Notes under the pieces: generated by a model
The model's input: only the letters and a program-made list of their open reading frames with translations
Database searches by the model: none
What the model was told of the DNA's origin: nothing
In this document: in pieces, positions 1 through 37,703 of the stretch
How positions within the stretch are numbered: the first letter of the stretch is position 1
Layout: each line of letters begins with the position of its first letter
Program-made: the position numbers and the translations under genes
Assembly (NCBI GenBank): GCA_030740155.1
Contig: JASLXV010000089.1
Location: forward strand, 1 to 37,703
Direction: 5' to 3'
DNA from: Dehalococcoidia bacterium
GTDB lineage: Bacteria > Chloroflexota > Dehalococcoidia > Lucifugimonadales > UBA3495
Length of the DNA stretch: 37,703 nt

Positions 1-1
1 A

Positions 2-442
2 CTGGCGGTGGGCGCCTCGGTGGAGATCACCAACATCCCGGGTTACCTCCCGCTCCGTCAGGACCCGAAGCTCCAAGAGCTGTTTCGGCAGGGTTCAGTG
101 GAACTGCTGGGGGAGAGGGCGACCCTGGTGATCCCGGCGCGGCGCAACCGGGGCGGATCGACTGACATGGGAGACCTTAGCCACGTTATACCGGTATGCC
201 ATCCGTACACCGGCGGAGCAACCGGTCCCGGACACAGCAAAGAGTACCTGGTCAATGACTACGAGTTGGCGGTGATCAATCCGGCCAAAATCATGGCCAT
301 GGTGGTGATCGACTTGCTGGGTAATGGTGGCGCCAAGGCCCAATCAGTCATCAAGTCGCATCGGCCCGCGATGAGCAAACAGGCCTACTTGAAGTTCCAA
401 CGGGAGCGGGCCGAGACCATCCGGTTCGACGGCGGAGGCTGA
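2..442 (+). CDS. M20-family amidohydrolase, C-terminal part (5' end outside window)
   Basis: Frame open from the window start; GGSTDMGDLSHVIPVCHPY resembles the C-terminal GSTD..(H/D)-HP motif of M20D/ACY1L2-like amidohydrolases. Confidence 0.75.
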   Translation: MAVGASVEITNIPGYLPLRQDPKLQELFRQGSVELLGERATLVIPARRNRGGSTDMGDLSHVIPVCHPYTGGATGPGHSKEYLVNDYELAVINPAKIMAMVVIDLLGNGGAKAQSVIKSHRPAMSKQAYLKFQRERAETIRFDGGG

Positions 443-523
443 CCGGGGCAGGCTGGCCACGGGGCCTCGGTGCACAGTCTCATTCCAGCTCTCTGTTTCA
501 CTGTTTCTCGATGCCTCCGGTCG

Positions 524-1159
524 TTAAACGCCCAGGAGATACATGGCCGCCCCCGCGATCAGCGGGATGGTGAGGTTGTCGTCCGGAGGTATGGAAACCA
601 GCTCCACCAGTCCGGCAATGGCGGCCCCCACCAGCAGTCCCCAGTGGTATTCCACCGCTCCGGTGCTCACCAGCGCCCCGATAACCAGGAGCGCGACCGC
701 GATGAGGGCGGCGGTACCAACGGGTGACTTACCCCGTATCCTGGGCCCAGGCGCCCGCCGCCCCACCAGCGCCGCCGTTGGGTCGCCCAGCGACAAGAAT
801 AGCAGGACGGGCACCGCCACTTCGTCTCCGTAGAAGAAAAAGGCGAACAACGCCGCGATGACCATGAAGGTCGCGCCAGTGATGCGCCGGTCTTCCTCTC
901 GCTTCAGCAAGGGCGCCAGCCAGCGGACAAACTGCCGGTTCAGCCAAGAAAGCCGGAACCGCAGCAGGTCCAGCCCGAGTGCGCCCGCGGACACTACAGC
1001 CATGGTTGCGACCATGAGGTCATCTGAAGCGAAAACGCTCGTTATTGGGATGGAGGAACCGAAAGAGAGGTGGAAAAGCCGCCGCCAAACCGGGGGGAGT
1101 GGTTTTCCGCCCGCCGGCTGAGCTTGATTTGTAGGAGAAGCCAGGTCCACTCTAACCAC
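524..1159 (-). CDS. Phytol/dolichol kinase-like (CTP-dependent) membrane protein
   Basis: Hydrophobic 211 aa ORF with RRLFH, LGDPTAALVG, GKSPVGT and DDNLTIPL motifs typical of the polyprenol kinase family. Start uncertain (1159 or 1150). Confidence 0.8.
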   Translation of the reverse strand: MVRVDLASPTNQAQPAGGKPLPPVWRRLFHLSFGSSIPITSVFASDDLMVATMAVVSAGALGLDLLRFRLSWLNRQFVRWLAPLLKREEDRRITGATFMVIAALFAFFFYGDEVAVPVLLFLSLGDPTAALVGRRAPGPRIRGKSPVGTAALIAVALLVIGALVSTGAVEYHWGLLVGAAIAGLVELVSIPPDDNLTIPLIAGAAMYLLGV

Positions 1160-1306
1160 TCAGCAACTAAGTATTCCGCGATTGGTTGAGCACGCCGCGG
1201 TTGGCCGCCCAGAGCCCCTCGCATTGCGCCTGAGGCCACCTGGGACGCGGAGAAACCAACCAGGGTATCTCCTTTCGGTATCCGGTCGATATCCGGCGTT
1301 ACAGTT

Positions 1307-1375
1307 ACCGTTCGTGGTGAACTTGTCGAACCACCAGCCCTGCGCCCCTCGACAAGTTTCGGGTAAAGATTCGAG
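1307..1375. repeat. Degenerate palindromic intergenic element, copy 1 (ACCGTTCGTGGTGARCTTGTCGAACCAC type)
   Basis: 1307-1334 matches 27744-27771 at 27/28 nt and is followed by a decayed inverted half (CTCGACAAGTT). Confidence 0.7.
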
Positions 1376-1382
1376 ACAGTGT

Positions 1383-2273
1383 TTAGAAAGTGATGGTGAT
1401 GGAATCCCCGGCTCGCCAGCGGAAATCGCGGAACTTGGTCCCTTTGGGGGCTTCGAACACCACCCACCCGTCGATCCCCATGTCCATCTTCAAGTCGAAC
1501 GAGCCGTTGATGAATAGCATGGCCCGTTCATCCGTTTCAGGCTTGCCGTCCATTTCTTCGACCACCACCAGCGCCTCTTGTTCCGGCCCTCCATCCGCGC
1601 TGCACTGGTAACTCCAGGTCCCCGGCTCTCCGAAGGTATAGGCGTAGCTTTCTCCCGGGTTGATCGACATCGAATCGGCGTCGCCCTGGCCGCCGGCCCC
1701 ACCGTCCAGTTTCACGTAGTGGGCCTCCGTGCCTTCGTTGATCCAGTTGACCGTTGTTCCCGGCGTTATATACATCTGGTTGGGATCGAAGCACTGCCCC
1801 AGGTCCATACGGACCTCGACCGCCGCCCGGCCCCGGAAGTCCTGGTACAGGCGTTTGTTAAGGTCAATGGGGAAGTAGGTCTCGCGCACGAAGTCCCGGA
1901 GTTGGGCGGCCTGCTGGTCCACGCTAACGATAGCGCTGGTGGCCGTGTGGTTTTCCACCTTAAGGTTCACCATCACCAGTTCCAGCTCCTGATCCGAGGG
2001 TATCAACCTCCAATGCCGTACCACCTGTTCCGGGTCGATGGTGGCGTAGCGCAGCTCGGGCGCCGTTTCGATGGTAAGGACGTTGATGTGCAGGGTCCGG
2101 CCCTTAAAATACTTCCCAAAATTCGACGATCTGTCCGAGCAGCCGGCCAGAGCGAGGGCCGCGAGGAGGATGGCGGTCAAGAAGATCAGTTTCCGTTTTT
2201 GCATCCAGGGCACCACAGCTTTTCGGCGATCAGCTTCAAGCAGAGCTGACTGCCCAAATTCGATTTTTGTCAC
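1383..2273 (-). CDS. Putative lipoprotein, DUF4352-like Ig-fold with an inserted cupredoxin-like domain
   Basis: Lipobox LAGC after a hydrophobic stretch; cupredoxin-like segment [14 protein letters not shown]...H...[19 protein letters not shown]-terminal [11 protein letters not shown] start overlaps the iscS stop; alternative ATG at 2204. Confidence 0.6.
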
Positions 2274-3469
2274 GCGCCGGTCGTGGCGAGAGTGGGTAGC
2301 TGGCGCAACTGGCTCACCAGGTCCACCAGCGTCTTCAACAGGTAGTCGATTTCCTCTTCGGTGTTTCCCTTGCCCAGGGTTATCCGCAGGCTGCCTCGGG
2401 CCAGCTCCGCCGATTGGCCCAAGGCCAGCAGTACGTGGGACGGCTCCAGCGACCCGGAGCTGCAGGCGCTGCCGCTGGAGGTGGCGATCCCGGCCATGTC
2501 CAGACCCAGCAGTATGGGCTCTCCCTCGACGCCCGCGAAGGAGAAGTTGATGTTGTTGGGCAGCCGCTCCGTGGGATGGCCGTTCAGGTGGCTTCTCGAA
2601 ACGCTGTCCAAGACGAACCGAATGATCCGGTCCCGCAGGGCAGAGCAGTGGGCGCTGGCTTCCTCCCTTTGGGTATCGGCCAATTCCAACGCCACCGAGA
2701 GCCCCACGATGCCGGGAATATTCTCGGTCCCGGAACGCCTTTCCCGCTCCTGCCCACCCCCAACTATGAAGGGCAGGTAGGGCGTTCCCCGCTTGATGTA
2801 TAGCACCCCGGTACCCTTGGGCCCGTAGAACTTGTGGCCCGAAAGGGTCAGCATGTCCAACCCGAGCCGGCCTACGTCCAGGCTCAGGAAGCCGGCCGCT
2901 TGTACGCCGTCGCTGTGCACCACGATGGTCCGCTCCAACTCCAGGGCTCGCCGGTGGGTTGCTTCGGCAATCCCGGCAATCGGGTTGATGGTCCCGATCT
3001 CGTTATTGGCGTACATGATGGTGACCAGGGACGTCCGGTCCGTGATGGCGTTGTAGACCTCTTCGGGGTGGACCATGCCAAAGTCGTCCACCGGCAAGTA
3101 GGTCACGTCGAACCCAAGGCCTTCCAGGTGCTGGCAGGTGTGAAGCACCGCGTGGTGCTCCGCGCTAGAGGTGACGATGTGGTTCCCGGTCTCTTGCAAG
3201 GCCGTCGCCACGCCGTGAATGGCGGCATTATCCGATTCGGTGCCGCCGCCGGTGAAAACCACCTCGCGGGGGCGGCAATGCAGCACCTGGGCCACCCGCT
3301 CCCGGGACTCATCCAGGGCATAACGAGCTTCCTGGCCCACCGAGTGGATGCTTGAAGGGTTCCCGTAACGCCGCGTGAAGTAGGGCGTCATGGCCTCCAA
3401 CACCCTGGGGTCCATCGGGGTAGTCCCCGCATGGTCCAGGTACACAATCCCTTTGTCGGACATCTTCAA
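2270..3469 (-). CDS. iscS: Cysteine desulfurase (IscS/NifS, group I)
   Basis: [26 protein letters not shown] (PLP lysine), [16 protein letters not shown] (catalytic Cys). Confidence 0.93.
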
Positions 3470-3558
3470 CCTCTTGCCGAGCTTGGTGCTATTTTAGCAC
3501 AGCTTGGAGTGTGGAGACCGGTTGGGACTGGAGGTTTTCGCCGAACTTGGGCCGGACG

Positions 3559-4311
3559 CTAATCCCGGAATGCATCGCCTCCCAACTGTCTCACGGCCTC
3601 CCGGGAGCGCTCCTCGCGGTAGCTGGTGGTAGCTACAGAAAAGAGGAAGCTGCCGACGATGGCAACCCAGATGCCGTTGACGGGACCCACGAAGATACCC
3701 AACGCGACGCCCAGAAGCACCGTGAGCGCCCCGATGGCCTGCCCCGACCGGGCGGCGACCCTGGTGGCCCGCCAGTAGCTTCCGGAGAGACCCCAGACCG
3801 TCGCCCGCAGGATCCGCCCGCCGTCCAGCGGGTAGCCCGGAAGGATGTTGAAGACACCCAGCCACAGGTTGGTCCAGGCCATCAGGAATAGCACCACCTC
3901 CAGGACCGAATCCTCCGCCCCCAGCAGGTACCAAAGTCCCCCGAAGATAGCCGCCAGCATGATGCTGCTGAGCGGGCCAACTCCGGCGACCGTAAACTCG
4001 GTCATCGGACGGTCGGGCTCCTGGGCCAGCCGGGACACGCCGCCGAAAATGAAAAGAGTGATGCTCTGAACCGGGATGCCTTTGCGTCTTGCGACGACGC
4101 TGTGGCTCAGCTCGTGGGCCAGCACCGACAGGAAGAACAGGACCACCGTGGCTATCGCCACGGACCACCGCTGTGCCACCGGCCAGCCGAGCCGCGCCGA
4201 TTCGAACTCCTGGGCCAGCACGTAGGTCAGCAGCAGGAAGATGAGCACCCAGCTCGCGTTGACTTCGATGGGGATACCGAAGATCTTGCCAAAGCGGATA
4301 GAGCCTTGCAC
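3559..4311 (-). CDS. Site-2 protease (M50 family), no CBS domains
   Basis: HELSH zinc motif, LFIFGG, GP, NILPGYPLDGG. Confidence 0.9.
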   Translation of the reverse strand: MQGSIRFGKIFGIPIEVNASWVLIFLLLTYVLAQEFESARLGWPVAQRWSVAIATVVLFFLSVLAHELSHSVVARRKGIPVQSITLFIFGGVSRLAQEPDRPMTEFTVAGVGPLSSIMLAAIFGGLWYLLGAEDSVLEVVLFLMAWTNLWLGVFNILPGYPLDGGRILRATVWGLSGSYWRATRVAARSGQAIGALTVLLGVALGIFVGPVNGIWVAIVGSFLFSVATTSYREERSREAVRQLGGDAFRD

Positions 4312-4368
4312 TTACTCTCCTATCGCAAACAAGAGGCCAACCGGTGTCGAGCCCCGCGCCGGCCCGGA

Positions 4369-5292
4369 TCAAATCCGGCCCGGATCTCCGGTTGCCTGGG
4401 TGGCGCGAGGAGGCGCCGTCGCATAGGCCACCAGCTTGTATACCAGTTTCGCCGCAGTATAGGAGCAGGCTGCCGGTCCATCCCCGGGGGACAACTCGCA
4501 CACATCAAACCCTACGATGCGCCGGGTCTTTATGATCTCTTGAAGGAGCGAGTTAACCTGATGCCAGCTCATGCCGCCGGGTTCCGGGGTGCCCACCGCG
4601 GGCATGAGCGAAGTGTCGAAAACATCCAGGTCCACGCTCACGTACACGTTGGGGCCCAGAAGGCCGGCTATTTTCCCCAGGAATGCATCGCCGTCACCGG
4701 GTGGCGGCCAGCTAAAGGTGGGGACAGCTTGGGACCTGATGTAGTCCCGCTCTTCCGGACAGAGGCTTCGCAATCCCACCAGCACCACGGGGCACCGCTC
4801 GTGGATGCGGCGGGCCACCGAGGCGTGGCCCCAATGGGTGCCCAGGTATTCGTCCCGCAGGTCGGCATGGGCGTCCAGGTAAAGCACCGACAGGTCCGGG
4901 TAAGCCTCCAGGTGCGCTTGCACCGAGCCGATGGTGATGGAGTGCTCACCGCCCACCACGCCGACGATTTTCCCCTTCCGGACGTAGTCGCCGACGGCCT
5001 GCCGCACCCGCTCGACCATGAAGGCGGGACCGCCCATGTGGGGTTCGAGCGCATCGGTCGTGTGAATGCCCGCCAACGAAACATCCAGATCCAGTTCGAA
5101 GTCGTAATCCTCTAAGCCGTAGGAGGCATCCATGATCGCGGCGGGCCCGTAGCGCGCGCCACTACGAAAAGAGGTGGTACTATCGTAGGGAATCGGAATG
5201 AGCACGACTTTGGATAGGTCCAGATCGCGCTGTTTCCCGGTGAGGGCAAGGAAATCGTGGGAAATCCAGGGCAGACCACCGTTCTCAGTCAC
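4369..5292 (-). CDS. speB: Agmatinase (ureohydrolase family)
   Basis: PYDSTTSFRSGARYGP, GGEHSIT, DAHADLRD, SVDLDVFD, GTPEPGG. Likely GTG start at 5292 overlapping the upstream stop. Confidence 0.9.
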   Translation of the reverse strand: MTENGGLPWISHDFLALTGKQRDLDLSKVVLIPIPYDSTTSFRSGARYGPAAIMDASYGLEDYDFELDLDVSLAGIHTTDALEPHMGGPAFMVERVRQAVGDYVRKGKIVGVVGGEHSITIGSVQAHLEAYPDLSVLYLDAHADLRDEYLGTHWGHASVARRIHERCPVVLVGLRSLCPEERDYIRSQAVPTFSWPPPGDGDAFLGKIAGLLGPNVYVSVDLDVFDTSLMPAVGTPEPGGMSWHQVNSLLQEIIKTRRIVGFDVCELSPGDGPAACSYTAAKLVYKLVAYATAPPRATQATGDPGRI

Positions 5293-5716
5293 CGCTGCGA
5301 CCAGTTCCGCCGGCTTCCAGGGCGGCCCGCTGTCCAATCGTTTCGACCAGACCGCCCTGTTCGTCCAGCCATTCCAGGCCCCGGTCCAGGAGCCAGGTTT
5401 TGACCTCTTCCAGGTCGAAAAGGGCCTTGGCCTCGTCCAGTGCGCGCTCGTGATCGAAGGGAACGCAAGAGAACATGTCGATGTTGACGTAGCTGCGACG
5501 GGGAAACGTATGGATGCTGATGTGGCTTTCAGCTATAATCACAAACCCGGACACGCCCGCGTCTTCGGGCTTCGGGGCATCATATTCAAGGACTTTCGGC
5601 TCGGTGATGCGGGTCATGCCCAGAGTGGATGGGCAATCGGTCAAGAAATCTCGAATCCGTTGCGCGTCCCACATCTTGGCCTTATCACCACCGTAGCCAT
5701 CGATCACCAGGTGCAT
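5285..5716 (-). CDS. speD: Pyruvoyl-dependent decarboxylase proenzyme, AdoMetDC (SpeD/SpeH) family
   Basis: MHLVID start, GVSGFVIIAESHISIHTFP with the E-SH self-cleavage site, DMFSC. Substrate uncertain (see findings). Confidence 0.85.
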   Translation of the reverse strand: MHLVIDGYGGDKAKMWDAQRIRDFLTDCPSTLGMTRITEPKVLEYDAPKPEDAGVSGFVIIAESHISIHTFPRRSYVNIDMFSCVPFDHERALDEAKALFDLEEVKTWLLDRGLEWLDEQGGLVETIGQRAALEAGGTGRSGD

Positions 5717-5881
5717 TCTATCTCCCTGCCCGTGTTCCAAATATATCAATATAGCCAGTTAGCCGTTTGCGTACACCTTGGCAAAACTAGTGCTATAGAA
5801 TATCATCACTGATATACTAGCGCAATTGTCGCCTTTCGGGGCAAATCCTCCAACCCACCAGGCAGGCGAAATTTGGAATCG

Positions 5882-6844
5882 ATGATGATTCAGGCCGAGG
5901 GCCTGACCCACTACTACGGTCCGTTCCCGGCGATACAAGACGTGAACTTCAACGTCAGGAAAGGAGAGATCCTCGGATTCCTGGGCCCCAATGGTGCGGG
6001 CAAGACCACTTGTATGCGGATCCTCACCGGCTTCATGCCCCCCACCAGGGGCAAGGTAACCCTCGACGGCTACGACGTGGTGGAGAAGTCTCTGGAAGTG
6101 CGCCGCCGGGTGGGCTACCTGCCGGAGACGGTACCGTTGTACACCGAGATGACCGTCACCAACTACCTCAAATACATGGGGACCCTGCGCGGAATGCCCC
6201 CCAAGGCCATTAAAAGGCGGATTAGCGAGGTGATCGGCCTTTGCCGGTTGGGCGACTACCGCGGGACTATAATCGGAAAGCTGTCCAAGGGTTTCCGGCA
6301 GCGCGTGGGCATCGCCCAGGCTATCCTACACGAGCCGGAAGTGCTGGTATTGGACGAACCCACCATCGGTATCGACCCGATTCAGGTAGTCGAAACCCGG
6401 CGTCTGATTGAGGACCTCGGCCGGTCCCAGACCGTGGTGCTCAGCAGCCACATTCTGCCCGAAGTCAGCATGATCTGCGAACGGGTGCTGATCATCAACG
6501 AGGGAAGGATCGTGGCGGAGGATACACCCAGCAACCTGGCCGCCGGGTTGCAAGGTGTCGACCGGCTGGTGGTTGAAGTGGGCGGGCCGGTAGCCGAAGT
6601 GTTGCCGGCGATACGCAAGGTAAATGGCGTCTCCGAAGTAACCCATCGGCCGGCCGGGCCCCGGGAGACTCCGGATGGCCCGGCTCGGGAACTCTACACC
6701 ATCCACGTAACCCAGGGTCAAGACTCTCGGGACGCAATTTCCCGCGCGATCGTCAGCAGCGGTTGGAGCCTGCTGAGTATGCAATCGGTAGGAATGAGCT
6801 TGGAAGAGATTTTCTTGAAGCTGACCACCCAGGAGGATATCTAG
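5882..6844 (+). CDS. ABC transporter ATP-binding protein (GldA-like)
   Basis: GPNGAGKTT Walker A, LSKGFRQRVGIAQA signature, LVLDEPT, SSH. Confidence 0.9.
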   Translation: MMIQAEGLTHYYGPFPAIQDVNFNVRKGEILGFLGPNGAGKTTCMRILTGFMPPTRGKVTLDGYDVVEKSLEVRRRVGYLPETVPLYTEMTVTNYLKYMGTLRGMPPKAIKRRISEVIGLCRLGDYRGTIIGKLSKGFRQRVGIAQAILHEPEVLVLDEPTIGIDPIQVVETRRLIEDLGRSQTVVLSSHILPEVSMICERVLIINEGRIVAEDTPSNLAAGLQGVDRLVVEVGGPVAEVLPAIRKVNGVSEVTHRPAGPRETPDGPARELYTIHVTQGQDSRDAISRAIVSSGWSLLSMQSVGMSLEEIFLKLTTQEDI

Positions 6845-6846
6845 CC

Positions 6847-7560
6847 ATGCGCACTGCCCAGGCTGTGGCCTGGAAAGAGATACAGGTCTACTTCAGCAGC
6901 CCCACCGCCTATATCGTGGGCTTGATTTTCTTGATCCTTTCCGGCTTTTTCTTCTCCCGAGACTTGAACGACCCTTTCCCTCTAGCCACATTGGCCCCCT
7001 TCTTTCAAGGGGCGGTTATCATCCTGATTCTATTGGCCCCGGCCCTTACCATGCGTCTCCTGGCCGAAGAGCAGAAGCTGGGAACCATCGAGTTGCTGCT
7101 CACTGCTCCGGTGCGGGACTGGGAAATCGTGTTGGGCAAGTACCTGGCCAGCCTGGTATTTCTGGTGGCCACGGTAGCCTTGACCGGTTACTACACGGTT
7201 CTCCTGGTGGTATTCGCCAGCCCCGACCCCGGCCCGATCTACTCGGGCTATCTGGGCCTTTTCCTCTACGGCGCTGCTTCCCTTTCCGTCGGGATGCTGT
7301 GCTCCACGTTGACCAGCAACCAGATTGTGGCGGCCGTGGTGGCCATGGGCATCCTCCTGATCCTGTTTTTCGCTGACCTGGCCACGGGCGCCGTGGGGGG
7401 GACCACCGCCACTGTTATCGGAGAGATCGGCCTCAAGAGCCACTTCGACGATTTCGAGCGCGGGGTGATCGACACCAAGGACATCATCTACTTCGTCAGC
7501 GTCACCGCGTTCTTCCTCTTCCTCAGCGTCAGGGCCTTGGAGTCCAGGAGGTGGCGGTAG
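6847..7560 (+). CDS. ABC-2 type permease (GldF-like)
   Basis: KEIQVYFSSP, PALTMRLLAEEQKLGTIELLLTAP, LGKYLA, HFDDFERGVID. ATG 2 nt after the ATPase stop. Confidence 0.88.
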   Translation: MRTAQAVAWKEIQVYFSSPTAYIVGLIFLILSGFFFSRDLNDPFPLATLAPFFQGAVIILILLAPALTMRLLAEEQKLGTIELLLTAPVRDWEIVLGKYLASLVFLVATVALTGYYTVLLVVFASPDPGPIYSGYLGLFLYGAASLSVGMLCSTLTSNQIVAAVVAMGILLILFFADLATGAVGGTTATVIGEIGLKSHFDDFERGVIDTKDIIYFVSVTAFFLFLSVRALESRRWR

Positions 7561-7561
7561 T

Positions 7562-9454
7562 ATGAGCAACCGTCCCACGGACAGCCCAGGCGACTGGCGC
7601 AGGCAGCGGCGCCCCTCCGCAAGCTCCCGCAGGGAGGCTTCTGCGTCCCCCGCAACCGATGAACCAACGCCGGAATCCGGCGAAGAGGCGGCCCTCTCCC
7701 GTACCGTGGGCAGCTTTCTGGAACCGGCGCTTGACGCCATCGGCTCCTTCACCGCCCCTCTGCTGGTCGCCGGTATCATGGGCCTGGTCTCCGGCGCTGC
7801 CGTGCTGGCCTTTGTAAGCTCCATGCGGGTATACGGCTGGCTCACTTTCGGCCTTGGGGCCGGCCTCATCTTGGTGATCGGCCTGATATCCCTGAGTTCC
7901 GTGATGGCCGCCTTCTTCAGCCGGACGGGCCGCTACGGCGTCAACTCGGTCATCATGGTACTCGCTTTTACGGGCATCATCATTGTGGTCAACTTCATCT
8001 CCTTCGAAAACCACAACCGGATGGACGTGACGGCAACCAATGAGTTCAGCCTGGCCAACCGTACCAAGCAACTGCTGAAGGACCTGGATGAGCCGGTGCG
8101 GGCCACCGCTTTTTACGTCACCGACATCGCCCTGGATCCGGAGCTGATGGCCCGGCGGGCCAGAGTCGAGAATACCCTCCGGGAGCTGAGCGAACGGTCC
8201 GGCAAGCTCTCCTATCGATTCATAGACCCCGATTTGCAGCCGGAGTTGGCCCGTAACTACGGTCTGTCTCAATACGAATCGGTCGTTTTAGAAGCAACGG
8301 ATTCCGGCATCGTCGACATTGTCGAGCGCACCCGGACTGACCCGGATTACACGAGGCTGGAGCAAGACCTGGTAACCAGCCTCCTGGTGGTCACCGGCCG
8401 GCAACGAAAAGCCATCTATTTCTTGAGCGGCCACGGTGAGCGCAGCTTTAGCGGTAGAACCGATGATGGGGATGGTTACAGCCTGATCAAAGACGGTTTA
8501 GAGCAGGACAACTACGAGGTACGCAACCTGCGGTGGAGGCTCCGGGATGATGACGTGAGCGTGCCCGACGAGCCGGCCGAGGATTGCCCGGAGTGCCTTC
8601 CCGGCGCCGCGCTGCTGGTCATCGCCGGACCCACCCAGGATTTTCCGGAGTCCCACGTCCGAGCGCTGGATCTCTTCTTACGGGGACGCAACGCCGACGG
8701 CAGCCTCCGCAGGGAGGCCGGCCGGCTGATCGTCCTGGCGGACCCGGACTCCCCGGACTCCTTCCGGAATTTTCTCGCCGGGTGGGGCGTGATAGTCGGC
8801 AACGGATATATCCGGGACGTGGCGGAATCTCTGCCACAACAGCCACGGATTTTCCGGGCAGACGCCTACCTTCCGCCTCCGGAGCAGCTCGCTTCGGTCT
8901 TGCCCCCGGCCATTCCTGAGATCACGGTACCCAGGGGAGTGGAGCTCGGCCCCACGCTAATGGGCGCGGCGGCCGCGCTGACGCCCATCGACGACGGGCT
9001 CAGGTCGTTTGCCCCGCTGGCGCACACATCCAACGAGAGCTTCATGATCGGCGACCTCGATCGAACCGAACCGGTCACCGATGGGGACCAACGGGACATT
9101 CGAGGACCCTTTTTCCCGGCGTTGTTCCTCCAGGCAATCGGCCGAGTGGGCGGCCAGGCCCCGACTTCCGAGCCCCCAAGCAACGAAGTGGCCAGCCTGG
9201 CAGTCTTCGGCGACTCCGACTTTGTCGCCAACAGTTTCTTGACCCGGCCCGGCGGCTCTCCGGACCTTTTCCTCAACTCCGCCAACTTCTTGCTGGGAGA
9301 CTACTCCCTGGTGTCCATCCGGCCTAAAGCCTTCGCCTTCCGCGAGTTCAACTTGGACCGAAACGAGTACAACTTCGTGCGGTTTTCCTCCTGGTTGTTC
9401 ATGCCCGGGCTGCTGGCGCTGATGGCCGGAGTGGTCTGGTGGGTGCGGCGGTAG
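7562..9454 (+). CDS. ABC auxiliary component (GldG-like)
   Basis: N-terminal TM helices, D.T....SL...T..LL, YRFIDPD, FLSGHGE, FGDSDF, N.FL and a C-terminal TM ending WWVRR. Confidence 0.82.
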   Translation: MSNRPTDSPGDWRRQRRPSASSRREASASPATDEPTPESGEEAALSRTVGSFLEPALDAIGSFTAPLLVAGIMGLVSGAAVLAFVSSMRVYGWLTFGLGAGLILVIGLISLSSVMAAFFSRTGRYGVNSVIMVLAFTGIIIVVNFISFENHNRMDVTATNEFSLANRTKQLLKDLDEPVRATAFYVTDIALDPELMARRARVENTLRELSERSGKLSYRFIDPDLQPELARNYGLSQYESVVLEATDSGIVDIVERTRTDPDYTRLEQDLVTSLLVVTGRQRKAIYFLSGHGERSFSGRTDDGDGYSLIKDGLEQDNYEVRNLRWRLRDDDVSVPDEPAEDCPECLPGAALLVIAGPTQDFPESHVRALDLFLRGRNADGSLRREAGRLIVLADPDSPDSFRNFLAGWGVIVGNGYIRDVAESLPQQPRIFRADAYLPPPEQLASVLPPAIPEITVPRGVELGPTLMGAAAALTPIDDGLRSFAPLAHTSNESFMIGDLDRTEPVTDGDQRDIRGPFFPALFLQAIGRVGGQAPTSEPPSNEVASLAVFGDSDFVANSFLTRPGGSPDLFLNSANFLLGDYSLVSIRPKAFAFREFNLDRNEYNFVRFSSWLFMPGLLALMAGVVWWVRR

Positions 9455-9455
9455 T

Positions 9456-10013
9456 ATGAACCTTCGACTCTCTATTCTGCTCGTGGCCATCCTGCTTCTC
9501 TTCGGCGGCACGTTCCTGGTGGTGCGGTTTACCGGCTCCAATGAGCCCACTCCCGACAACCCCTGGCTCTTCCGCATCGACGAAGACGACATCTCCCATA
9601 TCGCGGTCAACTATCGGGGCCAGACCGTAGACTACGACAGAAATCCGGGCAGCTTCAAATGGGTCATCCAGGGCGATCCGGATGTGCCCGTCTTCCAAAA
9701 GAAGTGGGGTGGCACGCCGCTGCTGGTCAGCGGGCCCCGGGTCAGCCGGGTGCTGGACAGGGCTCCGGACGACCTGACCCCGTATGGGCTTCAGCCGCCT
9801 TTGAGCAAGATTTGGGTTACCGACAGCGCCGGGAACACCGTGGAGTTTCACATGGGTGATCCTACCCCCGACGCGGAGAACCACTACGCCCGCCTGGTGG
9901 GGGACCCCGCTCTCTTTACTTTGCCGGCGACCTGGGCCGAGGTGATCAACCGGTTGGTCATCGAGCCCCCTTACCCGCCCGAGGACGAGGAAGGCACGCC
10001 GGCGCCGGGTTGA
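9456..10013 (+). CDS. DUF4340-like membrane-anchored protein
   Basis: N-terminal TM, YGL.PP, G..TP....YAR pattern; last gene of the Gld-like operon with 1-nt spacing. Confidence 0.65.
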   Translation: MNLRLSILLVAILLLFGGTFLVVRFTGSNEPTPDNPWLFRIDEDDISHIAVNYRGQTVDYDRNPGSFKWVIQGDPDVPVFQKKWGGTPLLVSGPRVSRVLDRAPDDLTPYGLQPPLSKIWVTDSAGNTVEFHMGDPTPDAENHYARLVGDPALFTLPATWAEVINRLVIEPPYPPEDEEGTPAPG

Positions 10014-10039
10014 TCGCGGCGGCCAGGTTTCTTGGCACC

Positions 10040-10122
10040 GAGGCGCAGAGATGGAGAGGACCTGACAACCACTCTGCGTCTCCGCGTTTCCGGGGCCTCC
10101 CCCGGTTTTCCATCGGGGGAGG
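10040..10122. repeat. Two intergenic hairpins (palindromic element plus possible terminator)
   Basis: GAGGCGCAGAG (10040-50) pairs with CTCTGCGTCTC (10072-82); CCTCCCCCG (10096-104) pairs with CGGGGGAGG (10114-22). Confidence 0.5.
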
Positions 10123-10217
10123 GGTTTCCTCAAGATTCCCATTGACCGGTCGTCCCAGGCCCCTCGTTTCATCCGGAGTGACAAGTCCATGGTAGAACCG
10201 CGGAGGGGGAGACTGCC

Positions 10218-11441
10218 TTGAGAGCCGAGATTCTTTCCATCGGCACCGAGTTGTTGATGGGCGAGCTGACCGACACCAACACTTCCTGGATCGCGGTCCG
10301 GCTGGCGCCCCTGGGAGTCCGGCTTCATCGGGCGTCCATCCTCGGAGACGACCTGGACGAGTTGTCGGAAGCCTTTTCCCGTGGGCTACAACGCTCCGAC
10401 ATCATCTTCACCACGGGCGGCCTGGGCCCGACCCAGGATGACCTGACCCGCGAGGCGGTCGCCAAAGCCCTGGGGGAGACCCTGGTGGTGCAACAAGAGG
10501 TGGTGGACGCACTGGAGCGGCACTTCCAGGCTCGCGGCACTCCAATGCCCTCTCACAACGTCAAGCAGGCCCACCTGATCCCCTCCGCGAGGTTCATTCC
10601 CAACCGCAACGGCACGGCCCCGGGCTGGTGGGTCGAACGGAATGGCAAGATCGTCATCTGCATGCCGGGCCCTCCCCGGGAGATGCAGGCCATTTGGGAA
10701 GAACAGGTGGCGCCCCAGCTTCGCCAGATCGCCGGAGACGAGGTGACGCTCACCAGAAACATCAAGACGATGGGCATGTCGGAGGGCGCGGTGGATGAGA
10801 TTGTTTCCGAGTTTTTTGGACGGGAGAACCCCTACCTGGGGATCTACTCCAAAGCCGACGGGATCCACCTGCGGATCATCGCCCGGGCCCGGAACACGGC
10901 GGCCGCCCAAGATCTGATCCAGCCTGTCGAGGAAGCCATCGTGGCCCGGCTGACCCCCTATATCTGGGGGTACGACGACGAGACTCCCGAGCAGTCCACG
11001 GGCCATGTCTTGAAGGAGCGGGGGCTCACCCTGGCCACGATGGAATCGTGCACCGGTGGATTTCTCGCCAACAGCATAACCGAGGTGCCGGATAGCGCCG
11101 CGTATTTCAGAGGCGGCGTGGTGGCCTATACCAACCCGGTCAAAATCGCCAACGGCGTGCCGGAAGCGACCATCGAGAATCACGGCGCGGTGAGCCAGCA
11201 GACCGCCACCGCCATGGCCCGGGCGATCCGCGAGAAGCTGGGCGCAGACTTCGGCATCGGGATAACCGGCGTGGCGGGGCCCTCGGAGCAGGAAGGCAAG
11301 CCGGTCGGCCTGGGCTACCTGTCCGTCGCCGGCCCAGTTGAAGTCAGGGAGATGGAGCTTCGGCTGCCCCCGCGCCAGGTGGTCATCAAGCGCCGGCTTT
11401 CCAACCAGGCTCTGATCGAGCTGCGGAAACTGCTGGCCTAG
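10218..11441 (+). CDS. cinA: CinA (MoCF-like domain plus PncC NMN deamidase domain)
   Basis: AEILSIGTELL.G...DTN, TGGLGPTQDDLT, GTAPG, PGPP.EM, ESCTGG, GAVS, GITGVAGP. TTG start after GGAGG. Confidence 0.92.
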   Translation: MRAEILSIGTELLMGELTDTNTSWIAVRLAPLGVRLHRASILGDDLDELSEAFSRGLQRSDIIFTTGGLGPTQDDLTREAVAKALGETLVVQQEVVDALERHFQARGTPMPSHNVKQAHLIPSARFIPNRNGTAPGWWVERNGKIVICMPGPPREMQAIWEEQVAPQLRQIAGDEVTLTRNIKTMGMSEGAVDEIVSEFFGRENPYLGIYSKADGIHLRIIARARNTAAAQDLIQPVEEAIVARLTPYIWGYDDETPEQSTGHVLKERGLTLATMESCTGGFLANSITEVPDSAAYFRGGVVAYTNPVKIANGVPEATIENHGAVSQQTATAMARAIREKLGADFGIGITGVAGPSEQEGKPVGLGYLSVAGPVEVREMELRLPPRQVVIKRRLSNQALIELRKLLA

Positions 11442-11507
11442 GGATAGAGTACTGTCTGGCTCATGGCTTTTCGGCGGGGGATTTTGCGACAACTCCTACC
11501 CGCCATT

Positions 11508-11712
11508 GTCTCTCCAGCGAAAACCGGAACCCAGAGAAGGTTGGCTGGATCCCGGCCATCACCGGGATGACGGACGGGGGTATCAAACCATTCTCGTAGA
11601 CAGCCTCACTTCAGTGAAAATTCGCCACACTCCCTCCCCGCCCCCGTCTTTCCGGCAAAAGCCGGAATCCAGAGAAGCGTTGCCGGGCTCCCGGCCTTCG
11701 GCGGGATGACGG
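11508..11712. repeat. Two copies of a ~66-nt REP-like double-hairpin element
   Basis: 11508-11573 and 11644-11712 align: GTC.TTCCGGC.AAAGCCGGAA.CCAGAGAAG...CCCGGCC..C..CGGGATGACGG; the second copy has CCGTC/GACGG terminal inverted repeats. Confidence 0.8.
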
Positions 11713-11953
11713 ACCGGGCGCCAGGCCAATTGCGAAATACCAGACCTCTCAAAACGCTACAAGGCTGGTTAGTATACAGTTTCTCAGGTTTTGGCGTTAG
11801 AACCCGTCATCAGTTTGTCCAATGCATCAGGAATAAGCAAGCAGGCTGGAAACAGGTGGGAAACCGGGAGATTCCGCCCCGGCTGCCGGACGCGGGGCGG
11901 AAAATCGTGTCGAAACGGCGGACCGACCACTCGGGGCCGGAACGCCGAGTAGA

Positions 11954-14900
11954 TTACGAGGTGAGCTTCCGGTAGAGCATCGGCAGCCGTTCGGGCAAGG
12001 CCCAGATATCGCCGAGCACCTCGTACCCCATGTCGCCGCACATGCTCTTTAGATAGTCATGCCCGGCCTTGTCCACCGTGAGGCAGAAGGGGACGATCTG
12101 CTTGCGCCTGGCCTCGATCAGGGCCATGTGGGTGTCGTGGACCGCGTACTCTTTCTCCACGCCTTCCCGGCTGTAGCCCCGGTCCTGGGGACGCCCGTCG
12201 CTGATCAAGAACATGATCTTGGTGGTGGCGTCCTGGTGCTCCAGCTTGCTGGTGGCGTGGCGGATGGCGGCCCCCATGCGAGTCGCGTGCAGGGGCGTAA
12301 CCTTATCGAGCCGGCGCTTGATCTTTTCTCCGAAACTCTCATTGATGTCTTTGATGACGTAGAACTCGACGTTCTCTCGGCCGTAGCCGGAGAAGCCGTA
12401 GATTCCATAGGTGTCGCCGATGGACTCCAGCGCGTTGATCAGCAGGGCCGTGCTCTCTTTCTCCAGATCGATGATGCGTTTGTAGTTGCGGCGAACCAGC
12501 CCTTCCCGGCGGCGGCGAAGCCAGACCATGTATTCAACCGGGTCGTCCGGGGCGTCCCGGTCGTCCACGGTCTGGCGTCCTTCGTCGATGGCCTCGGCGG
12601 TGGAGGCGCTCATGTCCAGCAGGAACACCACGGCCACGTCTCGGCGCGCCCGGTTGCGCTGCCAGTAGATCTTTTCATCGGGAGGCAATTTCATTCGCAG
12701 GTCGGCCCATGCCTCGAGGGCGGCGTTCAGGTCGAGGTCCTCGCCATCGGTCAGCCGGTAGATCTTCCGGAAGCTCTCCGGCATTATCAACTCGAACTGG
12801 CGTTTGATGTGGTGCGAGAGGGTCATGTAATTCTTCAAGGAGTCGTTGTAGAAGTTCGAGTCTCCTTCTTCTACGAGTTTCTCCTTGACGATGCACCACC
12901 TGGGTTTGTAGTCGGCGGCCCGGAAATCCCACTCGTCATAGGCGTAGGTCTGGGGTTCCTTGGGCTCCAGCTCGCCGCCCTGGTCGTCATCGTGCAGCAG
13001 GGGGCCGTAGCCCTGTCCGGGCTTGGAATCGGGCGGAGGGGTGCCGGCTTCTTTCATCAGGTTCTGGGCGAACATAGTCATGCTGGAGTCGATATCGCCC
13101 TGCTCGGCATCCAGCTCCAGCTCGGCACTCTGCTGCAGCAGTTGCTCCAGCATCTCCTGGGAGATAGGCTGGCTCTCACCCTGCTGGTTCGGGTCCATCT
13201 GCAGTCTGGCCAGGAGTTGGACCATTTCAGGCTTGAATTCGCCTCGGTAGTCCACCGGCTCCGACGATTCATAGTCCTGGCTTTCGCCGCCTTCCCCGGA
13301 GGCTTCCATGCCGGCTTGAAGCTGGTCCAAGAGGGCCTGGAGGTCTTCCTCGGAGAAATCGCCCGGCTCTTCCAGGTCCTGCTCCTCCCACTGGTCTTCC
13401 GGCTGGGTCTCGTTCTGAATGCGGGAGATAATCTCGTAGGCCCGAAGGGTGGCCTCCCCGGTGTCTTCCACCGTTGCCAGGGCCGTCCGCAGTTGGTGCA
13501 GGATGCGGGACAGCATGGTCGCGGCGTCTTCGTACTCTTTGGGCACGGGCAGGCCGGTGAACTGCTCCAGGCTCATGTGAACCAGTAGCTCCACCATGGC
13601 CTCTTGGAGGGCCATTTCCTGTATCTTGGGGCGGGTGGCCAACGCCTCGGACTGGACCTTGCCGGCCGACTTCCGGATGCCGGGGTATTCCACGCTGATG
13701 CGGTAATCCAGGCGACAGTCCTCCAGCACCGTAAAAATGTCGAAGGCCAGGCGCCGGTTCTCGAACAGGTGCAAAAAGCGCCCGATGGAGGTGAGGGGAT
13801 CAGTCGCTTCGGCTTCGGCTTCGGCTTCGCCCTCCGCCTGCCCCGGGGCCGCCGGCAGCTCCTTCGTCCCGGATTCCAGATCGAAGCGACGGTCGGTAAA
13901 CTGGGTGGCCGGGGAATCGAAATCGAAGAGGAAACTACCGAACTCCAAGTGGCCCACCTGGTGGGTAGAGACCACTTTAAACCAGGAGAAGTTCTCCTGC
14001 TTGTCAGCGTAGTGGTCCACCACCGGCGGCAAGAACACTTTGGTACCGTCGGTTGAAGCCGAGTCTTCATCCACCCAACCGATGTTCTTGCTGACCAGCT
14101 CGTGGGTGTTGAATATCTCCACCGCGGAGCCGGAGAGGGCCCGGCAGTACAGGCGGATAATGCCTTTAACCCGCTCTAGCTCCAGGCTTGAGGACAGGGT
14201 TTCCAGCAAGGCTTCAGAGGTGTTGGACTCTATCTTGAAGAAGGCGATGCCGCTCTCCGGGTTCTCCTTCAGCAGCCCGACGCCGCGTTGGAACCAGCTG
14301 TCGAGTTGGTTGACCGTGATGCGGTCCAGGACGTCGGTCAAGCTCTTCAGGAAGGGAGGGACCGCGTCGGGAGAAACCGCCAGCAGCGTCTCGCACAGGT
14401 CCAGGACATAGCCCTGGGACCCTTGAGGGACGCGGCTCAAGGCCAAGGTGCCGTCCGCCAGGAAGCGAGAGGTGTCCCGCATTCCCACCTTGGCCAGCCG
14501 CTCCCCAAGCTTGAGGAAGCGGCCCGTCTGGCCCTCGTCGACCTGCTGTAAGGCGCGGGGCACCATCTCCAGGCAGGTCTTGACCTCCCGCCAGCTACTG
14601 TCGATCAAGGCGCGTGACATGGACAGGAAGGGCTCCCGCTCCCGCCCCATGGCGGGCAGGACATCCCGGCCCAGAAGCAGACATTCTCCGGCCACGTCGT
14701 AGGACTTGTAGGAGAGGGCTTCGATGAGGGAAGCGAACACCTCCACGTCCCAGAAGGGCAGGCTACGGATCAAGTCCGGGCTGACCTCGAAGAACTTGGC
14801 GGCCAGGGTGCTGGACTTCCAGGTGCCCTTATACAGGCTTCGGCCCAGCCCAGCCCAGCGAGGAATGTACTGAGGCCGCAGGTTGGGCACGATGGACGAG

Positions 14901-15214
14901 CTGGCGCGGAAGAAGGCGACCGCCAGGGTGGGGGAGTCTTGGGCCAAATAGGTGCCGCACCGGGCCCACTGCATGAAAGAGGGGAACGAGAGGAAACGGG
15001 CCACCTCTGGGCTGGCCCGGTAGTACTCGACCGCGGATTCCCAGGAGCGGACCGTCTGGAGCCCGATAGACAGTCCTTCCTTGGCCCACAGGGTTAACTC
15101 TTCTCCGCCGAAAGCCGATTCGAGCGAAGGCGTGGCATCATTGCAAGCTTCCAAGACTGCCGGGGGGAGCTTGGCGAGTTCCTTCTCAATCTCCGCCAGA
15201 GGAGCCGTACTCAA
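11954..15214 (-). CDS. Large CbbO/NorD-like von Willebrand A (VWA) domain protein
   Basis: C-terminal MIDAS DMSAST, TRMGAAIRHA, ISDGRPQD; YDEWDF..DY; DGEDLDL; long helical N-terminal region and acidic linker. Confidence 0.85.
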   Translation of the reverse strand: MSTAPLAEIEKELAKLPPAVLEACNDATPSLESAFGGEELTLWAKEGLSIGLQTVRSWESAVEYYRASPEVARFLSFPSFMQWARCGTYLAQDSPTLAVAFFRASSSIVPNLRPQYIPRWAGLGRSLYKGTWKSSTLAAKFFEVSPDLIRSLPFWDVEVFASLIEALSYKSYDVAGECLLLGRDVLPAMGREREPFLSMSRALIDSSWREVKTCLEMVPRALQQVDEGQTGRFLKLGERLAKVGMRDTSRFLADGTLALSRVPQGSQGYVLDLCETLLAVSPDAVPPFLKSLTDVLDRITVNQLDSWFQRGVGLLKENPESGIAFFKIESNTSEALLETLSSSLELERVKGIIRLYCRALSGSAVEIFNTHELVSKNIGWVDEDSASTDGTKVFLPPVVDHYADKQENFSWFKVVSTHQVGHLEFGSFLFDFDSPATQFTDRRFDLESGTKELPAAPGQAEGEAEAEAEATDPLTSIGRFLHLFENRRLAFDIFTVLEDCRLDYRISVEYPGIRKSAGKVQSEALATRPKIQEMALQEAMVELLVHMSLEQFTGLPVPKEYEDAATMLSRILHQLRTALATVEDTGEATLRAYEIISRIQNETQPEDQWEEQDLEEPGDFSEEDLQALLDQLQAGMEASGEGGESQDYESSEPVDYRGEFKPEMVQLLARLQMDPNQQGESQPISQEMLEQLLQQSAELELDAEQGDIDSSMTMFAQNLMKEAGTPPPDSKPGQGYGPLLHDDDQGGELEPKEPQTYAYDEWDFRAADYKPRWCIVKEKLVEEGDSNFYNDSLKNYMTLSHHIKRQFELIMPESFRKIYRLTDGEDLDLNAALEAWADLRMKLPPDEKIYWQRNRARRDVAVVFLLDMSASTAEAIDEGRQTVDDRDAPDDPVEYMVWLRRRREGLVRRNYKRIIDLEKESTALLINALESIGDTYGIYGFSGYGRENVEFYVIKDINESFGEKIKRRLDKVTPLHATRMGAAIRHATSKLEHQDATTKIMFLISDGRPQDRGYSREGVEKEYAVHDTHMALIEARRKQIVPFCLTVDKAGHDYLKSMCGDMGYEVLGDIWALPERLPMLYRKLTS

Positions 15215-15215
15215 C

Positions 15216-15803
15216 TCAGTGTTCCCCCTTTTCTAGGCCGTCCGCCAAAAGTTCCAGGAATTGTTGCAGGATCTTTGCCGTAGCGCCGAACACCAGGTGT
15301 TCCTTATAGGTGTAGGCGTAGTTGGTGACCAGGGTGCCCTTATCCCAGCGGGTTTCCACGCGGAGGTTGGCCGGATCCTGCAACGAAGAGATGGGGACCT
15401 CCAGCACCTCGGCGATCTCGACGGCGCTGGGTTTGAACGGGTAGGCAGGACGAATTTCGCCGACGAAGACCTTTACGCGAAAATGGCTTCGGGTGGTGAC
15501 TTCGTCCAACTCGCCCAGGACGGTGACGTCGGCCCGGTTGATTCCCATCTCCTCTTCCGTCTCCCGAAGGGCGGTGTCGAGGAAATCGTTGTCTTCCGGG
15601 TCCCGGACCCCGCCGGGGAAAGAAATTTCACCCTTATGGTACTCCACCTGCTCGGAGCGCTTGTTGAGCAGGATGCAGTATTCGCCATCCTTTGGGTAGA
15701 GCAACAACAGCACCGCGGCTGGTGTCAAAGAGGCGCCGGCAACAGATTGTGAAACCCGGCTTGCCAACATCTTTCGGACGGCGTCCGGAGGGGATAAGGC
15801 CAT
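15216..15803 (-). CDS. Nudix hydrolase, CoA pyrophosphatase (NudL/PCD1) type
   Basis: AAVLLLL, LLNKRS...HKGEISFPGG, Nudix box ALRETEEEMGI, FGATAKIL. Confidence 0.88.
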   Translation of the reverse strand: MALSPPDAVRKMLASRVSQSVAGASLTPAAVLLLLYPKDGEYCILLNKRSEQVEYHKGEISFPGGVRDPEDNDFLDTALRETEEEMGINRADVTVLGELDEVTTRSHFRVKVFVGEIRPAYPFKPSAVEIAEVLEVPISSLQDPANLRVETRWDKGTLVTNYAYTYKEHLVFGATAKILQQFLELLADGLEKGEH

Positions 15804-15811
15804 GCAAACCT

Positions 15812-16705
15812 CTACTCGAAGATGGAGGAAACCACCTCTTCAATACTCCGCTGCAACTCCACCTCGTCGGTCAAGGTCCACACGATCGCCACCTGGCAAG
15901 CCCGGCGAGCCTCGATACCCTCGGACATGAGACGGGCGGCGTAGATGAGCAGCCGGGTGCTGGCCCCTTCCTGGAGGCCGTGCTCCTGCAGGTTGCGTAT
16001 CTTCTCGCCGAGCTTCGCCAGGGCGTCGGCTTCCGCCGCGCCGCAGCCGCTCTCCTGCCGGATGATCTCAGCTTCGATGTCCCTGGGGGGATAGTTGAAC
16101 TCGATAGAGATGAACCGCTGCCGGGTGCTGTGCTTCAGGTCTTTCAATGCGCTCTGATAACCAGGGTTATAGGAGATGCAAAGGAGGAAGCGGTCGTCGG
16201 CTTCGATGATCGATCCTGTCTTCTCCACCGGCAAGATTCGCCGGTGGTCGGTGAGGGGGTGGATCAGCACGGTGGTGTCTTTCCGCGCCTCCACGACTTC
16301 GTCCAAGTAAAGGATGGCCCCCGTTTTGACCGCGCGGGTCATCGGTCCGTCGATCCAGCGGGTGCCCTCGGCGTCCAAAAGGTACCGGCCCACCAGGTCG
16401 CTGGCGGTGAGGTCCTCGTGGCAGGCGATGGTGACCAACGGGACCCGGACCTCTCCTTCCCGGACCTCTTGTCTGTTTTTTCCCTTGACCGTCGTGATTG
16501 GCCGGCCCAGTCTCCAGGCCATGTACTCCACGAAGCGGGTCTTGCCGCAGCCCGTGGGCCCCTTCAGCAACACCGGAATGTGCTGATTATAGGCCGCGGT
16601 GAACAGCTCGAGTTCGTCCCCCACCGTGCGGTAGTAGGGCTCGCTGCGAACCAGGAACTCCTCGATTGCGTACTCTTTGTAAGTCGGGTCGACGGTCTTT
16701 ACCAT
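15812..16705 (-). CDS. CbbQ/NirQ/NorQ-family MoxR AAA+ ATPase
   Basis: PVLLKGPTGCGKTRFVEYMA, ACHEDLTASDLVGRY, YLDEVVEARKDT, HPLTDHRR, SYNPGYQ, STRLL. ATG overlaps the coaE stop (TAATG). Confidence 0.92.
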   Translation of the reverse strand: MVKTVDPTYKEYAIEEFLVRSEPYYRTVGDELELFTAAYNQHIPVLLKGPTGCGKTRFVEYMAWRLGRPITTVKGKNRQEVREGEVRVPLVTIACHEDLTASDLVGRYLLDAEGTRWIDGPMTRAVKTGAILYLDEVVEARKDTTVLIHPLTDHRRILPVEKTGSIIEADDRFLLCISYNPGYQSALKDLKHSTRQRFISIEFNYPPRDIEAEIIRQESGCGAAEADALAKLGEKIRNLQEHGLQEGASTRLLIYAARLMSEGIEARRACQVAIVWTLTDEVELQRSIEEVVSSIFE

Positions 16706-17316
16706 TATGCGTGTGCTATCCTTTTTTTGACTCTGCTGTCCCACAGGCTGTTGATTGTTTTCTCCAGTTGGGCCATGTCTCCGGAATTATCCACGACCAC
16801 GTCGACGAGGGCTAACCGCTCCGACCGGTCCATTTGGGAACCCAGGCGTTTGAGCACTTCTTCTTCGCTCATCCCATTCCTGGCCTGGAGCCGCTGAATT
16901 ACAACATCGACGGGAGAGTCGGTGGCCCAGATTTCTTCCACCAGCGAGTCCCACCCCGCTTCCAACAGTATCGCCGCTTCCACCACCGCCACCTGGACCT
17001 CCCCGGAGCGCAAGTCATCGAGTTTGTCCACTATCATAGCCGCAATTCGCGGGTGCATGATCCGGTTCAACTCGGCCAGCCGCTCCGGGTCTGAGAATAC
17101 GATGCCGCCTAATTTCCGGCGGTCGATCTCGCCGCTGTCCTGGAGTATTTCTTCCCCAAAAGCCTCTACGACCGCGCGCAAACCTTCGGAGTTCGGGAGG
17201 TACGCTTCGTGGCCAACCAGGTCGGCGTTGATCAAGACCGCGCCCAAGCCTTGCATCAATTCGGACACTACGCTCTTGCCGGATCCGATGCTACCGGTCA
17301 ACCCAATGACTAACAT
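16705..17316 (-). CDS. coaE: Dephospho-CoA kinase
   Basis: IGLTGSIGSGKS, ADLVGH, IDRRKLGGIVF, LNRIMHP, SQM, VDNSG. Confidence 0.93.
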   Translation of the reverse strand: MLVIGLTGSIGSGKSVVSELMQGLGAVLINADLVGHEAYLPNSEGLRAVVEAFGEEILQDSGEIDRRKLGGIVFSDPERLAELNRIMHPRIAAMIVDKLDDLRSGEVQVAVVEAAILLEAGWDSLVEEIWATDSPVDVVIQRLQARNGMSEEEVLKRLGSQMDRSERLALVDVVVDNSGDMAQLEKTINSLWDSRVKKRIAHA

Positions 17317-17569
17317 GCTTTCACCGGAAATTGCACCCTGGCCTCCCTTGTGCCGGCCGGAATAAGCCCACGGCGGGCTTTGTCCGGCCTATTCGGCTCT
17401 CCAACAACTGAGCCATTCTACCAATGAGAATTGTGGTGGTCAACATTATTCGCGCGGGTTTAGGAAATCAGGGCCGGTCCGTTGTCCAGCCGGCGTGGGC
17501 TGAGAATAAGGCAGCGCGCTGACCGGAACCCCGGTACGTCCGAGGATTTCTGGGCTCTCGGGAGCCGGC

Positions 17570-18220
17570 TCAGGCGTCGATTTGGATCTCCCCCCAACGG
17601 GACCGGTAGATGTCCTGCAAATCTTGGAATTTCTGATCGTACTCTTCGGTTTCGATGGGGCAGGTCGTCATTATAACCGCGTCTTCCCGGTTATCGGAGT
17701 AGTAGGCCCTCCGAAGACCCACTTCCTCGAATCCGTATTTCTCGTACAGCTTTTGAGCGACGAAGTTCGAGACCCGAGCCTCTAGCGTCATCACCCTGGA
17801 GCCGTACTCCACCGCCGCCCGGAGCGAGCCGATGAGCAGAAGCTCGCCGATGCCCCGGCCCCGGAGTTCCTCTCGCACCGCGATCTCGGTGATATGAGCC
17901 TCATCCCCCTGATACCAGACGCTTACGTACCCGGCCAGCGATGAGGCCTGGGTACCGCCGGACCGTCCCCGGCGCACGAGATTCCCGACGCCGCGGAGCA
18001 GATTGCCCCAGGGGTAGGAGGCATCCCGCCCGGTTTCGGCTTCCGAGGGAGCCGGGTCCGTGGTCTCCGGGTCGATGCAGGCCACCAGGTAGCTGGCGTA
18101 GCGGTTGTTGAGGTCCCGTTTGAAGGGGGTGCTCGTCCAGAGAGGGGAAAAAGCCTCTTTCTCGATCTCGACAACCTGGGTGATATCTTCGGCACGCAAG
18201 CGCCGGACCATGACGTTCAT
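17570..18220 (-). CDS. rimI: Ribosomal-protein-alanine N-acetyltransferase (GNAT)
   Basis: EAHITEIAV, RGRGIG, LEARVSN..AQKLYEKYGF, RRAYYSDNREDA; contains a ~40 aa internal insertion. Confidence 0.85.
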   Translation of the reverse strand: MNVMVRRLRAEDITQVVEIEKEAFSPLWTSTPFKRDLNNRYASYLVACIDPETTDPAPSEAETGRDASYPWGNLLRGVGNLVRRGRSGGTQASSLAGYVSVWYQGDEAHITEIAVREELRGRGIGELLLIGSLRAAVEYGSRVMTLEARVSNFVAQKLYEKYGFEEVGLRRAYYSDNREDAVIMTTCPIETEEYDQKFQDLQDIYRSRWGEIQIDA

Positions 18221-18416
18221 GGGCCGTCCAGTTCCACCTTTCTTGGAAAGATCATTCTACCCTTGGGCCAATGATTTTAACACAACCCGCGCGGTTAGCA
18301 GCTATGGAACAGCAGCCGAACCCTATATACTAGCGGGGCGGATGCCACGAAACGGTGGCGCGCGCAGGCTGCGGAGGGCCGGCATCGGCCGGTGGGCCTG
18401 CCGCCGGAGATAGGAG

Positions 18417-18962
18417 ATGACCGTTCCACTCTATTGGCGAAGAAAGACCCGGATAGCGGCGCTTGGCTTCGCCGTCTTGATGGGCTTGTTGATAGCGTGC
18501 GGCGGCGAGGAAGCGACACCCACCCAAGTGGCAACTGCCGGGCCCGCTTCGACCCTTTCGCCCACGGCAACTACCGCGCCGACCAGCGCACCCGCTACCG
18601 CGACGGCTCCTGCACCTACCCCTACTGCCCGGCCCCTTTCGACGCCTTCGCCGCCGGCCGCCAGCCCGGTTCCCACGCCTGGCCCGACCCTTATCCCTCA
18701 GGCCGCGGAGCTGGGACTTGAGGTTACGTCTCCCTTGGGAGACGCAGTGGTGACCTCCGGTTCGGTCAAAGTGGCGGGACTGACCTCACCCGACGCCACG
18801 GTCAGCGTCAATGGGATCCTGGTCACGCCCGACAGCCAGGGCCGTTTTACCATCGACCTGCCGATATCTCTACAGGAGAATCCAATGTCGATCGAGGTCA
18901 TCGCCACGTCGGTGGCCGGCGAGCGACGGTCGGTGGTCCGAACGGTAATCTTCATTCCTTGA
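18417..18962 (+). CDS. Putative lipoprotein with Pro/Thr/Ala linker and C-terminal Ig-like domain
   Basis: Lipobox LIAC, long P/T/A-rich linker, then LEVTSP...V.G.T.PDATVSVNG...G.F; RBS GGAG. Confidence 0.7.
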   Translation: MTVPLYWRRKTRIAALGFAVLMGLLIACGGEEATPTQVATAGPASTLSPTATTAPTSAPATATAPAPTPTARPLSTPSPPAASPVPTPGPTLIPQAAELGLEVTSPLGDAVVTSGSVKVAGLTSPDATVSVNGILVTPDSQGRFTIDLPISLQENPMSIEVIATSVAGERRSVVRTVIFIP

Positions 18963-18963
18963 C

Positions 18964-21012
18964 GTGCCTAGAGGAAACCTGAGTATGCTGAAACTAGCGG
19001 TCCTGGCGCTGTTCACCGGGCTCTTGTTGGGGATAACGCCTAGAGTGGCGATGGCCGCGGGCGGTCTCAGTCAATCGGGCCAACAGGGTTTGTTCGGCAC
19101 GGTGTCCAGGGTGTCGGCAGACCATCCCAGGGCCGTCGCCGGAGAGACGGACATCACGCTGGACAGCGCCTCGGGTCCGGTGGAACTTACCGCCACCTCC
19201 GGCACAATTGTCCGCATACCAGGCTGGGAGTCGGCCACGGTGGATTCCATCAATATCGGCGACCCGGTAGCGGTGCTGGCCTCCGGCGGCCAGGCCCTGA
19301 GCATACTGGTCCGGACCCCTTTGCCGGTACGAACGGGCCATTTTTCAGGGGTGGTGACCTCGCTGGGCGACGATGGCACCATAGGTATCCAGGACCAGGA
19401 AGGCGACCAGTTGTCGGCCCCGGCCCTGGGTGACACTCCGGGCCTCCGTGTGGGAGAGTTGGTAACCGCCGTCGTGGAGCAGGACTTTAGCACCGGTGGC
19501 CTGCTGATTACCGGATTGGATCGGGCCGTCGACAGCCTCGAGCGGATCGAATCTGCTTTGACTCAGGCCCGCCAGGCCAACGCCACCGCCGTCTTGGCCT
19601 CGTTGCGCCGGCGGCTCGCTGAGAACAGCGTCCGCCACCTGACCACCCTGGAAAAGGCGTCCCAGCAGCTGTCGCCTTCCCTCAGAGGCCGGACCCGGGA
19701 GGAGCTGGAATCGGTGATGGGGACCTACGCCTCCGCGTTTTCCCGATCCAACGCCGGCACGCCCAAGGCCGAGGCGACGGGCATCATAACCGCCATCGAC
19801 GCAGCAAGCCGCCGGGTGACCGTCAGCCCCCGGGGCCTGGAGCCGGTGGAGGTAGACATCACCGGCGGCACCAGCATCGAGATTCCGGGGCGCCAGGGCC
19901 GGTTTGGCCAACTGGACCTGGCCAGCCGGGTAACGGTCCGGTATGACGTCGAGACCGGGTCGGCCAGCCGGGTCCTGGTCCTGCTGGGCGAAACCTTGCG
20001 GGCCGGACCCGCCGGCGCCCTTCTCGCCATAGTCCAGCGAGGAGAGATAACCGGAACCATCACCGGGTTTGACGCGGCGGCCGGTTCCGCCGTTGTCACC
20101 ATTCGAAACCAGGCAAACGGCAACACGAAAGAGCTGACGGTTTCCGGCGACAGCGTAATCATGGACGGCGGGAATCCCGTGGAGGTCTCGACCCTCGTGG
20201 GCGCCGTCGTGGCGGTCAGCTTCGACCCGGGGTCATCCTCCGTCATCGAGTTGGATACCCATGACCTCCAGCCGTCCGAGGCAACTGTATCCGGTGTGGT
20301 CCGGAGCTTTATCCCCAAGACCATGCCCGGCAACGTCTCGGTCCTCTCTCCCAACGGCGCGGTGCGGGCCTTCAACCGCACCGAGGAGACGATAATCCGG
20401 CGCGACGGCCGCCGGGTGAGCATCAACCAGGTCCGCCTGGGTGACCTGGTCCGGTCCAATACCCGCTACCGGGTGGGACCTGAGGGGAGTGGGGGCGCGG
20501 CGGGAGACTTGGTGCTGCTGAGCTTGAGGTCGGTCCGGAGCGCGCCGGTGCACGGCACCATCCGGGGAGTTGCTCTGGCGCCGAGCGGGGCGACCCGCGT
20601 GACGTTGACCAACAACTGGCTGGAACTGGTCAGCCTGCTGGTCACCGACGGCACGCAGATCGTCAGCCAAGGCAAGCCCGTGGCGGCCGGCGACCTGGCG
20701 GCGGGCCAGAGGGTCCTTTCCGGCGCCTACGACCCGATCTCAACCGAGGCGGTGCGGCTGGTGCTTGGGCCCCCCAAGGCGCTACGGATATCGGGGGAGA
20801 TCACCGATGTCGACGAAAACCGGTTCACCATCACCATCACCCCTCGCCGGGGTGACCCGGTGCGGCTGCTCGTTACGGAGCCCATCCTCACCCGGATCAG
20901 TCTCCGGGGGAACGCCAACTCCCAATTCAGCGACTTGCAGGCCGGCCAGCGGGTCCGCGCCGGTTTTTACGATGCCGGCTCCCTGGAAGCCCTGAGGCTG
21001 ATAATAAGCTAG
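18964..21012 (+). CDS. Secreted protein with multiple DUF5666-like (OB-like) repeats
   Basis: Signal peptide; about 7 repeats of G.(I/V)..........T.I......L..G..V with one helical segment (~190-260). Start may be the ATG at 18985. Confidence 0.6.
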   Translation: MPRGNLSMLKLAVLALFTGLLLGITPRVAMAAGGLSQSGQQGLFGTVSRVSADHPRAVAGETDITLDSASGPVELTATSGTIVRIPGWESATVDSINIGDPVAVLASGGQALSILVRTPLPVRTGHFSGVVTSLGDDGTIGIQDQEGDQLSAPALGDTPGLRVGELVTAVVEQDFSTGGLLITGLDRAVDSLERIESALTQARQANATAVLASLRRRLAENSVRHLTTLEKASQQLSPSLRGRTREELESVMGTYASAFSRSNAGTPKAEATGIITAIDAASRRVTVSPRGLEPVEVDITGGTSIEIPGRQGRFGQLDLASRVTVRYDVETGSASRVLVLLGETLRAGPAGALLAIVQRGEITGTITGFDAAAGSAVVTIRNQANGNTKELTVSGDSVIMDGGNPVEVSTLVGAVVAVSFDPGSSSVIELDTHDLQPSEATVSGVVRSFIPKTMPGNVSVLSPNGAVRAFNRTEETIIRRDGRRVSINQVRLGDLVRSNTRYRVGPEGSGGAAGDLVLLSLRSVRSAPVHGTIRGVALAPSGATRVTLTNNWLELVSLLVTDGTQIVSQGKPVAAGDLAAGQRVLSGAYDPISTEAVRLVLGPPKALRISGEITDVDENRFTITITPRRGDPVRLLVTEPILTRISLRGNANSQFSDLQAGQRVRAGFYDAGSLEALRLIIS

Positions 21013-22304
21013 CGGGCCTTGAGTTTTGGAAGCGGGTTCGGGCTCCGGGTGGGCTGATCCGGCCAGACCCGAACCTTGCCAAAGACGCCGTCGTATCCGG
21101 GGTCGACCCGGACGTCGCCTATTCGGGCCTTCATCACCGCCTCGGCCAGGCGTTCTCCGGCCACCTGTTTCAAGTCTGTGGAGGTCACGCTGATCAGCAC
21201 CTGAAGCTCGTTGCCCAACTCCTGGGAGATCCGCCGGTATTCGGCCTCCACCCGTTTGGTGGCTGGACCCTGACCGAGGGTTTCGGCGATGATCTCGCGG
21301 AGGGGCACCAACCGGATGAAGGGAGGGCGGGTCCCGTCATGGCGGACGAACCCGCCGGAAACGCCGGTACGATCTGAAACGTGAGAAGTTTCCCGGCTGC
21401 CGGTCGCCATCCTCTGAGCGCGGTTCAACACCCCGAGAGTGAGCAGGCGGCGGCACACCGGGCACCGGCCACCCTGCCGGCGGGTGTCCTCCGGAGACTG
21501 GCGCACCCCGCACTTGCGGTGACCGTCGTAGTGGTACTTTCCTTCTTGAGGGTAGAACTCCGCGGTATAGGCCACGCGCTAGTGGGCCACGGCCTCGGCT
21601 AGGCCATGGTAGGAGAGTTCGCCCTCGAACACCGTCAACTCCCGACCCAGTTTCTGAGGCGAATGGGCATCGGAAAACGAGACGATGGTCTTCCGATCCA
21701 ACTCCCGGATCGGCCAGAACATGGCCGGGTCGCTCGACAGGCCCGTCTCCAGAGCGTGGATTTGGGGAGTCAGGTCCCGGAAGCACTCCTCCAGGCTGTC
21801 GAACCCCGACTTGGAGCCGAACACGCCGAACCAGGGGGTCCACACGTGGGCCGGGATGACCATGCACTCGGGGTTGATCTCCAGGGCCAGGGTGGTAAAG
21901 TCGCGAGCCGATAGGCTCAGGATCGGACGGCCATTCGATTCCAGATTATTCTTCTCCAGACTATTCTTTCCCGCCGCCAGGGCCAGGTTGAGCCGGTCCA
22001 CGGTGTCGAAATCGGGAGCGAACAGCAGCAGGTGCACCCTCCGAGACCTGCCTCCCTGCCGGTAATTGCAGCAGACCTCGGTGCCCAGCACGAAGTGGAC
22101 GCCGTTGAACCGGAAGAGGCCCGAGTCGCCCGGTTTCAGCTTCCGGCGAAGTTCGCCGAGCCACGCCGGATGGGTGAAATCGCCGCAGGCCAGCAGATCG
22201 ATGCCCTTGAGCTTGGCCCAGGCGGCCAGGTTATCCAGGATCAGGTTCTTGCTGCAGGCGTAGGCGTATGGGGAGTGAAGGTGAAGGTCGGCGGCGTAGC
22301 CCAT
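21009..22304 (-). pseudogene. Endonuclease Q (EndoQ)/PHP-family nuclease interrupted by one in-frame TAG (21579-21581)
   Basis: ADLHLHS, GDFTHP, GTEV, PAHVWTPWFG, ETGLSSDP, SDAHS...GRE, then ...AVAH*RVAYTAEFYPQEGKYHYDGHRKC...CPVC...GYDGVFG in the same frame. Confidence 0.75.
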
Positions 22305-22370
22305 GCGGCCAGTCTAGCATAGCGCCGGTGCCGAAAATGGGACGCTTTCAGCGCCGGCGCATCGAATCAC

Positions 22371-22399
22371 TTGACCGCCGGGACAGGCCCAATTATCCT
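22371..22399 (+). promoter_or_regulatory. Putative sigma70-type promoter for groES-groEL
   Basis: TTGACC-N17-TATCCT upstream of groES. Confidence 0.45.
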
Positions 22400-22512
22400 G
22401 TATATCTGCGAAATGCGCCGGCGCTCGATCAGCCGGACTGCCAGTGGCCCGCCTGTTGGACCGTCGATTCGGAAGGGACAGGGAGGGCGAGACCAACAGC
22501 GAGGAGTCAACG

Positions 22513-22824
22513 ATGACCATCAGGATTGCATCGGTATCCCAGCTAATGCCCATGGCCGACCGGCTAGTCGTTCGGCCCGCAAAGCAGGAAGACGTCACCA
22601 AGAGCGGCATCTTCTTGCCGGATTCGGCTCAAGAACGGCCCCAAGAAGGTGAAGTGGTGGCGGTGGGTCCCGGCCGGTATTCGAGGAAAGGAAAACGGGT
22701 GGCGGTGGGTATCAAGGTGGGCGACAAGGTGATCTATTCCAAATATGCCGGTACCGAAATCGAAGTTGAAGACGAAGAACTCCTGGTCATTGGAGCCAAC
22801 GACGTGCTGGCAAAGATTTCCTAG
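22513..22824 (+). CDS. groES: Co-chaperonin GroES
   Basis: [58 protein letters not shown] at 22501. Confidence 0.96.
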
Positions 22825-22862
22825 GTTATACACTCTCGTCAATTGTAGGAGGATTGGATAAA

Positions 22863-24473
22863 ATGCCAGCAAAGCAGATAGCGCGAGACGAAGAGGCCCG
22901 GAAAGCCTTGATGCATGGCATCGATACGGTGGCGAACGCGGTTAGGCTGACCCTGGGCCCCAAAGGATTGAACGTAATCCTGGAGAAGAAGTTCGGGGCC
23001 CCCGTGGTGACCAATGACGGAGTATCCATCGCCAAGGAAGTGGACTTGTCCGACCCCTTCGAAAACATGGGCGCCCAACTGATAAAAGAGGCGTCTACCA
23101 AGACGAGCGACTCCGCCGGAGACGGCACCACGACAGCCGCCGTCCTGACCCAGGTCATCGTCCGGGAGGGAATGAAGAACGTGGCCGCCGGGGCCGACCC
23201 GATGGCCATCAAGCGGGGGATCGACAAAGGAGTGAAGGTGCTGGTGGCGGAGCTGCTGAAGAATGCCATCACCGTAGAGGGGCGGGACCAGAAAGCCCAG
23301 ATAGCTTCCATCTCGGCCAACGACCGCGACATTGGGAACCTCCTGGGCGATGCCATAGACCGCATCGGCGGAGATGGCGTGATCACCATCGAAGAAGGCA
23401 AGGGCATTGAGTCGGATACCGAGTACGTCGATGGAATGAGTTTCGACCGAGGCTACATCAGCCCGTACTTCGTCACCAACCCCGAGCGCATGCTGGCGGA
23501 CATTGAGGACCCCTATATTCTGATTATGGACAAGAAAATCTCTGCCGCCGCCGATCTGGTGCCGCTGCTGGAGAAGACTCTGCAAGTTTCGAAAAACCTG
23601 GTGATCATCAGCGAAGACGTGGACGGAGAGGCGCTGGCCGTCCTGGTGGTGAACAAGCTCCGCGGAACAATGAACTCCACGGCGGTCAAAGCCCCGGGTT
23701 TCGGGGACAGGCGCAAGGCCATGCTGGAAGATATCGCCGTCCTCACCGGCGGGCAGATCATTTCTGAAGAGCAGGGCCGCAAGCTCGATTCAGCCACAGT
23801 TGCCGACCTGGGCCGGGCCCGAAAAGTCGAATGCTCCAAAGACAAGACCACAATCATCGAGGGCAAGGGCTCGCCGGACATGATCAAGGCGAGGCAAGAG
23901 CAGATCAAGGTCCAGATTGAGGAATCGACCTCGGACTACGACAAGGAGAAGCTCCAGGAGCGCCTCGCCAAGTTGTCCGGAGGCGTGGCTATCATCAAGG
24001 TCGGGGCGGCCACCGAACCCGAACTCAAGGAGCGTAAGCGGCGGGTGGAAAACGCCCTGGCCGCAACCCAGGCCGCGGTTGAGGAAGGCGTGGTCCCCGG
24101 CGGCGGGGTGGCCTTCGTTCGCGCGCTGCCGGTGCTGGACAGCCTCAAACTGCCGGGCGATGAGGCCATTTCCACCGACATTCTCAAGCAGGCCCTGGTG
24201 GAGCCGGTTCGTATCATCGCCAGCAATGCCGGGCAAGAGGGAGCCGTGGTGCTGGACCAGATACGCCAGAGCCGGCTCCCCAATTTCGGATACGACGCCC
24301 AGGACGATAACTACGGTGACATGGTGGCCAAGGGAATAATCGATCCGGCCAAGGTGATCCGGATCGCCCTGCAAAACGCGGCCAGCGTCGCCGGCATGGT
24401 CCTGACTACCGAGTCACTGATTACCGAGGAAAAGACCAAGGAGCCGGACGCGGGGCACGGCCACATGCATTAG
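22863..24473 (+). CDS. groEL: Chaperonin GroEL with His-rich C-terminus
   Basis: [55 protein letters not shown]; ends GHGHMH. Confidence 0.97.
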
Positions 24474-24700
24474 GCGGCCTCGGGCGGGCGGGTTGGCACG
24501 CTCCCCACCCGCATTTCCACCTGCCTCGGCGCTCTAATGACGAGTGAATCACGTCAGCGCAAGCCGTGGTCTGCGGGGCCGGGCCCATTGTCACGGTGCG
24601 GACTGTCTTCCAAGAGTCTTCGTGGGCGGTTGGGGGAAACGGCGTGCGCTAAGGATTATGTCAACAGAACCTATTTGCTTCCGGAGCAAAGGAGGTAACT

Positions 24701-25345
24701 ATGACGGATCTCGCGATGCTTGACAGGGCTCACCACGGTATCATGAGGCGCTTCGTTGAGACGGGCCTTGCGCCTCACTACACGGAACTGGCGGCAAGCC
24801 TGGGCCTCCCGGTTGAAGAAGGACGCCAAGTGCTCCGCGACCTGATAGCCACCGGGATCCCCGCGTGGCTGCACCCGGGGACCGACTACATCGTATCCGT
24901 GGCGCCGTTCAACAACATGCCAACCCAGTACCGTATCACCGTGGACGGCCAGCAGAAATGGTTCGCCCAATGAGGGTTCGAGGCGCTGGCGGTCCGCTGG
25001 CTGTTCCCCGGAAAGACGGTCCGAATCGATGCCCCGTGCCTGGATTGCGGTGATCCCATCACCATCGAGATGCAGGATGAGCAGGTGCTTTCCGCCAGCC
25101 CGGAAGGGATAGTGGGATACACCAACGGCGAGGTGGGGGGATCACCGGATACCCGCCCCACTCGTTGAGCCGGCATGAACCTCTTCCGGTCGGAAGAGCA
25201 TGCCCGTAGCTGGTCCGGGTTCGACCCCGCCTTCGAAGAGACCCTTCAACCGCTGGCCTATTGGGTGGAGCGGTTCAGCGCGGAGAGGCACCGCGCTCGG
25301 GGCGCCACAAATTATATGTCGCGCCGCGCCGCTGGGGAGTTATAG
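24701..25345 (+). CDS. MerB (organomercurial lyase)-like protein, predicted selenoprotein with two Sec (U91, U156), 214 aa
   Basis: RBS AAAGGAGG; N-terminal wHTH; APFNNMPTQYRITVDGQQKWFAQ-U-GFEALAV...RIDAPCLDCGDPITIE...PEGIVG...PTR-U-AGMNLFRSEEHARSW...GEL-TAG. TGA at 24971-73 and 25166-68 are in frame and fall at the MerB catalytic Cys positions. Confidence 0.88.
24985..25001 (+). promoter_or_regulatory. Putative bacterial SECIS hairpin for the first UGA
   Basis: GCTGGCG-GTC-CGCTGGC stem-loop (two G-U pairs) with GGTC at +18..+21 after TGA 24971-73. Confidence 0.6.
25172..25204 (+). promoter_or_regulatory. Putative bacterial SECIS hairpin for the second UGA
   Basis: GGCATG-[AAC bulge]-CTCTTCC-GGTC-GGAAGAG-CATGCC; perfect stems, loop GGTC at +20..+23 after TGA 25166-68. 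Confidence 0.78.
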
Positions 25346-25357
25346 GCAGGAGGCATC

Positions 25358-26842
25358 ATGGCCATAAGGGGCGAGAATCGCTTCGACGTCATCGTAGTGG
25401 GGGCGGGGAACGCCGCAATGTGCGCGGCCTTGGCGGCCCGGGAAGAGGGGGCGCGGGTCCTGGTGCTTGAAAAGGCGCCTTACGAGGAGCGGGGCGGAAA
25501 CAGCGCCTTCAGCGGCGGGTTGTTCGAGTTCGCACACCAGGGATTGGAGGACGTGATGCCCCTGGTGCCGGAACTCACCCCGGTCGAGGCGGAACGCCTG
25601 GACATGGGACCCTACACCGCCGACACCTACTACGAAAACCTGATGCGGATTTCAGAAGAGCGCGCCGACCCTGAACTGTGCCGGGTGCTGGCGGACCAGT
25701 CCTACGACACCCTTCGGTGGATGCAAAGTCTGGGAGTGCACTTCGAGCTGTACCAGCGGGCGCCGCGCCGGAGCGGCCGCACCATCTTCCTGCCCGGCAA
25801 CGAGCTTCAGACCTGGGGAGCGGGTCTCGGGTTAATGCAACAGCTCTTCCACATTGCCGAGGGACGGGGTGTCGACATCGCCTACGGTACCGCGGTCACC
25901 GGGCTGGTTACTGATGACCGGGACGGAGTCTGTGGAGTGCGGGTCCGTTCCGAGGACGGCGTTCAGGCGCTGGAGGCCGGGGGCGTGGTGCTGGGGAGCG
26001 GCGGCTTCGAGGCCAACCCGGAGATGCGCGCCCGCTACCTGGGAAAAGGGTGGGACTTCATGAAGGTGCGGGGCACCCGGCATAACACCGGCGAACTCCT
26101 GGACCGGGCCCGAGAGATTGGCGCAGGCAGCAGCGGCGCCTGGTCCGCCTCGGACTGCGGGTCGGTGGACATAGCCTCAGCGCCCTTTGGCGAGGTAAAG
26201 GCGGGCAACCTGAGTGCCCGCTCCTCTGAGAGGCTCGGCATCATGGTCAACGCCGAGGGGCGGCGTTTCGTGGACGAAGGGGCCGAGTTCCACCACACCG
26301 GGGGTGTAGCCCTGGGGAACGCCGTCTGGTCTCAGCCCGGGGGCCTAGCCTATCAACTCTTCGACCAGCAGACCGTTCAAATGCTGGACAAGGAGCGGTA
26401 CCACTCCGGGAGCCCTTCCGTGACCGCCGGCACCATGGAGGAGCTTGCTCGCAGCCTGGGGGTAGACTCCGATGCCCTGTCGGATACCGTCACCCGGTAC
26501 AACCAGGCGGTGCAGGAGGGGACCTTCGACACCACCATCAAGGACGGCAAGGGCACCCGTGGTCTGAAGCCACCCAAGTCAAACTGGGCACTGCGGCTGG
26601 AGCGCCCGCCCTTCGTGGCCTACCGCGTCTCCACCAGCATCGTCTTCACCCACGGAGGTATTGCGGTGGACGGGGAGGCCCGGGTCTTGGACTCCGCCCG
26701 ACAGGCTATCCCTGGCCTTTACGCCACGGGGGAAGCCATCGGCGGAATCTTCTACCGGGCTTTCTCCACCGGGGCCGGCCTCATGTTGGGTTCCGTCTTC
26801 GGACGCATAGCGGGCAGGAACGCCGCCAAGCTGGCCCGGTAA
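25358..26842 (+). CDS. FAD-dependent oxidoreductase, TcuA (tricarballylate dehydrogenase)/FAD_binding_2 family
   Basis: DVIVVGAGNAAMCAALAARE.GA.VLVLEKAP, RGGNSAF, GGFEANPEMR.RYLG, VRGTRHNTG, G.RFVDEG, PPKSNWA, FTHGG, PGLYATGE, GSVFGRIAG; RBS AGGAGG. Confidence 0.88.
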   Translation: MAIRGENRFDVIVVGAGNAAMCAALAAREEGARVLVLEKAPYEERGGNSAFSGGLFEFAHQGLEDVMPLVPELTPVEAERLDMGPYTADTYYENLMRISEERADPELCRVLADQSYDTLRWMQSLGVHFELYQRAPRRSGRTIFLPGNELQTWGAGLGLMQQLFHIAEGRGVDIAYGTAVTGLVTDDRDGVCGVRVRSEDGVQALEAGGVVLGSGGFEANPEMRARYLGKGWDFMKVRGTRHNTGELLDRAREIGAGSSGAWSASDCGSVDIASAPFGEVKAGNLSARSSERLGIMVNAEGRRFVDEGAEFHHTGGVALGNAVWSQPGGLAYQLFDQQTVQMLDKERYHSGSPSVTAGTMEELARSLGVDSDALSDTVTRYNQAVQEGTFDTTIKDGKGTRGLKPPKSNWALRLERPPFVAYRVSTSIVFTHGGIAVDGEARVLDSARQAIPGLYATGEAIGGIFYRAFSTGAGLMLGSVFGRIAGRNAAKLAR

Positions 26843-26850
26843 ATTCCCGG

Positions 26851-27609
26851 TCAGGCGTAGTGCAGCAGGATGTTGGCCAGTTCCCTGGGCCGGTAGAACG
26901 TCACCTGGTGGCAGGAGTCCACCGAAACGATCTCCGCGCCGGGGAGTCTTTGGGCCATCCGCTCCTGCATTTCCGGCGGCACCACCTTGTCCTGGGCGAG
27001 CACCACGTAGGTCACGGGACAGGGTGGAGAGCCGTCCCCCAAGTCAAATTTCGTCTTCATGACCCTAACCGGTAGCGGCCCGAAGAACCCCAACAAGTGG
27101 ATCACTTCCATCGGGTCCATCCCGTTACACATGTACCGGCTGATGACGAAGCGGGGAAACCTGAAGCTCTGCCGGGAGAGCTTGCTCAAAACCGAAATCA
27201 GCCGGAAACCGGCGCGGGCGCGCCGGGGCAATGCGGTCAGCATGCTCCGTTGGCTGGTGGGTAATACGGCGCCCACAAGAACCAGGCGTTTGGGCGGCTT
27301 CGGCAGCGCGGCAGCCGCCTGAAGGAGCAAGCCTCCGGCGAAGCCGTGTCCGACCAGGACCACGTCTTTCAGTTCTTCCCGCTCCACCGCCCGAACTATC
27401 GCGTGGACGCACTCTTCCAGTCTGACCTCGCCGGTGTCACCGTCGGCGTCCGCGCCGTGGCCAGGTAGGTCCAGGGGGTACACTCGGTCGACCGGGCGGG
27501 GCGCGTAGAGCCGTGGCGGGTGTTCCACCGGCGCGGTCAGGTATCCCCAGACCCGGCCCCAACTCCAGGCTCCTTGCCCCGCGCCGTGCACCAAAAGGTA
27601 GTCCGTCAT
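26851..27609 (-). CDS. Alpha/beta-hydrolase fold protein with non-canonical nucleophile elbow
   Basis: LLVHGAGQGAWSW, DLPGHG, VLVGHGFAG (Gly where Ser is expected), QDKVVP, SCHQ. Confidence 0.8.
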   Translation of the reverse strand: MTDYLLVHGAGQGAWSWGRVWGYLTAPVEHPPRLYAPRPVDRVYPLDLPGHGADADGDTGEVRLEECVHAIVRAVEREELKDVVLVGHGFAGGLLLQAAAALPKPPKRLVLVGAVLPTSQRSMLTALPRRARAGFRLISVLSKLSRQSFRFPRFVISRYMCNGMDPMEVIHLLGFFGPLPVRVMKTKFDLGDGSPPCPVTYVVLAQDKVVPPEMQERMAQRLPGAEIVSVDSCHQVTFYRPRELANILLHYA

Positions 27610-27743
27610 TCGTTAATCCTTATTACGATTGAACGCCAGATTTTTCGAAGGTCTTCACCCTGAAACCGGGGCCCGCCACAGGCCTAGCTATTCCAGTCGA
27701 AAACTGAAACCAATACTTCCTTTCGGCAAACGGGGTTACAAAA

Positions 27744-27807
27744 ACCGTTCGTGGTGAGCTTGTCGAACCACTGGCCACGCGCCCGCCGCCAACCTCACGG
27801 TGAGCGG
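27744..27807. repeat. Degenerate palindromic intergenic element, copy 2
   Basis: ACCGTTCGTGGTGAGCTTGTCGAACCAC (27/28 identical to 1307-1334), followed by a decayed inverted half (...CTCACGGTGAGCGG). Confidence 0.7.
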
Positions 27808-27863
27808 ACGATTCTGGCGGCAATTTTCTATTTCAGGTACCGGGATGTGCCACCGCTCTGTCG

Positions 27864-29252
27864 CTATCGACCCAGCGCCCCGCGCACCGCCCTCAGCAGA
27901 GGTTCATCCTCCTCGGGGAGCACCGTCCGAGGGTCGAGAAGCACCCTATTTTCCTCGATGCGGGCCACCACTGGCGGGTCGGCCCGGCGCAGTCTTCCCA
28001 TCACTTCCTCGGGCCCGCCGGGGACATCCTCGCAGGATACCGTCAGCACCCACGAAGGCAGGGTCTCACCGGGCAAGCTGCCTCCGCCGATTGCCGAGCG
28101 GGCCGGTTCCACACCGGCGCCCTTTCCCAGTTGCTTTTCCCAGAGGTTCGCCCGGTCCCGGACGGCCTCCTCAGGAGTGGCAATCATCCTCCAGATAGGT
28201 ATGTCCGTTAGGGCTTCCCCTTTCAAATAGTGGAGCAGGGTGGCGGTCAAGGCAGCCAGGCTGAACTTGTCGATTCGGATTGCCCGGGCCAGCGGGTGCC
28301 GGGCCAGCAACTCCACCTGATCCCGTCTTCCCACCACTATCCCGGACTGGGGGCCCCCCAACAGCTTGTCCCCGGAGAAAAGGACCAGGCCGACCCCGGC
28401 GGCAATACTCTCCTGGGGTGTCGGCTCATGGGCCAGGCCGTAGCGCTCCGTGGGCAGAAGACAGCCGCTGCCCACGTCGTGCAGGACGGGGACCCCGTAC
28501 CGCTGCCCCAGCTCCACCAACTCTTCGGGCTCCACTGTCTCCGTAAATCCTTCGACCCGGAAATTACTGGAGTGGACCTTGAGCAGGGCCGCGGTGTTAT
28601 CCGTGATGGCGTCCTCGTAGTCCCGGGCATAAGTCCGGTTGGTGGTGCCGACGTCCACGAGGGTGCCGCCACTTTGGCGCAGTACGTCCGGTATCCTGAA
28701 GCCGCCGCCGATTTCGACCGATTCGCCACGGGAGACTATTACCTCTTTTCCTTCTTTCCTTCCCTCTTTGTTTCCAGCGGCCAGGGCAGTCAGCCCCAGC
28801 AGCACTGCCGAGGCGTTGTTGTTAACCGCAAGCGCCGCCTCCGCGCCGGTCAACTGGCGAAGCAAGGACTGCAGGTGGGCCTGCCGGGAGCCGCGCCGTC
28901 CGCTTTCCAGGTCTAGCTCCAGGTTGGAGTATCCCCGGGCGGCCCGCAGCATTGCGTCGGTGGCAGCTTGGCTCAGGGGGGCACGCCCCAGGTTGGTGTG
29001 GATTACGACCCCGGTGGCGTTGATTACGTGGCGCGGCTCGGCTTGGGCCACCGATTCGATCTCGTGGCAGACCGCCTCGGCCAGTTCTGCCGGAGTTGGG
29101 GCTTCTCCTCCCTGGCGGATCCGCTGCCTGGCCTCGTCCAACTGCCGGCGAACCAGATCGACTACCCACTCCCGGTTGTAGGCCGTCGCCATGGCCAGCA
29201 CCGTGTCGATGCCCATGACCTTGTCCACGCTGGGCAGGTGGCGAAATTGCAT
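27864..29252 (-). CDS. selA: L-seryl-tRNA(Sec) selenium transferase (selenocysteine synthase)
   Basis: LPSVD, VINATGVVIHTNLGRAPL, YSNLELDL..G.RGSR, VNNNASA, SRGE.VEIGGGFRIPDV, VGTTNRT, KVHSSNF, FSGDKLLGGPQ (PLP Lys), GGGSLP, LDPRT. Confidence 0.97.
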   Translation of the reverse strand: MQFRHLPSVDKVMGIDTVLAMATAYNREWVVDLVRRQLDEARQRIRQGGEAPTPAELAEAVCHEIESVAQAEPRHVINATGVVIHTNLGRAPLSQAATDAMLRAARGYSNLELDLESGRRGSRQAHLQSLLRQLTGAEAALAVNNNASAVLLGLTALAAGNKEGRKEGKEVIVSRGESVEIGGGFRIPDVLRQSGGTLVDVGTTNRTYARDYEDAITDNTAALLKVHSSNFRVEGFTETVEPEELVELGQRYGVPVLHDVGSGCLLPTERYGLAHEPTPQESIAAGVGLVLFSGDKLLGGPQSGIVVGRRDQVELLARHPLARAIRIDKFSLAALTATLLHYLKGEALTDIPIWRMIATPEEAVRDRANLWEKQLGKGAGVEPARSAIGGGSLPGETLPSWVLTVSCEDVPGGPEEVMGRLRRADPPVVARIEENRVLLDPRTVLPEEDEPLLRAVRGALGR

Positions 29253-29523
29253 TTCCTTCTCACAATCTGAGCCTGAGATGGCCTTGAAACGGGCTATATT
29301 GTAACACGAACGCCCTTCACGAGAGCCTTTCGCCGAGGAGGTGGGACCCGACTTACCCGATCACGCCCTTCGAAAACCAGTTGACCACCCCGCGGAGGGA
29401 CGGTACTGAGATTCATCACTTCGTTCAGAACGCCAATTTTCGGCGATTCAGTTGGCTGTGTACCGGGCAGTTTAGGAAGTCTCGGCGCCTTCTCGGTTGC
29501 CAGTCGTTGCTAGAAGGCGGGGG

Positions 29524-29571
29524 AAATCCCCCTGTATCCCCCTTTTACGAAAGGGGGACTGAAGGGGATTT
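29524..29571. repeat. Nested palindromic element
   Basis: AAATCCCC ... TCCCCCTTT-TACG-AAAGGGGGA ... GGGGATTT. Confidence 0.6.
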
Positions 29572-29599
29572 GATCGTTACAAGGTTGGCAATGGGGCGC

Positions 29600-29895
29600 T
29601 CAGCAATTCGAGTGGAACCTGTTCTTCCAGAGACCTAGATTATAGGCGATGACAATGAACCCGCCGAAGGCTACGAAAGGGAGTATCCATGCCGTCCCGG
29701 CGATGCCGGCCCAGTCTCCCAGGGCGACTTCTCCACCAATGGGGCCAATCCCAAACCATGCAGGACCGGGGTTGAAATCTTCGTGGCCAAGGGCCGGCCG
29801 TTCAGCTCATCCAAGGCACGGGCGCCGATGCTGACCGCGAGGAAGAACGCCAGCAGCGTCACCAACAGCTGGTCCAGATAAACCGTTCCGGGCGT
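29600..29895 (-). pseudogene. Frameshifted, truncated remnant of a membrane protein gene (UbiA-like fold suspected)
   Basis: Frame A: VYLDQLLVTLLAFFLAVSIGARALDELNGRPLATKI; after a frameshift, frame B: GIAGTAWILPFVAFGGFIVIAYNLGLWKNRFHSNC*. Both pieces are hydrophobic and protein-like, with no proper start. Confidence 0.6.
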
Positions 29896-29929
29896 TCACA
29901 TTACTGCAATCGTCTATCGATGGAACATT

Positions 29930-30667
29930 TCAAACTTTGCGCTGGGTCCCCTCAGCGCTCTTGGTGCCCCACATGACCACACCTCCGCCCAGGGACAAGC
30001 GCTTGATCCGGAGGTCTGATATGTCCAGATCCCACCACATCTGCAGGAGGTGTTCCAGGGGGTAAGACCGGCAAAATGCCTCAATGTTGGGGCCAAGGAA
30101 CGTTCCCAGATCCCGCCATCCCGGGGACAGGAACCTGGTCGCCATGGGAAGTGCCGCCTTGGCATAGGCATGCCAGAGGCCCCGCGCCAATACGTTGGTG
30201 GGCATACCGAACTCCAGGGAAATCAGGCATCCGCCGGGTTTGAGGACCCTGACTATCTCTTCAAGGGTGGCAGCCGGGTCGTCCACATAGCGCAGCAAAT
30301 AGGTGAAGCACACCGCGTCGAAACACCCGTCGGTAAAGGCCAGGTTCTCCGCCCGGCCCATGAGCAGAGACACTCTTCCGTCGAGCCGCCGGCTGGAGAT
30401 TCTTCGCCGGGCTCCCTGGAGCATCTCGGCGCTCAGGTCCACACCCACGACCTTCACGTCAAGGGTCCTTGCCATCCGGTCCGCCACCGTGGCGGTCCCG
30501 GTGCAGAGGTCCAGTACCGTGTCACCGGAGCGAACGCTCAAACGGGAGACCAGGAATCGCCGCCACCGGCCGAACTGAAAGAAGGACAACAACTCGGAGA
30601 GCAGGTCGTACCGCTGGGCGATCCCGTCGAAAAAGCGGCGGGCGCGCCGATTCCTGTCTAGGTCCAT
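29930..30667 (-). CDS. Class I SAM-dependent methyltransferase, UbiE/MenG-like
   Basis: FFDGIAQRYD, WRR, VLDLCTGT, GVDLSAEML, AENLAF.D..FD, RVLKPGG, LEFG. ATG at 30667; the longer upstream ORF extension overlaps a + strand gene. Confidence 0.85.
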   Translation of the reverse strand: MDLDRNRRARRFFDGIAQRYDLLSELLSFFQFGRWRRFLVSRLSVRSGDTVLDLCTGTATVADRMARTLDVKVVGVDLSAEMLQGARRRISSRRLDGRVSLLMGRAENLAFTDGCFDAVCFTYLLRYVDDPAATLEEIVRVLKPGGCLISLEFGMPTNVLARGLWHAYAKAALPMATRFLSPGWRDLGTFLGPNIEAFCRSYPLEHLLQMWWDLDISDLRIKRLSLGGGVVMWGTKSAEGTQRKV

Positions 30668-30926
30668 CGGGGCGGGTCCAATGCGCGCCTCATACCGGCC
30701 GAGGTCGCTCCAAGGAGTTGGCGGTTGCAGTATAGCAGACCTGTCGGCGTTTGAGCGGTCGGATAAGCAGATGTCGGGGCTGAACTGGCCAAAGTAGGCG
30801 TGTATTCGGCTTCCGGGTCCAGATAATGTCGAAAACGGGCCGACTGGCAATCCATCGGCGAAAGCTATAGAATAAGCTGGTGTCGATCCGCGCAATATCT
30901 CGCTTTTCACGGAGGGCCCAGCGGCT

Positions 30927-31136
30927 ATGAAACCCAAGCTGATGGCCATCCTGGTCATCGGGGTCCTGGCGGTGTCAATGATCCTAACCTTAGCCGGCGC
31001 CGTTAACCAGGCGGTGAACGGCGAGGCCCTTGGCGAGGGCGGTTCCGCCGCTTCGCTGGCCGAAGACGGAGCCGGCGAAGGGCAGGACGACACCTCTCTG
31101 GTCAGTACCCTTAAGTTCGTTTGCCCCTTCCACTAG
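30927..31136 (+). CDS. Small membrane-anchored or secreted protein ending in CPFH
   Basis: RBS GGAGG, basic N-terminus plus hydrophobic helix, acidic Gly/Ala linker, C-terminal LKFVCPFH. Confidence 0.6.
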   Translation: MKPKLMAILVIGVLAVSMILTLAGAVNQAVNGEALGEGGSAASLAEDGAGEGQDDTSLVSTLKFVCPFH

Positions 31137-31264
31137 GCCGGCATGGCGCTCCGCCATTGCGGGCCGAACCCGTTTGCATCCGCCGTCTAATCAGATTGCC
31201 AGGTTTTCTTGGAAACACCCCCGATTTCGACTCGCCAGACCGGCTCGCCCAAAGATAGCCGGCG

Positions 31265-31900
31265 ATGGTGAGCACCTCAGAGACATTCCGCTGCACCACT
31301 CATACCCCACTGCCGTTGCGGGACCGTACCGGCCGCCCCAGCTGTTTCAACTGCATCATCGAGACCTTTCAGGTCCAGGCCTATAACCTGGCTCGCCGCA
31401 TGCTGGACGATTGGGCGTTGGCCGAGGATGCGGTCCAGGAAAGCCTCGTCTCGGCGTACCGGGCATTTCACAACTACCGGGGTGACAACCTCAAGGCCTG
31501 GCTCATGCGGATTGTCGCCAACACCTGCCGGGACATGATGCGGGCCCGCCGGTCCCGGCCGACCTCACCCCTCGACCCTTTGCCCGTGGACGCGGAGGAC
31601 GCCGATCGAACTCCCAGCGCCACGGACCTGCCCTCAGGCGAGGAATCCCCGGAGGCACACGCCGAGCGCGGGGAGCTGAACCGGGCCATTCAGCGCGGCC
31701 TGAACTCGCTTCAAGAAGAGCAACGACTGGCGGTGGTACTGGTGGATATTCAGGGCTTGAGCTACGAAGAGGTGGCTTTGACCATGAACTGCTCCCTGGG
31801 GACGGTAAAATCACGCGTCAGCCGGGGGCGGCGAGGACTCCGGGATTTCCTGCAAGGAATCGGGGAACTCTTGCCCTCCCGTTTCCGTCATAGTGAGTAA
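31265..31900 (+). CDS. ECF sigma factor
   Basis: Region 2: AYNLARRML...AEDAVQE..AYRAF..YRG..KAWLMRIVANTCRD; region 4: L.EEQR.AVVLVDIQGLSYEEVA...GTVKSRVSRGR. Confidence 0.92.
   Translation: MVSTSETFRCTTHTPLPLRDRTGRPSCFNCIIETFQVQAYNLARRMLDDWALAEDAVQESLVSAYRAFHNYRGDNLKAWLMRIVANTCRDMMRARRSRPTSPLDPLPVDAEDADRTPSATDLPSGEESPEAHAERGELNRAIQRGLNSLQEEQRLAVVLVDIQGLSYEEVALTMNCSLGTVKSRVSRGRRGLRDFLQGIGELLPSRFRHSE
31864..31892 (+). promoter_or_regulatory. ECF-type promoter motif inside the 3' end of the sigma gene
   Basis: GGAACT-N14-TCCGTCATA, 12 nt before the anti-sigma ATG; identical elements and spacing at 33078. Confidence 0.65.
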
Positions 31901-31904
31901 GGTT

Positions 31905-32873
31905 ATGTGGTCCATAAGACGAAACCACCAACACATCAAGCCTGAAACCCTGACCGAGTACCTGGACGGCCGGTTGGGAACAGGCGCTATGGCCCGTGCG
32001 GACCGGGAACTTGCGTCGTGCGAGGCTTGCCGGGATGAGTTGGATTCACTTCGGACCGCCGTGGTAATGCTGCGGCAACTCCCGATGGAAGCTCCCCGCC
32101 GCAGCTTTACCATGGTTGCACCGCCACCGGAACTGGTCCGGGCCCGGCTTTCGCCGCCAATGAGGTTGCCCCAGTGGGCTTTCGCCGGGGCTGCCTCGGT
32201 GGCGGCCATCGTGCTGGCGGTGCTGGTTTCCGCGGACGCCACCGGTATGCTGGCCCCCGGCGGGCAGTTGACCTCGCGAGAGGCGGACGGCCAGGCAATG
32301 GCGGTTCGTGTGCTGGAGAGTGCCGTCGCCAAGGACCAGTCCCTGGTCGCCGATGATGGAAATCCAATTCTAGAGTTGCCCGCCGCCGCACCGGCCGCAA
32401 CCGCAGCCCCCGCTGCTGAGCCGTCTCCGGCTCCCCTTGCCATGCAGTTGGATGCTCCGCCGGCCGCGAAACCCGAGACTGGAACAGCCTTCGCCGAACC
32501 CTCTCCGGCCCCACTTGCGCGGGCCGCCGCGGCGCCAGTGGCCGCCGGCGAACCGGTAGACACCGAGGTAGAGACTGAGTTGGTCGCAGAACCTCCCCCG
32601 AAAGCCGCCGCGGAAGCCCTGGAAAACGGAGGCCAGCCGACAATCGAATCATCAGCAGCTGCGTCGCCTCCGGAGACCGGGCCCGGGTCCCTTCAAGAGG
32701 GAATGAGGGTTCCCGCGGCGGGGCCGGAGTCCAGGGAGCTTACCGTGTCCGAGGAAGAGGGGACCGCCGCTTTCTGGCGGGTGCTTGAGGGCTTGGTGGC
32801 CGTTGCCGGTGCGCTGTTCTTGGCCGGCTTGGTGTGGAAGATGACACTCTCTCGCCGGGCGGACCGAAGCTGA
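31905..32873 (+). CDS. Transmembrane anti-sigma factor (zf-HC2/ZAS-like)
   Basis: H....L.EYLDG.L......ELASCEAC..EL, PRRSF, TM helix, Pro/Ala-rich region, second TM. Alternative GTG start at 31893. Confidence 0.8.
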   Translation: MWSIRRNHQHIKPETLTEYLDGRLGTGAMARADRELASCEACRDELDSLRTAVVMLRQLPMEAPRRSFTMVAPPPELVRARLSPPMRLPQWAFAGAASVAAIVLAVLVSADATGMLAPGGQLTSREADGQAMAVRVLESAVAKDQSLVADDGNPILELPAAAPAATAAPAAEPSPAPLAMQLDAPPAAKPETGTAFAEPSPAPLARAAAAPVAAGEPVDTEVETELVAEPPPKAAAEALENGGQPTIESSAAASPPETGPGSLQEGMRVPAAGPESRELTVSEEEGTAAFWRVLEGLVAVAGALFLAGLVWKMTLSRRADRS

Positions 32874-32907
32874 AGGCGGACCATAGCCATAACCGCTTCT
32901 TCAAGCG

Positions 32908-32938
32908 AAAGGCTGGCCAGACGCCGGCCTTTTTTCTT
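32908..32938 (+). terminator. Intrinsic terminator after the anti-sigma gene
   Basis: AAAGGCTGGC-CAGAC-GCCGGCCTTT followed by TTTCTT. Confidence 0.7.
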
Positions 32939-33077
32939 GGAAATGGGACTTGGGAGCCGAGCGCGACGATAACTCCGCAGACCACGGGAAGAGGGCCGGA
33001 CTAGTTTGCGAAAATGCCAAACCATCTCACTCACCAAAAAACAGGACCTGCCGGGGCCAAGGAGTTTTCAAAAGGCT

Positions 33078-33106
33078 GGAACTTTTCTTCAGGTCGTTCC
33101 GTCATA
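33078..33106 (+). promoter_or_regulatory. ECF-type promoter upstream of the SIMPL gene
   Basis: GGAACT-N14-TCCGTCATA (GGAACTT...CGTC), 86 nt upstream of the ATG. Confidence 0.68.
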
Positions 33107-33192
33107 TACCAAGAAAGGCCTGGCGCCGAGTCAAGCATCGGCGAAAGGGAACGTCCGGAGCAATATTCAGTAGATCATCAGGAGGAGGAAAA

Positions 33193-34212
33193 ATGTTCGG
33201 GGTAATCAAACGGGGAAGAGTTCATCTGGTGGCCTTGGGACTGGGAGTTGGGTTGCTCGCTCTCGTAGCCTGCGGCTCGGATGCGGAGACGCCAGCGGCC
33301 AACGCCGCGCCACCGGAGGCTCAGCAGCAACAGGCGGCGGATCTGGCGGGTCTCCTGAGTTCGCCGGTCGGCTCCGCCGCGTTCGAAGCGCTGGCCCGGA
33401 GCGCCGGCAGCACTCCGGCGGGCACCAACGCCGGCATCTGGGTTTCCGGCCAAGGAGAGGCCAGTGCCGCTCCGGACCTGGCAACCCTGAATCTGGACAT
33501 CGTCGCCTTCGCCGACACCGTGGCAGAGGCCCGGGCCAGCGCCGCTGAGGCGATGGGGCAAACGCTGGAGGCCCTGAAATCCCGAGGCATCGCCGACCGG
33601 GACATTCAGACCAGCCGTTTCAACATCAATGCCCAATACACCTCGCGTGAAGTCACCAGGTGCTTTGAAGAAGGGGAAAGATCGGGCGCCGAAGTAGAGC
33701 TGGACGTACTCCACGTGGGTGCGCCGGAGTCCCCCGAGCCCGTAATGCAACTCGAAGCGATTGGGAGGCCGAAGGGCAGCAGTGAGTGCGTGCTGGAGCG
33801 GGAGCAAGTGGTCCTGGGTTACCAGGTGACCAACCAGCTAACCGTCACAGTTCGAAGCCTGGACTCTTTGGGCGAAATCGTCGACGGGGCGATCGAGGCG
33901 GGCGGCGACCTGGCCCGGTTCCAGAACGTTAGCTTCAGCATTGAGGACACCACGGCATTGAAGGACGAGGCACGGGCCGAGGCTATCGAGAATCTCAGGG
34001 CCAAAGCCGAGCAGATGGCCTCCCTGGCGGGAGTTCAACTGGGTAGACTCAACTACATCACCGAGTCAGGCGGATTCGCGCCATCTCCCATGGTGGTAAT
34101 GGAGCGGGCAGCCTTCGCGGATATGGCGGCGCCAACACCCTTCATGTCCGGGGAGCTGGATGTAAGAGTGTCGGTCCAGGCGGCCTTCGAGATCATCGAG
34201 CCGGAGGTCTAG
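33193..34212 (+). CDS. SIMPL/DUF541 (BP26/YggE-like) lipoprotein
   Basis: RBS GGAGGAGG; lipobox LVAC; IWVSGQGEASAAPDLA, GIADRDIQTS.FNI, GYQVTNQL.V, A..KAEQMA.LAGV.LG, GE..V.VSV...F. Confidence 0.85.
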   Translation: MFGVIKRGRVHLVALGLGVGLLALVACGSDAETPAANAAPPEAQQQQAADLAGLLSSPVGSAAFEALARSAGSTPAGTNAGIWVSGQGEASAAPDLATLNLDIVAFADTVAEARASAAEAMGQTLEALKSRGIADRDIQTSRFNINAQYTSREVTRCFEEGERSGAEVELDVLHVGAPESPEPVMQLEAIGRPKGSSECVLEREQVVLGYQVTNQLTVTVRSLDSLGEIVDGAIEAGGDLARFQNVSFSIEDTTALKDEARAEAIENLRAKAEQMASLAGVQLGRLNYITESGGFAPSPMVVMERAAFADMAAPTPFMSGELDVRVSVQAAFEIIEPEV

Positions 34213-34302
34213 CCACCCCAGCGTGGAGGTTCGCTGAGCGAGCCAACCCCAGGTAGGAGCATGAAAATAGAGTTCCAGGGCACCCCCGCCGGGGAACAAG
34301 AG

Positions 34303-34350
34303 AAAGGCCGGCGCCGACCCGACAAAGCGGATCGGCGCCGGCCTTTATTC
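34303..34350. terminator. Long perfect hairpin, probable (bidirectional) terminator
   Basis: AAAGGCCGGCGCCGA / TCGGCGCCGGCCTTT 15-bp stem followed by ATTC. Confidence 0.65.
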
Positions 34351-34440
34351 GTCCCTCGACACAGCGGTCTCCGCGGGCCCGGCGGCAAATTCTTGGCGGG
34401 GCACTGGGGAACAATTGGGGTGGCTTCCGGATGCCTCCGC

Positions 34441-34469
34441 TTGCGGCTCGAGTGGCAGCTTGCTAGAAT
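34441..34469 (+). promoter_or_regulatory. Putative sigma70 promoter for the rib operon
   Basis: TTGCGG-N17-TAGAAT with extended -10 TG (TGCTAGAAT). Confidence 0.55.
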
Positions 34470-34520
34470 TTCCCTGTTGGCAAATGGCATCAGGCCGTGC
34501 CATCTTCTTACCGGGGAGAT

Positions 34521-34700
34521 ATGGTTCTAAGCGACCAGACTATCGAAGAGGAACTGGGCGTGGGATTGTTCGCGATTTCGCTACCGTGCCGTTGGATATC
34601 CAAACGGCCCGCCTCTTCCCCTGGGGCGTTGGGTATTGAGGCGTTCAGCTACTGGCGGACAGGCTCACAGCCAAGCGCCCGCGGGCCGTGGTGGGGTTGA
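34521..34700 (+). pseudogene. Decayed 5' remnant of a dCTP deaminase (dcd)-like gene
   Basis: RBS GGGAG then MVLSDQTIEEELGVG (dcd N-terminus M.LSD..I..EL..G), and DIQTA in a shifted frame (dcd IQPAS); the rest is missing. Confidence 0.55.
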
Positions 34701-34701
34701 C

Positions 34702-35799
34702 ATGACCCCGATGCAGAAGGCCATCGGCCTAGCACGGCAGGTTCTGGGCTCGACTAGCCCAAATCCCGCGGTTGGCGCCGTCATCATCAAGGACGGCCTG
34801 GAGATCGGCTGCGGGTCCACTCTGCCGCCGGGGCAGCGCCACGCGGAGATCGGCGCCCTCGAGCATGCCGGGGCCGCGTCGAGAGGCGCCACGCTCTACA
34901 CTTCCCTGGAGCCCTGCTGTAACTTCGGCCGCACGCCTCCGTGCACCCAAGCTATCATCGCCGCCGGGATCGTGCGGGTCTGCTTGGCTGCGCTGGACCC
35001 CAATCCCCGGGTCTCGGGCCGGGGATGCGCTGAACTCCGGTCGGCCGGGATTGAGGCGGTAATCGGCGAGGAGTCCGAGTCGGCCCAAGAGATTTATGAG
35101 GCTTTCACCAAGCACATCACAACCGGCATCCCCTTTGTCAGCGCCAAATTTGCTATGAGTCTGGACGGCAAGATCGCGACCCGCACCGGGGATTCCAGGT
35201 GGGTAACCGGCCCGGAATCCCGGGGTTTGGTCCAGCAAATGCGGCGGGAGATCGATGGTATCCTGGTGGGCGTTAACACCGTGCTGGCCGACGACCCTCA
35301 ATTGACGGCCCGCGACCCGGAAGGCAACCCCCTGCCGCGACAACCGCTGCGGGTGGTCGTCGACAGCCGATGCCGCACCCCCGGCGAATCCGGGTTGTTT
35401 GGGCAGCCGGGGCACACTCTCATCGCCTGCACTGAAAAAGCCTCTTCGGAAGACGTGGCCCGGCTGGAAAGGGCCGGGGCCGAAGTGCTTCAACTTCCCG
35501 CCGGCGAGGACGGCCGCGTGGACTTGGGAGAGCTGCTGGCAGAACTGGGCCGCCGCGACGTGGTAAGCTTGATGGTAGAAGGGGGCGGGATGGTCCTTGG
35601 CTCCCTGTTCGACGCCAGGCTGGTTGACAAGGTGTACGCTTTCATCGCGCCACTGATCATCGGGGGCTCACAGGCCTCATCCCCAGTAGAGGGCCGAGGA
35701 GTCGAGCAGTTGGCCGGCGCTTGGCGAATGGAAGGAGCCAGCGTCCGAACCGTCGGCCCGGACTGGCTGGTGGTAGGCTACCCGGAGAAGAAGAGTTAG
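34702..35799 (+). CDS. ribD: Riboflavin biosynthesis deaminase/reductase
   Basis: TSPNPAVGAV, HAE, LEPCC.FGRTPPC, DPNP, KFAMSLDGKIA, VGVNTVLADDPQLT, VEGG. Confidence 0.96.
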   Translation: MTPMQKAIGLARQVLGSTSPNPAVGAVIIKDGLEIGCGSTLPPGQRHAEIGALEHAGAASRGATLYTSLEPCCNFGRTPPCTQAIIAAGIVRVCLAALDPNPRVSGRGCAELRSAGIEAVIGEESESAQEIYEAFTKHITTGIPFVSAKFAMSLDGKIATRTGDSRWVTGPESRGLVQQMRREIDGILVGVNTVLADDPQLTARDPEGNPLPRQPLRVVVDSRCRTPGESGLFGQPGHTLIACTEKASSEDVARLERAGAEVLQLPAGEDGRVDLGELLAELGRRDVVSLMVEGGGMVLGSLFDARLVDKVYAFIAPLIIGGSQASSPVEGRGVEQLAGAWRMEGASVRTVGPDWLVVGYPEKKS

Positions 35800-35800
35800 G

Positions 35801-36391
35801 ATGTTCACGGGAATAGTTGAGGAAGTCGGAGCGGTGGCGAGCCTGGAGGGCTACTGCCTGCAAATCCGGGCCATCCTGATCATGGAAGGCATGAAGCTGG
35901 GCGATAGCATCGCCGTCAACGGGGCCTGCCTCACCGTTGTCGAGCACCGCGACGACGGGTTCAGCGTGGAACTCTCGCCCGAAACCCTGCGGCGGACATC
36001 TTTCGGAACCCTGAAAGCAGGTCACGCAGTCAACCTGGAACGGCCTCTGGCGGTAAGCGACCGCCTCGGCGGCCACATCGTTCAGGGCCATGTGGACGCC
36101 ACGGGGCGGATCACATCCAGCAAGCCGGAGGGAGAATGTGTCATCCTCCGGGTGTCCTGCCCGAAGACACTTATGCGATACATCGTGGAGAAAGGCTTTG
36201 TCGCGGTTGACGGCATAAGTCTTACCGTGGTAAAAAAAGGTACTTCATCGTTCACTCTGTCCCTCATCCCCTACACGCTGGAGAACACCAGCCTGCGAGA
36301 GAAAACTGGGGGCGGCCGCGTGAACCTGGAAGCCGATATTGTGGCCAAGTACATCGAAAGCCTCCTACCAGAGCAGCCGGCGAACCGATGA
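35801..36391 (+). CDS. ribE: Riboflavin synthase (alpha chain)
   Basis: MFTGIVEE, GDSIAVNGACLTV, ETLRRT, VNLER, GGHIVQGHVD, KG.VAVDGISLTV, IPYT. Confidence 0.96.
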   Translation: MFTGIVEEVGAVASLEGYCLQIRAILIMEGMKLGDSIAVNGACLTVVEHRDDGFSVELSPETLRRTSFGTLKAGHAVNLERPLAVSDRLGGHIVQGHVDATGRITSSKPEGECVILRVSCPKTLMRYIVEKGFVAVDGISLTVVKKGTSSFTLSLIPYTLENTSLREKTGGGRVNLEADIVAKYIESLLPEQPANR

Positions 36392-36418
36392 ACGCTTGGG
36401 CGAAAGAAGGACGCTATT

Positions 36419-37624
36419 ATGCCTCTGTGTAGTGTGGAGGAGGCCCTAGAGGACCTCAAAGCAGGTAAGTTTCTTATCGTGGTCGACGATGAGAACCGGG
36501 AGAACGAAGGCGATCTGGTAATGCCTGCCGAGATGGTGACTGCGGATGCGGTCAATTTTGTCGTTACCCACGCCCGGGGTCTTTTATGCATGCCCATCTC
36601 CGGTGAAAGGCTGGACGAACTGGACATGCCGCTGATGGTAGCCAGCAACACCTCGATCAAACATCATACCGCCTTTACCGTGTCGGTGGACTACAGGAAA
36701 AACACCACCACCGGTATCTCTGCGAGCGACCGGGCCGCTACCATCCGCGCCATGATCGACCCCAACGCCCGGGCCGAAGACTTCTCTCGTCCGGGTCACC
36801 TGTTTCCGCTGCGTTGCCATCCGGGCGGGGTCTTGGCTCGGGCTGGGCACACCGAGGCAATTGTCGACCTGTGCAAAATGGCGGAATTGAATCCGGCGGG
36901 CGTGGTGTGCGAAATCATGAACGAGGACGGCTCCATGGCCCGGATGCCGGACCTGGAAACCTTTGCCGAAGTCCACAAATTGAGGGTACTCAGCATCACC
37001 CAGATCATCGCCCACCGGCGCCGCCACGAGCGGCTCATCGAGCGCGTGGCGGAAGCGCGCCTCCCCACCAAGTACGGCGAGTTCACCGCTGTGGCCTACC
37101 AGAGCGCGGTGGATGCGGGAGAGCACATTGCGTTGACCATAGGCAAGTGGGAGCGGGACCAGCCGGTCCTGGTCCGAATACACAGCGAGTGCCTGACCGG
37201 GGATGTTTTGGGCAGCCTCCGATGTGATTGCGGAGACCAGATAGACATGGCCCTGAAAATTCTGGGCCAGGAAGGGGCCGGCGTCTTTCTATACATGCGG
37301 CAGGAGGGCCGGGGCATCGGGCTGCACAACAAGATCAAGGCTTATTCGCTGCAAGACGGCGGCCTGGACACGGTGGATGCCAACCGGTCCCTGGGGTTTG
37401 AACCGGACCTGCGCCACTACGGGATCGGCGCCCAGATAATCCGGGACCTGGGAATCAGCAAGCTACGCCTGCTGACCAACAACCCCCGTAAGGTGGTTGG
37501 CCTCTCGGGCTTCGACCTGGAGATTGTGGAACGGGTGCCGGTTGAAGCCACGGTTAACGACGAAAACCGAGGCTACCTCCAGACCAAGCGAGCGCGGATG
37601 GGGCACATCATCAGTAGTTGCTAG
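36419..37624 (+). CDS. ribBA: Bifunctional DHBP synthase / GTP cyclohydrolase II
   Basis: DDENRENEGDL, TTGISA.DRA, PGHLFPL, GHTEA, VRIHSECLTGD.LGS.RCDCG, QEGRGIGL, LLTNNPRK. Confidence 0.96.
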   Translation: MPLCSVEEALEDLKAGKFLIVVDDENRENEGDLVMPAEMVTADAVNFVVTHARGLLCMPISGERLDELDMPLMVASNTSIKHHTAFTVSVDYRKNTTTGISASDRAATIRAMIDPNARAEDFSRPGHLFPLRCHPGGVLARAGHTEAIVDLCKMAELNPAGVVCEIMNEDGSMARMPDLETFAEVHKLRVLSITQIIAHRRRHERLIERVAEARLPTKYGEFTAVAYQSAVDAGEHIALTIGKWERDQPVLVRIHSECLTGDVLGSLRCDCGDQIDMALKILGQEGAGVFLYMRQEGRGIGLHNKIKAYSLQDGGLDTVDANRSLGFEPDLRHYGIGAQIIRDLGISKLRLLTNNPRKVVGLSGFDLEIVERVPVEATVNDENRGYLQTKRARMGHIISSC

Positions 37625-37646
37625 CGCCGGGCCTTTCCGCGATAGG

Positions 37647-37676
37647 CCCGTCTATTTGATAACCCGTCTATTTGAT
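37647..37676. repeat. 14-bp direct repeat
   Basis: CCCGTCTATTTGAT at 37647-60 and 37663-76. Confidence 0.7.
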
Positions 37677-37680
37677 GACA

Positions 37681-37703
37681 GTAGGGGCGACCGGCCGGTC
37701 GCC
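37681..37703. repeat. GTAG-type REP element, truncated by the window end
   Basis: GTAG followed by the palindrome GGCGACCGG-CCGGTCGCC. Confidence 0.65.

Follow-up and report, generated by a model that had tools for sequence, protein, structure and literature searches.

A predicted double-selenocysteine protein of the MerB fold in Dehalococcoidia and other bacterial lineages

The window, that is, the whole 37,703-nucleotide stretch of Dehalococcoidia DNA that was analysed, carries on its plus strand a gene that standard translation breaks into pieces. Under table 11 the frame that opens at 24701 yields separate ORFs of 90 and 56 aa, the first of which (24701..24973) ends at the TGA at 24971-24973. 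When TGA is translated as selenocysteine (Sec, U), the same frame continues to a TAG at 25343-25345; codons 91 and 156 are in-frame TGAs, there are no other internal stops, and the next ATG, at 25358, lies 12 nt past the TAG. The three apparent gene fragments are one gene, 24701..25345. The first-pass annotation had described this arrangement, comprising the 90-aa ORF, the second TGA, the terminal TAG, the 214 codons and the 12-nt gap, and all of it is reproduced from the sequence. The motifs that it had picked out are likewise present in the translation, in the form WFAQ-U91-GF-E94, APC113-LD-C116-G (its CLDC) and TR-U156-AGMNLFRSEEHARSW. The features of the locus are as follows.

24689..24695, plus strand: Shine-Dalgarno sequence AAGGAGG, 5 nt 5' of the ATG, read off the sequence
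24701..25345, plus strand: predicted selenoprotein gene, complete, 214 codons plus TAG, translated with TGA as U
24971..24973, plus strand: UGA-1, predicted Sec91, counterpart of MerB Cys96 (alignment and homologous loci)
24980..24982, plus strand: GAG codon of Glu94, counterpart of MerB Asp99 (alignment)
24980..25006, plus strand: SECIS-like hairpin 1, core stem 24985-24991 / 24995-25001, loop GUC 24992-24994, outer pairs 24980-82 / 25004-06
25037..25048, plus strand: C113-L-D-C116 'knuckle', C113 being the counterpart of MerB Cys117 (alignment)
25166..25168, plus strand: UGA-2, predicted Sec156, counterpart of MerB Cys159 (alignment and homologous loci)
25172..25204, plus strand: SECIS-like hairpin 2, upper stem CUCUUCC 25181-25187 / GGAAGAG 25192-25198, loop GGUC 25188-25191, lower stem GGCAUG 25172-77 / CAUGCC 25199-204
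25358..26842, plus strand: TcuA-like FAD oxidoreductase (NF006130, 487 bits against a cut-off of 369)
27864..29252, minus strand: selA, selenocysteine synthase (TIGR00474, 549 bits against a cut-off of 268; Pfam SelA)

The gene has groEL, the TcuA-like oxidoreductase, an alpha/beta hydrolase and selA as neighbours, and with table 11 the remaining window genes give full-length matches to their families. A scan of 24300..27000 revealed nothing resembling a promoter and a single terminator-like site, on the minus strand, which does not exceed the yield of shuffled sequence. An Rfam search of 24400..25500 returned no family at E<=1.

As the initial proposal of selenocysteine would lead one to expect, the Sec machinery is found in the genome: besides selA there are selB (350 bits, with neighbours), selD (376.8 bits) and tRNA-Sec (selC, 69.4 bits against a GA of 47). 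The homologous loci bear on the two TGA codons themselves. Among 86 genome loci, site 1 is TGA in 55 and TGC or TGT in 31, and site 2 is TGA in 85, the remaining one (L089) having a local frameshift. The 80 metagenome loci read TGA/TGA in 78 cases, with site 1 not resolved in two and site 2 TGA in 80/80; TGG occurs at neither site in any of the 166 loci. Conservation does not stop at either TGA, as the alignment to the read-through protein extends to residue 200 or further in 86/86 genome loci, of which 85 are free of internal TAA or TAG (L098 carries one). After site 2, M159, F162, R163 and H167 are invariant, and the T-R-U-A of the window protein corresponds to R-U or A-U in relatives. The agreement of the homologs with the read-through prediction is far more than chance, and the expectation of the first-pass annotation that they would keep TGA or Cys, with conservation on both sides, is borne out. 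A quick tree of 83 rows places nine Cys/Sec exchanges at site 1, eight of them forced by well-supported branches. Thus, Sec and Cys have replaced each other at site 1 at least eight times in the family, and site 2 is almost always Sec; Cys is found there in 4 of the 120 listed proteins and also in a related Chloroflexota clade, and the Cys/Cys homologs are P0004, P0024, P0056 and P0070.

A second line of evidence comes from the RNA. Folding of the window sequence alone after the first TGA is no better than that of shuffles (z 0.14), and given this value hairpin 1 becomes clear solely by comparative analysis. The RNAalifold consensus of hairpin 1 reaches -8.9 kcal/mol for 55 TGA sequences versus -0.23 for the 31 Cys loci. 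Seven of the seven core pairs form in 40 of the TGA sequences and six in the other 15, whereas the Cys loci are scattered from two to seven, and the share of a single codon at +4, +5 and +8 is 100, 93 and 100% in the TGA set as opposed to 68, 56 and 46% in the Cys loci. For hairpin 2, which is judged on TGA sequences alone as the control of 31 Cys loci covers hairpin 1, the single-sequence fold has a z of -1.65, the upper stem shows 7/7 pairs in 70/81 sequences and the loop is GGUC in 76/81; its codons +5 to +10 are 88-100% one codon, and the flanking codons display 1-2 bits of synonymous entropy. The apical loops of both conserved hairpins bear G/U. These patterns indicate that each UGA is directed by its own putative hairpin, 11-13 nt 3' of it, and that selection at the RNA level acts on the hairpins specifically in the presence of TGA. 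We conclude from codons, conservation and predicted RNA structure that both UGAs are in all likelihood decoded as selenocysteine and that 24701..25345 is a real selenoprotein gene.

How far does this family reach? Relatives number 390 in species-representative genomes and at least 548 in metagenome contigs, with 584 protein clusters, and the MAG lineages that harbour them include Dehalococcoidia, Binatia, Acidimicrobiia, Entotheonella, Nitrospinota and Desulfobacterota. The double-Sec MerB-like family is therefore large and multi-phylum. In public databases its proteins are cut at 155 residues, split, or written with Trp. Fragmentation by standard annotation, anticipated from the window gene, is widespread, since 82 of the 120 listed homologs end at site 2; two NCBI records with the name 'organomercurial lyase' are among them. 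In 29 database proteins Trp falls at both sites simultaneously, a pattern that would be best explained by TGA having been read under code 4; as none of 30 W-bearing proteins exactly matched a fetched locus, this explanation stays inferential. No entry claiming the family is contained in NCBIfam release 20 or in the available part of a 119-family selenoprotein review of May 2026. The GOS 2008 text and its four supplements are without MerB, and the main text of the BSepDB paper, as far as accessible, is without MerB or SaoL. The Peng 2016 supplement lists an 'Organic mercuric lyase MerB2' with 17 proteins from 17 organisms, by name and without sequences. Current selenoprotein catalogues appear to miss the double-Sec MerB-like family.

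The protein itself is cytoplasmic and has the fold of MerB, the organomercurial lyase. The first-pass suggestion of a MerB-like protein is supported at the level of Pfam, where the read-through translation matches MerB (PF03243) at residues 72-186 with 69.7 bits against a GA of 27 (E 3e-19). An AF2 model of the 214 residues has a pLDDT of 95 and a pTM of 0.89, and when it is used as a Foldseek query, all 11 matches at E<=0.001 are MerB or MerB2 structures. On MerB2 5c17 the model superposes with Z 17.9 and an rmsd of 3.3 A over 191 aligned residues (model 3..202 on 5c17 18..209, N-terminal domain included), the best unrelated row having Z 5.2, and across the whole protein Z against MerB/MerB2 structures is 16.7-17.9. 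A phmmer search against the PDB (chains 3f2g and 5c17) pairs U91 with Cys96, E94 with Asp99, C113 with Cys117 and U156 with Cys159; the placement of both TGAs at catalytic Cys positions, of Glu for Asp and of CLDC in the Cys117 region, all read from the letters in the earlier annotation, holds in this alignment. Sec91 and Sec156 are thus predicted to occupy the metal-binding catalytic Cys positions of MerB, and Glu94 that of the proton donor Asp99. The acid at position 94 is Glu in 85/86 loci and Asp in one (L025). The CxxC knuckle sits at a beta-hairpin turn between model strands 106-112 and 119-125, with C113 kept in 86/86 loci and C116 in 83/86. The alignment also places Gln90 and Arg155 where MerB has Trp95 and Phe158, the hydrophobic residues before the catalytic Cys.

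The genomic context is heterogeneous. The TcuA-like gene that follows 12 nt after the stop is probably co-transcribed with the selenoprotein gene. It was considered as a general functional partner and rejected because it adjoins a homolog elsewhere in L044 alone, 1/86 loci. All-against-all clustering of 2609 flanking ORFs disclosed no conserved partner gene in more than 13 of 86 loci; the top clusters are a luciferase-like monooxygenase (13/86), an OYE-type reductase (9/86) and parts of ABC/TOBE transporters, and no recurrent transporter set was seen in the 86 loci. Of the same-strand neighbours in 166 loci, 144 are tightly coupled; their Pfam content is equally heterogeneous, and mer or ars genes are absent from them. 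The window is devoid of merA, merR and merT/P, and the best MerA match in the genome, at 399 bits, stays below the family cut-off of 454.

What might a MerB fold with two selenocysteines do? By analogy with MerB, we favour, with modest confidence, a Sec/Sec enzyme that works like MerB and cleaves a carbon-metal(loid) bond. In this mechanism, an organometal(loid) substrate would be clamped by its soft metal(loid) atom between the selenolates of Sec91 and Sec156, and protonation of the departing carbon by Glu94 would cleave the bond. Selenolates have a low pKa and are soft ligands with an extreme affinity for soft metals, and in the proposed site they would help to capture substrate even when it is very dilute. 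A role for the invariant C113-x-x-C116 knuckle may be to accept the bound metal or to reduce the Se centre again. Mercury is not necessarily the physiological substrate, as mer genes never adjoin the gene and Trp95 and Phe158 are replaced by Gln90 and Arg155. A link to metals may be drawn by analogy from a second double-Sec MerB-like gene of the same genome (G000 contig C79, L124:5668-6525, minus strand). Its product matches Pfam MerB with 29 bits against a GA of 27 and has the CxxC knuckle. Like the window gene, the paralog has TGA at both catalytic positions, the second one followed by the NLFRSEEH peptide and the CUCUUCCGGUCGGAAGAG hairpin. The paralog differs from the window protein in that identity is about 32%, the canonical acid is kept (U-A-V-D ... 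T-U) and there is a 130-residue N-terminal extension; unlike the window gene, it resides in a metal-type cluster with a MerR-family regulator, a glutaredoxin domain, a MerA C-terminal remnant and a MIP channel. Several observations weigh against a lyase: the lack of conserved partner genes among the loci, of mer/ars genes among the coupled neighbours and of a MerA above cut-off in the genome, the low scores with MerB equivalog models, and the replacement of Asp99, Trp95 and Phe158. In addition, a two-selenolate site should bind Hg(II) very tightly, and product release could limit turnover.

The strongest competitor, which we nevertheless hold to be unlikely, is a redox enzyme, in which Sec91 and Sec156 (or Cys91 and Sec156) would alternate between the selenol state and a diselenide or selenenylsulfide, with the CxxC as the resolving or relay pair and recycling of the protein by a flavin reductase. 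Most selenoproteins are thought to be redox-active, according to the available part of the 2026 review. The second, invariant CxxC, the absence of metal genes from the neighbourhood and the recurrence of flavin oxidoreductases nearby (the TcuA-like one here and in L044, and the monooxygenase and OYE-type clusters) are in keeping with such a role; however, no one reductase family is a consistent neighbour. Moreover, the Sec positions coincide exactly with the metal ligands of MerB, and the acid three residues on is kept, which a simple dithiol-type pair would not need. To our knowledge, the MerB fold has no redox member. Somewhat less probable still is a non-catalytic metal(loid) scavenger, chaperone or store, in which the two Sec, possibly plus the knuckle Cys pair, would bind Hg, Cd, Cu(I) or similar with very high affinity. 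Such a binder would profit from the extreme soft-metal affinity of selenolate known from general chemistry, and the family retains a P-C-x-x-C-G knuckle of the classical type, which is no longer present in canonical MerB. The MerB core is described in the available text of PMC4999995 as derived from duplicated TRASH-type treble-clef zinc fingers, with a fold common to the copper protein NosL. Against this, the proton-donor position stays acidic, needlessly so for binding alone, and MerB Cys117, the counterpart of C113, is buried away from the active site as far as PMC8261052 in its accessible part describes it; if that holds for C113, four ligands are unlikely to share one site.

A metal(loid)-sensing transcription factor, composed of an N-terminal winged helix and a Sec-based sensor domain, is very improbable. 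Residues 3-69 do superpose on the winged helices of LexA, MntR and DtxR with Z 4-5, but the same N-terminal domain is part of canonical MerB, where it aligns in the 5c17 superposition, and no conserved divergent target gene was seen in the loci. Canonical MerB is an enzyme and is not known to be a regulator. Least credible of all is that the TGAs are real stops, leaving three small ORFs or a pseudogene, or Trp codons: the short table 11 ORFs and the W/W database proteins point that way, but this is contradicted by conservation across both TGAs in loci from several phyla, by the lack of TGG and the alternation of site 1 with Cys codons only, by hairpin selection tied to TGA, by the complete Sec machinery and by the fit of the other window genes under table 11.

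What are the implications of a Sec/Sec lyase? If true, a double-selenolate active site would be a new catalytic solution within the MerB fold and adds a candidate enzyme to mercury and metalloid biogeochemistry, one that cannot be counted by signature-based merB surveys of the type described in the accessible text of PMC8261052. We speculate, while thinking it rather doubtful, that the family demethylates methylmercury or another methylated soft metal(loid) with very high affinity and independently of a mer operon, in the abundant uncultured lineages Dehalococcoidia, Nitrospinota, Binatia, Acidimicrobiia and Entotheonella of ocean, sponge, sediment and soil. Surveys relying on the Cys96/Asp99/Cys159 signature or on called ORFs are blind to the family, and therefore such a demethylase could explain part of the biological organometal degradation where canonical merB is scarce. 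Whatever the substrate, the Sec/Sec, Cys/Sec and Cys/Cys forms, with at least eight switches at one site, provide a natural series on the benefit of Sec at a metal site, and recognition of the family allows annotation to be mended in hundreds of MAGs.

Among known systems, the closest comparison is SaoL (NCBIfam NF040728; Haft & Gwadz, bioRxiv 10.1101/2022.07.06.499078), which in the sources as available is the single catalogued Sec-containing MerB-like family. According to the accessible text of that preprint, SaoL carries a single Sec, which is part of a C-U dipeptide, and its remaining two catalytic residues are Cys and Asp. It is the marker of a nine-gene SAO locus (ABC importer SaoB/P/X, SaoC, SaoT, SaoE and others) and is reported from anaerobes only. 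It shares with the window protein the Pfam MerB match and a Sec at the Cys159 position, and with the family the database truncation at that UGA and, as far as the preprint text goes, the argument that the substrate is not necessarily mercury. Whether the subfamily was new had been left to be checked; HMM score, motif, context and the second Sec all set it apart from SaoL. The SaoL HMM has a cut-off of 140 bits; its match to the window protein reaches 41.6 bits, over residues 60-136 only, and a six-frame search of the genome gives 35.1 bits as the sole match. Unlike SaoL, the window protein reads R-U-A rather than C-U, carries Sec at the Cys96 position too, has Glu in place of Asp and an invariant CxxC knuckle, and its family is without SAO-type neighbours as judged by neighbour clustering and Pfam, the SaoL HMM being the sole Sao profile used. 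What would be new relative to SaoL is thus the predicted combination of Sec at both metal-ligand positions, a SECIS hairpin for each, a Glu proton donor, an ancestral CxxC and a stand-alone gene.

Canonical MerB (plasmid R831b; PDB 3F0O/3F2F) and Bacillus MerB2 (PDB 5C17) have the same whole-protein fold as the window protein, which differs from them by Sec for Cys96 and Cys159, Glu for Asp99 and Gln/Arg for Trp95/Phe158. Unlike in MerB, an extra Cys forms a CxxC with the Cys117 counterpart, and mer operon context is absent. Scores with the MerB equivalog HMMs NF033555 and NF009710 (EC 4.99.1.2) are below cut-off, at 44.2 versus 193 and 33.6 versus 200 bits. A 2021 mer survey, in its accessible part, uses Cys96, Asp99, Cys159 and Cys117 as the MerB signature (PMC8261052); the window protein departs from this by reading Sec, Glu, Sec and Cys, residues that are chemically analogous. 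Finally, the UxxU-type multi-Sec bacterial selenoproteins, in the descriptions available, share with the window protein a presumed link to soft metals and a place in the small group of bacterial selenoproteins that have more than one Sec. Their fold is unrelated, and nearby sequence serves the one motif that contains both of their Sec, whereas in the window protein the Sec pair is 65 codons apart and each member appears to have its own hairpin.

Reading through two in-frame TGA codons, UGA-1 (site 1, Sec91) and UGA-2 (site 2, Sec156), joins what table 11 translation breaks into 90-aa and 56-aa ORFs into the single hidden frame that the first-pass annotation had proposed. It comprises 214 codons and ends at a TAG 12 nt before the start of the next gene. 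The relevant features in the window are as follows.

24689-24695, + strand: AAGGAGG ahead of the ATG, read from sequence
24701..25345, + strand: MerB-like selenoprotein gene, ATG at 24701, TAG at 25343-25345, 214 codons, read from sequence
24971-24973, + strand: UGA-1, in-frame TGA at codon 91
25166-25168, + strand: UGA-2, in-frame TGA at codon 156
25358-26842, + strand: TcuA-like FAD oxidoreductase gene, 12 nt 3' of the MerB-like gene, above the NCBIfam TcuA cut-off
27864..29252, - strand: selA, 549 bits

With TGA read as selenocysteine (Sec, U), the translation contains the expected motifs WFAQ-U-GFE, APCLDCG and TR-U-AGMNLFRSEEHARSW exactly, and the suspected MerB likeness is borne out by a match to Pfam MerB (PF03243; E 3e-19, 69.7 bits, GA 27). 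In phmmer alignments with PDB sequences, U91 pairs with MerB Cys96, U156 with Cys159, E94 with Asp99 and C113 with Cys117. Both TGAs therefore fall at catalytic Cys positions and Glu takes the place of the catalytic Asp, as had been claimed. An AlphaFold2 model built from a 28-row alignment of full-length relatives (mean pLDDT 95.0, pTM 0.89) matched only MerB/MerB2 chains in Foldseek at E<=0.001 (11/11). VIA-align placed MerB2 5c17 first, at Z 17.9 with an rmsd of 3.3 A over 191 residues, and entries for MerB at Z 15.9-16.7; unrelated rows reached Z 5.2 at best and covered the N-terminal winged helix only. No NCBIfam cut-off is reached (MerB 44.2/193, SaoL 41.6/140, lyase_MerB 33.6/200 bits). 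These analyses establish the gene, its MerB fold and the equivalence of the catalytic positions.

What might such a protein do? In a MerB-like protonolysis, the two selenolates would bind a metal(loid) and Glu94 would protonate the leaving carbon. Gln and Arg precede the catalytic positions, where MerB has Trp95 and Phe158. In addition, 166 loci yielded 144 tightly coupled neighbours with no mer/ars gene among them, and no MerA scores above cut-off in the source genome; on these grounds the substrate need not be mercury. According to the available text of a treble-clef classification (PMC4999995), the MerB core derives from duplicated TRASH zinc fingers. The family's P-C-x-x-C-G knuckle is intact and may represent two ligands inherited from such an ancestor; it could thus still bind metal or act as a relay. 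Rival readings make the protein a redox enzyme, a scavenger/chaperone or a regulator. The window is housekeeping in character, with groES/groEL directly upstream of the gene and an alpha/beta hydrolase, selA, a riboflavin operon and ABC transporters elsewhere. No TcuB-like partner was seen near the TcuA-like gene, which is translationally coupled to the MerB-like gene; this pairing is common to the window and locus L044 only. No neighbour cluster recurs in more than 13 of 86 homologous loci. A 1086-aa ORF without any Pfam match (11954-15214, - strand) is the second gene downstream of one for a CbbQ/NorQ-type AAA ATPase (15812-16744, - strand); a NUDIX gene separates the two.

The weakest rival, that the TGAs are not Sec codons, is met by the decoding machinery and by the codons of the homologs. 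The source genome (3.6 Mb, 108 contigs, 93.7% complete) holds, besides selA, selB with its neighbours (350 bits), selD (376.8 bits, one in-frame TGA) and tRNA-Sec (69.4 bits, GA 47), the set that had been anticipated. Its selD (C32:19124-20044, L012) probably encodes a Sec-containing selenophosphate synthetase. The 86 loci comprise the best 80 of 390 relatives in species-representative genomes and six from a phylum search (401 genomes, 18 with a match at E<=1e-10). They keep TGA or Cys codons: at site 1, 55 have TGA and 31 have TGC/TGT; at site 2, 85 have TGA, the one exception (L089) having a local frameshift between the sites. Conservation continues past the first TGA, since alignments extend to at least residue 200 in all 86 and 85 are free of internal TAA/TAG. 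Position 94 is Glu in 85 loci and Asp in one; C113 is present in 86/86 and C116 in 83/86. The only exceptions, L117, L119 and L120 from Poriferisodalis-type Acidimicrobiales, carry Gly in place of C116. Besides the L089 frameshift, assembly-level damage affects further homologous loci: L177 (in-frame TAA/TAG just 5' of site 1) and L133 and L144 (site 1 out of frame). In protein databases, we surveyed the best 120 of 584 clusters with E<=0.001, from 848 candidates. Cys at site 1 with an end exactly at site 2 characterizes 82, of which 80 were recognized by pattern and P0079 and P0102 by eye; the 82 include two NCBI records labelled 'organomercurial lyase'. Trp occupies both sites in 29 (P0002, P0003, P0027, P0031 and others, from public metagenome gene calls), with partial Trp forms in P0041, P0062 and P0086; four are Cys/Cys (P0004, P0024, P0056, P0070), site 1 is Gly in P0009, and P0053 falls in no site class. 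The W/W proteins most likely result from short contigs on which code 4 was applied to TGA, and no W-bearing protein exactly matches one of the loci analysed. A metagenome scan with W/W and Cys/Cys queries found at least 548 relatives; among the best 80, 78 are TGA/TGA, two have site-2 TGA with site 1 uncalled, and none has TGG. Comparative sequence data thus identify both UGAs as predicted Sec codons.

SECIS-like hairpins follow both UGAs. For hairpin 1 we aligned 55 site-1-TGA sequences (54 loci and the window, L048 having been removed by a motif filter), with 31 site-1-Cys loci as control. RNAalifold folds a 7-bp stem (nt 15-21/25-31, loop G-U-N) at -8.9 kcal/mol in the TGA set, against -0.23 kcal/mol in the Cys loci. 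All seven pairs form in 40 TGA sequences and six in 15; the Cys loci range from 2 to 7. For the same ALAVRW peptide, the single-codon share at codons +4, +5 and +8 is 100, 93 and 100% in TGA loci against 68, 56 and 46% in Cys loci. Hairpin 2 (81 sequences: 80 loci and the window, six loci removed by the filter) has the stem CUCUUCC/GGAAGAG, complete in 70/81, and the loop GGUC in 76/81. One codon accounts for 88-100% at +5 to +10, against a synonymous entropy of 1-2 bits in the codons to either side. In the window (25181-25198) as in the homologous loci, the codons for the near-invariant N-L-F-R-S-E-E-H 3' of Sec156 form the SECIS stem. Since synonymous codons are frozen there, the conservation of this peptide is partly RNA-level, which cautions against reading it as an active-site motif. 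In the window sequence alone, hairpin 1 folds no better than shuffles (z 0.14) and hairpin 2 modestly better (z -1.65), and Rfam has no match to the gene region; the case for these candidate SECIS elements rests on comparative data.

Among the best 80 of 390 relatives, MAG labels span Dehalococcoidia/Chloroflexota, Binatia, Deltaproteobacteria/Desulfobacterota/Myxococcota, Entotheonella, Acidimicrobiia/Actinomycetota, Nitrospinota and Acidobacteriota; the closest to the window gene is L044 from an uncultured Dehalococcoidia (87-89% identity). Loci of the Cys/Sec form are present in Acidimicrobiia. On an 83-row quick tree with both sites masked, leaving out L089, L110 and L111 (frameshifted or partial) and L098 (internal stop), the site-1 Sec/Cys state requires 9 changes, 8 of them forced by well-supported branches. 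Shuffled labels gave a mean of 24.6 changes, with 0/500 shuffles as low as 9. One Chloroflexota genome (G307) holds three separate double-TGA copies (L025, L041, L043).

How does this family compare with known ones? The available text on SaoL (Haft & Gwadz, bioRxiv 10.1101/2022.07.06.499078) describes a single Sec, whose CU motif aligns with MerB Cys159, with Cys99 and Asp102 at the other catalytic positions, a nine-gene SAO locus and anaerobes only. In the accessible parts of two reviews (2022, PMC9312934; 2026, PMC13188914), SaoL, with one Sec, is the sole MerB-like entry among 119 selenoprotein families/subfamilies. A 2021 mer survey, in its available portion, screened by a Cys/Asp/Cys signature (PMC8261052), so Sec forms would go uncounted. 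Neither the GOS 2008 paper nor its supplements mention MerB, the running text of the BSepDB paper does not mention a MerB-like family, and no model in NCBIfam release 20 (June 2026) claims the window protein. The Peng 2016 supplement has a 'MerB2' entry of 17 proteins, listed there by name. We conclude that the window family is a real, widespread double-Sec branch of the MerB superfamily with a putative MerB-like function, and apparently an uncatalogued one, 'MerB2' being compared by name only. A second MerB-like gene in the source genome (contig C79, L124:5668-6525, - strand) has TGA at both catalytic sites (FGIS-U-AVD ... GGT-U-GNNNLFRSEEH; knuckle CAHC), shares the hairpin-2 sequence CUCUUCCGGUCGGAAGAG with the window gene and matches no NCBIfam model. 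Upstream of it are a metal regulator of the MerR family, whose best matches (ZntR, CadR, CueR and MerR) all score below cut-off; a glutaredoxin domain; and a remnant of the MerA C-terminus, 169 aa long (174.5 bits, model positions 334-465). A MIP channel lies downstream. A further Chloroflexota clade has a CxxC knuckle and keeps the canonical C-x-W-D motif at site 1, with site 2 reading T-U-STM(L/N)LFRSEEH (Sec; L031, L032, L036, L038, L039, L040, L042) or TTC-SNTMVFF (Cys; L028, L033-L035, L037). Several MerB-like clades therefore have a predicted Sec at the Cys159 position, a distribution broader than SaoL and the window family.
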